DNA from: a virus
Lineage: Duplodnaviria; Caudoviricetes
Virus record (IMG/VR): IMGVR_UViG_3300030376_006242
Reading direction: 5' to 3' (one strand)
DNA: 64,000 nucleotides
Positions 1 to 64,000 of the stretch are shown piece by piece (positions within the stretch are counted from its first letter, which is position 1; each line of letters opens with the position of its first letter). Under the pieces are notes generated by a model that worked only from the letters and a program-made list of their open reading frames with translations, searched no databases and was not told the DNA's origin. Both the position numbers and the translations under genes were made by a program.

Positions 1-1959
1 TCAACAAAAATTACAGGTACAGCAGTAGCAACTGGTATTACAGCAGGTAGTAAAACATTTACGATTGCTGAATCAATTGTTGGTCAAGCGGCTTTAAATT
101 CTGCTGTAACAGTTTCAGTTTCACCAACAGGTGCGGCAACTGATGCTGATTTAATAGCAGGTGCTATTAACGGTTCAGGATTCACAAACATTGTAGCAAG
201 TGTTGATTCTTCAAACAGAATCGTAATAGAACACAACGATGGTGGTGAGTTTGTAATTACTGACACAAACGGAACATTAGGCGAAGCAGGTTTCACTGCT
301 TACAATTACACAACAAAAGCAGGTACAGCCAACTTATACGCAGATGGTTCAAACCTAAGAGCAAGTAATTGGAAAATTTTAACTTATACAGCAAGTGCCA
401 ACGCAGTAACAACAACTGCGGCAGATGGTCAATTATGGTACAGTTCAATTGTTGATGAAGTTGATATTATGTATCACAACGGTACAGACTGGAAAGGTTA
501 TTCAGCAGTATCAAGTTCAGACCCAGCAGGTCCACAAGTTTCAGCAACTGCTCCGACTACACAATCAGATGGAACAGCACTTGTTGAAGGCGACTTATGG
601 ATTTCAACAGCAGATTTAGAAAACTATCCATTAGTTTACAAATGGAACGCAACATCTTTAAGTTGGATACAAGTTGACACAACTGATCAAACAACAGAAA
701 ATGGAATGCTATTTGCTGATGCTAGATTCGGTACAACGGGTGGTTCAACAACAGTTGCTCCATCAAGCACAATAGCAGAATTATTAGCAAGTGATTACTT
801 AGACCCAGATGCTCCAGATCCAGCATTATATCCAAAAGGTATGTTGTTATGGAACACAAGACGTTCAGGTTTCAATGTTAAGAAATTTGTAAGAAACAGC
901 ATAGATGTTACAGCAAAAAACACTAGAGGTACAGATGCTGATACATTAATGACAAATTACTATCCACATAGATGGGTAACTGAATCGGCTAACCAAGCAG
1001 ATGGTTCAGGTTCATTTGGTAGAAAAGCACAACGTAAAGTTATTGTACAATCTTTACAAGCAATGTTAAACTCTAATCAAGAAATTAGAGATGACGAATC
1101 AAGATTGTTTAACTTAATGGCAACACCAGGTTATCCAGAATTGATTGGTGAAATGATTTCATTAAACAATGACAGAGGCTTGTCAGCATTTATACTAGGT
1201 GACTCACCAATGAGATTAACACCAGATGCAACAAGTTTACAAAACTGGGCAACAAACGTTAACCAAGCAGTTGAAGACAATGACAAAGGTTTAGTAAGCA
1301 CAGATGAATATCTTGGTGTGTTTTATCCATCAGGATTTACTTCAGACAACTTTGGAAACAATGTTGTAGTTCCAGCATCACACATGATGTTAAGAACTAT
1401 TGCTTTAAGTGACCAAGTTTCTTTCCCATGGTTTGCTCCAGCAGGAACAAGAAGAGGTGGTATAACTAACGCAACATCAACAGGTTACATCAACAACGAA
1501 GGCGAATTTGAAGCAACAGCATTAAACGAAGGTCAAAGAGACACATTGTACACAAACAATGTAAACCCAATCACTTTCATTACAGGTGCTGGTTTAGTAA
1601 ACTACGGACAAAAAACTAGATTTGCTGGAAGTTCTGCACTAGACAGAATCAACGTTGCTAGATTAGTAATTTACTTAAGAAGTCAGTTAAACAAACTAGC
1701 AAGACCATATGTGTTTGAACCAAATGATAAAATCACAAGAGATGAAATCAAGGCTCAAGCAGAAAGTTTATTACTTGAACTAGTTGGTAACAGAGCGATT
1801 TTTGATTTCTTAGTTGTGTGTGATGAATCAAACAACACACCTACAAGAATAGACAGAAACGAGTTGTACTTGGATATTGCTATTGAACCAGTCAAAGCAG
1901 TAGAGTTCATCTACGTACCATTAAGATTGAAAAACACTGGTGAAATAGCAGGATTATAA
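1..1959 (+). CDS. gp18: Contractile tail sheath protein (5' truncated by window)
   Basis: Frame is open from base 1. C-terminal sheath motifs PWFAPAGTRRG, LDRINVARL, FEPND, VVCDESNNTP and IEPVKAVEFI. Confidence 0.95.
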   Translation, partial: STKITGTAVATGITAGSKTFTIAESIVGQAALNSAVTVSVSPTGAATDADLIAGAINGSGFTNIVASVDSSNRIVIEHNDGGEFVITDTNGTLGEAGFTAYNYTTKAGTANLYADGSNLRASNWKILTYTASANAVTTTAADGQLWYSSIVDEVDIMYHNGTDWKGYSAVSSSDPAGPQVSATAPTTQSDGTALVEGDLWISTADLENYPLVYKWNATSLSWIQVDTTDQTTENGMLFADARFGTTGGSTTVAPSSTIAELLASDYLDPDAPDPALYPKGMLLWNTRRSGFNVKKFVRNSIDVTAKNTRGTDADTLMTNYYPHRWVTESANQADGSGSFGRKAQRKVIVQSLQAMLNSNQEIRDDESRLFNLMATPGYPELIGEMISLNNDRGLSAFILGDSPMRLTPDATSLQNWATNVNQAVEDNDKGLVSTDEYLGVFYPSGFTSDNFGNNVVVPASHMMLRTIALSDQVSFPWFAPAGTRRGGITNATSTGYINNEGEFEATALNEGQRDTLYTNNVNPITFITGAGLVNYGQKTRFAGSSALDRINVARLVIYLRSQLNKLARPYVFEPNDKITRDEIKAQAESLLLELVGNRAIFDFLVVCDESNNTPTRIDRNELYLDIAIEPVKAVEFIYVPLRLKNTGEIAGL

Positions 1960-1984
1960 TAGATAAATATTATAGGAGAAACAA

Positions 1985-2611
1985 ATGAGTATATCTACAC
2001 TATCAAAAATTACAGTACCTTTAGACAGTAACCAATCTGCTTCTAACCAAGGTCTGTTAATGCCAAAGTTACAGTATCGTTTTAGAGTATCACTTGAAAA
2101 CTTTGGTGTATCTACACCGACTACTGAACTTACAAAACAAGTTGTAGATATCACAAGACCTAATTTAAGTTTTGAAACAACAACTATTGATGTTTACAAC
2201 TCTAAAGTATATCTAGCAGGTAAACACACATGGGAAACTGTTACACTAACATTAAGAGAAGATGTCAGCAACAACGTACAAAAACTTGTTGGTGAACAAT
2301 TACAGAAACAATTTGACTTCTTTGAAATGAGTGCGGCGGCTTCAGGTTCAGACTACAAATTCGTAACAAGAATAGAAATTACAGACGGCGCAAACGGTGC
2401 CAACACAGTGAATGTTTTAGAAACATTTGAACTGTATGGTTGCTACATTGAATCAGCAAACTACAATCAATTAGCATATCAAACAAGTGAACCTGTGACT
2501 GTAACGTTAGCATTAAGATACGACAATGCTATCCAAACTCCACAAGGAACAGGTGTTGGAACTGCTGTAGGCAGAACTGTAAACACTTTAATTACAGGCG
2601 GCGGCGCTTAA
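1985..2611 (+). CDS. gp19: Tail tube protein
   Basis: Follows sheath; PKLQYRFRV, YLAGKHTWE and FELYGC motifs; late promoter ATAAATA and GGAG RBS upstream. Confidence 0.88.
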   Translation: MSISTLSKITVPLDSNQSASNQGLLMPKLQYRFRVSLENFGVSTPTTELTKQVVDITRPNLSFETTTIDVYNSKVYLAGKHTWETVTLTLREDVSNNVQKLVGEQLQKQFDFFEMSAAASGSDYKFVTRIEITDGANGANTVNVLETFELYGCYIESANYNQLAYQTSEPVTVTLALRYDNAIQTPQGTGVGTAVGRTVNTLITGGGA

Positions 2612-2637
2612 TAATCATTAGCAATTATAAATTCAGG

Positions 2638-2660
2638 AAGGGGGCTCAGGCCCCTTTTTT
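2638..2660 (+). terminator. Intrinsic terminator after tail tube gene
   Basis: GGGGC-TCAG-GCCCC hairpin followed by T6. Confidence 0.8.
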
Positions 2661-2685
2661 GTTATAACCAAGGAGGATAACCCCC

Positions 2686-2805
2686 ATGAAGAAAATGTTG
2701 AAAAACAAAAAACTATGGATCGGTATTGCGGTTCTAGTAATCGTGATTGGTGTGGCAATGTTAACTGGCGATTCAACACCAGTTGATGCTACTACACAAG
2801 GCTAA
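2686..2805 (+). CDS. 39-aa single-pass membrane peptide (not in ORF track)
   Basis: AGGAGG RBS; MKKMLKNKKLWIGIAVLVIVIGVAMLTGDSTPVDATTQG. Confidence 0.7.
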   Translation: MKKMLKNKKLWIGIAVLVIVIGVAMLTGDSTPVDATTQG

Positions 2806-2821
2806 TCCTAATATAACAGTG

Positions 2822-2854
2822 CTTAAGGCGGCTTTATAGTTGCCTTAAGTTTTT
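2822..2854 (+). terminator. Intrinsic terminator
   Basis: CTTAAGGCGGC-TTTATA-GTTGCCTTAAG followed by a T run. Confidence 0.7.
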
Positions 2855-2890
2855 AATACTACCGCTTTTTCCCTTACATAAATACTGTAT

Positions 2891-4024
2891 ATGGCAAATT
2901 TACTAAAAGGTTTTTTAGACAATGTGTTCAAAGGAACACTAAATCCCAAAGGAAATCTAGCAGATTTCAGCCATGCTTCTAGGCTTTATGTTGATGACAG
3001 TTTTAGATTAGCACCCAAACAAAAATTTTTATATCATGTGGTTTTCAATATTAATCCACAAGCGGCAATTACAGATCCGCCATTAAGTAATCATCAAAGA
3101 GAATTGAATATGCTTGTAAAAGCAGTAGACTTACCACAATACACTGTGGATATGATCACTGCACAACAATACAACATTAAAAGAAAAGTACAAACTAAAA
3201 TTTCATATGATCCTATAAACATTACATTTCATGATGATAATTATGGCGTCACAACAGCATTATGGGAAACATACTATAGGTATTACTTCAATGACGGAAA
3301 TTATGGTTCTAAAGATACAGTAGGAAATCAGTCTAGCAGTACAGAAAGACCTTACAGTAAAATAGGTGGACTACACAATAGTAAAAATACAAAAAATAGA
3401 TTTGGTTTAGATAATGATGCCAATATTCCTTTTTTTACAAGCATTCAAATTTATCAGATGGCAAGAAAAACTTATACTTGTTACACATTGGTAAATCCTA
3501 TTATTCAAAGATGGCAACATGATTCAATGAACAATCAAGAAAATGCTCCTGTACAAAATCAAATGGTTGTAGAATATGAAGCAGTATTTTATTCAAGAGG
3601 TAGAGTACAAGCCAATGGTGCTCCAGCAGGTTTTGGAAAAGAACATTACGACAAAACTCCTTCACCTAATTCATTATCAGGTGGTGGCTCTACAAGTTTA
3701 TTAGGCACAGGCGGTGTGTTATCAGGATTGTTCGGTGAGAATGATGGCCCATATACTTACATTGGAAGTCAACTTGGTTCTAGCAGAGGAAAAATAACTT
3801 TAGGATCAATAATAAGAACAGCAAACAGATTAAAAAATGCTAAAAATTTATCTAAAGAAGGTTTGAGGCAAGAAGGTTTCAACATTCTTACAGGTGCAAT
3901 AGGAAGAATTGGAAACACTTCTGATCAAGCATATGGAGTACCAAATACGTTTATAGGTAGAAGTGCTTCAAATATTGGATCAGGATTAAAAGCAGTAACA
4001 AAAGCATTAATAAAAAGGAACTAA
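2891..4024 (+). CDS. Baseplate/tail-tube initiator (gp54/gp48-like tube fold)
   Basis: Tube-like motifs VKAVDLP and YDPINITFHDD; position in tail module; late promoter upstream. Confidence 0.6.
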   Translation: MANLLKGFLDNVFKGTLNPKGNLADFSHASRLYVDDSFRLAPKQKFLYHVVFNINPQAAITDPPLSNHQRELNMLVKAVDLPQYTVDMITAQQYNIKRKVQTKISYDPINITFHDDNYGVTTALWETYYRYYFNDGNYGSKDTVGNQSSSTERPYSKIGGLHNSKNTKNRFGLDNDANIPFFTSIQIYQMARKTYTCYTLVNPIIQRWQHDSMNNQENAPVQNQMVVEYEAVFYSRGRVQANGAPAGFGKEHYDKTPSPNSLSGGGSTSLLGTGGVLSGLFGENDGPYTYIGSQLGSSRGKITLGSIIRTANRLKNAKNLSKEGLRQEGFNILTGAIGRIGNTSDQAYGVPNTFIGRSASNIGSGLKAVTKALIKRN

Positions 4025-4386
4025 TGAGTAATTTACCTAAACAAAACAATGACAGCAATCAACCTGTAAAAGAATTTTTTAATAATTATTTTAACGAAAC
4101 AATTTCTTTTCCAAGTAATGATGTTGACGCAGTCGTAGGTTATTTTGAATCACGAGGATTTGATAGAACTGCTAGTATATCAACAGCAACAGTAATATTA
4201 CAACAGGCTAAAATTGACGGAGTAAAAGTATTTGAATTATTGGATACTTTGAAAGGCATGGACAAAGTTCAATTAAGTTATATCGTTACAGAAATTTTAA
4301 ACCACAATAGGTCCAACACATCATCACTTGGATACAAAGTTAAAACTGAAAACAGCCTTTCAGAAAAACGTAACATAGTGGTATAA
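4024..4386 (+). CDS. Phage hypothetical protein
   Basis: Translationally coupled ORF in morphogenesis module. Confidence 0.7.
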   Translation: MSNLPKQNNDSNQPVKEFFNNYFNETISFPSNDVDAVVGYFESRGFDRTASISTATVILQQAKIDGVKVFELLDTLKGMDKVQLSYIVTEILNHNRSNTSSLGYKVKTENSLSEKRNIVV

Positions 4387-4390
4387 TCCA

Positions 4391-4822
4391 ATGGCGAAGT
4401 TCGCTCAAGGAAGATTTCAAATAAAAAATCCTGACAAGTATGTTGGTGGTAGAACACCTTTATATCGAAGTAGTTGGGAATTTGCTTTTATGAGATTTTG
4501 TGATGAAAGTCCTAGTATATCTAAATGGGCAAACGAATCAATACGTATTCCTTACAAACATCCACTCACAGGAAAATTTACAATATATGTGCCAGATTTT
4601 TTTATTGCTTACACAGATAAAAATGGAAGACCCCATGCAGAAGTAATTGAGATTAAACCAGAAAATCAAACATTGACCGAAAAGGTTGGCAAAAACAAAT
4701 ACAATCAAGCACAACTGATTATTAACAAAGCAAAATGGATGAGTGCTCAAATGTGGTGCAAGAATAAAGGATTCAGATTTAGAGTAATAAACGAAAAAGA
4801 CATTTTCCACGGTACCAAATAA
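4391..4822 (+). CDS. gp4: Head completion nuclease (TnsA-like PD-(D/E)XK)
   Basis: YRSSWE, YVPDF, EIKP and final FRVINEKD motifs. Confidence 0.88.
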   Translation: MAKFAQGRFQIKNPDKYVGGRTPLYRSSWEFAFMRFCDESPSISKWANESIRIPYKHPLTGKFTIYVPDFFIAYTDKNGRPHAEVIEIKPENQTLTEKVGKNKYNQAQLIINKAKWMSAQMWCKNKGFRFRVINEKDIFHGTK

Positions 4823-4864
4823 GTTTTTCGGTGACCATGGGGTACACTAAATAAAATTACATTT

Positions 4865-5416
4865 ATGACCAAAAAATTAGAAGAACTACTCAACCTTCCA
4901 GAGTCGCAGGAAATAGTAAAAGAAGAACAAGCGAAATCTAAGGCTGAAGACGAAAAAGCACAAAAGAAATCTCAAAGTATTGACCAACAAAAAAGCACAA
5001 TGAGAGATATTGCTGAGTTTGATAAAATTGCCGCGGCATTACCAAAAGTTGAAGGCTTAGGAGAAATGGGTGATTCTGAATTGGATGATGTGGGTACTAG
5101 AGCAATCAATGCCTATGAGGACTTAATGGATTTAGGAATGAATGTAGAAAGTAGATACTCTGCTCGTATATTTGAAGTAGCAGGCAATATGTTGAAGACA
5201 ACACTTGACGCCAAAGTCGCAAAAATGGATAAAAAGTTGAAGATGGTTGATTTACAACTTAAAAAGCAAAAACAAGACCAAAAAGCGGGAGATTCCGACA
5301 CTAATGTGGTACAAGGCGAGGGATATGTGATATCAGACCGTAACAGTTTATTGGAAAAACTTAAAAAGATGGATAAATACAACAAAGCAGAAAAAGATGA
5401 CAAAAATGACAAGTAA
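4865..5416 (+). CDS. Probable terminase small subunit (gp16-like)
   Basis: ARIFEVAGNMLK resembles the gp16 RAYEVAGQLIK motif; helical; upstream of large terminase. Confidence 0.55.
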   Translation: MTKKLEELLNLPESQEIVKEEQAKSKAEDEKAQKKSQSIDQQKSTMRDIAEFDKIAAALPKVEGLGEMGDSELDDVGTRAINAYEDLMDLGMNVESRYSARIFEVAGNMLKTTLDAKVAKMDKKLKMVDLQLKKQKQDQKAGDSDTNVVQGEGYVISDRNSLLEKLKKMDKYNKAEKDDKNDK

Positions 5417-5990
5417 ATTTGAACAATATCTAGCAGAAAGCACAAAAACGTACCCATTCAAAATTGGGGTAGCGGGTGATTTGCCAGAAGGTTTCGCTGA
5501 CACTTTAGAATCAGCACTAGCAAAATTCGTAGTTGTTAAAATGAGCAACGGTAAAAAAACTCCAATACAAAAAAGACCATTGGATTTTCCTGCTTTAGAA
5601 AACGAAAGAACAACCTACTTTGAAACAGAATTACAATACCCAACAACAACACAAGTTCTACAACAATACATCAAAACATACACTGATCTTCCTGAAAGTC
5701 ATATTATTGTGAGAAATCCAAATGAGCCTCAAGAAGAGTACCAAGCAGAAAAAGATGATGCTCCATACGAAGCAAAATTAAATTCAGCATATGAAGACAG
5801 CAAAGACGAACAAAAGTCAGCAGGTACAAGCAGAGTAATGGATTTATTAAAGGAATTAGAAAAAGAAAGAAAAGAAAGATCAGCACCAGATGCCGCAGGT
5901 GATATCAAACCAGGCGGTAACGTTATGCCAAATGAAGGCGACAGCAAAAACAAAATGTCACCTATTTCAGGCAAGTCGAAAGGTAAATAA
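5406..5990 (+). CDS. Hypothetical virion/head protein
   Basis: Late promoter at 5374; N-terminus FEQYLAE is typical of protease-processed head proteins. Confidence 0.55.
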   Translation: MTSKFEQYLAESTKTYPFKIGVAGDLPEGFADTLESALAKFVVVKMSNGKKTPIQKRPLDFPALENERTTYFETELQYPTTTQVLQQYIKTYTDLPESHIIVRNPNEPQEEYQAEKDDAPYEAKLNSAYEDSKDEQKSAGTSRVMDLLKELEKERKERSAPDAAGDIKPGGNVMPNEGDSKNKMSPISGKSKGK

Positions 5991-5994
5991 TAAC

Positions 5995-6450
5995 ATGGAC
6001 ATAAGAGATTTTTTAACAAAAATTGATGCTATTCAAAATAAAGAGCAAATGAAAGAAGATGTAAAGAAAATACATCTTAACGAAGCATCACAAGTAATGT
6101 TGTATGGAGATACTCCAGAAGACATGAATGCTATCGCACAAATTTTCAAAAACGCAGGAGTAACTCCTCCAGCACCAGTTGAAGGTCCAAAGCCAGAAGA
6201 AGCAGAAGCAGAAGAAGTTTCAGCAACTGAAGAAGTTCCAGGCAAAGCAACAACAACACCTAATCCTGAGTACAAAGACACACAGTACATGACTAAAGAT
6301 TTATCAGGTGGTCCAAACAGAATTCAAAAAACTTATCCAAAAGTTGCAGGTGGAGATAATCCAATGGCAATTAAAACGGATGAAGAAATTGAATCTTCAA
6401 TTAAAGAAGCACTAGTTCAAGCATACCAAGACTTCAAAAAAAAAGACTAG
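5995..6450 (+). CDS. Acidic head-associated protein, probably extendable to 6602 by a -1 frameshift
   Basis: ATG at 5995; ends TTC AAA AAA AAA GAC TAG; the -1 frame stays open to 6602. Confidence 0.65.
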   Translation: MDIRDFLTKIDAIQNKEQMKEDVKKIHLNEASQVMLYGDTPEDMNAIAQIFKNAGVTPPAPVEGPKPEEAEAEEVSATEEVPGKATTTPNPEYKDTQYMTKDLSGGPNRIQKTYPKVAGGDNPMAIKTDEEIESSIKEALVQAYQDFKKKD

Positions 6451-6645
6451 AACGTAGCCTTACAAAACCAGAAGAAAAAGCAAAAGAAAAATACGTCAAA
6501 GGTATGAAAAAAGCCAAAGGCGATTTTAAAGACCGTTATGGTGACGATGCTGAGGCAGTAATGTATGCGACTGCTACCAAAATGGCAAAGAAAAACGCAT
6601 AATCAAAAAGCAATACACCACCAATTTTCAGCATAAGTATTATAT

Positions 6646-8229
6646 ATGAGTAATAAAAGTTTAGACGGTGTCCTTACCAAAAAAGCACACCAACGTGAAA
6701 GGTTTACAGAAGAACAAATAGCAGATTTAGTTGCCTGCTCAAACGAAAAAACTGGCTTCGAAGCATTTGCTAAAAAGTTTTTCTTTATACAACATCCTGT
6801 AAAAGGAAAATGTATTTTTGAACCTTTTGATTATCAAACAAGATTACTTCACAGTTATCACGATTTTAGATTTAATATTAATATGCTACCAAGACAAAGT
6901 GGTAAGACAACAACTGCCGCTTGTTATCTTTTATGGTATGCTATGTTCCACCCTGACCAAACAATTCTAATTGCGGCACACAAATACACAGGTGCTCAAG
7001 AAATTATGCAACGTATAAGATATGGATATGAACTGTGTCCTGATTTTGTCAGAGCAGGTGTTACAAACTACAATAAAGGTTCAATGGAATTTGAAAATGG
7101 ATCACGTATTGTATCAGCAACTACCACAGGTAACACAGGTAGAGGTATGTCTATATCATTATTATACTGTGATGAGTTTGCGTTTGTAAATCCAGGAATA
7201 GCACAAGAGTTTTGGACTTCTATTTCTCCAACACTAGCAACAGGTGGACGAGCGATTATTACTTCCACACCTAACTCAGATGAAGATGTATTTGCGACTA
7301 TTTGGCGAGAAAGTCAAAACAAATTTGATGAACACGGCAACGAACAAGAATTAGGAATCAACGGTTTTCATGGATACACAGCAAGTTGGGACGAACATCC
7401 TGAGCGAGATGAAGAATGGAAAAAACAAGAATTAGGACGTATTGGTGAAGAAAGATTTAGACGTGAGTACGGTTGTGAATTTTTAGTTTACGATGAAACA
7501 TTAGTCAACAGTTTAGTATTAACAACTTTAGAAGGTGCAGATCCTGTTTTAAATATGGGACAAACACGTTGGTACAAAAAACTTGATCCCCATGCCACTT
7601 ACGTTGTCGCATTGGATCCAGCAATGGGTACAGGTGGAGACAATGCCGCAATTGAAGTATTTGAATTGCCTACATACAAACAAGTAGCAGAATGGAAACA
7701 CAACACAACGCCTATTCCACAGCAAATTAGAATAATGCGTGACATATGTAACTACATAAAAGAAGAAACAAAATCATCAGGCTCAAACATATATTGGAGT
7801 GTTGAAAACAATACCATAGGAGAATCAGCACTGTTAGTTATAAACGACTTTGGTGAAGACTCTATACCCGGTCTATTTGTATCAGAACCAATCAGAAAAG
7901 GACACATAAGAAAATTTAGAAAAGGATTTAATACCACACATAAAACAAAAATCACTGCTTGTTCAAGATTAAAAAATATGATTGAAAAAGAAAAATTAAA
8001 AATTTATAGCAAGCCACTAATTAGTGAACTTAAAAGTTTCATTGCCGCAGGTTCATCATTCAAAGCAAAATCAGGTCAAACAGATGATTTAGTGAGTGCT
8101 ACACTGTTAATCATGCGTATTATTAGTGTGCTTAAAGACTGGGATCCAAAAATATACTCGTCTTTTAGCCAGGCTGATGAAGACACCCAAGACAAGGTGA
8201 TGCCAATGCCTATATTTGTAAGCCACTAA
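6646..8229 (+). CDS. gp17: Terminase large subunit
   Basis: PRQSGKTT Walker A, LYCDEFAF Walker B, ITSTPN, nuclease ALDPAMG and TDDLV. Confidence 0.97.
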   Translation: MSNKSLDGVLTKKAHQRERFTEEQIADLVACSNEKTGFEAFAKKFFFIQHPVKGKCIFEPFDYQTRLLHSYHDFRFNINMLPRQSGKTTTAACYLLWYAMFHPDQTILIAAHKYTGAQEIMQRIRYGYELCPDFVRAGVTNYNKGSMEFENGSRIVSATTTGNTGRGMSISLLYCDEFAFVNPGIAQEFWTSISPTLATGGRAIITSTPNSDEDVFATIWRESQNKFDEHGNEQELGINGFHGYTASWDEHPERDEEWKKQELGRIGEERFRREYGCEFLVYDETLVNSLVLTTLEGADPVLNMGQTRWYKKLDPHATYVVALDPAMGTGGDNAAIEVFELPTYKQVAEWKHNTTPIPQQIRIMRDICNYIKEETKSSGSNIYWSVENNTIGESALLVINDFGEDSIPGLFVSEPIRKGHIRKFRKGFNTTHKTKITACSRLKNMIEKEKLKIYSKPLISELKSFIAAGSSFKAKSGQTDDLVSATLLIMRIISVLKDWDPKIYSSFSQADEDTQDKVMPMPIFVSH

Positions 8230-8245
8230 CAGATAAATACACTAT

Positions 8246-10522
8246 ATGAACTTAAATGTTATAGCAAAAGACCTTTTTAACAAGATTAGAGGGCAATTTC
8301 CTCAGGTTACATTGGGTGATTCACAGGGTAAAGCAACCACTGAACCCACTGAAGCAAGGTTCTTTGACTTCGATTTCAAAGAGGGCGGAAACACTCTAGG
8401 AAAGGTAAGTATTAGCATAAGTGAAGAAGATGGCTTGGTTGTAATGCACAGCAAAGACTTTGTAGAACAGTCAGATGAGCCATTAAAACACGGTTGGTAC
8501 AACTTTTTAAAAGAATTAAGAAGTTTTGCTAAAGCAAGAGTGCTTGGGTTTGATACAAGAGATATCACAAAAAGCAATCTTGAAAAAAGAGACTACGATT
8601 TTTTAGGACAAGGAAAAGAGGTAGAAAAAGTGAGCGAATCAAATTTATACGGTACAACAAAAACAAGTTTTCAATCTGTGGGCGAAGCACGTTTAGTAAT
8701 TAAACATTCTGCTCCAGTAAATCCAACAGTAGCAGGTGGTAGAACACACAGAATAGAATCTCTTTTCATAGAAAACAATGCAGGCGAAAGATTCAAATAT
8801 CCATTTAAACATTTAAACGGTGCTAGAGCAATGGCACGTCACGTATCAGAGGGCGGCAATCCATTTGACGACTTTGGTAAGCACATTTCTGAAATGAGTT
8901 CAGAATTAAATCAATTAAGAAAATTCAAAACATACATGAACAGATCAAGTGTGATGGCAGAAGGTCTTAAACAATATCAATCTGTTGTAGATGAAAGAAT
9001 TGAAGAAATTAAATCAAATTGTTTAAAATTACAAAAACAATCAGCATACAAAGAATCATTTGAAAGTTACAGTAAATCAGAATTAGCAGAAGTTCCAGAA
9101 GATGTGAAACAATCTTGGATAGACGAATTAACTATTAAAACATTCAACGAAGAATTACAAGATGTGTTTCCTTACATCTACAAACTTGTTTCTGAAAGAA
9201 CAGCAATAGAAGAATTAGGTCCAACATCATTTGAAGCACATGGATACCAAGGTGGAACAGAACCAAGAACATTAAAATATGATTTAGTTGGCGACTTTGA
9301 TCCTGAGAATCCAGTTGGAGACATGGATGTAGATAATATTCAAAACTTATTATCCAAAGCAGGAATATCAGCAGATGTACAACCAGATGAATCTAGATTC
9401 CAGGGCGTAGTTGTACACACAGATACAAATCCAGAAGAAGTTGAAAAAGTTTTAGGCGGAATGATTGAGACTGTGGATAACTTTCATGAATTTGAATCAG
9501 CAATGGATGATATTGTAAGAGAAGACAATGGTTTATTTTCAGATGATGCTGAAGAACAACAACAAGCATTAGAACAATTAAACAAATTAATGGCTAAACA
9601 TTTTCCTGTAGGTATCAATGGTACAAACGGTATTGAAAGTCTAGCAGGTATAATTGATGATCAAGAATTAAATTCACAAATTCAAAAAGCGGCTAAAGAA
9701 AATTCAGATGCTTGTATGCGTCCAATGATAATGGATTATGTATCACAAAAAGATCCTACACTGGTTTCAAAAATTGACACAGGTGATATGAATAATGAAC
9801 CTAAAGAAGATGAAGCAATTACATTTGAAGACATCAAACCTTATGTGTCTATGTATCAAGGCAAAGATGGTAAAATGGTATATGATGTGTTAGGTAAAGA
9901 TGGCGAGTCAGTAGAAAAATTTGGTGATGCCAAAGCGGCAATGGCTTATTTAAAACAGAATTTCGACAAATTAAGAAACAAAGGTGTAAAAGAAAAAACA
10001 ACAGCACACGATCTAGATACAGATTACGAAGGATCATTTGATTATGAACTTACAGGTGATGATGGAGAAATGGCTCACGGTACAATCAAATACAAAGCAA
10101 TCAACGGACAAGTTGATCCTAACAGTTTAGAAGGTGAATACACATACGATGGCAATCATAAAATTGACGACGATACAGCAGATGAAATGATTAAGCCAGG
10201 TGGCTCAGAACATGAAGAAGCATTGAAAGCCGCACAAGAAGATTATGATCACGTATCAGACAAGATGCGTTCAAAGTTTGGTATGGAAGACAAAGAAGAT
10301 AAAGCATTCAACAACAAAGAAGAAACTGTAGAAGACTTCGTAAAAAGTTTCTTTGACTACACTTCAAATCAATTTCCTAAAGGTGAAACAGCAGTACTAA
10401 CTTCAGTAGAAAAGAAGTTTGGTGACAGTGCTGTGGCAACTGCACAGGAAACAATCAAAGACTTAATGGCAAATAAAGATCCCGAGATTGCCAAAATCAA
10501 AAGATTAGCAGGCGTTCAGTAA
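8246..10522 (+). CDS. Large acidic virion-associated protein of unknown function
   Basis: 758-aa ORF with late promoter; ends KIKRLAGVQ. Confidence 0.6.
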   Translation: MNLNVIAKDLFNKIRGQFPQVTLGDSQGKATTEPTEARFFDFDFKEGGNTLGKVSISISEEDGLVVMHSKDFVEQSDEPLKHGWYNFLKELRSFAKARVLGFDTRDITKSNLEKRDYDFLGQGKEVEKVSESNLYGTTKTSFQSVGEARLVIKHSAPVNPTVAGGRTHRIESLFIENNAGERFKYPFKHLNGARAMARHVSEGGNPFDDFGKHISEMSSELNQLRKFKTYMNRSSVMAEGLKQYQSVVDERIEEIKSNCLKLQKQSAYKESFESYSKSELAEVPEDVKQSWIDELTIKTFNEELQDVFPYIYKLVSERTAIEELGPTSFEAHGYQGGTEPRTLKYDLVGDFDPENPVGDMDVDNIQNLLSKAGISADVQPDESRFQGVVVHTDTNPEEVEKVLGGMIETVDNFHEFESAMDDIVREDNGLFSDDAEEQQQALEQLNKLMAKHFPVGINGTNGIESLAGIIDDQELNSQIQKAAKENSDACMRPMIMDYVSQKDPTLVSKIDTGDMNNEPKEDEAITFEDIKPYVSMYQGKDGKMVYDVLGKDGESVEKFGDAKAAMAYLKQNFDKLRNKGVKEKTTAHDLDTDYEGSFDYELTGDDGEMAHGTIKYKAINGQVDPNSLEGEYTYDGNHKIDDDTADEMIKPGGSEHEEALKAAQEDYDHVSDKMRSKFGMEDKEDKAFNNKEETVEDFVKSFFDYTSNQFPKGETAVLTSVEKKFGDSAVATAQETIKDLMANKDPEIAKIKRLAGVQ

Positions 10523-10541
10523 TAAACTTTACCAATTCAGG

Positions 10542-10600
10542 TTGACTAAATAGTAATATTAGTATATATTTGACAATATGTTTGTCTTGTGCTATACTAA
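10542..10600 (+). promoter_or_regulatory. Sigma70-type promoter plus overlapping late-type box upstream of gp32
   Basis: TTGACA-17-TATACT with extended TG; TTGACTAAATA further upstream. Confidence 0.7.
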
Positions 10601-10653
10601 TATTTTAAAGGCACATAATATAATAATAACAGGCAATAAAGGAGGCTTAAATT

Positions 10654-11616
10654 ATGGCAACACTACAAGAGATAAGAGCAAAACTGAAAGAACAAGAATC
10701 TAAATCAGGTGGCTCTAATTCAAGAACAGGCGGAGACAACGCCATTTACCCATTTTGGAATCTAAAAGAAGGAGAGCAGGCAACTGTTCGTTTCTTGCCA
10801 GATGGTGACAAAGAAAACACTTTTTTCTGGAAAGAAAGGTTAATGATCAAATTACCTTTCGCAGGAATTAAAGGTGAAACTGATTCAAGACCAGTCCAAG
10901 TACAAGTTCCATGTATGGAAATGTACGGCGAGTCTTGTAATATCTTATCCGAAGTAAGAGGATGGTTCAAAGATCCTAAATTAGAAGATTTGGGGAGAAA
11001 ATATTGGAAGAAAAGAAGTTACATTTTCCAAGGTTTTGTAAAAGACGATCCAATCGGTGAAGAAAACACTCCAGAGAATCCAATTAGAAGATTCATAATT
11101 GGTCCACAAATATTCCAAATAATTAAAGGAGCATTGATGGATCCAGATATGGAAGACCTTCCAACTGATTCTGTGAACGGTGTTGATTTTAGAATTATCA
11201 AAACATCCAAAGGCGGATATGCTGATTATTCAACATCAACATGGTCTAGAAAATCTACTCCATTAACAGAAGAAGAAAACAAAGCGATTGAAAGCAATAC
11301 TCTTTTCAATCTTAATGATTTCCTTCCGAAAAAACCTAGCGAAGTAGAAGTTAAGGTTATGAAGGAGATGTTTGAAGCATCTGTTGACGGTGAAGCATAT
11401 GATCAAGATAAATTTGGTCAATACTTTAGACCGGCAGGCTTGTCATCAAGAACTGGTGATCCAGTAACTCCGAAAGCAGAAACTCCAGCACCAGCGGCTG
11501 AAGTGAAAGCACAACCGGTTGCTGAAACAAAGCAAGAAGCACCAAAGCCAACTGCTGAATCAAGCGGAAAAGCAGAGGACATCTTAGCAATGATAAGAGC
11601 AAGACAACAAAAATAA
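10654..11616 (+). CDS. gp32: Single-stranded DNA-binding protein
   Basis: VRFLPDG, YWKKRSY, GYADYSTS motifs; upstream of uvsX; GGAGG RBS. Confidence 0.85.
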   Translation: MATLQEIRAKLKEQESKSGGSNSRTGGDNAIYPFWNLKEGEQATVRFLPDGDKENTFFWKERLMIKLPFAGIKGETDSRPVQVQVPCMEMYGESCNILSEVRGWFKDPKLEDLGRKYWKKRSYIFQGFVKDDPIGEENTPENPIRRFIIGPQIFQIIKGALMDPDMEDLPTDSVNGVDFRIIKTSKGGYADYSTSTWSRKSTPLTEEENKAIESNTLFNLNDFLPKKPSEVEVKVMKEMFEASVDGEAYDQDKFGQYFRPAGLSSRTGDPVTPKAETPAPAAEVKAQPVAETKQEAPKPTAESSGKAEDILAMIRARQQK

Positions 11617-11627
11617 TAATAAGCACA

Positions 11628-11649
11628 TTGTGGGGAGGCAACTCCCCAC
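11628..11649 (+). terminator. GNRA-capped hairpin between gp32 and uvsX (terminator or stability element)
   Basis: TGTGGGGAG-GCAA-CTCCCCACA; no strong U tract. Confidence 0.55.
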
Positions 11650-11670
11650 ACAACTTAAAGGTAAAAAATT

Positions 11671-12732
11671 ATGGTAAAGGCATTTGACGTTAGTAAGTTT
11701 AGAAAAACTTTAACAAAATCCATCACTGGAATGAGTGCTGGGTTTCATGATCCAACAGATTGGATCTCTACAGGCAATTACGCACTTAACTATTTGGTAA
11801 GTGGTGATTTTAACAAAGGTATTCCATTAGGAAAAGTAACTGTATTCGCAGGTGAATCAGGAGCAGGTAAGTCATATATTTGTTCTGGTAACATTGTAAA
11901 AGCGGCACAGGATCAAGGTATCTTTGTAGTATTAATTGATTCAGAGAACGCACTAGATGAAACTTGGTTACAAGCATTAAACGTAGACACTGATGAGAAA
12001 AAATTATTAAAATTAAACATGAGTATGATTGATGATGTTGCTAAAACAGTATCAACATTTATGGATGATTATAAAGCAATGAGTGACGAAGACAGACCAA
12101 AAGTATTATTTGTTATTGATAGTTTGGGTATGTTGTTAACTCCAACAGATGTAGATCAGTTTACAAAAGGTGATATGAAAGGTGACATGGGTAGAAAACC
12201 TAAGGCACTTACAGCACTTGTAAGAAACTGTGTTAATATGTTTGGTAGTCATAATGTAGGACTTGTTGCTACAAACCACACATACGCATCGCAAGATATG
12301 TTTGATCCAGATGATAAGATATCAGGTGGACAAGGATTTATCTATGCTTCTTCAATTGTAGTAGCAATGAAAAAATTGAAACTAAAAGAAGATGAAGATG
12401 GTAACAAAGTTACTGATGTAAGAGGTATCAGAGCCGGCTGTAAAGTTATGAAAACTAGATATGCTAAACCTTTTGAAGGCGTACAAGTAAAAATTCCATA
12501 TGAAACTGGAATGAATCCTTACTCAGGACTTGTAGATCTTTTTGAGAAAAAAGGTATATTAGTAAAAGACGGTAACAGACTTAAATATGTTGATTCAAAA
12601 GGAACAGAAACAAAAGAATATCGTAAAGTTTGGGAAAGCGGTGGAGAATTGCTGGACAATATTATGAAGGAATTTGTTGATACTGATTCTAATGAAACTG
12701 AAAAAGAAACCGTTAACGCAGTTGAGGAATAA
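11671..12732 (+). CDS. uvsX: RecA-like recombinase
   Basis: GESGAGKS, IDSENAL, VIDSLG, TNHTY and ISGGQG motifs. Confidence 0.95.
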   Translation: MVKAFDVSKFRKTLTKSITGMSAGFHDPTDWISTGNYALNYLVSGDFNKGIPLGKVTVFAGESGAGKSYICSGNIVKAAQDQGIFVVLIDSENALDETWLQALNVDTDEKKLLKLNMSMIDDVAKTVSTFMDDYKAMSDEDRPKVLFVIDSLGMLLTPTDVDQFTKGDMKGDMGRKPKALTALVRNCVNMFGSHNVGLVATNHTYASQDMFDPDDKISGGQGFIYASSIVVAMKKLKLKEDEDGNKVTDVRGIRAGCKVMKTRYAKPFEGVQVKIPYETGMNPYSGLVDLFEKKGILVKDGNRLKYVDSKGTETKEYRKVWESGGELLDNIMKEFVDTDSNETEKETVNAVEE

Positions 12733-12951
12733 ATGATTGAAGGAACTCAAGTAGTTGAAATTTGGCAATTTTTTAGAGAGTACATGGATAGAAAACAACC
12801 TGTCGAAGTAGTTGCTGAAAAATTTGTAGATTTGATGGCAGACTATGGTGTTGGAGATGAAGATTTTCAAGATGCCTTAGGAGCAGATGACGATCTAGAC
12901 AAAGCAATTCAATATTATTTAGATACAGATTCCGAAGAAGAGGATTATTAA
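12733..12951 (+). CDS. Small acidic hypothetical protein
   Basis: Coupled between uvsX and uvsY. Confidence 0.7.
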   Translation: MIEGTQVVEIWQFFREYMDRKQPVEVVAEKFVDLMADYGVGDEDFQDALGADDDLDKAIQYYLDTDSEEEDY

Positions 12952-13409
12952 TGGCTGGGTGGTATCAGAAAATAGCAAAAGATATTGGTGTTATTCCTGA
13001 TGCCATCAGACATTATGAAAACGAATTAGAACAAGCAAAATCAGAAATAAGAATTAGAGGCAATATTGAAAAAGCATCAGCAGATATGCCTGGTATTGTA
13101 GAACAAAGATTTAATCAATTACAAGAAATTGAAGCAATACTACAATACATGAACATAGAATTACGTAGATTACGTTCAAAACATTTCAAAAAATATTTAG
13201 AAAATTATCAAAGAGCATTATCCAGCAGAGACGTTGAAAAATATGTAGACGGTGAGTCTGATGTTGTTGATTATGAAAAAATTATCAATGAATTCGCACT
13301 GTTAAGAAATAAATGGTTAGGTATTACAAAAGGACTTGACCAAAAGCAATGGCAAATGACTAACATAGTCAAGTTGAGAGTTGCTGGTATGGAAGACGCT
13401 TCTATATAA
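12951..13409 (+). CDS. uvsY: Recombination mediator
   Basis: Coiled coil with DVEKYVDGE and KQWQMTN motifs; adjacent to uvsX. Confidence 0.8.
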   Translation: MAGWYQKIAKDIGVIPDAIRHYENELEQAKSEIRIRGNIEKASADMPGIVEQRFNQLQEIEAILQYMNIELRRLRSKHFKKYLENYQRALSSRDVEKYVDGESDVVDYEKIINEFALLRNKWLGITKGLDQKQWQMTNIVKLRVAGMEDASI

Positions 13410-13444
13410 CATATCACCAAAAAACATTCCAATAAATATTCAAA

Positions 13445-14185
13445 ATGAACTTGAATATTCCATCATACATAATCACAATGCAGGGAAATACTGTCAGCGA
13501 AACATTAGCAAAAGAATGTATGGACTCTGCTAAAAAATTTGGATTGAATCCTGAAATATTTCCTGCTGTACATGGAAATCAAATTGATTCAGCATGGCGA
13601 GAGCACAATTTAAAATATTTTAAATTTAATCAACGTATAAAAAAATTAAATCAAGGCACGATTGGTTGCTTAATATCACATCTGTTATTATGGAAAAAAT
13701 GTATTGCTATTAAGAAGCCTATTTTAGTCCTTGAACACGATGCCGTTGTAATTCGTCCTATACCTAGTGTAATTACAGAAAAATTTACTGAAGTCTGCAA
13801 CTTAGATTGGTTAAGCAGATTAACATCAAACTACGATGAGGAAGTACAAGAAGATAGAGGCGATGATGTCACAATTTTTATGAAAAAACGTCCATCTGCA
13901 TCAGGTTTAGAACTTTATAATAAAACACACATCAAAGGTTCCCATTCATATATTGTTAAACCTCAAGGTGCACAAAGATTAATAGATTGGGTTTGGGCCG
14001 CAGGTGCTTTGTCTCCTGATGTTGTTATGAATAGTATCAGTTGTTCCCTAACGTATTCAAATACAAGTTATTGTAGAATAAATCCTAAATTTTGGGACTC
14101 TAAAAGGATGAAAGGTACTCGTTCTTTTTGTAGACCAACTGCAGAAGAGAAAATACAAATGAAAGAGACAAGAAATGCTGTTTGA
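13445..14185 (+). CDS. Glycosyltransferase family 25
   Basis: GCLISH..LW and LVLEHDA motifs. Confidence 0.8.
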   Translation: MNLNIPSYIITMQGNTVSETLAKECMDSAKKFGLNPEIFPAVHGNQIDSAWREHNLKYFKFNQRIKKLNQGTIGCLISHLLLWKKCIAIKKPILVLEHDAVVIRPIPSVITEKFTEVCNLDWLSRLTSNYDEEVQEDRGDDVTIFMKKRPSASGLELYNKTHIKGSHSYIVKPQGAQRLIDWVWAAGALSPDVVMNSISCSLTYSNTSYCRINPKFWDSKRMKGTRSFCRPTAEEKIQMKETRNAV

Positions 14186-15026
14186 CCATCAAGAAATTAA
14201 AGGAGACTTACCGGTAAACAAATCACACGTGTTGTTTTTTAGTTGTGACCCAAAATACTGGGCTGAACATGGTCAATATTTGGCAAAAAGTACTTTAACT
14301 TTGAATAAACAAAATCATATACACGTACACGTCCACATGATTTATGAATATGATCAAACACATAAATTAAAAAATTTGATAGACGATGAAAATATTACAT
14401 ACACCTACGAGATTCATGATAAAGGTTTTTATGACCAATTCACGCTGGCAAAAGACCATCCAATGTTCGGTAGAGGTCCAGAAATTTGTAACACAACCAC
14501 TGATGATGAATTAAAACGAAAAATTTATCTTTCTAGTGCAAGATTTTTTTACTTTGATAAATTTTTTACTAAAAATCAACACGTATTACAATTAGATGCC
14601 GACGGACTTGCTAGAGTAAGAGTACCATTGCAGGAATTTAAAGAGATTACCACAGAGCCTGCGGCAATGCGTAAACCTAAAGACCCAAAAGTGTACATTG
14701 CTAGTTGTGTAACACCTGGAATAGGTGATCTTGGAGATAAATTTAAAAAAGAATTATCGAGTAGTATGATCGAAGCATTCAAAAAACCAATTTACTGGTT
14801 TGTTGATCAACATATACTGAAAGAACTTTTAGATGCACGGGAGTTTGTTTCAATACCATACAAATGGAACAGTTGGGGACTTAAATCAGGAGGTGAAATT
14901 TTCAGTACAGCAAAAGGCACAAAAAAATATGGATTTAGATACAAGTCATTAAAATACGCTTGGTTCAAAGATAAAGAAAAATTAAAATTTCACAAAGAAA
15001 TGGCAAAAAAACATGACAAATCCTAA
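14175..15026 (+). CDS. GT-A-fold glycosyltransferase-like protein
   Basis: LQLDAD DxD motif and YWFVDQ. Confidence 0.55.
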   Translation: MLFDHQEIKGDLPVNKSHVLFFSCDPKYWAEHGQYLAKSTLTLNKQNHIHVHVHMIYEYDQTHKLKNLIDDENITYTYEIHDKGFYDQFTLAKDHPMFGRGPEICNTTTDDELKRKIYLSSARFFYFDKFFTKNQHVLQLDADGLARVRVPLQEFKEITTEPAAMRKPKDPKVYIASCVTPGIGDLGDKFKKELSSSMIEAFKKPIYWFVDQHILKELLDAREFVSIPYKWNSWGLKSGGEIFSTAKGTKKYGFRYKSLKYAWFKDKEKLKFHKEMAKKHDKS

Positions 15027-15594
15027 AGGTTATATTATACATTTAAAAAATCATGGAAACTCTATAGAATGGGCCAATCATGCTTTGGACACTGGTACAA
15101 AACTTGAATGGCAATTAGAATTGTATGACGGAGTAGACGGCACAAAAGAAAATTTAGACGACTATGGAGTAAAAATTTTCCCGCACAACAAAAAATGTGT
15201 AAGATTATTATCTCGACCAGGTACACAAGGATGTTTTCTAAGTCAATACAAATTATGGAATAAATGTGTGGAAGAAAATCAAGAAATTTGTATATTTGAA
15301 CATGATGTTGTTTTCAAAAAAACATTTTCGATAGACCAAAGTTTTAATGATGTTTTAAAATTTGAAGGATTTAAACCTGCTAAACCAATGCCAGTAGGAC
15401 AATGGTGGGAAGGTGCTAGAGCATACTGTTTGAAGCCGGAAGGTGCAAAAAAATTGATTAATTTTGTAAAAACACAAGGTGCCATGCCAGCAGATTGGTG
15501 TCTGAACTCAGGCATCTTGGACGTTGTTTTTGATAAATCTAATAAAGTAACATTTGATCAGAAAAAATTCAGTTTTACAAAGGATTTAAAATGA
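15013..15594 (+). CDS. Glycosyltransferase family 25
   Basis: GCFLSQYKLW, IFEHD and AYCLKPEGAKKL. Confidence 0.8.
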   Translation: MTNPKGYIIHLKNHGNSIEWANHALDTGTKLEWQLELYDGVDGTKENLDDYGVKIFPHNKKCVRLLSRPGTQGCFLSQYKLWNKCVEENQEICIFEHDVVFKKTFSIDQSFNDVLKFEGFKPAKPMPVGQWWEGARAYCLKPEGAKKLINFVKTQGAMPADWCLNSGILDVVFDKSNKVTFDQKKFSFTKDLK

Positions 15595-16370
15595 AAAAGT
15601 TAATATTTCAAGTTAGTGTGGGTAAACCAAGCAAACTTTATACAACTTGTATTGATAGTGTAGCAAAATATTGTAAAAAATATAGTATAGATCACATTGT
15701 TCTGACTGAACCCAAACTAAGAATACGTCCTGACTTGAATAGAACAGGTAGAAGCAAACAAGCAGTAGAAAAATTAGGTTATTTGCCTATCTACGAGAAA
15801 GAAAATGCTTTTGAATATTTCGATAGATACGATCAGATAGCCATAGTGGACAGCGACATATACATAAAGTCAACTGCACCTGATATATTTTTAGACTTAC
15901 CACAAGAATATGACTTCGGTGGTGTTGCTGAAAGAGAATTACCATTAACACCTAAATATCAAAACAAAATTACCAAATATTCACGTAGTGCTTTTACAAA
16001 TCTGAAAGATGTTGACTGGCGTTGGAATAATTTAGGAGCAGAATTTTATAACATGGGTCTAATGGTGATGAATAAATCATTCGCTACATATTTGAAAGGA
16101 CAAACCCCTAAAGAATTTATTTCAAGACCTGAATTTAAGGATTTTGTTGATGGCGTTGGATTTTACAAATGGAGCACAGATCAGATGTTGTTGAACTGGT
16201 TTGTAAAAAAAGAAAAAATGAAATGTAAAAACATGGACTGGCGTTGGAACTCATTATACACAGCAGTAACGAAGGATAGACAACAAGAAAGTTTCTTCAC
16301 ACACTTCTTTTTAAGAGATCATTTACCCAACCGCGGTGAAAACATAGAAGAATTATTAGGAAAAATATGA
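15591..16370 (+). CDS. GT-A glycosyltransferase (GT8/GT34-like)
   Basis: IVDSDI, YNMGLMV and TDQMLLN. Confidence 0.7.
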   Translation: MKKLIFQVSVGKPSKLYTTCIDSVAKYCKKYSIDHIVLTEPKLRIRPDLNRTGRSKQAVEKLGYLPIYEKENAFEYFDRYDQIAIVDSDIYIKSTAPDIFLDLPQEYDFGGVAERELPLTPKYQNKITKYSRSAFTNLKDVDWRWNNLGAEFYNMGLMVMNKSFATYLKGQTPKEFISRPEFKDFVDGVGFYKWSTDQMLLNWFVKKEKMKCKNMDWRWNSLYTAVTKDRQQESFFTHFFLRDHLPNRGENIEELLGKI

Positions 16371-17029
16371 AAAATATAATATTACAACATTGGTCAGGAG
16401 AACTAGGACCTCTAGAATTGGCATCTAAAGCAAATATGGAAAAATATGCCAAACATTGTGGTGCTGAATATCAATTAATTTTAGGAAACCAGTTTCATCC
16501 AAAGTTACATTCATGTTATCAAAAATTAATAATGTTAGACAAAAGATTTGACAAATATCAAGATACATTAATGGTAGATTTAGATATGTTTGTGGTAAAA
16601 AATGTTAAAGAAAATGTGTTCCATGTACCAGGAGTTGGATTAAATTCAAAAGTACAAAAAGATATTTTCAAGGCTATGTGTAAAGGTAAAAAATATCGAT
16701 CAGTTACAGATAAAAATGGTCCTTTTTGGGGTGGAGCATTTTGGAAATTTACCAATGAGCAAAGAAAACAATTAAGAAAATTTATAGTGGATAAAGAACT
16801 GAAAATATTCAATAAAAATTTTAATGATGAGGGAGCAATTCACAGATTAGCAACTCTAGCCGGTTTAAAACAAATAGATGTGCCAGAAGAATGGTGTTGG
16901 GGAAATTGTTTTCCTGGATATGAAAACGCAAAAATGATACATATCAGACACAAATTTAAATACGCAGGACCAAAAGTTCCTAAATTAGAAGTTTTTGAAC
17001 AACTGAAAAAAGAAGGAATTTTTGAGTAA
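16367..17029 (+). CDS. GT-A glycosyltransferase-like protein
   Basis: MVDLDM and NDEGAI. Confidence 0.6.
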   Translation: MKNIILQHWSGELGPLELASKANMEKYAKHCGAEYQLILGNQFHPKLHSCYQKLIMLDKRFDKYQDTLMVDLDMFVVKNVKENVFHVPGVGLNSKVQKDIFKAMCKGKKYRSVTDKNGPFWGGAFWKFTNEQRKQLRKFIVDKELKIFNKNFNDEGAIHRLATLAGLKQIDVPEEWCWGNCFPGYENAKMIHIRHKFKYAGPKVPKLEVFEQLKKEGIFE

Positions 17030-17088
17030 TCAGTTGTGCCGATGATGTCAAATAGTGGCACATAAATATTTTCCAACAAGGAGATATA

Positions 17089-17943
17089 ATGAAAATATTG
17101 GTAACAGGTGCAACCGGATACATCGGTGCCCACTATGTTAAAGTTGCGGCAGAACATGGTCATGAAGTAGTCGCTACTGATTTTAATTTTAATCAAAATA
17201 ACATAGAAAAATATTCATCACAAATTATTGATTGGGACTTTCGTAAACCTTCGCCAATGAAGATGTCGTTTGACAAAGTAGTGCATATTGGAGCAATGGG
17301 TTCAGTGCCTTTGTCAGTAAAAAATCCTTGGTTATATTATGAAACGAATGTAGTTGGTACAAAGAACGTAATTGACTTTGCTGAATGTGATCACTTTGTT
17401 TATTGTTCTACAGGTTCAGCATTTGACCCTGCGGCATCACCATATGCTACTACAAAGTATGGTGGCGAATTACTTACAAAACAGTTTAAAGAGAATTACA
17501 GTCTCGTTCGATTCTACAATGTGTGTGGTAATGACGGCTTTAATAAATTTGACACCAAATATTCTCATCTAATAAGAAAAGCCGCGGCAGTGGCAAACGG
17601 AAAATTTGATACACTTGAAATCTTTGGTACTGATTATGATACTCGCGATGGAACTTGTATTAGGAATTATACTCATGTAGTAGACATTGTTGATTCTCTA
17701 CAAAAAGTTGTAGAAAATAAACCAACCGGAGTTATAGATTGTCTTGGATCGCCAGAAGGTGTATCTGTGAGAGAAGTTATTGATACAATGTGTAACGTAT
17801 CAAAGAAAAATCTACATATCGTTGAAAAAGGAAGAAGACTAGGTGATATTGCTATATCAACTGTACCAGATAAATCAATTTACTTTAAGCAAACTAAATC
17901 AGTTGCTGATATGTGTATAGATGCTCTGGAGCATGAAGTATGA
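17089..17943 (+). CDS. galE: NAD-dependent epimerase (UDP-glucose 4-epimerase-like)
   Basis: TGATGYIG, YxxxK (YATTK), RFYNV and DYDTRDGTCIRNYTHV. Confidence 0.88.
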   Translation: MKILVTGATGYIGAHYVKVAAEHGHEVVATDFNFNQNNIEKYSSQIIDWDFRKPSPMKMSFDKVVHIGAMGSVPLSVKNPWLYYETNVVGTKNVIDFAECDHFVYCSTGSAFDPAASPYATTKYGGELLTKQFKENYSLVRFYNVCGNDGFNKFDTKYSHLIRKAAAVANGKFDTLEIFGTDYDTRDGTCIRNYTHVVDIVDSLQKVVENKPTGVIDCLGSPEGVSVREVIDTMCNVSKKNLHIVEKGRRLGDIAISTVPDKSIYFKQTKSVADMCIDALEHEV

Positions 17944-18665
17944 CCTTATGGGAAAGGATGTTAACAAGTATTCAATTTGAATTTAGAAATAAAGAAAACT
18001 TCCTACAGCATAAAACTATTTCAAAAACAATCAGTCCAAATCAAAGAAAAAATACATTAATTCATTTAAATTACGTTAAGAAAGACAAATATTTTTTGAA
18101 TGAAGTCTTACCTAAAGTTCTTGATTCAACAGTTGGTGGCCCAAAACTATTCCAAGGAGTCAGTCAAGGAACTGCTCAGCATTGTCATTACTTAATGGTG
18201 ATGCTAGAACATCTTGGTTTAAAGATAACAGACTTTAATCATATATCCGATATTGGAGGCGGGTATGGTAATTTCTATAGAATGGCAAAGTTGTTAGGAT
18301 ACAAAGGAAATTTTGATATAGCCGATTTTCCAGTGATGCATGAAATACAAGAATATTATATAAAGCAACATAATCTTGATATGCCAAATTTTATCGGCAT
18401 TAGAGATTTAAATCCAGTTAGTAAAAGCATTCTTTTTGGATTTCATAGTATTAATGAAATGCCTCTTTCTGATAGAAATATTCTTGAAAAAAAGTATTAT
18501 CTTTATGACCATGTAATGATACTTTACAATAGTATATTTGACGGTATTGACAACTTTGAATATTTTAGTAGTTTAAAAGAACGCATGAGTAAAGATTTCA
18601 CAGTAAACATAATTCAAGCACCACTGAAATCTAACGGTGCTTTTTTTATAGGATCAAAAAAATGA
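17940..18665 (+). CDS. Putative sugar O-methyltransferase
   Basis: DIGGGYG SAM motif and HSINEMP. Confidence 0.65.
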   Translation: MTLWERMLTSIQFEFRNKENFLQHKTISKTISPNQRKNTLIHLNYVKKDKYFLNEVLPKVLDSTVGGPKLFQGVSQGTAQHCHYLMVMLEHLGLKITDFNHISDIGGGYGNFYRMAKLLGYKGNFDIADFPVMHEIQEYYIKQHNLDMPNFIGIRDLNPVSKSILFGFHSINEMPLSDRNILEKKYYLYDHVMILYNSIFDGIDNFEYFSSLKERMSKDFTVNIIQAPLKSNGAFFIGSKK

Positions 18666-19816
18666 ACCCAAATGATTTGTTAACGCACAAACGATTTGAC
18701 GTCGTTGTCAAATATATGTATGCGAAGAATCTATCAAGTGAATTTTATAAAAGTGTCTACAAAGAACATCTCAGAATTTGGAATGGCTTTAAGGAAGGAA
18801 ACCCAAAAAAGAATGGGTTTGAAGAATTTGACAATGCCTTTAAATCAATTATTAATAACACAGTCGATGAACCAGTTCCAGTAAATCCTGACGGACATAT
18901 TGCCAATGGTGCTCATAGATTAGCCGCCGCATTATATCATCAAAGACCTATTAATACTAGAAGTACAAATTCAGATGAAAATTATCCCATTGAAGCCGAT
19001 TATAGAGTCTTTTTAAATAAAGGGTTACATAAGCATATGTTACAAAGAACTGCACTGGAGTATGCTAAACTAAAATCCAATACTCATGTTATATGTTTGT
19101 TTCCTATTGCCCATTCACGCTTTGATGAAGTAATCAATATAATTAAGAAACATTCTAATATATTTTACAAATCATCAGAAGTAATAAATCGCACAGGACA
19201 ACTTGGTTTAATAAAAGAAATATATCTTTCTGATGGTTGGGCAAGTGAAAAAGGAATAATGAAAAAATGTAAACAGTGTTTCAGAGGAAATAACAATGTA
19301 ACCTTTCTGTTAATAGATGCACAAAATCTTGAAATTGTAAAAGAAATGAAAAAAGAGATAAGAGCATTATTCAAAGTTGGTAATCATTCTGTTCACATTA
19401 ATGACTATCATGAAGACACAATTCGCATAGCAAAAACAGTATTCAATGACAATAGCCTACATTTTCTTAATAATAGGAAAAACGTTTTGTTTCCCAATTA
19501 CAAAAAACTAATGACTAACATTAAACCAAATGACAATGAAATAATCACAGGTTCAACAGTCCTATCATTATATGGATTACGAGACTGTAAAGATATAGAC
19601 AAAATTTATTACAATAATCCACCTGCTGACTCTCATAATCAATATGTGGGAACACTGTATAAATTGACTCTAGATGATATTTTTAATAATCCAAAGCATC
19701 ATCTATATTACAATGGATTTAAATATGTTTCTCTTGAAGTTATAAAAAATATGAAGCAAATACGGAATGAACCAAAAGATATTATAGACGTAAGATTAGC
19801 AGAGCAAATAAAATGA
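18662..19816 (+). CDS. Multidomain protein: ParB/Srx-like N-terminus and nucleotidyltransferase-like C-terminus
   Basis: NGAHRLAA; GSTVLSLYGLRDCKDID. Confidence 0.5.
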   Translation: MNPNDLLTHKRFDVVVKYMYAKNLSSEFYKSVYKEHLRIWNGFKEGNPKKNGFEEFDNAFKSIINNTVDEPVPVNPDGHIANGAHRLAAALYHQRPINTRSTNSDENYPIEADYRVFLNKGLHKHMLQRTALEYAKLKSNTHVICLFPIAHSRFDEVINIIKKHSNIFYKSSEVINRTGQLGLIKEIYLSDGWASEKGIMKKCKQCFRGNNNVTFLLIDAQNLEIVKEMKKEIRALFKVGNHSVHINDYHEDTIRIAKTVFNDNSLHFLNNRKNVLFPNYKKLMTNIKPNDNEIITGSTVLSLYGLRDCKDIDKIYYNNPPADSHNQYVGTLYKLTLDDIFNNPKHHLYYNGFKYVSLEVIKNMKQIRNEPKDIIDVRLAEQIK

Positions 19817-20631
19817 AAAATTTAATTTATCAAGTGTGGGCTGGTGAGATGAGACCTGGTTGTAGATACAGTGAAAAACTTTTTAGACAATATGCACAAA
19901 GCATTGGAGCAGATTACAGATTAGATATAGATCCTAATATTGCCAGCAAGTATGTTAAAGGTAAAAACGGTATGTACTTTGAATGGTTGAACCCTATGTT
20001 AGATGATTCATTTTTAGAATACGACAAAGTCTGTGTAATTGATTTAGATGTTTTTCCAGTCGAGAATTTGACAGCAAATATTTTTGACGAGCCAATTAAA
20101 GACTTTGGCATCTGTACTGAACCCTTCCAAGGCAAGTATCGCGAATCTACAACTATAGGTAAAAACATAAACAAGAAAAGTGATGAACGTTGGGCTCAAG
20201 CAATTAAATCAAAATACGGTGCGACTATGCCTCGAGATTCCGACGGTCATCTCAAAGTATATAATGCTGGTATGGTGATGTTCACAAAGAAAGGTATGCA
20301 ACTCGCTAGAGAAAAATTTGTACCCTTTAAAGAATATATGCATTATATTAAATCTTGTGGCTTAGGTAGATTCTATAGAGTGGATCAAAATTATTTTCAT
20401 GCCATGATGGTGACGCATAGTGAATACACTGAAATGCATAATGGATGGAATAATTATATCCACGGTGTTTGTGGTCCTTTAGCATTACAAGATACAATTA
20501 ATGATAGTAGGGACACATCTACTAAATTTGTTCATGTTCAATTGCGTGGTGCAGATTATTTTAGTGACGAACAACTATATCATATTACAAATTCAGCAAG
20601 ATCAAAATGGAACGTGGAAGGTATATCATGA
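19813..20631 (+). CDS. GT-A glycosyltransferase
   Basis: VIDLDV, YNAGMV and VDQNY. Confidence 0.65.
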   Translation: MKNLIYQVWAGEMRPGCRYSEKLFRQYAQSIGADYRLDIDPNIASKYVKGKNGMYFEWLNPMLDDSFLEYDKVCVIDLDVFPVENLTANIFDEPIKDFGICTEPFQGKYRESTTIGKNINKKSDERWAQAIKSKYGATMPRDSDGHLKVYNAGMVMFTKKGMQLAREKFVPFKEYMHYIKSCGLGRFYRVDQNYFHAMMVTHSEYTEMHNGWNNYIHGVCGPLALQDTINDSRDTSTKFVHVQLRGADYFSDEQLYHITNSARSKWNVEGIS

Positions 20632-21188
20632 TAGTAGCAAATCTTAAAGAAGCAACAAACATCACTGAGTATCAAACTTCGTTAAAACAACAATTACAAA
20701 AAGCACATGGCGAACAATACACAGATTATCTAGACGAAATTTCTAGATTAACAAAAAATTGTAAATCTTATAGAGAAATAGGTACGTTTCAGGGTGCTTC
20801 TACATCTACAGCATTGATGAACAATATCCCATATGTTGAAACTATTGACCTTGACTTTGTTCATATTAATCCACATAAACATATTTTTGAAACACACGCA
20901 CAACAAAATCAAATCGAATTTAAAATGATTCAGACTGATTCACTGAAATACAACATAGATAAAAAAACTGAAGTGCTTTTAGTAGACGGATATCATAACG
21001 CAAAACACGTGGCAAAAGAATTAAACAAGTATGCTCCGTGGACAGCACACACTATTGTTCTACATGATACGACACTATTTCCAAGATTATGGAAAACTGT
21101 AAATAATTTTTTATCGTCTAATCAAGACTGGAAACTTGTTTATAGGCACACAGTGAATGCAGGCTACACGGTATTAGGAAAGAAATAA
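20628..21188 (+). CDS. Class I SAM methyltransferase (Methyltransf_24-like)
   Basis: EIGTFQGAS, VDGYH and LHDT. Confidence 0.75.
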   Translation: MIVANLKEATNITEYQTSLKQQLQKAHGEQYTDYLDEISRLTKNCKSYREIGTFQGASTSTALMNNIPYVETIDLDFVHINPHKHIFETHAQQNQIEFKMIQTDSLKYNIDKKTEVLLVDGYHNAKHVAKELNKYAPWTAHTIVLHDTTLFPRLWKTVNNFLSSNQDWKLVYRHTVNAGYTVLGKK

Positions 21189-21189
21189 A

Positions 21190-21792
21190 ATGAGTTTAAA
21201 AGAAATTTTTATAAAAAACAAATGCGATAAAGCAACAAAGCATAGATATTATGAATTGTATCAACAAGATTTTGACAAATTTAAAAATGATCAAATTAAC
21301 ATATTAGAAATTGGCACTTTCAAAGGTGAAAGCACTCAATCCTGGCTTGATTATTTTTCCCAAGCAAAAATTTACACAGCAGACACATTTGAAAGAGTGG
21401 CTCCAGAGAAAGTTCCTGCTTTAAAAAATAATCGTGTAAAATGGTTCAAGGTTGATAGTACTTCAACAAACTGTAAAGCAAATTTTAAAAATCTAAATAT
21501 TCAATTCGATTTGATCATTGATGATGGACTACACACACCTGAAGGTCAGAGATTGACCTTTGAAAATTTGATTGACTTTTTAAAACCTACAGGTTCATAT
21601 TATATTGAAGATGTATGGATGCTGGACAAAGGAAACAATATGTCACACTGGTGGGTTAAAAAACATCCAAAAGACTTTACCATAGAAAAATATAACCAAT
21701 TAATACAATCAATTAATAAGTTCAAAGTTACAGAATATGATTATAGCAGTAAAAAAATTCCTGACAGTTTTATTTTAAAAATTAACAAATGA
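21190..21792 (+). CDS. SAM-dependent sugar O-methyltransferase (MycE-like)
   Basis: DKATKHRY, LEIG, IIDDGLH and YYIED. Confidence 0.75.
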   Translation: MSLKEIFIKNKCDKATKHRYYELYQQDFDKFKNDQINILEIGTFKGESTQSWLDYFSQAKIYTADTFERVAPEKVPALKNNRVKWFKVDSTSTNCKANFKNLNIQFDLIIDDGLHTPEGQRLTFENLIDFLKPTGSYYIEDVWMLDKGNNMSHWWVKKHPKDFTIEKYNQLIQSINKFKVTEYDYSSKKIPDSFILKINK

Positions 21793-22457
21793 AAGCATTT
21801 ATAATAACATTAATGAATGACGCATGGAGTTTATCCTATGCTGAACGCTGTTTACAGAGTATACAAGACACAGAAAGTGATATAGAAGCCACACTATTCG
21901 ACGCCACTACTCCACAAACAATTTTTCCTGTTGCGTGGACTTGGCCCACAGGCAAAAAAATTACTTGTCCTAAAACAAATTTATTTCTAAAACCATACAA
22001 AACTTATGACAATAACAAACGCATAGCCGCGGCACAAAGTCATTTTAGATTATGGCAAATGTGTGCGTCTATGAACGAACCTATTATGATATTAGAACAT
22101 GACGCTTTATTCACACGTAAATTTACAGCACAAGAAACGTCTGCTAAAGTTGTAGGAGCATACAGTATAAATGACCCAAAAGGTGCAACGTTTAAATCAA
22201 AAGATTATTCAAACAAATTAAAAGAAGGATTTAATGAGGTGCCTTGGGTTGCACCTGAAAATATTCCGCAAGGACTGCCAGGTCATTCTGCTTATGTAAT
22301 AACTCCTTGGGCGGCAAGAGACATAATACAAAAGCAAGACAGTATAGGTTGGTGGCCCAACGACGCCATAATGTGTAAGCAGTTGTGTAATTGGTTGTAT
22401 GTTTACAAACCATTCTTTACCAAAACACAAGGCATCAAATCTACTACTTCCTTATAA
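21789..22457 (+). CDS. Glycosyltransferase family 25
   Basis: SHFRLW, ILEHDA and AYVITP. Confidence 0.8.
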   Translation: MKAFIITLMNDAWSLSYAERCLQSIQDTESDIEATLFDATTPQTIFPVAWTWPTGKKITCPKTNLFLKPYKTYDNNKRIAAAQSHFRLWQMCASMNEPIMILEHDALFTRKFTAQETSAKVVGAYSINDPKGATFKSKDYSNKLKEGFNEVPWVAPENIPQGLPGHSAYVITPWAARDIIQKQDSIGWWPNDAIMCKQLCNWLYVYKPFFTKTQGIKSTTSL

Positions 22458-22488
22458 ATTTACCAATAAATATTTCAAACAAAACACC

Positions 22489-23169
22489 ATGAAAATATAC
22501 GTAGGATATGACACAAGAGAAGACATTGCCTATCAAGTGTGTGAACATTCAATATACAGCAATTCTTCAGATGCTCAAGTTGTTCCATTGAATCAACAAT
22601 CATTGCGACAAGATAAATGGTATTGGAGAGAATTAGACAAACTAGCCTCAACAGAATTTACATTCACAAGATTTTTAATACCAGCACTAGAAAATTATAA
22701 AGGTTGGGCATTGTTTTGTGATTCCGATATAGTTTTTACAACTGATATAAAAGAGTTATTTGACCAAGCAGATGACAAGTATGCTGTAATGTGTGTCAAA
22801 CATGACTACACACCCAAGCCAGGAATCAAAATGGACGGACAAAAACAAACTGTGTATCCAAGAAAAAATTGGAGTTCTGTTGTGCTATACAACTGTGGAC
22901 ACAAATCAAATGAAAAATTATCAGTAGATTTAGTAAACAATCCAAACTATGATGGAGCATATTTTCACAGATTTAGTTGGTTAAAAGATGAAGAAATAGG
23001 CACACTGTCGCATGAATGGAATTGGCTTGTGGGTTGGTACAAAGAGCCACAAGATGGTGAGCCGAAAGCCTTACACTACACTGAAGGCGGCCCGTGGTTC
23101 AAAAATTATCGTAATTGCGAATACGGTGATGTTTGGAAAAAATATCTCAACACCATGATGAGCAAATGA
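22489..23169 (+). CDS. GT8-like glycosyltransferase
   Basis: STEFTFTRF, FCDSD, RKNWSS and HYTEGGPW; late promoter at 22466. Confidence 0.75.
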   Translation: MKIYVGYDTREDIAYQVCEHSIYSNSSDAQVVPLNQQSLRQDKWYWRELDKLASTEFTFTRFLIPALENYKGWALFCDSDIVFTTDIKELFDQADDKYAVMCVKHDYTPKPGIKMDGQKQTVYPRKNWSSVVLYNCGHKSNEKLSVDLVNNPNYDGAYFHRFSWLKDEEIGTLSHEWNWLVGWYKEPQDGEPKALHYTEGGPWFKNYRNCEYGDVWKKYLNTMMSK

Positions 23170-23170
23170 T

Positions 23171-23968
23171 ATGCACTACTATTTTGATGGGGAAGATCAG
23201 ATATTACAACATTGGAACCAAGGATTAGGTAGCCATTATCTTCCTTACGAAGAAATAAAGAAAACATCACTAGATAACACAGTAAGTTTTAGAAGTTTAG
23301 CCAAAAGAAAAATAATAAGAGACTGTAAACAATCCGGTAGAACTTTTTATTATATTGATACAGGATATGTTGGAAATCTTATTAAAACAAAATTATATCA
23401 TAGAGTAGTTAAAAATGACGTACAACATAGCACAGTGTTTGACGCCCCAGACGATCGTTGGCGTAAAATACAATCACGAAGTCCGGAATTGGAATTTGTA
23501 GAGTGGCGTAAAAATCATAAAGGCAAAATTTTACTTGTAACTCCAAGTGAAAAGCCTTGCAAGTTTTATAACATAGACAGAGATCGTTGGGTCGCAGATA
23601 CAATAGAAACATTGAAGAAACACACTGATAGAGAAATAATTGTAAGAGACAAAGGTAAAAGGCATGAAAGAGTTGGCGAAGGTAGTGTGCCTAAATATCT
23701 AATAAAAGAAAAAATATATGCAACTGTAACTTATCAATCTATTGCGGCAATAGAGAGTGTGTGCGTAGGAGTACCTGCTTTTACAATGGAAAAAACTGCG
23801 GCTGACAGTGTTACATCTAAAGATTTAAGTAAAATAGAAACACCTTTTTATCCAGATAGAGATCAAGTACACAAATGGCAACATTGGTTAGCATACTGCC
23901 AATATCATGTAAGTGAACTTGGTTCCGGAGAAGCAAGTAGGATTATGGAGAGATACAAATTGTTATGA
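23171..23968 (+). CDS. GT-B/capsule-biosynthesis (KpsS/KpsC-like) protein
   Basis: IDTGY and VTYQSIAAIESVCVGVP. Confidence 0.55.
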   Translation: MHYYFDGEDQILQHWNQGLGSHYLPYEEIKKTSLDNTVSFRSLAKRKIIRDCKQSGRTFYYIDTGYVGNLIKTKLYHRVVKNDVQHSTVFDAPDDRWRKIQSRSPELEFVEWRKNHKGKILLVTPSEKPCKFYNIDRDRWVADTIETLKKHTDREIIVRDKGKRHERVGEGSVPKYLIKEKIYATVTYQSIAAIESVCVGVPAFTMEKTAADSVTSKDLSKIETPFYPDRDQVHKWQHWLAYCQYHVSELGSGEASRIMERYKLL

Positions 23969-24912
23969 TAAATGTTGTAGCCTACATGAAGGTTATTCCT
24001 CCTGGGAATAAAAAACCACAAAAGCCTTTAATAATAAAAAACTTTATCGATGGTGTTAATGCCTGCGGAGACAAAGGAGTAATAAGCAATTCTTGGCAGT
24101 TAATACCTGCAGATGTTTCTGTATTACAAGGATTTGTACATCAGCAACCTCAAAAACATAGACATCTTATGTTAAGAAAAACTGTGTTTGAACAACAGCA
24201 AAAACGAAACAAACGCACTATGATTGTAGACTCTAGTTTATTTTTGTATGCTGATCCCAAGCAATCAAAAAATTATTTACGATATGGTTATGATGGAATT
24301 TTTCCTAACACAGCAGAATATTGTTGGGACAATCCAGATCCACAACGTTGGGAAGTAATTAAAAAAGATTTAGGTATAGATTTAAAACCATGGAGATTGA
24401 GTGGAGGAAAATATATTTTAGTTTGTTGTCAAAGAGATGGTGGCTGGAGCATGGACGGCTTAAAAGTAAATGTTTGGTTACAACACGTGATTGAACAAAT
24501 TAGAAAATTTACAAAAAAAGAAATAAGAATTAGATTTCACCCTGGTGACAAAGCATCATCGCAATGGGCATCACTTGTGAGACAATGGATAAACAGTGGA
24601 CAGCCAAAATATCAAAATATTGAAATAAGTGGTGCAAAAAATCTTATAGATGAATTTGCACTTGCTCATGCGGTAGTTGGTCATAACTCTAGTCCTACTG
24701 TTGCTTCTGTGATTGAAGGTATCCCAACACTAGTTACTGATCCAGAGAGAGCACAGATAAACGGAGTCAATCAAGTTAAATGGGAAGACTTAGATTCACC
24801 TACTCCGTATGACAGAGAATTATGGATTAGAAGACTTGCACAAATACATTGGACACTAGATGAAGTAAAATCAGGATTGGCATGGAAACATTTAAGGAAG
24901 TATGTCAAATGA
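23965..24912 (+). CDS. GT-B/capsule-biosynthesis (KpsS/KpsC-like) protein
   Basis: RFHP and HNSSPTVASVIEGIP. Confidence 0.55.
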   Translation: MINVVAYMKVIPPGNKKPQKPLIIKNFIDGVNACGDKGVISNSWQLIPADVSVLQGFVHQQPQKHRHLMLRKTVFEQQQKRNKRTMIVDSSLFLYADPKQSKNYLRYGYDGIFPNTAEYCWDNPDPQRWEVIKKDLGIDLKPWRLSGGKYILVCCQRDGGWSMDGLKVNVWLQHVIEQIRKFTKKEIRIRFHPGDKASSQWASLVRQWINSGQPKYQNIEISGAKNLIDEFALAHAVVGHNSSPTVASVIEGIPTLVTDPERAQINGVNQVKWEDLDSPTPYDRELWIRRLAQIHWTLDEVKSGLAWKHLRKYVK

Positions 24913-25745
24913 TTACAACACTTACAACTTTTCATAAACCTGGATTAGACTTATATGGACAAAGATTCATAGATAGTTTTGCTAAAAATGTAGATAAAAA
25001 GATTAAATTATTGGTGTACGCAGAAAACTGTACACCTGTAAATCCAGATAATAAACAAATAACAATAATAGATGCTAAAGAACTTATAAAATTAAATCAA
25101 TTTAAATCACGTTGGGGTAATGTTCCTAAAGCAAATGGTAAATGTCCTTTCCCAGAAAAGCGACCAAGAGATCATCATAAAGAATTTAAATGGGACGCAA
25201 TAAGATTTGCCAACAAAGTTTATGCTGTGTTTGATGCTGTAACAAGAACAGATGATCAGTGGACAGTATGGATTGATGCAGATACATTTGTACATAGTCC
25301 TATATCTTACGAACAATTTGAAAATTTACTCCCAAATGATAAATGGATAACTTTTGTAGGTAGAGGTAAAGGTTCACAAACATGGCCCGAGTGCGGTTTC
25401 TATGGTTTAAACACGCAGACCGAAACTTGTAAAAGATTCTTATCTGAATTTGAACGTATGTATGAAGATGCTGACAACGGTATTTTTAAATTAGACGAAT
25501 GGCATGATAGTTTTGTGTTTGGAAAAATATTAAATCAACTAACTCCTTTAGATAAAAATTTTTATGATTATTCAACAGGCATATACAACAAAACTGCTAA
25601 AACAGGAGGCGGTGGTCATCCTTTAATTAATTCAGTATTGGGAAATTATTTTGATCACATGAAAGGAGCACGTAAAACAAAAGGTAAAAGTCAAAAAAAA
25701 GATTTGATATCCAATCGTGCTGAATCTTACTGGAATGAAGTTTAG
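24909..25745 (+). CDS. GT-A glycosyltransferase-like protein
   Basis: WIDADT, ECGF, EWHDSF and DHMKG. Confidence 0.6.
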   Translation: MITTLTTFHKPGLDLYGQRFIDSFAKNVDKKIKLLVYAENCTPVNPDNKQITIIDAKELIKLNQFKSRWGNVPKANGKCPFPEKRPRDHHKEFKWDAIRFANKVYAVFDAVTRTDDQWTVWIDADTFVHSPISYEQFENLLPNDKWITFVGRGKGSQTWPECGFYGLNTQTETCKRFLSEFERMYEDADNGIFKLDEWHDSFVFGKILNQLTPLDKNFYDYSTGIYNKTAKTGGGGHPLINSVLGNYFDHMKGARKTKGKSQKKDLISNRAESYWNEV

Positions 25746-26571
25746 TCTATTCACAAACAATGGTCCTCTGAACAGTCCTTTAGTCTGGGAGGCAGTCAAA
25801 GCAGGTCTTAATAGATTAGGACACAGTGTTGATGAAAATAATTTAGATACAGATATACCTGTAATCTGGTCACTGCTATGGAATGGCAGAATGATGAAAA
25901 ACAAATCTATTTGGAACACATTTAGACAACAACATAGAAAAGTGCTTGTTATAGAAGTAGGTGGCATCAAAAGAAATATAACATGGAAAGTAGGAATAAA
26001 CGGAATCAACAGAGCAGGAGAGTTTGGTCCGTTGAATAATAATGACTCAAGAGTAAAACAGTTTGAATTATCATTGCGTCCTTGGCGTACTGAAGGAGAT
26101 CATATATTATTGTGTTTACAACACGACAAAAGCGAACAGTGGGCAAGTATGCCTCCTTTAGAAAAATACGTCAAAGACACTGTTGAAAAAATACGACAAT
26201 ATACAGATAGAAAAATTGTTGTGAGACCTCATCCTAGATGTCCTTTAAAAAATATGCCTGTGTTAGACAACGTAGGTTATGAAATACCAAGACAGATTAA
26301 GAATACATATGATGATTTTGACCTAAATTTTGCCAATGCTTGGGCAGTGATAAGTCACAGCAGTAACCCAGGAATTCATGCTGTATTGAATGGAATACCT
26401 GCTTTTGTCAGTGAAGAAAGCCTAGCATATGATGTAGGAAACTCTGATTTCAGCACCATTGCCAGCCCAAAGACCCCCGATAGACAGCAATGGCTGAATG
26501 ATTACACACATACTGAGTGGACTATTGAAGAAATAGCACAAGGCATTCCTTTTTCCAGATTGACTTTTTAA
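25735..26571 (+). CDS. GT-B/capsule-biosynthesis (KpsS/KpsC-like) protein
   Basis: VRPHP and SHSSNPGIHAVLNGIP. Confidence 0.55.
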   Translation: MKFSLFTNNGPLNSPLVWEAVKAGLNRLGHSVDENNLDTDIPVIWSLLWNGRMMKNKSIWNTFRQQHRKVLVIEVGGIKRNITWKVGINGINRAGEFGPLNNNDSRVKQFELSLRPWRTEGDHILLCLQHDKSEQWASMPPLEKYVKDTVEKIRQYTDRKIVVRPHPRCPLKNMPVLDNVGYEIPRQIKNTYDDFDLNFANAWAVISHSSNPGIHAVLNGIPAFVSEESLAYDVGNSDFSTIASPKTPDRQQWLNDYTHTEWTIEEIAQGIPFSRLTF

Positions 26572-26588
26572 CCAAAATCTATTATAAT
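26560..26588 (+). promoter_or_regulatory. Sigma70-type promoter (leaderless gene follows)
   Basis: TTGACT-17-TATAAT; ACCAAAA box in spacer; ATG 6 nt after the -10. Confidence 0.8.
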
Positions 26589-26594
26589 AATGGT

Positions 26595-27878
26595 ATGCGT
26601 TCAATTACCATAGAAGAGTGTTTAGAATTAATGGCAGGGTTTTCTGCCAAAGCGGTTACGCCAGCATTTATTCTATTAGACCGTGATAAAAAAATTATTA
26701 CAGATATTGCTAAAAAAGTTTATAAAGGCACAGCATTAACTGATAGACAACTAGATGCTGTAAAAAAAATATTAATTACCAGATATAAATCACAATTTAG
26801 AATGAGGGGAATTGATTTAGAAAACAGTGTTAACAATCTAAGACAACCTTTAAGACATTTAGACAGAAGCGAATACATAAGAATTGAAGAAGGATCTAAT
26901 TATTTAGAACCGTATTGGTCAGGGTTTACTCCAAGCAAAGTTGTGGTAACAAGATTTCCATTCAACATGACTTACTCAAAACAGATTACCGAAGTAAGAA
27001 AATTACTAGGACCTTTAAACAGTAGATTTTATTCACAAAAATTAAAAGACAAATATATTTTGCCTTACACAGAAAAAATTGTACATAGACTGATTGGTAA
27101 ATTTAAAAATAAAATAAAAGACATTGATCCTATTTTATTAGATGTATACAATGAATGTGAAAAAATTTACAAAAAAGAAAGTGAATACGTTCCAGGAATC
27201 TACAATTACAAAATACAAAATAGTTCAGAAACAGTTACAAATTACTATCAAGAATATTTTGGTGATCCAGTAAATGAAAATTTATATCTTTATTTTGACA
27301 GAAAAGAAAAAATGGGATTGAAATATTTTGATAAGGATATGTTAAAAGAATCAAGTAAAGATTTATCTCCTTTGAGTACCGCAATATTACACAGAACATA
27401 TGCCCGAATTAATTTAGATACAAAAAAATGGCCCTACGAACAAATTATTAATACAATAAGTGAACTACGACGTTTTCCTTTATTGGTGGTATTATCTGGT
27501 ACAACCGAAAAAGATAGTTTGAAAGATTTACACAAAACACATAAACTGTTTAAAAATATTGTTGATGATAAAGATGTTAGTGTATTAGTAAGATGTAAAA
27601 ATGGAACGACTTTTGGTAAAGAATTTAACGATTACATTAAAGACAACAGATTAAATAATTCACTTGCGAAAAGTACAAAAATAGTGTATATTACAAGTAA
27701 GAAGATTCCAAAGCCTTTGCTAACATCTGAATGGGAACCTGAAGCAGTACTAATTGGAGACAGTACCAGAAGTTATACAAAGGTTGACAAATATATTGGC
27801 ACCATTGATTTACAATTACAAATTAATGGACAAGACAGTTATTGGAATCAAATCCATGTTGGAGCAGACACTATATGA
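26595..27878 (+). CDS. Hypothetical protein upstream of uvsW
   Basis: 427-aa ORF with its own promoter. Confidence 0.7.
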   Translation: MRSITIEECLELMAGFSAKAVTPAFILLDRDKKIITDIAKKVYKGTALTDRQLDAVKKILITRYKSQFRMRGIDLENSVNNLRQPLRHLDRSEYIRIEEGSNYLEPYWSGFTPSKVVVTRFPFNMTYSKQITEVRKLLGPLNSRFYSQKLKDKYILPYTEKIVHRLIGKFKNKIKDIDPILLDVYNECEKIYKKESEYVPGIYNYKIQNSSETVTNYYQEYFGDPVNENLYLYFDRKEKMGLKYFDKDMLKESSKDLSPLSTAILHRTYARINLDTKKWPYEQIINTISELRRFPLLVVLSGTTEKDSLKDLHKTHKLFKNIVDDKDVSVLVRCKNGTTFGKEFNDYIKDNRLNNSLAKSTKIVYITSKKIPKPLLTSEWEPEAVLIGDSTRSYTKVDKYIGTIDLQLQINGQDSYWNQIHVGADTI

Positions 27879-29332
27879 GATGTAAAATTGTAATCACAGA
27901 TGAAGTCAATGTAAAGATTGAAGGATTACCTGTGGATGTCCGCAGAAAAATTGCTAACAAATTTAAATTTGCTGTTCCTTATGCTCGTTATCTTCCTCAA
28001 TATAAACTAGGACGCTGGGATGGTAAAGTTGGTTTCTTTGGTTTAGGTGGTAACGGTTATGTGAATCATTTAGATAAGATTATAGAATATCTTCACGAAT
28101 CTGGAGTTGAGATAGAAGAAGTTAATGATAAAAGAGAAAAATTTGACTTAACATTTGATCAAGTAGACAAAAATTATTTTAGTGCTAAGACTTGGCCCAA
28201 AGGACATTTATGCGAAGGTCAACCAATTGAACTGCGTGATTATCAAGTCGATGTTATCAACAATTTTATTAAAGAACCACAAAGTTTACAAGAAGTTGCC
28301 ACAGGCGCTGGAAAAACTATTATCACAGCGGCACTGAGTAGCATTTGCGAAAAGTTCGGACGTACTTTAGTAATTGTTCCAAACAAAGGACTTGTAACTC
28401 AAACTGAAGAAGACTATATTAACGTAGGATTAGATGTTGGTGTTTACTTTGGAGATAGAAAAGAATTAAATCGTACACACACAATTTGTACTTGGCAAAG
28501 TTTAAACGTGTTAGATAAAAAAGGTAAAGCAGGTGAATCTGTTTTTACATTAACAGATTTTTTAGATGGTGTTAAAACTGTTATCATTGACGAAGTACAC
28601 CAAGCAAAAGCAGAAGTATTGAAAAAATTATTAACACAGCATCTTAAAAATGCTCCGGTTAGATGGGGATTAACGGGCACTATTCCAAAAGAACAATTTG
28701 AATTTCAAAGTATATTAGCAAGTATTGGTCCTGTTGTAAATCAAATTTCAGCAAAAGAATTACAAGATAAAGGCGTATTATCTAAATGTCATGTGAATGT
28801 TGTACAATTAATAGACACAGAAGTTTATAAAAATTATCAAGAAGAATTAAAATATCTTGTGACCAACGACAAAAGATTAGAATACCTTGGCAAATTAATT
28901 AACAAAATAAAAGACAGCGGAAATACTCTTGTGTTAATAGATAGACTTACAGCGGGTAAACGACTTGCTGAGATCATTGATGACAGTGTCTTCATACAAG
29001 GAGAAACAAAGTTAGCAGATAGAAAAGAACAATATGATGAGATAAGCGATTCAGATAACAAAGTGATTATAGCAACTTATGGTGTAGCATCAGTTGGTAT
29101 AAACATACCAAGAATATTCAATTTAATTTTGATAGAGCCGGGCAAGTCATTTGTACGTGTTATACAATCAATTGGAAGAGGTATACGTAAAGCCAAAGAC
29201 AAAGACTTTGTTCAAATATGGGACTTAACATCTAGTTGTAAATTTGCTAAAAGACATTTAACGCATAGAAAAAAATTTTACAAAGAAGCAAACTATCCGT
29301 TTACGATAGAGAAAGTAGATTGGACGAAATGA
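27875..29332 (+). CDS. uvsW: SF2 DNA helicase
   Basis: LRDYQ, ATGAGKT, IDEVH, GLTGT and QSIGRGIR. Confidence 0.92.
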   Translation: MRCKIVITDEVNVKIEGLPVDVRRKIANKFKFAVPYARYLPQYKLGRWDGKVGFFGLGGNGYVNHLDKIIEYLHESGVEIEEVNDKREKFDLTFDQVDKNYFSAKTWPKGHLCEGQPIELRDYQVDVINNFIKEPQSLQEVATGAGKTIITAALSSICEKFGRTLVIVPNKGLVTQTEEDYINVGLDVGVYFGDRKELNRTHTICTWQSLNVLDKKGKAGESVFTLTDFLDGVKTVIIDEVHQAKAEVLKKLLTQHLKNAPVRWGLTGTIPKEQFEFQSILASIGPVVNQISAKELQDKGVLSKCHVNVVQLIDTEVYKNYQEELKYLVTNDKRLEYLGKLINKIKDSGNTLVLIDRLTAGKRLAEIIDDSVFIQGETKLADRKEQYDEISDSDNKVIIATYGVASVGINIPRIFNLILIEPGKSFVRVIQSIGRGIRKAKDKDFVQIWDLTSSCKFAKRHLTHRKKFYKEANYPFTIEKVDWTK

Positions 29333-29664
29333 ACTGTTTAGGATTATTTTTAGCAATGTCAATGCACGTTGGTTTAGAAGCAAATTATAATAATGTACAC
29401 CCACACGCAAGATGCACTGTAGACAATAATATAGCAGGAGTATTTTACAACTCCGAAGATAGAATCAGCACATACATCGGTAAGGAGTTTGAATTAGACG
29501 AGTATTGGAATATTGAATTAGGACTTGTAACAGGATATAAATCTGAGGATATACTACCAATGATTAGATACAAAGCAGGAGGCTTATTTGTTTCTCCTGC
29601 ATATGAAAAACATAACGGCGAAGAAAACTACGGTGTAGTAATAGGTTGGGAGATAGGAAAATGA
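29329..29664 (+). CDS. Small exported beta-barrel-like (PagP/CrcA-like) membrane protein
   Basis: Signal-like N-terminus; GVFYNS..ISTYIG and LGLVTGY alternating beta pattern. Confidence 0.45.
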   Translation: MNCLGLFLAMSMHVGLEANYNNVHPHARCTVDNNIAGVFYNSEDRISTYIGKEFELDEYWNIELGLVTGYKSEDILPMIRYKAGGLFVSPAYEKHNGEENYGVVIGWEIGK

Positions 29665-30485
29665 GAATAGCAGGAGCACAAATACCGGTCACAAATGACG
29701 TAGGTAAGAACTATGAAGCAATTAAAAAGGCTTGTGATTGGGCAATAGAAAATAATGTAGATTATTTGTTCACACCAGAAAATGCGTTGAGTGGTTACGT
29801 TGCCGAATCCTTCAACATCAATACTTGTAAAGAAACAGAAGAAGCAATGGCAAAATTAGTAGAATATGCTTCAAGCAACAAGTTAGGTTTAATAGTAGGC
29901 ACACTATGGTTAGATGATAAAGATAAAATTAACGGTCCTTTCTTTGGATTTAAATCTAATCAATTAAGATTTTATAACCAAGAAGGAGAATATATTGGTT
30001 CAACAAAGAAAACAAAGTTAGTAAGTTTTGATGCTGATTGTGAAAAAGAAACAAAAGCACCAGTGATTACTTTGACCAACGGCGAAGCAAAGTTAAAAGT
30101 TGGAGCATTAATATGTAACGATCTTGTAGGCAATTACTATGGGGGCGGTGACAATCTTGCTTCTAAACTAAAAGATGAACAGGTTGCTCTTATAATTCAT
30201 GCCAGCAATACACAAAAAGATCAAGGCCCGCATATTAAATTGTTACACGATAACTTCCATGATGCTTGTACTCAATTTATTACATATGCTACTAATATTC
30301 CAATATTAAGTGTGGACAATCCGTGGCACTTACATGGAGTAGAAAGCAAAGACGGAACATCATTTACATCAGGCATATATTTCCCATTAGAGGCAAAATA
30401 CCAAGCACCAAAGACAGGCACTCAATATTTTTACTATGATCATAGTGATATAACTTATTCATTCTCGGAAGGAACAGACAAATGA
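29661..30485 (+). CDS. Carbon-nitrogen hydrolase (nitrilase superfamily)
   Basis: E-K-C triad motifs FTPENALSGY, KTKL and LICND. Confidence 0.8.
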   Translation: MRIAGAQIPVTNDVGKNYEAIKKACDWAIENNVDYLFTPENALSGYVAESFNINTCKETEEAMAKLVEYASSNKLGLIVGTLWLDDKDKINGPFFGFKSNQLRFYNQEGEYIGSTKKTKLVSFDADCEKETKAPVITLTNGEAKLKVGALICNDLVGNYYGGGDNLASKLKDEQVALIIHASNTQKDQGPHIKLLHDNFHDACTQFITYATNIPILSVDNPWHLHGVESKDGTSFTSGIYFPLEAKYQAPKTGTQYFYYDHSDITYSFSEGTDK

Positions 30486-30988
30486 AAATATTAACAGTGG
30501 AAAATATTCCATATGATCTAAACAAAATGCCTCAAACAGTTTCAGACGACATGGCATTTAGTGTATTAGATAACAGTAATCCAAAAGAACCTGATTTCTT
30601 TTTCTTGCCATTAATTTACATTGAATCATTCAATGCTCCGGCAATAGTTTTAGAAATAGGAGGCAAAGAAGTAACTATGCCGCTTGATTGGAGCATAGCA
30701 GTAGGAGACAAAGAAGACAGTAACACAGTTGAAGTTGTACCATTAACTAGTATAGCAGACAGAGGATTTTCAGCATTTATTTTTAATCCGTTAAATGGAT
30801 TCAAAGCAGACTTTTACGAAGTAAATGTTGTTAATTTTTATAATGACGTGAAATGGTACTTTCCAAAAATTAAAAACAATCAACTTTTATCTACACCTTT
30901 GACTGATAACAAAAGTCCAGATTGTGCATTTTTTGTAAAAGATATTTCTAGACAGTGTGAAAGTATAGAATACACTAATTTGCTCTAA
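30482..30988 (+). CDS. Hypothetical protein, possibly degenerate Hint fold
   Basis: Beta-rich; weak block-B-like segment without splicing residues. Confidence 0.45.
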   Translation: MKILTVENIPYDLNKMPQTVSDDMAFSVLDNSNPKEPDFFFLPLIYIESFNAPAIVLEIGGKEVTMPLDWSIAVGDKEDSNTVEVVPLTSIADRGFSAFIFNPLNGFKADFYEVNVVNFYNDVKWYFPKIKNNQLLSTPLTDNKSPDCAFFVKDISRQCESIEYTNLL

Positions 30989-31239
30989 TGCCAAAAAAGA
31001 AAAAAGAAACAGCAATGATTTATGAAAGTCCAGATGGTGGGGCGACTGTGTACGCAAGACCTATTGATGGGAAAGGTGAACGTGTTTTAATTGAACAACC
31101 AAATTTTCCGGATTGGTATTTAAATGAAGTAGAAATTTCCGAAATAGTAGATTATGCAAACGAAGGAAACAAGTCTTTACAAATACAATTAAAGAAGTTA
31201 AAATTAATGTATGATTTAATAAAGGACAATAGATGGTAA
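30988..31239 (+). CDS. Hypothetical protein
   Basis: IYESPDGG.TVYAR segment; coupled ORF. Confidence 0.7.
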   Translation: MPKKKKETAMIYESPDGGATVYARPIDGKGERVLIEQPNFPDWYLNEVEISEIVDYANEGNKSLQIQLKKLKLMYDLIKDNRW

Positions 31240-31715
31240 CAAAAACAAACAAACTACCTTTAAAAGACATATTAGCGGCTATCGATATGAATGCCAAGAA
31301 CGTGTGGGACGAATTGTCAGATGATGAACGCAAACAAGTTTCATTCTATTTGTTGAATAGATACGTAAGTGCTATAAAAGGTAAAACAGAAGACAAGCAA
31401 TTACAGATATTCAAAACAAATCAATATTATAATAAAAACTTTTTTACACTATCTTCTAAACACAAAAAATTACTTTGGTATCTTTTGTGTATGACTGCTA
31501 ATACTTCTAAAAGCATTAGATATCATGAATGGATTGGTTACAAACAGAAAGTAAGCAATAGCACAGCAAAAGCAATAAAATTTTTAGAAAAACTGTATCC
31601 AACTAAAAAGCAAGATGAATTAAAATTATTAGCAACTATAAACACAACAAAAGAATTAAAACAATTAGCAGAAGATATGGGTATGCCCAAAGAACAAATT
31701 AAGAAAACATTTTAA
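31233..31715 (+). CDS. Possible clamp-loader small subunit (gp62-like)
   Basis: FYLLNRYVS motif, size and replication context. Confidence 0.45.
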   Translation: MVTKTNKLPLKDILAAIDMNAKNVWDELSDDERKQVSFYLLNRYVSAIKGKTEDKQLQIFKTNQYYNKNFFTLSSKHKKLLWYLLCMTANTSKSIRYHEWIGYKQKVSNSTAKAIKFLEKLYPTKKQDELKLLATINTTKELKQLAEDMGMPKEQIKKTF

Positions 31716-32161
31716 TGAGTAACAGATTTCATTTAGCCATTGAGGCCGGCAATTTAAAAACAGCAGTAGACTTTTATGTCAATGTGCTAGGGTGTACAAA
31801 ACATAACAGTGAATTTAAGTATCCAGATGCTTGGGTAGATATAAACTTTTGGGGCAACGAATTGACACTACACGGCTCAGATCCTACAAAGAAAAAGCAA
31901 GGAGAAAGACACAATGTGGACATGGGCAATGTCAGTGTACCACACTTTGGTGTACACTTGTCTAGAGAAGCATTTGATGAAGTAAAGAGAAGATGTATTG
32001 AACACAATGTAGAATTCATAGACAAGCCGTACTTAAGATTCGAAGGCACTGATCTAGAACAAGAAACAATGTTCATTGCTGATCCACACGGCAACGCAAT
32101 GGAAATTAAAACAATGAAAAATCCTGAGGAGTTATGGAAGATACAATCCAAACAAAATTAA
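31715..32161 (+). CDS. VOC/glyoxalase-family metalloenzyme
   Basis: FHLAI, FYVNVLG, PHFG and DPHGNAMEIK. Confidence 0.85.
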   Translation: MSNRFHLAIEAGNLKTAVDFYVNVLGCTKHNSEFKYPDAWVDINFWGNELTLHGSDPTKKKQGERHNVDMGNVSVPHFGVHLSREAFDEVKRRCIEHNVEFIDKPYLRFEGTDLEQETMFIADPHGNAMEIKTMKNPEELWKIQSKQN

Positions 32162-32550
32162 ACGAATACAAAGAGCATATAGAAACTCTTAAAAGCATAG
32201 ATGAACTTGAAGTTTACAATTGGATGATGAGTCTGGGTGCAAAATTAAATGATGATGCTTTGTCCGAAGACAAGCGAATAATTGATAACAAAATAAAACA
32301 ATGTCAATTTGACCTTTACGTTGACAGAGAAGATAATAAATTTAAAGCATGGAGCAACGGAATGATTGCGGCTGGATATGCCTATATCCTATTAGATATT
32401 TTTAATTCTTTACCCGCAGAAGAATCTAAAAAGATTACTGAAGAACATTTTCAAACGATCAAATTGGATGAAATGTTAACTATGAATAGAAAAACAGGAT
32501 TCTATGAAATGGTGGGTCTGATGATTAACAAAGTAAAGGAAGTAAAATGA
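32134..32550 (+). CDS. sufE: SufE-family sulfur acceptor
   Basis: KIKQCQFDLYV (SufE GCQS Cys motif) and LTMNRKTGF. Confidence 0.65.
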   Translation: MEDTIQTKLNEYKEHIETLKSIDELEVYNWMMSLGAKLNDDALSEDKRIIDNKIKQCQFDLYVDREDNKFKAWSNGMIAAGYAYILLDIFNSLPAEESKKITEEHFQTIKLDEMLTMNRKTGFYEMVGLMINKVKEVK

Positions 32551-33230
32551 TTGAAAAACTTTACACGTGCAAATACTGTGGAGCAAAATTCGCCAAAGAA
32601 AAAACTTTAACTGTACATATGTGTGAACAAAAAAGAAGATTTACACAAAAAGATGAACGTAGAGTGCAACTAGGATATCAAACATTTGTAAGATTCTATG
32701 AACTATGTCAAAAGTCTAGCAAACCAAAAACATACGAAGACTTTTGTAAATCTCCATATTATACAGCATTTGTTAAGTTTGGTAGTTTTATCAGCAATGT
32801 AAAACCATTATATCCTCACAAATATATTGACTATGTGGTAACATCGGGTGTAAAATTAGATCACTGGTGTAGAGAAGAAATGTATTTGAAATATGCAGGT
32901 GATTTAATATTAAGAGAAAAAGTAGAAACAGCAATGGAACGTTCTATAAAAACTATGATGGATTGGGGAGATGAAAAAGAAGCACCGTGGAGTGATTATT
33001 TTAGATATGCTAGTTTGAATAGAGCAGTTATTGATATTAAAGATGGCAAAATAAGTCCTTGGTTAATATTAAATTGTAAGAGCGGAAAAGAGATGATGAA
33101 AAAATTTAATGACGAACAATTACAGATTGTGTATCCGGTTATGGATCCATCTCATTGGGCATTAAGATTTAAAAGACTGCCAGCAGATATTGAAATGGTC
33201 AAAGAAATTGTAAAGGAGGCAAAATTATGA
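32547..33230 (+). CDS. Zinc-finger hypothetical protein
   Basis: CKYC...HMC at the N-terminus. Confidence 0.65.
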   Translation: MIEKLYTCKYCGAKFAKEKTLTVHMCEQKRRFTQKDERRVQLGYQTFVRFYELCQKSSKPKTYEDFCKSPYYTAFVKFGSFISNVKPLYPHKYIDYVVTSGVKLDHWCREEMYLKYAGDLILREKVETAMERSIKTMMDWGDEKEAPWSDYFRYASLNRAVIDIKDGKISPWLILNCKSGKEMMKKFNDEQLQIVYPVMDPSHWALRFKRLPADIEMVKEIVKEAKL

Positions 33231-33877
33231 TTACAGAAAACAATGTTGTTCCATTATTTGGTATACCACTATGTAAAACAAAGATAAGACCTTATGAAGA
33301 AAGTGAAGACTTTATCAAAACAAAATTAGAATATGAAGAAAGGTCACACAAAGTTTCTTTTATATCTAAAGATGATTATGTATTAGACAAAGAAAACTTG
33401 CTACCATTGAAAACCGAGATAATGAATCAAGTTAGTGAATTTATGCATGGATATTTGGATATACACCCAAAACATCAATTTGTAATGACAACAAGTTGGT
33501 GTAATAGATATGAACAAAATCATTTCATACAAGAGCATTATCATAGCAACAGTTTAGTATCAGGAGTATTGTTTTTAACAGATTGTAAAGATACAGCAGA
33601 TATTGTGTTTCATAAAGACAAGAATCACACTAACATATGTACAGACACAGTTAGATTAGATCACAAAGATAATTTCGATGTGTCACAAAAGAGAAGTTAT
33701 CTTTATCATCAATCGCAGATAGGTATATCTCCTGAGAAATGGGATTTGATAATGTTTCCAAGTTTTTTAAATCACAGTGTAAATGTAAACCAATCCAACA
33801 ATATAAGATATACATTGTCATTTAATGTTTGGGTAAAAGGTGAAGTAGGTGGAGGACATAGTAAACTTGTTTTATAA
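33227..33877 (+). CDS. 2OG-Fe(II) oxygenase (TIGR02466-like)
   Basis: SWCN, HYH, SGVLF, FPSFLNHSV and RYTLSFN. Confidence 0.85.
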   Translation: MITENNVVPLFGIPLCKTKIRPYEESEDFIKTKLEYEERSHKVSFISKDDYVLDKENLLPLKTEIMNQVSEFMHGYLDIHPKHQFVMTTSWCNRYEQNHFIQEHYHSNSLVSGVLFLTDCKDTADIVFHKDKNHTNICTDTVRLDHKDNFDVSQKRSYLYHQSQIGISPEKWDLIMFPSFLNHSVNVNQSNNIRYTLSFNVWVKGEVGGGHSKLVL

Positions 33878-33879
33878 AA

Positions 33880-34437
33880 ATGTTTGATATAGATATAGAT
33901 TTTGCTGATAGAAATGTGTTGTTAGAAAAACTAAAGCACAGAATTGCTAAATTAGAAAATGGCAAGAAGCATAATACAGGCGTATACTTCACAGAGATTC
34001 CGCATGATCCAGCAACAAACTTATCTACTTTAGATTATGAAACTGCTGAAGATAGAAACTATTTTAAGATTGACTGCTTAAATGTAAGCATATACAAAGA
34101 TGTTAAAGACCACGATCATTTGAATAAACTTATGACAACAAAGCCTATGTGGGAATTACTTGAAGCAAAAGATTTCAGTGACCAAGTGTTTCATTTAAAT
34201 GGACACAATGAAATACTGAAGAAACTTAAACCCAAGAATATAGAACAATTGGCGGCTGTTTTGGCAATCATAAGACCTAGCAAAAGATATCTACTGAATA
34301 AAGATTGGGATACAATAATGAAAGAAGTTTGGGTTAAACCAACTGATGACAAATACTTCTTTAAGAAATCACACGCAACATCATACGCATTCGCAGTTGT
34401 GGTACACATGAATCTTATTTGCGAACAACTAACTTGA
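33880..34437 (+). CDS. Miniature DnaE-like (Pol III alpha) catalytic-core protein
   Basis: DIDIDF, KHNTGVY, KIDCL, LAIIRP and FKKSHATSY in DnaE order. Confidence 0.8.
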   Translation: MFDIDIDFADRNVLLEKLKHRIAKLENGKKHNTGVYFTEIPHDPATNLSTLDYETAEDRNYFKIDCLNVSIYKDVKDHDHLNKLMTTKPMWELLEAKDFSDQVFHLNGHNEILKKLKPKNIEQLAAVLAIIRPSKRYLLNKDWDTIMKEVWVKPTDDKYFFKKSHATSYAFAVVVHMNLICEQLT

Positions 34438-34803
34438 TTACTTAGGTTTTCGGACTAATTGAACTGATTTTCTCTTGCTTCTTTTCATAGCAAGATTGTT
34501 AAGACTTGTTACAGGACCTATTTTTACACTGACATCTTTGGTATTCATCATCATTAAAACGTCCTTGAATTTCATTAATTCTTTCCTTAGAAAGATGCCA
34601 ATTGGGATCATTCTGTTGCTTTCCCACCACCACGTTTGACATAAACCCATAAATTTTTCTCTAGCATTCACATGAATGTCTTCATATACATACATCGAGG
34701 TAATGGAGTTGTCTTGGTTGTTAATCACACCAACGTACTCTTTTCCACCGTATTCGACGACCGATATGAACGGGAAGTTCTTTTCTATGTCGTTTAACAG
34801 CAT
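34438..34803 (-). CDS. Hypothetical protein
   Basis: 121-aa ORF filling the gap; WWWESNRMIPI. Confidence 0.7.
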   Translation of the reverse strand: MLLNDIEKNFPFISVVEYGGKEYVGVINNQDNSITSMYVYEDIHVNAREKFMGLCQTWWWESNRMIPIGIFLRKELMKFKDVLMMMNTKDVSVKIGPVTSLNNLAMKRSKRKSVQLVRKPK

Positions 34804-34829
34804 TTTAATATCAATAAATACATAAGATT

Positions 34830-35615
34830 ATGCAACTTGTGCCAAAATATTTATTAAATAACAATGTATCTCTTACCGCGAATCTGGCAGGAGAAATAAC
34901 GGAGTATAGATCAGTGTATCAAAGAAATTTAAATGTAGTCAGAGGAATAGACAACACAATACAGTTCAACGTGCTAAACGCAGATCAAAAACCGGTGTCT
35001 ATATTGAACACATACACACCAAAGTTTCAATTGTATGACGAATCAAACAGATTGATTGTTGAAAAGGACGGCACAGTCATAGAAACATCAACACCAAGTA
35101 AAGTAGGACATTTCACTGTCACAATTAGCGAAAATGATTTACTAAATGTTAAATCACAATATATGCATTACACTGTATATCTTTCAAAAGATTCTGATGC
35201 TTCTAAAACTATCCTACATAGTGGTACAAATTTTACAAACAAAGGCATAATATATGTCAGTACAGAAGAATTTCCAGGACCTTTAAATTCATATTCAATC
35301 ACAACGTTCACAGAAGATAATCCAAGTTCTGGTATATTTTTATCTGAAACAGTAACAGCAGAACCAACAATTAATGGTAATTCTGCTTTACACACTGTGG
35401 CTTATTATCTAGATGAAGCAATAGGTGACATTGTTGTACAAGGCACACTTGATAATCAAATAAACGGAGCAACATATTGGTCAGATATCAATACTTTCAC
35501 AGCAACTGATTCTGATACAATCAAGTATGTAAATTTTAATGGCGTGTTCAGTCATTTAAGATTCAAACATACATTAAGTTCTGGTAGTGTTACCAAAATA
35601 TTAGTTCGAAACTAA
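34830..35615 (+). CDS. Beta-rich virion structural protein (BppU-like N-terminus)
   Basis: Late promoter at 34814; RGIDNTIQF.V.NADQKPV. Confidence 0.5.
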   Translation: MQLVPKYLLNNNVSLTANLAGEITEYRSVYQRNLNVVRGIDNTIQFNVLNADQKPVSILNTYTPKFQLYDESNRLIVEKDGTVIETSTPSKVGHFTVTISENDLLNVKSQYMHYTVYLSKDSDASKTILHSGTNFTNKGIIYVSTEEFPGPLNSYSITTFTEDNPSSGIFLSETVTAEPTINGNSALHTVAYYLDEAIGDIVVQGTLDNQINGATYWSDINTFTATDSDTIKYVNFNGVFSHLRFKHTLSSGSVTKILVRN

Positions 35616-35644
35616 TTGACTTTTTCATTATTTTAAATTATAAT
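35616..35644 (+). promoter_or_regulatory. Sigma70-type promoter of primase
   Basis: TTGACT-17-TATAAT; ATG 6 nt downstream. Confidence 0.8.
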
Positions 35645-35650
35645 ACAAGC

Positions 35651-36655
35651 ATGAATATTGTGCTTGACGTTTTACAAACTTATCTTCCTTCCAAAAGAAA
35701 ACAAACTCCTAGCGGTTGGTTGGCTTTTAATGCTCCTTGTTGTGAGCATAATGGTACAACACCAGATACAAGACAAAGAGGCGGACTGATAGCAAAAGCA
35801 GATGAAAGTGTAAGTTTTCATTGCTTTAATTGTGGATTCAAAACAAGTTGGAGATTAGGAAGAAACTTATCTTATAAAATGAAAAAATTTATGAGATGGT
35901 TAAATGTTCCCGATGATGTAATAACAAAACTAGCATTACAAGTTTTACAACACAAAACAGACGACAGTGGTTTTAAATCTATTGTTACACTGCCAAAATT
36001 TGTAATGAAACAGTTGCCACCTAAAGCAAAGCCAATACATGAATGGGCAACTTATAAAGATTTGGAACCAGGTGGTGTTGATAAAGATTTATTTTCTGTA
36101 ATGGAATACATTGCTAAAAGAAAATTAACACTAGATGATTATGATTTTTATTGGAGTCCTGAAGCAGGTTATAGAGATAGATTAATAATTCCATTTACGT
36201 ATCAATCCAAAGTTGTTGGCTATACAGCAAGAAAAGTTGTTGAAAGCAAAGTAAAGTATTTGTCAGAGCAACAACCAGGATATGTTTTTAACACAGACGC
36301 TCAAGATGATGATAGAAAATACATTGTGGCTGTAGAAGGTCCCATTGATGCTATTGCCATAGATGGTGTAGCACTTTTAGGAAGTGAGGTCAAAGACCAA
36401 CAAACAGCACTTGTAAACAGTTTAGGTAAACACGTGATTGTGGTTCCTGATAGAGATGAAGCAGGACAAAAATTAGTTTATGATGCGATGGAATCAGGCT
36501 GGAGTGTGAGTATGCCTGAATGGAGTCAAGATATCGGAGATGTAAACGATGCTGTGTGTAAATATGGTAGGCTTCACACATTATACACAATAATTAAAAA
36601 TGCTGAAGATTCACAACTTAAAACTAAACTGAGGATGAAAAAATGGTTCGCATAA
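35651..36655 (+). CDS. gp61: DNA primase
   Basis: Zn finger (CC..HCFNC); TOPRIM VEGPIDA and PDRD. Confidence 0.9.
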   Translation: MNIVLDVLQTYLPSKRKQTPSGWLAFNAPCCEHNGTTPDTRQRGGLIAKADESVSFHCFNCGFKTSWRLGRNLSYKMKKFMRWLNVPDDVITKLALQVLQHKTDDSGFKSIVTLPKFVMKQLPPKAKPIHEWATYKDLEPGGVDKDLFSVMEYIAKRKLTLDDYDFYWSPEAGYRDRLIIPFTYQSKVVGYTARKVVESKVKYLSEQQPGYVFNTDAQDDDRKYIVAVEGPIDAIAIDGVALLGSEVKDQQTALVNSLGKHVIVVPDRDEAGQKLVYDAMESGWSVSMPEWSQDIGDVNDAVCKYGRLHTLYTIIKNAEDSQLKTKLRMKKWFA

Positions 36656-36777
36656 AGATTTTTTTAAAAAAAGCGATTTCTATTTTGTTTTTTCCTATCA
36701 CTAAACTTGTAAACTACATCAAGTATAAGAAAAAGATAAGAGAATTACAGAAGAGAGACCCGTTTATATACAAATAG
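36643..36777 (+). CDS. 44-aa basic peptide (not in ORF track)
   Basis: MVRIKIFLKK...ELQKRDPFIYK; fills the gap between primase and carbamoyltransferase. Confidence 0.6.
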   Translation: MVRIKIFLKKAISILFFPITKLVNYIKYKKKIRELQKRDPFIYK

Positions 36778-36784
36778 GAGAGAC

Positions 36785-37795
36785 ATGATAATTTGGGGAG
36801 TAACAGGAAACAATCACGATGCCAGTCTGGCTGTCATGGAATGGCGAGTAGCAGGACTAACAGATCACTATCATTTGAAATTAAAATGGGCAGGAATGTC
36901 TAAGGACTTCAGCGGTATACCTGGAGACCCTACACTTTGTCCTAAACTGATGGCAGAAGTAAGAGCAAATCCTAAATGGGCCTTCCCTGCCAAGATATAT
37001 TTTTATGAAAAACCTTTCAAAAAAACTATGCGTCAATTGATAGCGGGTCAAGGTTGGAAATGGAAAGAAAACAATATTAAAAAGTTTTTAAGTAAAGCAG
37101 GAATACACAATGTACCAATTGAATACATAAATCATCATGAAAGTCATGCCGCATATGGATATTATACTTCTCCATATAGAAATGCCGCAGTGGTTGTATT
37201 AGATAGTATAGGAGAGTTTGAAACTTTTACTATATGGCATGGACACGGTAACAAATTAGAAAAGAAATACACACAAAGTTATCCGCACAGCATTGGTCTA
37301 TTTTATTCAGCAATGACACAAAGAGTTGGTCTAAAAGCAAATGCAGAAGAACATAAGTTTGAACAACTTGCCAAAAAAGGCAATTGGAGAAAGTATTACA
37401 GAATGTTTATGGAAGAATTAGTTGATACAAGAATGCCTTTCAAAACAAGAATTAATTTACACAGAGGTTGTAATTGGTGGAGACCAGAATTAAACACAGA
37501 ACAAGATATGGCAGACATTGCCGCAACTACACAACACATTTTTGAACAAGTGTTGATGTGTGCTAGTTCATGGATACAAATGAATATCAAAACATCAAAC
37601 ATAATTTTGGTTGGTGGTTGTGCGTTAAACAAAACAGCAGTCACTAAATTGGAATCAGTTTGGGATGACATATGGGTGCCAAAAAATCCTGGAGATCCAG
37701 GAAGTTGTATAGGTGCTGTTCTTGCCAAATATCATAAGCACATTGACAATTCAAACGAAATGTGGTATAATAAGGACAATGGTAAAACAAAATAA
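36785..37795 (+). CDS. Carbamoyltransferase (NodU/CmcH), Kae1-like domain only
   Basis: HDAS, HHESHAA, DSIGE, SIGLFYS, GGCALN and PGDPG; no C-terminal YrdC-like domain. Confidence 0.85.
   Translation: MIIWGVTGNNHDASLAVMEWRVAGLTDHYHLKLKWAGMSKDFSGIPGDPTLCPKLMAEVRANPKWAFPAKIYFYEKPFKKTMRQLIAGQGWKWKENNIKKFLSKAGIHNVPIEYINHHESHAAYGYYTSPYRNAAVVVLDSIGEFETFTIWHGHGNKLEKKYTQSYPHSIGLFYSAMTQRVGLKANAEEHKFEQLAKKGNWRKYYRMFMEELVDTRMPFKTRINLHRGCNWWRPELNTEQDMADIAATTQHIFEQVLMCASSWIQMNIKTSNIILVGGCALNKTAVTKLESVWDDIWVPKNPGDPGSCIGAVLAKYHKHIDNSNEMWYNKDNGKTK
37743..37771 (+). promoter_or_regulatory. Consensus sigma70 promoter for helicase, inside the 3' end of the carbamoyltransferase gene
   Basis: TTGACA-17-TATAAT with extended TG. 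Confidence 0.85.
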
Positions 37796-39227
37796 AGATT
37801 ATGGATATGAGATACAAAAACTGTATCTCGAAATGATGTTGGGTGACGCAGAAACGTTTGTGCGTTGTCAATCTATATTTGATCATTCATTGTTTGATAG
37901 AAAACTTCAAGAGACAGCAGACTTTGTTAACAAGTATGTGGCAGAATATAATTCATTGCCGACATATGATATTGTAAACAAATCTTGTAATGTTAATTTA
38001 AAACAAGCAGAAAATTTAACAGAAGAGCATTTTACTTGGTTGTTAGATGATTTTGAAACTTTTGTTAGACATAAAAGTTTAGAAAGAGCAATATTGAAAT
38101 CTGCTGATATGCTTGAAAAAGGTGAATATGGTCCAGTAGAAGAGTTGGTTAAAAAGGCTGTACAAATAGGACTACACAAAGACATAGGTACAGATTACTT
38201 TGATGATCCAAAAGCAAGACTTATGGGACTGAAAAATCAAAATGGACAAGTCAGCACAGGCTGGGCAACACTAGATAAAAAATTGTTTGGTGGATTCAAC
38301 AAAGGTGAGTTGAATATATTTGCTGGTGGATCTGGTGCTGGTAAAAGTTTATTTCTTGCTAACTTAGGTTGTAATTGGGTGCTAAATGGATTGAATGTTG
38401 CTTATGTTTCATTTGAATTAAGTGAAGCACTTGTATCAATGAGATTAGATTCAATGCTAACAGATGTTCCTGCTAGAGAAATTTTCAAAGATTTAGATGG
38501 TGTAGAAATGAAAGTTAAATTGCTTGGTAAAAAAGCAGGTAAGTTTCAAATCAAATACATGGCAAGTGGTAAAAACGCAAACGACTTGAGAAGTTATATC
38601 AAAGAATATGAAATAAAAACAGGCACAAAATTAGATGTGATACTTGTAGATTATTTGGATCTTATGATGCCTATCAGTAGAAAAGTATCGCCAAGTGATT
38701 TGTTTGTTAAAGACAAATTTGTATCTGAAGAATTAAGAAACTTATCAATGGAATTGAATGTTATCTTTGTTACAGCATCACAGTTGAATAGAGGTGCTGT
38801 TGAAGAAATAGAATTTGATCACTCGCATATATCTGGTGGTTTAAGTAAAATACAAACTGCTGACAATGTGTTTGGTATATTCACAAGTAGAGCAATGAGA
38901 GAACGTGGTAGATATCAAATACAATTAATGAAAACAAGAAGTTCTAGCGGAGTTGGTCAAAAGATTGATTTAGAATTTGATGTGGACAGTTTGAGAATAA
39001 GAGATCTTGCTGAAGATTCTGAATATCAAGAGTTTGATAAACGTAAGAGTACAATATATAATTCACTAAAAAAGACATCAACAGTTACTGAAAACGATGC
39101 TGAAGAACCAAAAGAACTTAAAGCACCAGACCCAACAAAAGGCGACACTGTTGGTCGTATCGAAACAGGCAACACTGACCAAACAAAGTTGAGGGACTTT
39201 TTAAAGAACCTTGATGGCGATGAATAA
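37779..39227 (+). CDS. gp41: DnaB-like replicative helicase
   Basis: GGSGAGKS, SFEL, VDYLDL, TASQLNR and MKTR. Confidence 0.93.
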   Translation: MVKQNKDYGYEIQKLYLEMMLGDAETFVRCQSIFDHSLFDRKLQETADFVNKYVAEYNSLPTYDIVNKSCNVNLKQAENLTEEHFTWLLDDFETFVRHKSLERAILKSADMLEKGEYGPVEELVKKAVQIGLHKDIGTDYFDDPKARLMGLKNQNGQVSTGWATLDKKLFGGFNKGELNIFAGGSGAGKSLFLANLGCNWVLNGLNVAYVSFELSEALVSMRLDSMLTDVPAREIFKDLDGVEMKVKLLGKKAGKFQIKYMASGKNANDLRSYIKEYEIKTGTKLDVILVDYLDLMMPISRKVSPSDLFVKDKFVSEELRNLSMELNVIFVTASQLNRGAVEEIEFDHSHISGGLSKIQTADNVFGIFTSRAMRERGRYQIQLMKTRSSSGVGQKIDLEFDVDSLRIRDLAEDSEYQEFDKRKSTIYNSLKKTSTVTENDAEEPKELKAPDPTKGDTVGRIETGNTDQTKLRDFLKNLDGDE

Positions 39228-40050
39228 ACAATACAAAAGAATAGTAATTCCAAAAGGTTTAGATTTAGGAACCAGCAGACGTACTTGTACTCAGTTGGCA
39301 AACACAATCAGTATAAGTTCTGGTTTAGAAATATTTTCAGATGTTGAACATATTCAACAAGGAGATTTAGTAATACTTGGCGGTGTTGGTGGACACGATG
39401 GTTTTCAAAAGTATCATGAGTCTTTTCAAGAGAAAAATATCGATTATGTGAATGTTGAAAAAGGATATTGTAATTGGTGGAAACCTGTTTTCTGGAGAGT
39501 TACATTCAATGAAAATCAAATTTCAGATATTAAAGGTGAATGGACAAATGAACGTTTTGTAAAATTTAATATGACAATTAAGCCTTGGCAGATGGGGGAT
39601 CAAGTTTATATTGTTGCTCCTAGTCAAAACGGTTTAGAAGTATATGGTATCAAACAAAATGTGGATCAATGGATAGAATCCACCACACAAGAAATTAAAA
39701 AATACACAAATAGACCAATAAAGGTTAGAAAAAAGATGCCTAAGAAAGCAAGAGGTTCGAGAGGATTCTGTGATTCATTAGAAAATATATACTGTGTGGT
39801 CAGTTTACACACAATGGCAATGACAGAAGCATTGCGAGAAGGATGTCCTGTAATCAGTCTTGTTCCAGGATGTTTAAAAGATTACAGTGTGAACTCAATT
39901 GATAAGATTAATAATTTGTACTACCCAGAAAATAGACAATATCTGTTTAACTGTTTAACCAATTTACAATTCAACTCTGACGAATTAATATCCGGCTTTG
40001 CGTGGAACACCATTAGCAAATACTACGGAATCAATATTACCAAAATTTAA
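39220..40050 (+). CDS. GT-B/KpsS-like protein, paralog of the island genes
   Basis: VEKGY, IKPW and TMAMTEALREGCPV. Confidence 0.5.
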   Translation: MNKQYKRIVIPKGLDLGTSRRTCTQLANTISISSGLEIFSDVEHIQQGDLVILGGVGGHDGFQKYHESFQEKNIDYVNVEKGYCNWWKPVFWRVTFNENQISDIKGEWTNERFVKFNMTIKPWQMGDQVYIVAPSQNGLEVYGIKQNVDQWIESTTQEIKKYTNRPIKVRKKMPKKARGSRGFCDSLENIYCVVSLHTMAMTEALREGCPVISLVPGCLKDYSVNSIDKINNLYYPENRQYLFNCLTNLQFNSDELISGFAWNTISKYYGINITKI

Positions 40051-40100
40051 TCACCACACAATCAGATATAATAAATATTGTTTTAGGCAGAAAGGCAATA

Positions 40101-41753
40101 ATGACTGATTTAGAAAATATACAAAGGCTCACTGAACGTTTTAAAAGGCAAATGCCCAACGGTGAAGTGTACCAACAAAGACTCGCAGAAGAATTTGAAC
40201 TAATTCTTAAACAAAGATTCACAGAATACTTTTTAAAAATTTGTGACATCATAGACATCACATCAGATTTAAAACACATGACAAGAGGTTCGGCAGGATC
40301 CAGTCTTGTATGCTATCTGTTAGGAATAACTGATGTAGATCCAGTTAAATGGAATATACCTGTAGCACGTTTTATGAATCCATTGCGTGATGATTTACCT
40401 GATGTTGACATAGACTTTGAACATCACAAACAAGCAGAAGTTATGAATCGCATTTTCAAAAAGTGGCCCGGCAAGACAGCAAGAATATCTAACTATGTGA
40501 AGTATCAACCCAAGTCAGCAAAACGTGAAGCGGCAAAACGTTTAGGTGCCAAAGGCAAACTGCCACGCAAATTTAAATATGAAGATTATAATATCGATCC
40601 TGTTGAAGCAAAACGCATAGAACAAAAACTGTTAGGTAAGAAAAGATGTATATCTAAACACTGTGGTGGAATCATAATGTTTGATAGACAATTGCCTAAA
40701 AGTTTAATTTCTGCTGATAATCAAATACTGCTGGACAAATATGAAGTTGAAGACTTAGAACATTTGAAAGTTGATATACTTGCCAATAGAGGTTTGAGTC
40801 AGTTATTAGAAATAGATCCTGATATGAACTTAACAGATTATCCTATAGAAGATGAAGCAACTTCAAACTTATTAAGCAGAGGAGATGTGTTAGGAGTAAC
40901 ACAAGGTGAGTCACCGGCAATGCGTAGATTGTTTAGAGCAATACAACCTAAAAGTGTATACGACTGTGTGTTCGCAACTGCTATGATACGACCGGTAGCA
41001 ATGACAGGTAGACAAAAAGCATCCATGTTCAATGACTGGACTAAAGAAGGTGTACAAGATTCAATTGTGTTTGAAGATGATGCTATTGAAATTATTTCTG
41101 AGATTATAGGTATAGATATGTATGAAGCAGATATGTATCGTAGAGCATTTGCTAAAAAGAACGATGAAAAAATTATAGAGTTTGTAGATAGATTAGGTAA
41201 TCATCCACGCAAACAAGAAGCAATTGACACACTGATGACACTGTCTGGATTTGGTTTATGTAGAGCCCATGCGGTCAACTTGGGCAGATTGATTTGGGCA
41301 CTGGCATATCAAAAGGCACACAATCCTAAAAAGTTTTGGGCGGCTTGTTTAAAACATTGCGAAGGATCTTACAGACGTTGGGTGTACAACACAGAAGCAG
41401 AACGTTGGGGAATTGACAATGAACCTGGTTGGTGGAGAAGAGGATTTATTCCTAAATGTCATGTACAACAACAGTATCTAGATTATGTTCAGTTTGCTGG
41501 AGTTATTGCCAATGGTAGAGTTTTCAAAGGTAAAAATGGCAAGTATGTAACATTTGTCACACTAGGAATAGGTCCTGGCGAATACATAGACATCACAGTT
41601 AAGAAACCGTTCAGTCACAAAGATGGTGATGTTATTGTGGGTAGAGGCAAAATCAAACATCATAATAATTCAGACTATGTGGAATGTCAAGATGTGGAAC
41701 TGCTTTCATTCCAGCAATGGCTGGCGGACAGCAAAAATTCCGCGAAGCGGTAA
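40101..41753 (+). CDS. dnaE: Compact DnaE-family DNA polymerase lacking a PHP domain
   Basis: RGSAGSSLVCYLLGITDVDP, PDVDIDF, SKHCGG, KVDIL, AHA and C-terminal OB-like region. Confidence 0.88.
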   Translation: MTDLENIQRLTERFKRQMPNGEVYQQRLAEEFELILKQRFTEYFLKICDIIDITSDLKHMTRGSAGSSLVCYLLGITDVDPVKWNIPVARFMNPLRDDLPDVDIDFEHHKQAEVMNRIFKKWPGKTARISNYVKYQPKSAKREAAKRLGAKGKLPRKFKYEDYNIDPVEAKRIEQKLLGKKRCISKHCGGIIMFDRQLPKSLISADNQILLDKYEVEDLEHLKVDILANRGLSQLLEIDPDMNLTDYPIEDEATSNLLSRGDVLGVTQGESPAMRRLFRAIQPKSVYDCVFATAMIRPVAMTGRQKASMFNDWTKEGVQDSIVFEDDAIEIISEIIGIDMYEADMYRRAFAKKNDEKIIEFVDRLGNHPRKQEAIDTLMTLSGFGLCRAHAVNLGRLIWALAYQKAHNPKKFWAACLKHCEGSYRRWVYNTEAERWGIDNEPGWWRRGFIPKCHVQQQYLDYVQFAGVIANGRVFKGKNGKYVTFVTLGIGPGEYIDITVKKPFSHKDGDVIVGRGKIKHHNNSDYVECQDVELLSFQQWLADSKNSAKR

Positions 41754-41780
41754 AGCAGAAATTTCAAATCCGCGTAGCGG
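41740..41780. repeat. Two CCGC-GNA-GCGG mini-hairpins 30 bp apart at a transcription convergence
   Basis: ccgcgaagcgg at 41740 and ccgcgtagcgg at 41770. Confidence 0.75.
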
Positions 41781-41807
41781 TCAGCACAGCGAAATCGGTA
41801 AGCAATT

Positions 41808-42881
41808 TTAATCTATGATTTTTCTTTTGGCGCCTTTACGTTTGACGTCTAGTGTGCTACAATGTATTCCACCGTCCCAAAACAAATAGTGTCTTTGTGG
41901 CACAACGTGGCAGTCTATGTGTAAGGACTTCAGTTTAGCAAACAGTTTAGGTATGTGTCTAGCAAACACAATGTTGTGTCTATCTATGATCAACACATTA
42001 AGATCAAAACATACTTCTTGATTGTAACCTCTCCAATTCTCCAAGTATTTGTCTATCCAGTCAATGTCCATTTTGTTTTTGGCTTCTGCGTAATCTTGTA
42101 CATATCTATCCATTTTTAATTCAGGCAAACAGTCGCTGACATCTATCAATTGTTTTTTGTGTAAGCATTCTGGAACCCATTCCATGCCTGCGTGTATCAC
42201 TGTGTCGTCATCTATCATGATGAAGCCATGGTCAATGTGACCAAAGCCTTTACAACGTGTGGCGGTGTTGTTGACAAATTTATAGTCATTCAACTCTCTT
42301 TTACACCATTCTAAACCTGAGGGTGAACCTGGACCTTCGTTATTAACAATGATGGCATCGCCTGCCTTGTACATTGTGGCAGTGTGCCACAACACTCTGT
42401 CCATCAACTTTTCTTTGTAGGTTTTGTCATTCACAAACCAATCATCCTCTGTGTTTAGATTCTGTAGCATGGGTGCTGGTTGGCTGATCCAACGATGACC
42501 TTGTTGAAACAACTGTTCAAATATTTTGTAATAACTCACAGAGTCAAAGTATCTATCTGTGTAACTGGTGTAGGTTTGTATCACAGTGTTGCCCATTACC
42601 AGTAGGGCATCTCTGGGCACAACAGGTGCTATAGGAATCTGTATGTCAAACTGTGGCATTGTGATTGGATCATAGAATTTGTACACATCTGGACGCATCA
42701 CTTCAATGTTGCCTTGCTTTAAGAAGTCCGCCAACTGATCCAAATCCTGCTTGGTTTCTTCCAGTATCTTATTGAATGATGTGTGATCATTGTATTTTGT
42801 CAACAAGTGATTCACTTGTTCAGGAGTGTATGTGTCTCCCACTATCACTGTCTCTAACGGATCGTATTCTGTGTATATCAT
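41808..42881 (-). CDS. Amidinotransferase (glycine/inosamine-phosphate amidinotransferase family)
   Basis: EYDPLETVIVG, PRD, GHID and GGIHCSTLDVKR. Confidence 0.88.
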   Translation of the reverse strand: MIYTEYDPLETVIVGDTYTPEQVNHLLTKYNDHTSFNKILEETKQDLDQLADFLKQGNIEVMRPDVYKFYDPITMPQFDIQIPIAPVVPRDALLVMGNTVIQTYTSYTDRYFDSVSYYKIFEQLFQQGHRWISQPAPMLQNLNTEDDWFVNDKTYKEKLMDRVLWHTATMYKAGDAIIVNNEGPGSPSGLEWCKRELNDYKFVNNTATRCKGFGHIDHGFIMIDDDTVIHAGMEWVPECLHKKQLIDVSDCLPELKMDRYVQDYAEAKNKMDIDWIDKYLENWRGYNQEVCFDLNVLIIDRHNIVFARHIPKLFAKLKSLHIDCHVVPQRHYLFWDGGIHCSTLDVKRKGAKRKIID

Positions 42882-43429
42882 ATGTTTAGATATTTCACGT
42901 GCATGAAACTTTGTAGGCTACGTCTTTTTACATCTGGTGTAACAATTTTAGTCACAGCATGATACAAATCTTGATTGTTGATCACAATTCTATTGCAGAT
43001 AGGTTCCACATATTCACCTGTGTCTGCACCGTCTTTGCGGAACAGAAACAGTCCACCGTCCTTAAAGTCCCATGTTTCATTTAGGAAAAATGTCACTCCC
43101 ATAAAATCTATTTCATCTTTATCCCAATCAAGGAATCTATCTTTGTGCCAAGTACTCACATAAGGATATTTCATTTCATGATATCGCAGTGTTTGATCGT
43201 GTCCTGTGAGCAGTTCTTTTGTGAAATAACCTTTTTCAACCAACAAGCCAAAAAAGAAATCTTTAATTTCTTTGTTGAGATAGAACAGATTACAATCATC
43301 TGTTTCATGATGATCCATTTCATCATCATATCTTTCAAAACGTCCGTCGTTCTGTTTGATGTCTGCATCAATCATTTCATTCACTTTGGTCAACTGTTCT
43401 GCTGTTAAAAAATTATCTTTTATAATCAT
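42878..43429 (-). CDS. 2OG-Fe(II) oxygenase (prolyl-hydroxylase-like)
   Basis: WHKD, FLNETW...GG, YHAV and RRSL. Confidence 0.85.
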   Translation of the reverse strand: MIIKDNFLTAEQLTKVNEMIDADIKQNDGRFERYDDEMDHHETDDCNLFYLNKEIKDFFFGLLVEKGYFTKELLTGHDQTLRYHEMKYPYVSTWHKDRFLDWDKDEIDFMGVTFFLNETWDFKDGGLFLFRKDGADTGEYVEPICNRIVINNQDLYHAVTKIVTPDVKRRSLQSFMHVKYLNI

Positions 43430-44520
43430 TTGATCTGTTTCCTTAAAACTTCAAAATATTCATATGAAGCATTGATGGGCACAATAAAAAATTTGTGATC
43501 ATCGCCTCTCATCAAATCAAACAGTGTGCCAAACTGTCCCATGATGTTATATCCTGCTTCTTCAAATATTGATTTTGCTGTTGCCACTATGTCGTGATGC
43601 TGTGACATCAATTCTTCTTTGTGCAGGATATCAATATATTTAATACAACTCAACACACCAGGCAAACTGTAATTGTATGTGAATCCGTGTTCCCAATCAA
43701 AATCATCTGGCAATACTTCATCAATCTTATTGCTGTACATGGTAACACTGAGAGGAAAAAATCCTCCAGTGATGGCTTTGCCCATTGTGAATATGTCAGG
43801 TTCGATAGGTGTTTGTCGCCATCCAACAAAACTGCCTGTTTTGCCTCCGCCTATAAAAATATCGTCCACTATCACAACAACTCCTTGCTGTTGTAACTGT
43901 TTTATTTTGTTCCAGAACTCTGTTGTGTTTGGTCTTAACTGTTGTCCATAAGAACAAGTTTCCAACACAACACACATCACTTGACTCCAATCTGTTTGAT
44001 TGATATCAAAATCTCTTTTCAATCGAATCACTTGGTCATATGGTTTCAAAGTGTAAAAAGGATCATTGAACAAACTGTCTCCCATGTTGTAATTTAAAAA
44101 TGTAGAACCATGATAACTGTTTTCAAAACACACAATTTTTGTACGTTGTGTTTGACCAATCAATTTTTGATAAGCACTGGCAAGTTTTACAGCACCTTCG
44201 TTGGCATCTGATCCGCTGAGAGCAAAGATACTTTTGTATCCTGTCATGTGATACAGTGTGTCAGATAATTCATAACTAGGTTCATTGAGATACAAATTCT
44301 CATTCTTTACAATGCTTTCTGCTATTTCTGGTTTGACTTTTATATTGTCATACACATAATCTAATATGTCGTGTCTATCAAAACCCAATGTGAAACAACC
44401 ATAGTGTAACAATGGATCAATCACTTTGTTTTCGTCCTCAAGGTAACCATACTGCCAATGCGGTTTCGCAACACTGGTCAGTCTCTGTACACCTGGTATA
44501 AGTCCTTTTAATGATTTCAT
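43426..44520 (-). CDS. Class III PLP-dependent aminotransferase
   Basis: SGSDANE, SYHGST, DDIFIGGGKTG, PDIFTMGK (PLP Lys) and HGFTY. Confidence 0.92.
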   Translation of the reverse strand: MKSLKGLIPGVQRLTSVAKPHWQYGYLEDENKVIDPLLHYGCFTLGFDRHDILDYVYDNIKVKPEIAESIVKNENLYLNEPSYELSDTLYHMTGYKSIFALSGSDANEGAVKLASAYQKLIGQTQRTKIVCFENSYHGSTFLNYNMGDSLFNDPFYTLKPYDQVIRLKRDFDINQTDWSQVMCVVLETCSYGQQLRPNTTEFWNKIKQLQQQGVVVIVDDIFIGGGKTGSFVGWRQTPIEPDIFTMGKAITGGFFPLSVTMYSNKIDEVLPDDFDWEHGFTYNYSLPGVLSCIKYIDILHKEELMSQHHDIVATAKSIFEEAGYNIMGQFGTLFDLMRGDDHKFFIVPINASYEYFEVLRKQIK

Positions 44521-44528
44521 AAACGTAA

Positions 44529-45065
44529 TTATTGTATTTCAAATTCCAACTGATCGTATGTGATGTCATCGGAATCCATAAATTGTTTTTTTGATTCTAA
44601 ACTTACTGTGATAGGCAAATCCATATCTACAAAGTTTTGAACTGATATATTTTTTGTTTCTCCTTCATGAAAAGTTTTATCAATAGTGTGTGTTTGGTCA
44701 TTTACTTTCAGTTTCACTTGATATTCGTCTGTAAGTTTTTCACTGCCTTCCACAAAGTTTTTTCTATTAAATTTTGTTGTACATATAGAACTGTTGCTAT
44801 CAAACACAAAATCAACATCAGTTTTTTCTTTTATGTCTCCAAAAGAAATATTATAGATTAAACTAATTGTGTTTACACTGTTTGGATCAAACAACACTTG
44901 ATCACTCAACACAATTGGCAAGTTTTCTTCAGCGTCATTTATATTTTCAAACACTACTATATCGTTAACCATTACTGTGAGATTGTTTTGGTATTGATGT
45001 TTTTCCAAACTAAAATATTGTTTGTTGTCTTCTTTTGGGCAACGTAAAGTAAAAATTTTATTCAT
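44529..45065 (-). CDS. Hypothetical beta-rich protein
   Basis: Coupled within the operon. Confidence 0.65.
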   Translation of the reverse strand: MNKIFTLRCPKEDNKQYFSLEKHQYQNNLTVMVNDIVVFENINDAEENLPIVLSDQVLFDPNSVNTISLIYNISFGDIKEKTDVDFVFDSNSSICTTKFNRKNFVEGSEKLTDEYQVKLKVNDQTHTIDKTFHEGETKNISVQNFVDMDLPITVSLESKKQFMDSDDITYDQLEFEIQ

Positions 45066-45684
45066 GCTCTATACTGTCTTTAAATTTTAACAATGCTTCT
45101 TCAAAACTTAAATGATCTCCTGGTAATTTTAATAAAGTCAATGACAGTGTCCATCTATCTTGTGTAGGATCTGGATTGTGTGTATTGTGTAACTGTCCCA
45201 CGTTCATTAGACTGGGTTTATTGATTACTGCTTCATGTACTAATTCAATATCATTTTCTTCAGCACTGTAACACTTGTAGCAATCTATGTCAGGCTCTAT
45301 GCCTGCTTGTTCAAAACTTTTGTTTATTTCTGTTTCATCATGATTCACTTCGATATATTTTTTGTCTTCTTTCAACTTGTACCATCTTGTGGTGCTAGTG
45401 TCAGGACCCCAAGTAAAATTTAATTTACAGGCATCTCTTTGTCCAGGAGGGATCACAGTATCATTATGAATTGGGATGGCTCCGCCTTTGGGTTTGGTAT
45501 AAAAACCTTCTATCACGTTTGATATTTTTAGATTGTATTGTGCGAGCCATTTGAATAATTCGTCTGGCAGTTCGTCACTATCAACATACGTTATGAAATC
45601 ATTCTCAAGACTTTTGGCAAAACATTTAGGTTTGCTCATTGAAAATGGTAGTTGGATATACCTATGATATATGTTAAAGTTCAT
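45058..45684 (-). CDS. Cupin/2OG-Fe(II)-like protein
   Basis: IHND...LHNT...RWTLSL facial-triad pattern. Confidence 0.55.
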   Translation of the reverse strand: MNFNIYHRYIQLPFSMSKPKCFAKSLENDFITYVDSDELPDELFKWLAQYNLKISNVIEGFYTKPKGGAIPIHNDTVIPPGQRDACKLNFTWGPDTSTTRWYKLKEDKKYIEVNHDETEINKSFEQAGIEPDIDCYKCYSAEENDIELVHEAVINKPSLMNVGQLHNTHNPDPTQDRWTLSLTLLKLPGDHLSFEEALLKFKDSIEHE

Positions 45685-45693
45685 GCTTCAAAA

Positions 45694-45701
45694 TATTTAT
45701 A
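45694..45701 (-). promoter_or_regulatory. T4-type late promoter
   Basis: Exact TATAAATA on the minus strand, 9 nt before the ATG at 45684. Confidence 0.8.
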
Positions 45702-45873
45702 GACTGCTGAATTTATAAGTTGTAGGTATGGTTTTGGTGCGGATAGACGCACATATATGAAAGGTAAACATGGCCCGTACAATGACGTATATGACGCTTT
45801 AAAAGGCAAATATTCAGGGCATTCTATATGTCAAACTGTGCCTATGAATTATGCTATGAACATAATTAATTGT

Positions 45874-46557
45874 ATGTCAAAAGAAATTCAAAACAAAACA
45901 GTTAATCTAAGACAATGGCAGGATGGTAATGAACCTCCTTTCAATCCAGAAATGGAAGTCGAAATAAAAGACTTTGTGGGAGTGTTTAAAAAAGCATTTA
46001 CCAAAGAGTGGTGCGACCACGCAATCAAATATTTTGATGAAATGACAAAGATGGGTTTTGGTAGATCCATTCAAGAAATATCTGGAGCACCAAGACATTT
46101 AAAAGACACACAAAACTTTAACACAACAAGATTGTATTCGCAAGGTGACAACTTGTTAAGCATTGTTGGAGTTCCTGGAGTACAAGATAAATTTTTAGAT
46201 ACGTTTTGGGCGTGTTACAACGGAATTTACAGACATCAATTTTCATCTCTACAAACTGAAGGTGCACCACAAATGGTGTATGAAATGAAAATACAAAGGA
46301 CTGCACCAGGCGAAGGTTATCATGTGTGGCACTGGGAACAAAGTAGTAGATCAGACACAACACGATTTATGGTCATTCAAGTATTTTTAAATGATGTAGA
46401 AGATGGTGGTGAAACAGAATTTTTATATTATCCTAGAAGACTTAAAGCAGAAGCAGGAACATTGTTAATTTTTCCTGGAAACTATACTCATACACATAGA
46501 GGCAACCAGCCTTTATCTGGACCGAAGTACACAATTAATACCTGGCTAGAATTTTAA
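45874..46557 (+). CDS. 2OG-Fe(II) oxygenase
   Basis: GYHVWHWE, FLNDVEDGGETEF, THTHRG and KY; start codon uncertain. Confidence 0.88.
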   Translation: MSKEIQNKTVNLRQWQDGNEPPFNPEMEVEIKDFVGVFKKAFTKEWCDHAIKYFDEMTKMGFGRSIQEISGAPRHLKDTQNFNTTRLYSQGDNLLSIVGVPGVQDKFLDTFWACYNGIYRHQFSSLQTEGAPQMVYEMKIQRTAPGEGYHVWHWEQSSRSDTTRFMVIQVFLNDVEDGGETEFLYYPRRLKAEAGTLLIFPGNYTHTHRGNQPLSGPKYTINTWLEF

Positions 46558-46585
46558 GGCTGGTTGCTGGTTTGATTTAAATCAA

Positions 46586-46705
46586 TTAATTTTCAAAACT
46601 TTTTACGGCTTTTTCAACAAATTTTTCTAATCTGTTGTATATCCTAATAAAAAAATTTTTAATTGAAGTAATCACGAATGTGATTATTTGTTTGACTTTT
46701 CTCAT
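46586..46705 (-). CDS. 39-aa amphipathic peptide (not in ORF track)
   Basis: GGGAG RBS and upstream TAAATA; MRKVKQIITFVITSIKNFFIRIYNRLEKFVEKAVKSFEN. Confidence 0.5.
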   Translation of the reverse strand: MRKVKQIITFVITSIKNFFIRIYNRLEKFVEKAVKSFEN

Positions 46706-46807
46706 AGCCTTTTCTCCCTTGTTTGTGTTTTTTATTTGCCTTAATAAACAAAACATTTTGTTTTGTTCTTTAGTATTTACATAAGTTTTTGTGAATTTTA
46801 TCTGCTA

Positions 46808-47683
46808 CTATTCCAAAGTTTGCTGTGGCATAAATCCATGTACAACTTTTTGTGCTAGTATTTTCCATTCAGCAAGTTCGCCAATTTCTTGAATATGATG
46901 TGCTTTAGTTCCGTCATGATAAGAACAACGTATCTGCATCATTCCTTTTTCGGGTCTAGCATCTGCGGTAACACCTATTGCTGTTTGACAATTTCCATTT
47001 ACTAATTCTAATACATAGCGTTCTGTCATTAGTTCTATTGTTGGCCATTCTAGTATCTGCGGATTCCATATGTCTTTCATTTTGACATTATCACTTCTAA
47101 TCTGTACAACAACTTTGCCTTGTCCTGCCGCAGGTAGTAATTCTGTTTCGGGCATTACAGTATGTTGAACTTGAATTTTTAATCTATCCAAAGCACATTT
47201 TGCCATTATGATTCCATCTACCTCTTGCTTTGAAATTAAATCTATTCTTGTTTGAATATTTCCTCTAATAGGTACAAACCGTAAATCAGGTCTTTGGTCT
47301 GATAACATTTTTGCTCTACGCGGAGCACTTGTTCCTATTCTGTATCCGCTTGGAATAGAATCAAAATTTTCAAAAGGACCAATTAAAACATCTCGTCTAT
47401 CTCCGCGATCCCATACACAACCTAATATTTCTGTGCCGTCAGCAATTTCAATACCAACATCTTTAGCACTGTGTATGGCGCAATCTATTTCACCTGAAAG
47501 TAATTTGTCTTCTATAGCAGAACAAAAAATATGTTTGCCACCCATTTCATGAATAGGAGTTGTTTGATCTATATCGCCTTGACTTTTTATTTGAATCAGT
47601 TCGTAAGGTTGAACTAAACCTGATGCGGCTCCATCTGCTTGTCTAATGGCGAGAGGAGAACCTCGTGTGCCAATTTTTATCAT
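46808..47683 (-). CDS. hemC: Porphobilinogen deaminase (hydroxymethylbilane synthase)
   Basis: GTRGSPLA, HSAKD, GTSAPRR, IRGNIQTR, PAAGQG and cofactor Cys in GNCQTAIG. Confidence 0.95.
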   Translation of the reverse strand: MIKIGTRGSPLAIRQADGAASGLVQPYELIQIKSQGDIDQTTPIHEMGGKHIFCSAIEDKLLSGEIDCAIHSAKDVGIEIADGTEILGCVWDRGDRRDVLIGPFENFDSIPSGYRIGTSAPRRAKMLSDQRPDLRFVPIRGNIQTRIDLISKQEVDGIIMAKCALDRLKIQVQHTVMPETELLPAAGQGKVVVQIRSDNVKMKDIWNPQILEWPTIELMTERYVLELVNGNCQTAIGVTADARPEKGMMQIRCSYHDGTKAHHIQEIGELAEWKILAQKVVHGFMPQQTLE

Positions 47684-47688
47684 ATGAA

Positions 47689-47877
47689 TTACGCTCTAGA
47701 CCAAGCAATAGGATTTCCGTTTTGATCTTCTACTAAATCACGAGTATCCTTATATTGAGCAACCATAATGCCTTTGCCGCCATTTGGACCAATATATCTG
47801 CAAGGGATAATTTCTCTTTCGTTATGATATCTTGTACCATGCTGTGTGATAACACCTCGTGCTTTTACGCCACCCAT
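47689..47877 (-). CDS. Small hypothetical protein
   Basis: Coupled ORF upstream of hemC. Confidence 0.6.
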   Translation of the reverse strand: MGGVKARGVITQHGTRYHNEREIIPCRYIGPNGGKGIMVAQYKDTRDLVEDQNGNPIAWSRA

Positions 47878-47878
47878 T

Positions 47879-48025
47879 TTATCTACCTTGTCCTACTTTA
47901 AATTTTAAACTTCTTTTTTTTGACTTGTTCATTGAACTCAGTTTACATTTGTTTCTTTTTCCGGCTTGACTTGTTTTTTTAGGAGTACGTTCATGAGCCA
48001 CATAATTTTTTGCTAGTTTTGCCAT
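47879..48025 (-). CDS. 48-aa highly basic peptide (not in ORF track)
   Basis: MAKLAKNYVAHERTPKKTSQ...SSMNKSKKRSLKFKVGQGR; AGGAG RBS. Confidence 0.7.
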   Translation of the reverse strand: MAKLAKNYVAHERTPKKTSQAGKRNKCKLSSMNKSKKRSLKFKVGQGR

Positions 48026-48300
48026 TATCTACTCATCTCCTTTTCTCTAGCCGCTTTCAACGCCGCTCTTTTCTTTTCTATGATTGCCGCTTGTCTAATT
48101 TTTCTACCTATTGGTAATTTTTGTATAGTATAGAATTCCTCACCTTTTTTAGTGGTCCATTCTACTTCAACTTGATCTGCTTTAGTTCCACCTTGGAAAC
48201 TTTTGACTGCTTTTTTAAAACTCATAGCAGTAACTTCTTTGACTTGCTCTTCCTCTGGAGCAGTTTTGTCTATAAATTTAAATGTTCTTTCTTTAGGCAT
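48025..48300 (-). CDS. Small basic hypothetical protein
   Basis: AGGAG RBS and late ATAAATA box upstream. Confidence 0.7.
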   Translation of the reverse strand: MPKERTFKFIDKTAPEEEQVKEVTAMSFKKAVKSFQGGTKADQVEVEWTTKKGEEFYTIQKLPIGRKIRQAAIIEKKRAALKAAREKEMSR

Positions 48301-48350
48301 ATGTTCTCCTTGTTTGATGTATTTATTAAATGGTACTATAATTCTACTGC

Positions 48351-48379
48351 TTGACAATCAAATTTATTTGTGTTATACT
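48351..48379 (+). promoter_or_regulatory. Sigma70-type promoter
   Basis: TTGACA-17-TATACT with extended TG. Confidence 0.8.
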
Positions 48380-48386
48380 GATTTAC

Positions 48387-48734
48387 ATGAGCGAAAAAAC
48401 AAAACAAATTCTAGAAAATTTAAAGAGTATTACACAAAAAGAGCCTGAAGAAGACAAATCAGTAGGCCCTATTGCCAGCAATTTGGATGGTGATAGAATT
48501 TACAGCAATCTCAATAACAATATCCATTTGGTTAATGTTGATGGTTCTACATACAAAGGCAAGATATACAAAAGAAGAATTACTTTAAAAGACATAGATG
48601 GCGGTAATTTTTTCGCTCATGCCTACGAAACAGATGATGGTAGATGGTTTGATAGAGCAGGATTGCCATGCGACAAACCCAAAATACTTGCTAAACAATC
48701 AGACACAGAAGTTGATTCTGGTAGTGATACATAA
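48387..48734 (+). CDS. Hypothetical protein (leaderless)
   Basis: ATG 7 nt after the -10. Confidence 0.7.
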   Translation: MSEKTKQILENLKSITQKEPEEDKSVGPIASNLDGDRIYSNLNNNIHLVNVDGSTYKGKIYKRRITLKDIDGGNFFAHAYETDDGRWFDRAGLPCDKPKILAKQSDTEVDSGSDT

Positions 48735-48738
48735 TAGT

Positions 48739-48990
48739 ATGATTACAGAAGAACAGTATAGAGATATGCCAGAGTATTGGGATTATCAACGCAAAATAGA
48801 ATACAACAAAGAAAAGTGTATGACTGCGTGTGAAAAAATAATGGAACATTTTGGCGATGTAGAAGATGGCAAAGATGCTGAAGAAATGTTTCAAACTATG
48901 TGGCACAAAATAGAACCAGAAGACTATGATGAACCACCATTTGATTGGATCCCAAAAAACCCAGAATTACGTTTAGAACACGAAAAGTAA
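48739..48990 (+). CDS. Acidic hypothetical protein
   Basis: MITEEQYRDMPEYW...; follows previous ORF. Confidence 0.65.
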   Translation: MITEEQYRDMPEYWDYQRKIEYNKEKCMTACEKIMEHFGDVEDGKDAEEMFQTMWHKIEPEDYDEPPFDWIPKNPELRLEHEK

Positions 48991-49033
48991 TCATTATGTG
49001 TTAATCGCATACCAGTTATGCTAAATACATATA

Positions 49034-49078
49034 CGTTCAGGCATCAGGCCCGGAAGTAGCATACAGCGAAGGAACGCA
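49034..49078 (+). ncRNA. Glutamine-I (glnA motif) riboswitch
   Basis: CGUUC/GAACG P1, GGC/GCC P2, CGGAAGUA...GAAG E-loop core and short P3. Confidence 0.85.
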
Positions 49079-49105
49079 CCTAAACTTTAACAAAGGGAGG
49101 GTGAC

Positions 49106-49303
49106 ATGATAGGACGATTCACCCATTTATTTAAAAAGCGAGCCGAGAAGAGTGCGATGCGTAAAAAAGCAGAAGCAATGTTCTCTAGCAAGGAAGAAGT
49201 TAATATAAATGGAAACGGAACATCTGGATATACTGTCAAAGCAGGAACCAACAAAGGTAAAATTTTAGGACACATATCCAAGAAATCTACTAATAACTGG
49301 TAG
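49106..49303 (+). CDS. 65-aa basic peptide downstream of the riboswitch
   Basis: GGGAGG RBS; lies directly 3' of the glnA motif. Confidence 0.75.
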   Translation: MIGRFTHLFKKRAEKSAMRKKAEAMFSSKEEVNINGNGTSGYTVKAGTNKGKILGHISKKSTNNW

Positions 49304-49567
49304 TTACTTTCTAGTAAACAAAAAACTTCTACTGGGTTTACTGTATCGGAAATTTAACGGTTTCCAATGCGGTTCACCCAGTATGTCTTTCTCAAAATTT
49401 CTACAAGCACGGTGGTCCCAACTTTCAATCTCTATTCTAATCTGATAACGTTGTCTGGAGTGTTTTAAAGCATCTTCCATGAACTTGACTAGTTCTACAA
49501 CTTGAAAGGCATCGCCGCCGTCTAGGGTGTGTCTGATTGTTTTTTTAGTTTTACTGCCGGTCCGCAT
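49304..49567 (-). CDS. Hypothetical protein
   Basis: Late box ATAAATA (minus strand, 49578-49584) upstream. Confidence 0.55.
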   Translation of the reverse strand: MRTGSKTKKTIRHTLDGGDAFQVVELVKFMEDALKHSRQRYQIRIEIESWDHRACRNFEKDILGEPHWKPLNFRYSKPSRSFLFTRK

Positions 49568-49603
49568 ACTAAATGTATATTTATCCATACGATAAATATT
49601 GCT

Positions 49604-50809
49604 ATGCGTTATAGAGAATTCAAATTATTGACTGAAAACGAACTCATCAAAATGATGAATCCATTGTCTGAAGGTGGTAAATCAGATGCTAAAAGATATC
49701 TCAGTGAAGTGGGAGCCTTTATAGGTATGCCGGGAGTTTTGAAGGCACCTATTGATGAAGTTGATTTGAATAATATTGGTGAGGCTATAAACGAAGACAA
49801 AGTAATGAATTTGTCAAAGATTCAAGAAGATATTAAAAAGCACGTGGGTGTACATATTGGATCAAACCCAGATGGTTTGAAAGCATGGTACACGTGGACA
49901 CAAACAAAATTACTTCCTAAAATGTTCAATAGATTGAAAGAAGCACAGGTTGAAGAACCATCTAGATATGGATGGATAGCAGGAGATAATGTGACGTTAG
50001 GTCCAGTTGATGTTGTGTTTGACAATCATCCATATGGCGGCATATCAATTAAGGCTGAAGGTGGTATCACACTAAAAAGTCCTGGTATGGCAGATTTCGG
50101 TTTAACAGGAGAAAAAGGTGACAAAATCGCTAGTAAGGCTTCTGCCGAGTATAAACAATGGATGGAAAGTTGTATGAAGGCTGTGATTGCTTTGGCTAAA
50201 CAACAACAAGATAAAAAACTGTTCTTTGGAAAAAAGGATAGAGACCATATACAATACAATTCTGCTAACAATACTTTCAATTTACAAGGTAAAGGACAAA
50301 CGGCTGGACCTTTATTACAAAACATAAGCGAACAAGATATTTTAGCGAACGCAGGTCTAAATTTACCTCAACACAGAGTATTTGGTGATTGGTATGTGGC
50401 ATTTGGAGCCAAAGCACAGGATCCTTACATGATGCCTTTTAAACAGGCAGTGATAGGACAATTAGAAAGAATTATGGAAACAGTGTTACAAGATCAAACA
50501 AAAGTAAAAGGTCTCTTACAGATGGGCGTAAAGCCATATTTTTATGCAGAACCAAAAGGAATTTACGAAGTACCAACAGCAGACGGAGTGGGAGAATTAA
50601 TTTCCACTGTAAAACCTTTGACAGCAAAAAGACAGGAAACAGGAATTAATTTTAATGCATTCTTCTCTAAACCCGAAAACAAAGACACAAAAAACTTTGC
50701 TTCTGTGGAAGTGCGTTTTAGATGGCGGAATGGTTTGTTTGCTTCTAACTCAACTATTGCCGTTCAAAGTTTAAAAAATGCTGAAGCATTGGGTTGGAAA
50801 AAATTATAA
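49604..50809 (+). CDS. Late protein with possible PD-(D/E)XK nuclease core
   Basis: Late promoter at 49592; MRYREFKLLTE leader; PVDVVF...GISIK. Confidence 0.5.
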   Translation: MRYREFKLLTENELIKMMNPLSEGGKSDAKRYLSEVGAFIGMPGVLKAPIDEVDLNNIGEAINEDKVMNLSKIQEDIKKHVGVHIGSNPDGLKAWYTWTQTKLLPKMFNRLKEAQVEEPSRYGWIAGDNVTLGPVDVVFDNHPYGGISIKAEGGITLKSPGMADFGLTGEKGDKIASKASAEYKQWMESCMKAVIALAKQQQDKKLFFGKKDRDHIQYNSANNTFNLQGKGQTAGPLLQNISEQDILANAGLNLPQHRVFGDWYVAFGAKAQDPYMMPFKQAVIGQLERIMETVLQDQTKVKGLLQMGVKPYFYAEPKGIYEVPTADGVGELISTVKPLTAKRQETGINFNAFFSKPENKDTKNFASVEVRFRWRNGLFASNSTIAVQSLKNAEALGWKKL

Positions 50810-50819
50810 GTAGTAGTAT

Positions 50820-51299
50820 ATGGCAACAATCAAGTGTAAAGGTTTAACAGGTGTACAATTTGATCTAACGGTCACAATGGGTTCAACCACTATGAATGGT
50901 TTGACTGCATTGGCGCAGGCTGTGGAAGGTCAAGAGATCACAACTGCCATGTATGCAGAGATTCACGCACAAAAAGATAAGTCAATAAATCAAACCAACA
51001 ATGGCGGTGACACATTGACAGCCGCAGGTTTAGTTGACGGTGATTCAGTTTTCTGTGTAGGTTTACACACAGGCGCAACAGGTTTTAAAAGACAGAGACA
51101 AGAACAAAAATTAAAGATTGCTGTCACTAAAAGAAAAGGTCTAGCGGCTGGTGATACAAATGCTGTCTATTACAGAGCATTGAACACAAAGACCAAAGCA
51201 AATCTTCCTACACTATACACTGCTGGTAATAACGATTCGGGTACATTGGTAGACAATGCCAACTCAGGTGGTTTGGTTACTGGTCGTCCTTGGACGTAA
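50820..51299 (+). CDS. Late protein with ubiquitin-like N-terminal domain
   Basis: IKCKGLTG.QFDLTV...Q..EG...TL pattern; ends GRPWT. Confidence 0.55.
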   Translation: MATIKCKGLTGVQFDLTVTMGSTTMNGLTALAQAVEGQEITTAMYAEIHAQKDKSINQTNNGGDTLTAAGLVDGDSVFCVGLHTGATGFKRQRQEQKLKIAVTKRKGLAAGDTNAVYYRALNTKTKANLPTLYTAGNNDSGTLVDNANSGGLVTGRPWT

Positions 51300-51333
51300 T
51301 AAAGTAATGGGGAAGCGAACTCCCCCATCAATT

Positions 51334-51417
51334 CTAAAGTAATGTGAATGCTACCACAGACACAACTGCAAGTATAACTGCAAATATTCCTGCGCCGTAG
51401 TAAACTTTATTTTTCAT
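51334..51417 (-). CDS. 27-aa membrane peptide (not in ORF track)
   Basis: Starts immediately after the yhhQ stop; hydrophobic stretch. Confidence 0.45.
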   Translation of the reverse strand: MKNKVYYGAGIFAVILAVVSVVAFTLL

Positions 51418-51418
51418 A

Positions 51419-52027
51419 CTATTTTAATTTGTAAGTCTTCTGTAGTCTGTTCAGCAATATTCCGTATGCTGGTAAGAACACAACAAGTCCTACTGCTATT
51501 TTTAACACAGTCTGCGATCCTGCGATCTCAACCCAGTTAGCCGCCATGTATTCGTCAGCACTGTTGTTGAAAGCCACAGCAAAGAAAGTATATGTGTCAA
51601 TGATGTTTGCCGCGATTGTAGATACCGCTGGAGCCATCCACCAATTTTTGCCGAACTGTTTTGATTCCCTAATGTATTGGAATACATACACGTCCAACAT
51701 TGTACCAATTGCATAAGCAGTGGCACTTGCGAAACCAATTCTTACAGCAACCGATCCAGGTGCTCCTTCTGCCAACACAACTGCGATGGATCCAATAATT
51801 GCTAATGGATAAGCCGCCGCAATGGTTTGTCTGGCTATTTGTTTGCCCAATAGTCTCACAGTTAAGTCTGTTGCGATTACTACTAATGGGAAAGTGAATG
51901 CCGCCCACGTTAATTTAACACCTGCGATCTCTACAGGTATAGCCACCAACGCATTTGAAACTGTGATCACTATCACGTGCAGTGCCACCAGTTTTAACAG
52001 CATAGATTTGTCTACGTTTTTAAACAT
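51419..52027 (-). CDS. yhhQ: Queuosine-precursor (preQ0/preQ1) transporter, VUT family
   Basis: SNALV, TWAAFTFP..ATDLTVR.LG, ASATAY and DTYTFF..AF; multi-TM; own TAGACA-17-TATAAT promoter. Confidence 0.92.
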   Translation of the reverse strand: MFKNVDKSMLLKLVALHVIVITVSNALVAIPVEIAGVKLTWAAFTFPLVVIATDLTVRLLGKQIARQTIAAAYPLAIIGSIAVVLAEGAPGSVAVRIGFASATAYAIGTMLDVYVFQYIRESKQFGKNWWMAPAVSTIAANIIDTYTFFAVAFNNSADEYMAANWVEIAGSQTVLKIAVGLVVFLPAYGILLNRLQKTYKLK

Positions 52028-52086
52028 TGATCCTCCTATGGGTTCATTAATGTTATGTGGATTATAGCATGATTATGTGACTGTGT

Positions 52087-52193
52087 CTATACACTTTTTG
52101 CGTGTGCTCTGCGACAGTGTTGCATGACTGCCGCAGAACTCAACTCGAGTTGCCTAAGGAAGGCATTGACCGTGTCTGAAGTGGTCAATACTA
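52087..52193 (-). ncRNA. Candidate structured small RNA with 3-4 hairpins
   Basis: Promoter TTGACA-17-TACAAT (52199-52227); the stems need G-U pairs that form only on the minus strand. Confidence 0.6.
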
Positions 52194-52265
52194 TCCTTAT
52201 TGTAGCAGATATTTTGGTGAATGTCAAGCATTGACTTTCACAGTCAAATACCATATAGTGTATGA

Positions 52266-52445
52266 ATGCAGAAAATATACGAAGAAATATTTCAAGAATT
52301 ACTGTCATACAGAACTGGATCGTTACACCCATTTGTGAGCAAAAACACAAAGAAGGGCGAGAGTTGGCATGAACCCACAATGGCTCATTTCCAAAAACTT
52401 TTGAACAAGTACGACAAGTTACGTCAGCAGTCTGACCAGAAATAG
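52266..52445 (+). CDS. 59-aa hypothetical protein (leaderless, not in ORF track)
   Basis: TTGACT-17-TATAGT promoter; ATG 6 nt after the -10. Confidence 0.5.
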   Translation: MQKIYEEIFQELLSYRTGSLHPFVSKNTKKGESWHEPTMAHFQKLLNKYDKLRQQSDQK

Positions 52446-52647
52446 TACACAACCAAAAAAATCCAATCAAAAAAAAATTTAATTGGGTACTTACACATCT
52501 CATGGGTCTGTTTTGCTACCGATAAATATTCACATGATTCAAGTCAATGACACTGTGGAGGTTCTCAGGATGGCGCCAAATCGTTACACATATCTATTGT
52601 TGGTGATGTTGGTGCTGTTGGTGTTGTTGGTTAGACCCTCAGATGGA

Positions 52648-53508
52648 TCAATCACTTCCAAAATATCTACTGTACACAGCATCAGCAAAGTTTGAGTGAT
52701 GTGTTTCTGAAGGATGCATATCATTCTCAGCAGGTGGTATTGAAGGATCCAATATGACATCACACACAGCATGATCCACTTTTAATTTGTACCATTCTTT
52801 GGGATTGGGTATGGCTGTGTAGTCCTTTTTCATACTGAAGTGTAGATCATCACGTGCTTCTTCCAATTGTCTTATATGCCCTTCTGGTTCCACTGATAGA
52901 TGTATCACACGAGCACCTGTACCACGTAATGATGAATCGCACAGTTGAGCCAACACCATGTTGTTGTAGTATCTGTTGTACACACCCATGGGATCTAGAT
53001 ATGTGTGCTTGGTGGCTTTTTCTATGTAGTTTTGAAACTGTTGTTCATGCTGATCTGTGCTGTTACTGGTGGGACTCAATCCAAACAGGTCATTCATACC
53101 TTTGATCACTGTGCGCCATCCCCATGAAGGATCTACCACATTACAGAATGGCACAGATGTTCTAGCGGGCCATTGTAGTGATAATCTACTCATATAAGTC
53201 CACATCACAATCACCACATCCTCAGGCTTTATGGTGTCCATTGCTACTGTACACTGTCTAGCAATCTGTTGAAAACAAGCACCACGTCTAGCATGATTGA
53301 CCACAGGCATATGGAGTCGATTGCCCAACTGTTGAGGCCATGCCAATTGACTGGGTTGATATAGATGTATGTCTGTCCAATGAATGCCTTGCTGTATGAT
53401 CTGTTGATTTGAGAGAGGTTTGCCCTTATCATCAAGAGCAGGCTTAACCACATCAGGCAGTGCGAATCCTTGTGTGATGGAACAACCAAATGTGTGTAAA
53501 GTGCTCAT
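52648..53508 (-). CDS. SGNH/GDSL-like hydrolase
   Basis: FGCSITQG block I, VNHARRG and DMHP. Confidence 0.65.
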   Translation of the reverse strand: MSTLHTFGCSITQGFALPDVVKPALDDKGKPLSNQQIIQQGIHWTDIHLYQPSQLAWPQQLGNRLHMPVVNHARRGACFQQIARQCTVAMDTIKPEDVVIVMWTYMSRLSLQWPARTSVPFCNVVDPSWGWRTVIKGMNDLFGLSPTSNSTDQHEQQFQNYIEKATKHTYLDPMGVYNRYYNNMVLAQLCDSSLRGTGARVIHLSVEPEGHIRQLEEARDDLHFSMKKDYTAIPNPKEWYKLKVDHAVCDVILDPSIPPAENDMHPSETHHSNFADAVYSRYFGSD

Positions 53509-53717
53509 ATAACTGTATATATTTTGAGCAATATCTGTGCTGTATTCGAAATGGGTCTTGTGTGCCAAAAAATCAAATTACAAAAAATTAAAGAGAAGTA
53601 CTTAGGATTTCAAGGTGGTGATTTGACGCCTATATGCTTGTTAATTTGCTGTTTAGGATTTTTGTTTTATATGTGAGCCGGTCCGAGAATATTTTTTATT
53701 TTTTTTCTGATAGGGTC

Positions 53718-53753
53718 GGGAGTGTGTAACGAGGGCACGCCACACACACTCCC
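53718..53753. terminator. 10-bp stem-loop downstream of the AAA ATPase
   Basis: GGGAGTGTGT...ACACACTCCC. Confidence 0.5.
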
Positions 53754-53767
53754 TGGGTGCTGTTCAC

Positions 53768-54769
53768 CTACACTGGTTTCAACACCGTACTGGTTGCCAT
53801 GTCCTGCCACTGTTCTGGGAACGCCTTGGCAAGGTCAGCAATCTTCAACACTGTACGCAGACTGACTTCTCTCAGCCTACGTTTGTGATCCCATATGTAC
53901 TGTACCACCTGCTGTTTGGTCTCGTCTGGCAGTGCGTATGAGTTCAGCATACCATCCTTAACTATCTGCTGTATACGTAACAGTTTCTCTCTTAGGGTAT
54001 CTATGGTCAAGTCTATGTAGTGACATCTACTCTCCAGTGCTTCCAAATGATCACGCAACTTCTTGCTCTTCACGTTGTCGAACTTGATATTGGTAATGAA
54101 TATCACTGAGCCAGCAAACTCAAACGTGTCAGGCACGCCTTCTCTACGTAACATATGCGAGTCAGTGTTCCAACATATCTTACGCACCTTCTTCGAATCC
54201 AATGCCGCTTTCAATATGTTAAGACTCAAGTCGTCCAACAGTATACTATCACAGTCGTCAAACACTAGTACATTGTCTCTACTGCTGAAGTTGTACAGTT
54301 TACAGTACAAGCCTATGGGAGACATTGCTCCCTTGACCACTTCATACTTGGGAGGCATATTGCCCAATGTGGTTAACGTGTTGTACTTCTCCAACACTGT
54401 TTCAACACCAAAACTCTTGCCCACTCCTGGAGGTCCCGACACGATCATGGCACGCACATCACCTCGCTTGGTTGCTTTAGTCATGTCGTCCAATATCGCA
54501 AAACGTTTACGCATTCTCTCGATCACCTCTTCATCTGTTTCGTCTTTGGGTTGAACAGGTGGTTTGTCACGTAACTTGTTCTCCGAATCCACAGAGATTC
54601 TGATCACTTGTTTGGGTGCTTGGTACTGTGCTAGGTCCTTGATCTTTACAGTTACAAAGCCACCTTCCTTGTGCGGATATGGTTGATACGGTTTCACCAA
54701 TTCAAACTGTGTGTTCTCCACTCGTCTGTTTCGGTATGTGCCTTCCAGCACGTAGATTGATTTGTTCAA
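53768..54769 (-). CDS. AAA+ ATPase
   Basis: GPPGVGKS, LVFDDCD, FITN and ALESRC. Confidence 0.85.
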   Translation of the reverse strand: MNKSIYVLEGTYRNRRVENTQFELVKPYQPYPHKEGGFVTVKIKDLAQYQAPKQVIRISVDSENKLRDKPPVQPKDETDEEVIERMRKRFAILDDMTKATKRGDVRAMIVSGPPGVGKSFGVETVLEKYNTLTTLGNMPPKYEVVKGAMSPIGLYCKLYNFSSRDNVLVFDDCDSILLDDLSLNILKAALDSKKVRKICWNTDSHMLRREGVPDTFEFAGSVIFITNIKFDNVKSKKLRDHLEALESRCHYIDLTIDTLREKLLRIQQIVKDGMLNSYALPDETKQQVVQYIWDHKRRLREVSLRTVLKIADLAKAFPEQWQDMATSTVLKPV

Positions 54770-54770
54770 A

Positions 54771-55457
54771 TTACTGCTCCTTGTTTTGAATTGCTTGTAG
54801 TTCCAATACCATGTCGATGAATGAAGTCATCATGTCATGTGACTTGGCATCTTCGCCTTTGGGTATGCATATGCTGTCGATGTTGTTGTTCTTCAACTCT
54901 GACTGTGCTGACTTGCACACTGCCATGTCATCATACACCAACTGCATATTGAGTGCGGCTACGATCAATAGTGCTTTCATTATTGTACCATCCCTTCTAT
55001 GTACTGCTGAGGCACAACCCGTGCTGTGAAACCTCTGAAGTAATCATTGATATGTTTAGTTGTGCTCTTGCTGTAATGTTTGTCTGTTCTGATTGCTCCG
55101 TTGTGGTCATAACCTGCCACCGGAGTTTCATATGAGAACAGCACAGATATGTCTTCCCCATCATCTCTTCTGTAGGTCAACTCTGTCACATTCTCTGCGA
55201 TCGGTTTGATTCTTAGTTTGTTGATTCTTTTCATTGTGCCCTTTCTGTGTTTATGTTAATATAATACATTCTCATTACCAAAATGTCAACCATTAATTTT
55301 TTTCAATGTGTTGTACCACAATGTGATGCCTCTCCACACCCAACTGCTTTGCTATCCTGTAGCACCAATTTTCCAGACCTATTTGGGACAACCTTCCCGT
55401 GTATGTTCCCAGGTCGTGTGCCTGCCATTTTTTATTGTAAAAGTATATGGTTTTCAT
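54771..55457 (-). CDS. Three small early hypothetical genes (54771-54980, 54980-55234, 55293-55457)
   Basis: Short ORFs behind repeated promoter cassettes. Confidence 0.65.
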
Positions 55458-55509
55458 TTATGCCCTCCTATTAATAAAATATAACACACTGCTACCAAAA
55501 TGTCAACCA

Positions 55510-56082
55510 TTAATTTGGCTTCATAAATGTGTGATTACCAATAACTTCTGTCACTATAAACTTTTTGGCCCAATTGGGATATACAATATTGTGGGCGTAA
55601 TAGTATGTGGCTCCACCTGTGTTATCATACAAGTGATTGCTCATTGTGTCAAGTGCTATGTGAACTGAATCTCTCCATGCATTCATATTACTATCTATGG
55701 TTGTACCGTTCATGTACTGAACCCAAATGGTGTCTTTCTCTCCATCACACCACCATGAGAACTGACATCTGTGCTTTCGGGGATAGTATATTCTTTCGGA
55801 TTTGTCAAGTGTTTTATCCTTCTTGGTCTTCCATGATTCTCTCACAGGTCCTTCCTTGACAACTCCACAGAATGTGTTAGGATGTAGTTCTGAATCTTTT
55901 CTGTTGTCTGTGACATTTGCCACTGCCTGTTTGCCTGAATATGATTCTGCTCTGGCTTCAAAGTAAATGTTCTGCGATAAGCACCACAACTCATTCTGAT
56001 CAATCTTGATGTTGTTGTCTGCTCCAAATTGTGTCATGATTGTGATCATGATTGTCATTGCCGCTTCATTGATTATGTTCAT
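55510..56082 (-). CDS. Cell wall hydrolase (SleB/Hydrolase_2)
   Basis: NIYFEARAE, CQFSWWCDG, TGGATYY and IGNHTF. Confidence 0.92.
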   Translation of the reverse strand: MNIINEAAMTIMITIMTQFGADNNIKIDQNELWCLSQNIYFEARAESYSGKQAVANVTDNRKDSELHPNTFCGVVKEGPVRESWKTKKDKTLDKSERIYYPRKHRCQFSWWCDGEKDTIWVQYMNGTTIDSNMNAWRDSVHIALDTMSNHLYDNTGGATYYYAHNIVYPNWAKKFIVTEVIGNHTFMKPN

Positions 56083-56309
56083 CTCTGTACTTTGCCTCCG
56101 TGTTGGATTGATTGTAGGATGTTTTTTGCTTCTGTGATTACTTCTTCTTTCACGCCTGGTTTAGAAATTTTGTCTAGGTTTCTCACTGTGTTGATTGAAC
56201 TGATCACATCTCTGCCAGTGATGCCATTTGCGAAGGGCACTGAACAACCTTGTAATAGAACAAAGGAGAAAAATATGAAAATTAAAAATGTTGTTTTTGT
56301 GCCCTTCAT
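56079..56309 (-). CDS. Small lipoprotein
   Basis: Signal peptide with LQGC lipobox. Confidence 0.65.
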   Translation of the reverse strand: MKGTKTTFLIFIFFSFVLLQGCSVPFANGITGRDVISSINTVRNLDKISKPGVKEEVITEAKNILQSIQHGGKVQR

Positions 56310-56464
56310 AGTATTAATATACCTGATTTTGGTACAAATGTCAATACCAAAAAAACCCTTATTTTATGCGGTTCATTTGACCAAGAATCATGGTTTCTCC
56401 CGGTCAAACATGATTAATAGGACGATTGGTATAGCAAATATTGCCACCAATGTCAAGAGCGCCA

Positions 56465-58433
56465 TCATAGATAACGCTCCTGAATTTTCCCTTGTTCTAA
56501 CAACTCAATCTCTATCTCTCTAGGAAGTAGGTCAACATATCCTTTTTCACGTCTCCATGCCATCTCATCTTCCACACTGTGAAGGATCTGTATGTCCTTT
56601 ACACGCATACCGCCACCATTGCCGTTCACGTGGTACATATTGTACATCGACTCCAGTTCTTCCCAAGTCATTGCTTCAACTGCCTTCATCATCGTCCTCA
56701 TCGTATTCTTCCTCAGGTTGATTGAGCAACAGTTCTTCCTCTGCGAACTCTGACCAGATACCTTTTTCTTTTTCCATTAGTTCCAGTCTTCCCATTTGTA
56801 TCCGTTGTCTCTCATCTCCATGTCTCTCATTTCGTCTAGAGAATCCATGTCTGAATCAAAGTCTGAAGTCAAAAGTTCAACTTCATCTGCTTTGTATGTC
56901 AGTTCATTGTCCATGCTCTCAGCATACGAGTCTGCTATTGTGACCATGTTAGCACCATAGTCGATGTCTATCACATCTCCTACAATGCTTGAACCTATTA
57001 CTCTTACCTTGTCTCCTATATCAAAAGTTATCATGCTAGTGCCTCCCTTATGTAAATTGATACTCTTTCTGCGTTTGCCTTTGTACATTCTCTACAGAAG
57101 CCTCCACCTCTTGGACCTCTGTATCTTCTAACGATAGGTACATACTGCTTCAGTTTGTCTATCATTTTAAGATTCTCACCATTCAAAGGAACTTGTTTAA
57201 CCAACGATCCTTCTGTGCCTGAATCATATTGTTTGATCCATCTTAACACATCTCCTGGAAATGTCAAGAACCTTTCCACTGCTTCCATCTTTCTGTATGT
57301 GAAGCCTTTGGGTTTCTCTCCTTTGTATTCATAGATTGATCTGATGTTGCCTTCTTCAGAATCTCTATCGTGTTTAGGATCATATTGAAAGTGTCTGCCA
57401 GCCTTGAACTTCTTCTCAGCCTGTGCTTCATGTGGAGCCCACACAAAACATCCTGCCAATCCTGAACCCTGTCTGTATATAACTTGAAAGTTCTTTGCCA
57501 TATACTACTTGCCTCCAGTCATCTTTTTAAGATTAGGTTTAATCAAATGATGATCCGTAGCATCTGGAAAGAAGTTATCACTTGCTGGTTCCTCTTCATC
57601 ATCGTCTGCTTCTACGATTGAATAGTAAGGTCCACCATACATCAACTCCTTGACCTTTGCGGACACTATTCTCTCTGCTTCTTCCTCGGAGCAATCAAAA
57701 CCGTCTTTGAATATCTCCTCAAGATGTTCTGCTTCATCAACAACTGAATCCACGTCTACTAGTAGTTTGAATTTAGGCATTAACTTCCTCCTTCTGGTTA
57801 GTTTCTGGAGCATAGGTATCAATAACCACATCTCCATCTTCTTCAGCATACTCATTGTCTTCATCAAAAGCAACTTTGCCTAGATAAGACGTTGTGTCTG
57901 AATCTGTGTAGTTGGCATCACATACCGTAGTCTCAACACCATTGCCGTCTGTTGCGATGTTGCTAACTGCTGAATGGTCAATGCCACCATGTTCTAAAAA
58001 CAACTCATCTGCTTCGTCTTTGTTTTCTGCGATGACGTGTTGTTCTATCATCACCGTGTAGTAAGTTTTCTTACTATACAAGTTCTTGCCTAAGTCGTTC
58101 TGTGTAAATGTACAATCAGTTTTCATATTATTTGCCCTCCTGTAGTTCTAATTGTGTTGATATAATGGATTCACTTGTCTCTGTTGTGTTCCAATCTTTC
58201 TCATCTTTCTCTGGTACAAAGTCGTAAGCATACTCATCGCCTACTACATTGCCATTGACTCCTGTGTCCTGATCAATGAATGCCTTCATCATTGTTTTCA
58301 AAGACTTTCTGAAATCTTCTTTGTCGTCTGGTCTATTGAATTTTACAAACAGGGTACCGTGTACTATCTCTGCTTTTTCAACGCCATATGCTTCTGTGAA
58401 AAGCAATATTTTTCGTTCTATATCTTTTAACAT
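56465..58433 (-). CDS. Run of small, mostly acidic early hypothetical genes (56465-56701, 56777-57034, 57031-57501, 57505-57780, 57773-58126, 58128-58433)
   Basis: Coupled ORFs, most with GGAG(G)-type RBS, behind the cassette at 58491. Confidence 0.7.
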
Positions 58434-58528
58434 TTTTTGTGCCTCCGTTTTATGTTAATATAATACTAATATACCTTCTTAATACCAAAATGTCAATACC
58501 AAAAAAAGCCGCATAAACACTGGCTTTT

Positions 58529-59650
58529 CTATATCTCTGTCTGCTCCATAAACACAATTTCAGAGGTTACAGGCGTAAATCCTTGGGCAACACAATCCTT
58601 ATGGAACTCTGATTTAACACATTCCAACACAAGGTCAAAATTGCTACCCACTTCATAGTAACCATTCTCAAAATTGCCTGACTTCAGTTTGATGTACCAC
58701 TGCTTCATCCGTGTGTCCTCCCCATTCTATCGAAGTTCTCTCCGACTCTTTCTGTGATAGTCCATATAGGATCTTCTTCGTATGCCTCCCAATGTAATTC
58801 TCTACTGGATTCAAGTTCATACCACTTGTCTTCTATCTGTTTGTATTCCTCTATCAACTGTTCAGAGTCCATGTTGTGAAAGCCTTTGAATCCACCTTCC
58901 AGGATATAAGTTAAAGTTGAATAGTCACCTTCCTTGTATCCGTTGTAGATTTCATATGCCTCAACCTGTAGACATCTCTCTGACATCACATAAGGAGTCA
59001 GTTTCATTGCTCTTGAATCTTCATACAAGAAGTCTGTGTGTCTGTCTTGTATATCTGTTGTCAGTCTAGTTCCCATTTACTATCCTTTCCAAGTCCGCCA
59101 TAGGACTTTCTAGATTGTTTCCTGATAAGTCAAAGAAGTCTCCTCTGTTCTTTTCGTCATAGACTGCCAAGTCCGTTGAATTACATTCCTGAACATGAAG
59201 TGTCACATGGTAAGTGATATCTCCTTCTTCTCCTGATATTCCCCAACCTGCTTTCTTTCTTTTCTTCTTAGGCACCTTGACAATGTCATAGATGCTTTCA
59301 TCTTCTGGATAGTGCATATCAATCATGCAATACACCTTAGCCTGTTCGTAGTATCTAGGACCTTTCAACAACTCGACAACACCTCTATTAATCTTGTCCT
59401 CAAGTTCTTCTCTTGTCTCAGATGTTCTTGCTTGGATGTAAAAGTTCATCATCAAGTGATCAACCTCGCACCACATTTCTTTATCGTGATCCCAAGACAC
59501 ATAGTTTGTCGCTCGAGCCACATTGATATCTCTATTTGTAGTGTTCAACACAAAAGGAAGAGTCGCTAGGTCTTCCTTTAATACTCTTGCATGGAACCTA
59601 GCAGATCTCTCATCTAATCTAGGGTCTTGATCTTTAGGATAAAATTCCAT
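58529..59650 (-). CDS. Three early hypothetical genes (58529-58708, 58705-59076, 59066-59650)
   Basis: Translationally coupled ORFs. Confidence 0.65.
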
Positions 59651-60312
59651 TATTGATCCTCCCCAATGTTGACTGCTTTCTTTTCAACAACCAGTTCTCT
59701 CACTTTGACTTCTGCTTCAGTCTCCTGCTCTGCTTCATACTCTGCCATGCTCTCTGTGATTCCGAAGTAGTCATCTATTTCCTTACCATCTCCGTTGTCA
59801 AAGAACTTGCTGTCTGATTTATAATCACTAGGTTGATAACATCTGTCATCACCATTGTCCCATATACCCATGAAGTCACATCCACCTTCGTAGTATCTGG
59901 CTACCAAGGAACAATTTTCATTGTCTACTAGGAATTGTTCATAAGCACCAATTGGAGGTGACCATGCTGAATCAAATGCGAAAGATATAGTGGACTCGTC
60001 CAATGAATCATTCAAGTGCTGTCTATCAACACCATAGAATTCACACACTTCCCACTTGGTTCCCCAGTTGTCTACTGCCCAACTATACCAGTCTGAATAG
60101 CCTGTCTTCTCTATCATTGCTTTGTCTTTAGTACCATCTGCCGTTGTATCTCTCAACTCTGCTGGCATAGGGTGCATCAACTGAAGCAATCCTTTTGGCT
60201 CTGATGAATCAGCAAAAGCCTCGTTGCCTTCTTCTTTGACAATCTTCTCTATCTTGTCTATAAGTTTGTTGGGTCCTGTTATTGTGATATGATTATTACA
60301 CCAATTAGGCAT
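59650..60312 (-). CDS. DUF1281/YubB-like ferredoxin-fold protein
   Basis: MPNWCNN, WY.W...NWGTKW, FDSAWSPP and YYEGG. Confidence 0.75.
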   Translation of the reverse strand: MPNWCNNHITITGPNKLIDKIEKIVKEEGNEAFADSSEPKGLLQLMHPMPAELRDTTADGTKDKAMIEKTGYSDWYSWAVDNWGTKWEVCEFYGVDRQHLNDSLDESTISFAFDSAWSPPIGAYEQFLVDNENCSLVARYYEGGCDFMGIWDNGDDRCYQPSDYKSDSKFFDNGDGKEIDDYFGITESMAEYEAEQETEAEVKVRELVVEKKAVNIGEDQ

Positions 60313-61125
60313 TGATACCCTCCTTTGAGTTAGATATTAATATCGCTCCACCTGTAAGAAAGAAAGCAAGTCCTAAACCTGCTATCATCAGCATCTCGCC
60401 AAGTGTGTTGGATTGTGCCATACAAGCGCCATCACAATCTCCTGCGGAACCAGCCATCATAACCAGTCCTATCATTACCAGTGTCGTTGCTATTAGATTA
60501 AAAAATGTTTTCATGTGCCCTTTCTTTGTTGTTTATAGTTTAATAATAAAGCCAAACTACCAAAATGTCAATACCAAAAAAACCCAATGTTTATGCGGCT
60601 TTTTTGCATTTCCAACATTTATGTCCCTCTTCTTTGTGCATTTCGTTCTCTTTTGCAATCACATCGTAGTTCCAATCAACAACTCCCATACCTGTTTCGT
60701 GTTCTAACATTTCGGGGTTATCCTTTTCCCATTCACGTGCATATGCTTCTGCCTCGTCTTCTGTTAAACCGTAAGCATTCTCTTCGCCACAATGTTCACA
60801 GTTCCACCAATAACCGTATGCTATATCTTTCATTGCCATGTTGCCCTCTCTGTTAAAGTTTAAAAATGTGTTGTATCTCTTAACCGTTAGCCTGCTTCAG
60901 TATACTCATTCCTAGTCGTACATACAACACACCTTCAAGTTGTTTGTGCTTGTCCATGTCCTTCACTAATGCTTTCGCACACTTGTTTCCGCAAGTCTCA
61001 GTAGTGTCATCCAATGTATTATCCACACGTTTATACGTACAAGCACTCACAACTTTCTTAATATATGCTTTCCAATTTAAATAAGCATTGTTTCCAATTA
61101 AGCCTTTTTTAAACTTGTTATACAT
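60305..61125 (-). CDS. Three small early genes (60305-60514 membrane; 60591-60839 CxxC Zn ribbon; 60880-61125)
   Basis: Short ORFs; hydrophobic or CxxC patterns. Confidence 0.6.
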
Positions 61126-61304
61126 ATAATAAAATATAACACAACACGCAAAAAAATCCTAGTGTAAAGATGGGGTTAACATTACACTTGACAAAACTAA
61201 ATTTTTCCTTTTTTTTTAGAGAGAGAGAGCTCTCCTTATTATACTATATTACTACCAAAATCCAGAATTGTCAATACCAAAAGAAGCCGCATATCTTGGG
61301 CCTT

Positions 61305-61844
61305 TTATGCCACCTCTTTCGGTTTCATCATCTCTAAATGCCTATTTAGGATCTCAATATGCTCCTTGATGGCAACTTCTTCCAATGGTCTAAAGAAAGG
61401 GTCTGTCACTTCCTTGCCATCAGATGTGTAATGACTGCCAACAAAATGCCAACTCATCTTGGGTTTGCCTAGGAAGTTCTTCTCTCCCACGTCTTTCATC
61501 AGATATATGTACTGTTCGCCTGAGTTGAATCCGTGCTTGATATAGTCATCTTCATCCTTGTAGATTTTATATCCCACACCCTTTTCGCCTCTGTCTCTGC
61601 CATAGTACACATTCTGCACTTCATACATGGGATTGGACCTATCGTCGAAGTCCACCTTGTCGCCCACTATGTAATGCCACTTGGATGAATCACCCAACTT
61701 GATGGCCTCTGTCACTTTCTTGGCGTCTTCCCAATGCTCACAGAGATTGTATCCCAATCCCCCAGGGTAGCCGTCCCAATGTTGGTAGGATGCTATGATC
61801 CTACCTGATTTCTGTTTAATGCCTATTCTCGCTCTTGTTGCCAT
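61305..61844 (-). CDS. Phage hypothetical protein (HWDGYP motif)
   Basis: MATRARIG...YQHWDGYP...YYGRDRGE. Confidence 0.75.
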   Translation of the reverse strand: MATRARIGIKQKSGRIIASYQHWDGYPGGLGYNLCEHWEDAKKVTEAIKLGDSSKWHYIVGDKVDFDDRSNPMYEVQNVYYGRDRGEKGVGYKIYKDEDDYIKHGFNSGEQYIYLMKDVGEKNFLGKPKMSWHFVGSHYTSDGKEVTDPFFRPLEEVAIKEHIEILNRHLEMMKPKEVA

Positions 61845-62140
61845 TATGCTATCTCCTTCTTGCCTGATTTGTTAACCTTAGTCAAATGGTTGCCAGGAAC
61901 ATTCCATCTCGACATACCTGTGTCAACTGTCACGTACTTGATCTTCACCTTGGTAACCGTACCAGTCTCCATTCTGCCATATCTGCCAGTGAAACTCACA
62001 GTATCACCGATCTTGAATGACTGTGCCTTCTGTGTGTGAAGTTGATTTCTTCTGTACTTGATAGCCTGTACAATTAAGTCCACATCTTCTGATGAAGCAC
62101 CGTGGATGAACTTGATAACGTCTTTGGTATAGTTTTGCAT
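61844..62140 (-). CDS. Small SH3/KOW-like protein
   Basis: FKIGDTVSF...GTVTKVKIKYVTVD...WNVP. Confidence 0.65.
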   Translation of the reverse strand: MQNYTKDVIKFIHGASSEDVDLIVQAIKYRRNQLHTQKAQSFKIGDTVSFTGRYGRMETGTVTKVKIKYVTVDTGMSRWNVPGNHLTKVNKSGKKEIA

Positions 62141-62505
62141 TGTGCCCTTTCTTGGTTGATTACAGACAGCCGCAAACGCCTCGTCCTGACCACCAACGTG
62201 GCTTTTATAAGGAGTCATAGGAACTTGCAACCTTGCTGTCATAATACTAGTATACATTCGGCACTACCAAAAAGTCAACCAAAAAGAAATGGCGTAGAAT
62301 ATGGATTTTGGGAAATAATTAAAAGGGTATATAATATAACCAGTAGAACCCCTGACAATACAACCTTAGGTTAACTACCCTTTTTTTTTAGATAGATAGA
62401 TCTCTCCTTATTATAACATAATAATGCCATAATACCAAAATGTCAACCCGGAAAGAAGTCGCAAGAAATGGGGGATTCTGGACCCCCCAATTCGAATGAT
62501 TTGGT

Positions 62506-62766
62506 TTACTTGGTAGATTTGGTAGTAAACAGACTCTTGATAGAATCAACGGTTCTTGCGAACTGATCCTTTGAATCTGCCCAACTCTTTGCCTGGTAAG
62601 CCTTGATGTCTACCCACTCGTTCTGCAGGTGTGTAGAAACTTTGCCTGGAACAGATACCACAGTCTCCACGAACTCTTTTGGTGTCACTGTCTTCTGCTC
62701 ATCTGCCTTAACAACCGAAGCGAACAGTGCCGCCCCAATCATGCCGCCTATGATCAATTTAATCAT
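62506..62766 (-). CDS. Small secreted protein
   Basis: Signal peptide ending VKA. Confidence 0.65.
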   Translation of the reverse strand: MIKLIIGGMIGAALFASVVKADEQKTVTPKEFVETVVSVPGKVSTHLQNEWVDIKAYQAKSWADSKDQFARTVDSIKSLFTTKSTK

Positions 62767-62767
62767 A

Positions 62768-63088
62768 TTATGCCTGCTCAGTTATTGCTGTCTCAACCGG
62801 TGCTGGAGTTTCCTCTATCACCATTGATTTTGATCCAGATAGGTTTCTCTTCACGAATGATGAGATTGCTGTCTGAGCCGCCTCTGATTGAAACTTGTCA
62901 TGTGCCATTAAAAAATCACAGATGTCTGCCTTGCTCATTGGCGTATCCAATTCCACAAGATTGATGTCTGTGTGTTTTCTCATGTTCAAGATTTTGATTC
63001 TTGCCACATAGTCATTCGCGAATCTGATTTTAGTCGACCCCTTAGGATCTGTACTAACTCCAGCCACTTTAAATGTTCTATTATCCAT
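62768..63088 (-). CDS. Early hypothetical protein
   Basis: GAGGAG RBS; FKVAGVS...KIRFAND. Confidence 0.7.
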   Translation of the reverse strand: MDNRTFKVAGVSTDPKGSTKIRFANDYVARIKILNMRKHTDINLVELDTPMSKADICDFLMAHDKFQSEAAQTAISSFVKRNLSGSKSMVIEETPAPVETAITEQA

Positions 63089-63698
63089 TTGACTTTTCTC
63101 CTCTTTGAGTTTATAATTGTATCCAATCTTTTGATTGCATATGTGTACATTATAACATGGAATCACCAAAAAAGTCAAGTTTTTGGCGGGTCAAAAAAGT
63201 CAATAAAATGGCGGGTCATTTGGTGATGATGCCAAAAAGATTACCAAAATAACCTGAGAACACATCAAAAACACACGAAGTGGGCACATCGCATAAGCCA
63301 AACATAAGCACACACGAGCACAGCATAACACACATAGGAAGCACAGCATAGGACATAGCACATAGTACAGCAACCAAGGCAAGCACACCGGGCACAGCAT
63401 ACACAGTGTAGCAACCCCGGCAACAGCGTGAGCCTGTGGAGCACGGTACGCCAGGGTAGCGTACGGTCCAGAACCGATTCAACCTTCTGAACCGAACCCC
63501 AAATGGTGCCCCCAGGGTGCTGAAAGCACCACCCCACCGGTGAAATGGTTCAGAAACCATAGAAAATGGTAAAAATAATAGTGTAAAAAATTTGGAAACG
63601 GTAGGTGACGACAGGCATAGTTCAAATACTTTCAGCATCGTAGACACCTAGCACACACACGGTTCACAATCCTTACAATCCTCCAAAACCTGTAGGCT

Positions 63699-63764
63699 CA
63701 CAGCGAGGCCTTTGTGATATGCACAGCGAGGCCTTGCCAAATCCTAGACCCCACAGCGAGGCCT
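63699..63764 (+). repeat. Three exact 13-bp direct repeats CACAGCGAGGCCT
   Basis: Copies at 63699, 63722 and 63752. Confidence 0.85.
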
Positions 63765-63781
63765 ACCAATATATACAAGAA

Positions 63782-63922
63782 ATGAAGCCAGAAGAAGACC
63801 ACACCAACCCATACGAGATCACATCAGAACCTATCCTCAAAGGCACCCCACCCACACGGGACGGTTACCTGCTACGCATACTGATAATGTGGTTCGTGTT
63901 CACCATACTGTTCATCATATGA
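63782..63922 (+). CDS. 46-aa C-terminally anchored membrane peptide
   Basis: ATG at 63782; hydrophobic tail; overlapped by the next, truncated ORF at 63919. Confidence 0.5.
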   Translation: MKPEEDHTNPYEITSEPILKGTPPTRDGYLLRILIMWFVFTILFII

Positions 63923-64000
63923 AACCACAGGACTATGTAGGGTTGTATATTCTGGTCACCATGATCACACTCGCTTCTGTCAACTATCTATACAGAATAT

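What the first reader, a model, noticed from the sequence alone, without database searches (positions are those of the whole stretch)
49021..49303. Phage late promoter, glutamine riboswitch and 65-aa basic peptide
Seen: CGUUC-AGGCAUCAGGCC-CGGAAGUA-GCAUACAGC-GAAG-GAACG-CAC starts 6 nt after a late-type CTAAATA box, the same offset at which leaderless late ATGs sit in this window. CACCU just 3' of P1 could pair with GGGUG overlapping the GGGAGG RBS. Known: this matches the glnA/glutamine-I riboswitch architecture. Glutamine riboswitches regulate nitrogen genes, including a cyanobacterial glutamine synthetase inactivating factor. Inference: the phage senses host glutamine late in infection and gates a small basic peptide. 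The peptide may act on glutamine synthetase or lysis timing, making this a metabolite-sensing phage decision module.
Basis: partly seen in the sequence, partly recalled or inferred. Interest (0 to 1): 0.85.

Follow-up and report, generated by a model that had tools for sequence, protein, structure and literature searches.

The report
Phage glutamine riboswitch gating a micro-protein
A large marine phage carries a genuine glutamine-sensing RNA switch at the very start of a late transcript, and it should turn on a 65-residue basic protein; the switch type is already known in phages, but the protein family, its relatives in SAR11 ocean bacteria and those bacteria's own different leader RNA appear undescribed.

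Summary
Window 49032-49080 (+) is the only Rfam hit in the window: glutamine riboswitch RF01739, 42.5 bits against a gathering score of 35. All three parts recur as one cassette: 71 of 75 viral contigs fetched by the peptide alone carry the aptamer. All aptamer stems vary by compensatory changes, one pair of the CACCU/GGGUG anti-Shine-Dalgarno helix covaries, and a TAAATA box ends 6-9 nt before P1 in 59 of 129 phage aptamers. The most likely mechanism is a late transcript that starts at the aptamer, with translation switched on by glutamine, as in cyanobacterial gifB.

Phage glutamine riboswitches are published, and this scan has noted them on other DNA (281 notes). The cargo is what is new. 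It belongs to an unnamed family of 1,736 clusters, found in Pelagibacter phage isolates without the switch and in SAR11 chromosomes. There it sits behind a tandem-pseudoknot leader absent from Rfam, or rarely behind a glutamine riboswitch. A second micro-protein family shows the same leader swap.

The peptide's function is open. Leads point to glutamine synthetase (a paralogue beside glnA, a weak co-fold) and to SAM decarboxylase (over 100 fusions, speD next door).

The parts
49021..49027 (+). Late-promoter-like box CTAAATA (core TAAATA 49022-49027). It ends 6 nt before P1; the predicted transcript start at about 49032-49034 is inferred, not mapped.
   Evidence: TAAATA is invariant in 14 aligned cassettes while the flanks do not align. 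Of 129 phage aptamers, 75 have the box within 40 nt upstream; 59 of those lie 6-9 nt from P1, with a mode of 6. The same box sits 6-23 nt before gene starts in the window, including structural genes.
49032..49080 (+). Glutamine riboswitch aptamer, type 1 (glnA RNA). P1 is 49034-38/49072-76, P2 is 49040-42/49048-50, P3 is 49059-60/49066-67; the junctions are CGGAAGUA and GAAG.
   Evidence: RF01739 at 42.5 bits against a gathering score of 35, full model length. In related loci, 96.7% of cells pair and all P2 and P3 pairs show changes on both sides; slid controls pair at 30-46%. P1 covaries in further loci: CGUUU/AAACG and CGUUG/CAACG.
49077..49081 (+). Anti-Shine-Dalgarno CACCU. Its first C corresponds to the C that forms the long-range 'linchpin' pair with a junction G when glutamine binds.
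   Evidence: CAC is invariant. The helix with 49099-49103 is 100% paired in 14 loci, with C-G changed to U-A in four loci and to U-G in one. The mechanism is as described for gifB, quoting Ren et al..
49095..49103 (+). Ribosome-binding site GGGAGG (49095-49100), overlapped by GGGUG (49099-49103), the partner of the anti-SD.
   Evidence: Sequence; pair counts.
49106..49303 (+). Gene for a 65-aa basic micro-protein (pI 10.5, 14 K+R against 4 D+E, no hydrophobic segment). Predicted N-terminal helix, then the conserved motif EV-INGNGTSGY-VK-G-NKGK-LGH. This report calls the family F1.
   Evidence: phrog_32989 at E 1.4e-10 and no Pfam family. 1,736 protein clusters at E<=0.001. 39% of differing codons are synonymous in frame, against 8-10% in the other two frames. 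In-frame natural fusions to SpeD exist.

Best explanation
This is a working cassette of three parts.

1. A T4-type late promoter box makes the late transcript begin at, or within a few bases of, the aptamer's first stem.
2. The aptamer is a type-1 glutamine riboswitch. Without glutamine, the five bases just 3' of P1 (CACCU) pair with GGGUG across the ribosome-binding site and block initiation. With glutamine bound, the first C of CACCU is drawn into the aptamer's long-range G-C pair, the short blocking helix opens, and the 65-codon gene is translated. It is a translational ON switch, as in cyanobacterial gifB.
3. The product is a small, very basic, largely unstructured protein of a family that phages share with SAR11 (Pelagibacteraceae) chromosomes. 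It most likely acts on the infected cell's nitrogen or polyamine metabolism. My leading single target is glutamine synthetase.

Shown here: family membership of the aptamer, covariation in the aptamer and the blocking helix, conservation of the box and its spacing, coding constraint, and the family's distribution.

Inferred: the transcript start, glutamine binding, the direction of the switch, and the protein's target.
For: - RF01739 hit above the gathering score, full length. 19 of 20 diverse related loci also pass it, at 42.5-65.4 bits.
- Loci fetched by the peptide alone carry the aptamer in 71 of 75 cases.
- Aptamer and anti-SD helix: 96.7% of cells pair, 9 pairs change on both sides, and 0 of 500 shuffles reach the covariation score. 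The anti-SD helix is 100% paired, with C-G changed to U-A.
- TAAATA is invariant and fixed at 6-9 nt from P1.
- The phage has T4-type gp32-like SSB, UvsX, UvsY and primase genes.
- The published gifB mechanism is identical in logic.
- Coding: synonymous excess in frame, 1,736 clusters, in-frame fusions.
- Link to hosts: every homologue in an isolated phage is from a Pelagibacter phage. About 90 chromosomal hits are nearly all Pelagibacteraceae. In two SAR11-family genomes the same gene sits behind the same riboswitch and platform.
Against: - There are no experimental data: no ligand binding, no mapped 5' end, no detected peptide.
- The window's aptamer is the lowest-scoring of the set, with a 3-bp P2 and a 2-bp P3.
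- Thermodynamic folding does not recover the aptamer (z -1.05). It instead pairs GGGUGA with UCACCC inside the ORF.
- The box is CTAAATA, not the T4 consensus TATAAATA, and its count in the window is not above chance.
- No gp55 or gp33 was sought or seen, and the whole genome is not held.
- Pelagibacter podophage copies of the gene have no riboswitch, so glutamine control is not essential to the protein's role.
- The phage's host is unknown.
Confidence: 0.8

Rival explanations
1. Specific target, glutamine synthetase. The F1 micro-protein would be a functional analogue, not a homologue, of the cyanobacterial GS-inactivating factors IF7/IF17. Made when glutamine is high, it would bind and damp GS in the infected cell. 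SAR11 would use its own copies for the same purpose, in place of the PII/adenylylation system it lacks.
For: - It has the same riboswitch class and platform as gifB/IF17.
- SAR11 lacks GlnB, GlnD, GlnK and NtrBC.
- A 56-aa paralogue lies 3 nt beyond the glnA stop, convergent, in four SAR11 genomes of two lineages. It is the only family member found in three of them.
- Controlled co-fold of two GlnA chains plus that paralogue: verdict 'weak support', score 0.55 against a best control of 0.02. That mark was reached by 58 of 80 solved complexes and 2 of 110 mismatched pairs. At 0.60 or under, however, it was reached by only 7 of those 80 solved complexes and by both mismatches that passed. The runs agree in at least 0% of contacts, and partner pLDDT is at least 33. 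The job used my own alignments and two copies, unlike the calibration.
- The protein is basic and predicted disordered, as I recall IF7 to be (from memory).
Against: - No Pfam DUF4278 or any other match.
- One of three co-fold runs scored 0.00, and the tool states that such a pass is more often wrong than right unless the guess was already likely.
- The glnA neighbour is convergent, and only 4 of 41 genomes have it.
- The strong SpeD association is unexplained under this reading.
- The published Melnitz study says its OM43 host lacks glnA, yet that phage has a riboswitch and micropeptide of another family.
Confidence: 0.25
2. Specific target, S-adenosylmethionine decarboxylase. F1 would be a detachable regulatory or targeting tail of SpeD. 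Glutamine-gated supply of the free tail would tune polyamine synthesis, which is needed for packaging DNA, to the cell's nitrogen status.
For: - More than 100 distinct clusters of 186-209 aa carry the whole F1 sequence as a C-terminal extension of a PF02675 AdoMet_dc domain with the ...IIETSH... processing motif.
- The fusions sit in 30-60 kb phage contigs.
- L196 and L197 have speD, then the riboswitch, then F1.
- A SpeD-like ORF ends within 400 nt upstream, on the same strand, of 10 of 114 phage aptamers, ahead of at least four different peptide families.
Against: - The AlphaFold2 model of a fusion folds SpeD confidently (pLDDT about 90) but leaves the F1 part at 35-54, with no sign that it docks.
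- The window has no SpeD-like ORF.
- The SAR11 chromosomal speD is not next to any F1 gene.
- Adjacency followed by loss of the spacer could create fusions without any physical partnership.
Confidence: 0.2
3. The protein has no metabolic target. F1 would be a late structural, nucleic-acid-binding or lysis-module accessory protein, for example a basic counter-ion for packaged DNA. The riboswitch would only scale an expensive late product to nitrogen supply.
For: - Late-type promoter.
- Net charge about +10.
- In podophages the gene lies between tail genes and terminase. In fusion phages it lies just after the endolysin.
- Many unrelated short basic peptides follow phage glutamine aptamers.
Against: - Cellular SAR11 genomes keep one to several chromosomal copies among housekeeping genes, behind their own structured leader. 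That is hard to explain for a virion or lysis protein.
- It has no membrane segment.
- Fusion to an enzyme fits a DNA counter-ion poorly.
Confidence: 0.15
4. The aptamer is not an operating switch in this phage. It would be a decaying relic, or would act only on RNA stability or transcription, and the peptide would be made constitutively late.
For: It has the lowest score of the family (42.5 bits) and minimal P2 and P3 stems. The computed minimum-free-energy fold differs from the aptamer.
Against: - All conserved junction bases, P1 and the anti-SD/SD pairing are intact.
- The closest relatives (peptide 86-95% identical; L128-L132) keep the same short stems with changed loops, and the two scanned (L128, L132) still pass the gathering score.
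- No terminator-like hairpin follows.
- Small junction aptamers are commonly missed by energy folding (established knowledge).
Confidence: 0.06

Closest known systems
Type-1 glutamine riboswitch of Synechocystis gifB, controlling the GS-inactivating factor IF17 (Klahn et al. 2018, PMC6212724; structure by Ren et al. 2015 as quoted there)
   Same: Same Rfam family. Same logic: the C just 3' of P1 and the bases after it pair with the ribosome-binding site, and glutamine binding is proposed to melt that helix (translation ON). The cargo is a small basic protein.
   Different: The cargo is not DUF4278/IF17 and has no Pfam family. The transcript is driven by a phage late-type box rather than an NtcA-regulated promoter. 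The setting is a large phage with T4-type replication genes and a probable heterotrophic host. The GS target is untested.
Glutamine riboswitches of Melnitz (OM43 myophage), Pelagibacter phage Mosig and pelagimyophage MAGs (PMC9004378)
   Same: RF01739 aptamers in phages of streamlined marine heterotrophs. The Melnitz copy has the same CACUU...GAGUG platform.
   Different: That paper reads the riboswitch as controlling the upstream tmRNA, or lysis through curli pores. Here, and on re-reading Melnitz, the controlled gene is a small downstream ORF. In Melnitz this is an unannotated 32-codon ORF of another peptide family (L208:11470-11568).
glnA RNA and Downstream-peptide (glutamine-II) motifs ahead of short DUF4278/YRG ORFs in marine picocyanobacteria and cyanophages (Weinberg 2010 and Ames & Breaker 2011 from memory)
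   Same: An aptamer followed by a very short ORF. YRG-type peptides also follow 18 of 121 phage aptamers in my survey.
   Different: F1 is a different family, tied to SAR11 and its phages rather than to cyanobacteria.
T4-type late promoter (TATAAATA, read by gp55 with gp33 and the sliding clamp; established knowledge)
   Same: A TAAATA core at a fixed short distance ahead of late genes, here also directly ahead of ATGs.
   Different: The first base is C (CTAAATA). The late sigma factor of this phage was neither located nor sought here, and no start site is mapped.

Membership tests
Glutamine riboswitch, type 1 (glnA RNA, Rfam RF01739) | Covariance-model score at or above the curated gathering score, over the full model | tested here: met
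   42.5 bits against 35, model positions 1-53 of 53, E 6.8e-6.
Glutamine riboswitch, type 1 (glnA RNA, Rfam RF01739) | Three-stem junction (P1, P2, P3) supported by compensatory changes | tested here: met
   All 8 P2/P3 pairs change on both sides and 96.7% of cells pair, against 30-46% when slid. P1 variants CGUUU/AAACG and CGUUG/CAACG occur.
Glutamine riboswitch, type 1 (glnA RNA, Rfam RF01739) | Conserved junction bases (A after P1, CGGAAGUA, GAAG) and the 3' C for the long-range G-C pair | tested here: met
   All are present in the window and invariant in 14 loci.
Glutamine riboswitch, type 1 (glnA RNA, Rfam RF01739) | Selective binding of L-glutamine | not testable with these tools
   Needs in-line probing or ITC.
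Glutamine riboswitch, type 1 (glnA RNA, Rfam RF01739) | An expression platform that couples the aptamer to the downstream gene | tested here: met
   The CACCU/GGGUG helix over the SD is 100% paired in 14 loci, with one compensatory pair. The ATG lies 25-29 nt after the aptamer in all of them.
T4-type late promoter | TATAAATA-like -10 element at a fixed short distance from the transcript start | tested here: inconclusive
   The window has CTAAATA. The TAAATA core and its 6-9 nt spacing are conserved across loci, but the within-window count is not above chance and no 5' end is mapped.
T4-type late promoter | Phage-encoded late sigma (gp55) and co-activator (gp33) | not tested
   Only 64 kb of a larger genome is available. 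T4-type SSB, UvsX, UvsY and primase are present.
GS-inactivating factors IF7/IF17 (DUF4278) | Sequence membership (Pfam DUF4278 or similarity to IF7) | tested here: not met
   No Pfam family at E<=1 for the window peptide or the SAR11 copies.
GS-inactivating factors IF7/IF17 (DUF4278) | Binds and inhibits glutamine synthetase | tested here: inconclusive
   The co-fold gave 'weak support': 0.55 against a best control of 0.02, runs 0.00/0.55/0.63, 0% contact agreement, partner pLDDT at least 33. No biochemistry.
PHROG phrog_32989 (unknown function) | Profile match | tested here: met
   E 1.4e-10, 41.9 bits, residues 9-53.
EF-hand | Profile match above threshold, with the canonical 12-residue loop carrying an acidic position 12 | tested here: not met
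   Only sub-threshold: PDB profile E 0.038; Pfam EF-hand_7 at 14.3 bits against a cut-off of 30. Position 12 is not acidic.

The most novel reading that the evidence does not exclude
SAR11 would regulate nitrogen assimilation through riboswitch-gated micro-proteins. Its tandem-pseudoknot leader would be a new class of glutamine-sensing (or closely related nitrogen-metabolite-sensing) riboswitch. The F1 and F2 micro-proteins would be its effectors, acting on glutamine synthetase and/or SAM decarboxylase, and would fill the gap left by the missing PII system. Phages would have captured both effectors and rewired them under the classical glutamine-I aptamer plus a late promoter, to impose a 'nitrogen-replete' state late in infection.
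Probability: 0.2. Interest if true: 0.9.

Novelty: new variant of a known kind. Interest (0 to 1): 0.6.

Why it matters
The switch itself is ordinary, but what it controls is informative.

- It shows that the usual cargo of glutamine riboswitches in phages of marine heterotrophs is a set of unannotated micro-proteins. That changes the published reading of the Melnitz riboswitch.
- At least two of these micro-protein families are shared with SAR11 chromosomes, where a different structured leader, absent from Rfam, takes the aptamer's place. The same gene behind two leader types is the pattern that has exposed new riboswitch classes before.
- SAR11 is the most abundant marine heterotroph. How it regulates nitrogen assimilation without PII proteins is an open question (PMC3870248). 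These micro-proteins and their leader are concrete candidates that can be tested with short synthetic RNAs and peptides.
- The recurrent link to speD suggests a connection between glutamine sensing and polyamine supply during phage infection.

Tried and rejected
- **DNA similarity.** No phage record matches the locus or the L195 tmRNA-riboswitch-peptide stretch.
- **Whole genome.** Not held for this window.
- **Pelagiphage isolate homologues (L001-L007).** No riboswitch at E<=1. They are translationally coupled short forms, and the HTVC008M copy looks frameshifted.
- **Structure of the peptide alone.** pLDDT 58.7, too poor for a fold search.
- **Structure of a SpeD-F1 fusion.** The tail is not placed.
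- **Atlas look-up.** Only unnamed clusters below 0.85.
- **PDB profile and Pfam.** Only sub-threshold EF-hand-like hits.
- **Energy folding of the leader.** Does not recover the aptamer.
- **Sigma-70 promoter and intrinsic terminator scans.** Nothing above shuffles.
- **Box counts within the window.** Not enriched.
- **SAR11 leader against Rfam.** No hit at gathering score in 20 loci; only chance hits at E>2.
- **SAR11 leader model in 64 sources (the window, phage loci and six metagenome-bin contigs).** Nothing below E 0.08.
- **SAR11 gene neighbourhoods of the long forms.** Unrelated housekeeping genes.

Full report
**1. The observation**

Coordinates for every element are in the parts list.

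A scan of the whole window against Rfam at gathering thresholds returns one hit only. It is RF01739 (glutamine riboswitch) at 49032-49080 on the plus strand: 42.5 bits against a cut-off of 35, the full model matched, E 6.8e-6.

**2. The window's setting**

The window belongs to a phage.

- Its large terminase is about 51% identical to that of Pseudomonas jumbo phage PA5oct.
- It has T4-type gp32-like SSB, UvsX, UvsY, a primase, a DnaB-like helicase and a DNA polymerase.
- No phage record shares DNA with the locus.
- No whole genome is held. Earlier notes of this scan place the window inside a genome extending at least 160 kb further.

**3. Is the cassette real?**

I used two independent samplings of IMG/VR.

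In 14 of them, counting the window, the ORF starting 25-29 nt after the aptamer belongs to the window's peptide family.

*Sampling by the peptide.* Searching with the peptide alone found 454 viral stretches. Of the best 80, 75 have enough upstream sequence, and 71 of those carry the aptamer. The curated Rfam model confirmed 19 of 20 diverse ones at 42.5-65.4 bits.

*Alignment of 14 cassettes.* The flanks do not align, but three things are fixed:

- a TAAATA box;
- the aptamer core;
- CAC(C/U)(U/C) ... G(G/A)GUG just before the ATG.

*Pair counts.*

- 96.7% of cells pair, against 30-46% when the partner is slid.
- All eight P2/P3 pairs change on both sides.
- The five-pair anti-SD helix is 100% paired. 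One pair switches from C-G to U-A in four loci and to U-G in one.
- P1, invariant in that set, covaries in the larger set: CGUUU/AAACG and CGUUG/CAACG.

**4. The promoter**

Within the window the box is not more frequent than chance. Most intergenic copies do lie 6-23 nt before a gene start on the same strand. Three lie exactly 6 nt before an ATG, two of them ahead of a tail-tube and a virion protein gene.

The stronger evidence is comparative. Of 129 phage aptamers with 40 nt of upstream sequence, 75 have TAAATA there. In 59 of those the box ends 6-9 nt before P1, with a mode of 6 as in the window. T4 late promoters start transcription a few bases after TATAAATA (established knowledge). The aptamer would therefore sit at the very 5' end of a late mRNA.

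I did not locate or look for a gp55-type sigma factor, and no 5' end is mapped, so this step is inferred.

**5. Mechanism**

Klahn et al. describe the following for gifB. The C just 3' of P1 forms a long-range pair with a junction G when glutamine binds. That C and the bases after it can otherwise pair with the ribosome-binding site. Glutamine is proposed to melt this helix and allow initiation.

The phage leader has exactly this layout, with covariation. A translational ON switch is therefore the best-supported reading. Energy folding alone does not reproduce the aptamer, which is usual for small junction aptamers.

**6. What is known**

Glutamine riboswitches are reported in T4-like cyanophages. 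They are also reported in the OM43 phage Melnitz, Pelagibacter phage Mosig and pelagimyophage MAGs. This scan has noted phage glutamine riboswitches on other DNA before: 281 notes in at least 169 genomes, including one on a 28-aa peptide.

I re-read Melnitz. Its aptamer (L208:11399-11447, 52.8 bits) lies just 3' of the tmRNA. It is followed by CACUU...GAGUG and an unannotated 32-codon basic ORF, at a spot where GenBank annotates a minus-strand ORF. The published 'tmRNA controlled by a riboswitch' is more simply another riboswitch-micropeptide cassette.

**7. The cargo**

The 65-aa product has these properties:

- pI 10.5 and no hydrophobic segment;
- no Pfam family;
- a match to phrog_32989, of unknown function.

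A profile search finds 1,736 clusters, all unnamed. Codon differences are 39% synonymous in frame, against 8-10% in the other frames. AlphaFold2 gives a helix (residues 6-27) and a hairpin at low confidence.

Every homologue in an isolated phage is from a Pelagibacter phage, spanning podo-, sipho- and myoviruses. In the seven such loci fetched and scanned, the gene has no riboswitch.

**8. Host copies and a second leader**

About 90 hits in species-representative genomes are nearly all chromosomal Pelagibacteraceae, on contigs up to 397 kb and among housekeeping genes. They lack RF01739.

Instead they have their own conserved leader. It consists of two hairpins, each followed by an A-rich linker and a stretch complementary to its own loop. 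On a model-guided alignment of 31 distinct leaders:

- 97.8% of cells pair, against 17-34% when slid;
- both pseudoknot helices show compensatory changes;
- the middle pair of the first pseudoknot is A-U, U-A or G-C;
- three of the four pairs of the second pseudoknot each show two or more pair types.

The pseudoknot pairs were not part of the model that made the alignment. Rfam has nothing like this leader.

The leader model hits exactly once per genome in 20 of 81 SAR11-family genomes. Every hit is followed by a small ORF. That ORF is either F1 or a second family, F2 (48 aa...SRPRAK-NVINP-QKGI).

F2 is homologous to the 50-51-aa peptides that follow glutamine riboswitches in phages: hhalign 97.3%, E 1.8e-11; BLASTP 50% identity, E 2e-14.

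Conversely:

- The leader is not found in the phage loci tested.
- RF01739 is found in only 2 of 81 SAR11-family genomes. In both it precedes an F1 gene with the same platform.

So two unrelated micro-protein families each occur behind either leader. This suggests, but does not show, that the SAR11 leader does the same job as the glutamine aptamer.

**9. Function: two leads, neither decisive**

*Glutamine synthetase.*

- SAR11 lacks GlnB/GlnK/GlnD and NtrBC.
- A 56-aa paralogue abuts glnA in four genomes.
- A controlled co-fold of two GlnA chains with that paralogue gave 'weak support' (score 0.55, best control 0.02). The full calibration counts and caveats are set out under the glutamine-synthetase rival explanation.

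*SAM decarboxylase.*

- More than 100 clusters fuse the whole F1 sequence to the C-terminus of a SpeD domain.
- These fusions are in phage contigs at the end of the late/lysis module.
- speD directly precedes the riboswitch in L196/L197, and in 10 of 114 aptamer-selected loci with several cargo families.
- A fold of the fusion does not dock the tail.

I put the glutamine synthetase target at about 0.25, SpeD at about 0.2, and a non-metabolic late protein at about 0.15.

**10. Verdict**

The functional guess is only weakly supported.

The riboswitch is a standard member of a known class in a known kind of host genome. The cargo family, its chromosomal SAR11 relatives, the speD link and the alternative SAR11 leader are, as far as I could search, undescribed. 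They make the locus more useful than its class membership suggests.

Noticed in passing
L241:2906-2988, L220:2920-3003, L216:2906-2985, L266:2910-3003, L319:1501-1579 (SAR11 chromosomes): There is a conserved tandem H-type pseudoknot leader ahead of the SAR11 copies of two micro-protein families. It has no Rfam match. It is found once per genome in 20 of 81 SAR11-family genomes, and both pseudoknots covary. It is a candidate new riboswitch-like element.
   Followed up: partly
L208:11399-11568 (Methylophilales phage Melnitz, MZ577097 46398-46567): The published glutamine riboswitch of Melnitz is followed by a CACUU...GAGUG platform and an unannotated 32-codon basic ORF (L208:11470-11568). GenBank annotates a minus-strand ORF there instead. 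The riboswitch probably controls this ORF, not the upstream tmRNA.
   Followed up: partly
P0123-P0236; L301:4001-4582, L304:4001-4564; L196:2057-2695: Natural fusions of SAM decarboxylase (PF02675) with the whole F1 micro-protein occur in more than 100 clusters. In addition, speD sits directly upstream of glutamine riboswitch cassettes that carry several different peptide cargos.
   Followed up: partly
L289:1993-2163 (-), also L294, L295, L296: A 56-aa short paralogue of the family lies convergent to, and 3 nt from, the glnA stop codon, downstream of an iscA-like gene. This holds in four SAR11 genomes.
   Followed up: partly
L136:2340-2479 and L137: The RF01739 hit spans 140 nt. The aptamer has an insertion of about 90 nt inside one hairpin, recalling the 'gene inside a riboswitch hairpin' layouts noted elsewhere in this scan. 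The insert was not examined.
   Followed up: no
L195:518-1528: One viral contig carries, in a row, a SAM-V riboswitch (518-582), a permuted alpha-type tmRNA (901-1189), a glutamine riboswitch (1261-1314) and the F1 gene (1334-1528). The SAM-V riboswitch points to a SAR11-type host.
   Followed up: no
L005:1469-1640 (Pelagibacter phage HTVC008M): An unannotated copy of the F1 gene lies between the DNA end protector and baseplate genes. It reads in two frames, so it is frameshifted or there is a sequencing error.
   Followed up: no
window 49099-49104 with 49119-49124: GGGUGA at the ribosome-binding site can also pair with UCACCC in codons 5-7 of the ORF. This is the pairing chosen by energy folding. 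It could add a second layer of occlusion, but it is not conserved in all relatives.
   Followed up: no
window 46808-47683 (-): A 291-aa ORF begins MIKIGTRGSPLAIRQA and, from memory, looks like porphobilinogen deaminase (HemC). It has no PHROG match and was not tested further. That would be an unusual gene for a phage.
   Followed up: no
window 49106-49300; L289:1996-2163: The helix plus the E-V-x-I-N-G-N-G-T loop gives sub-threshold EF-hand-like matches in two libraries (PDB profile E 0.038; Pfam EF-hand_7 at 14.3 bits against a cut-off of 30). This is a possible metal-binding loop and remains unverified.
   Followed up: partly
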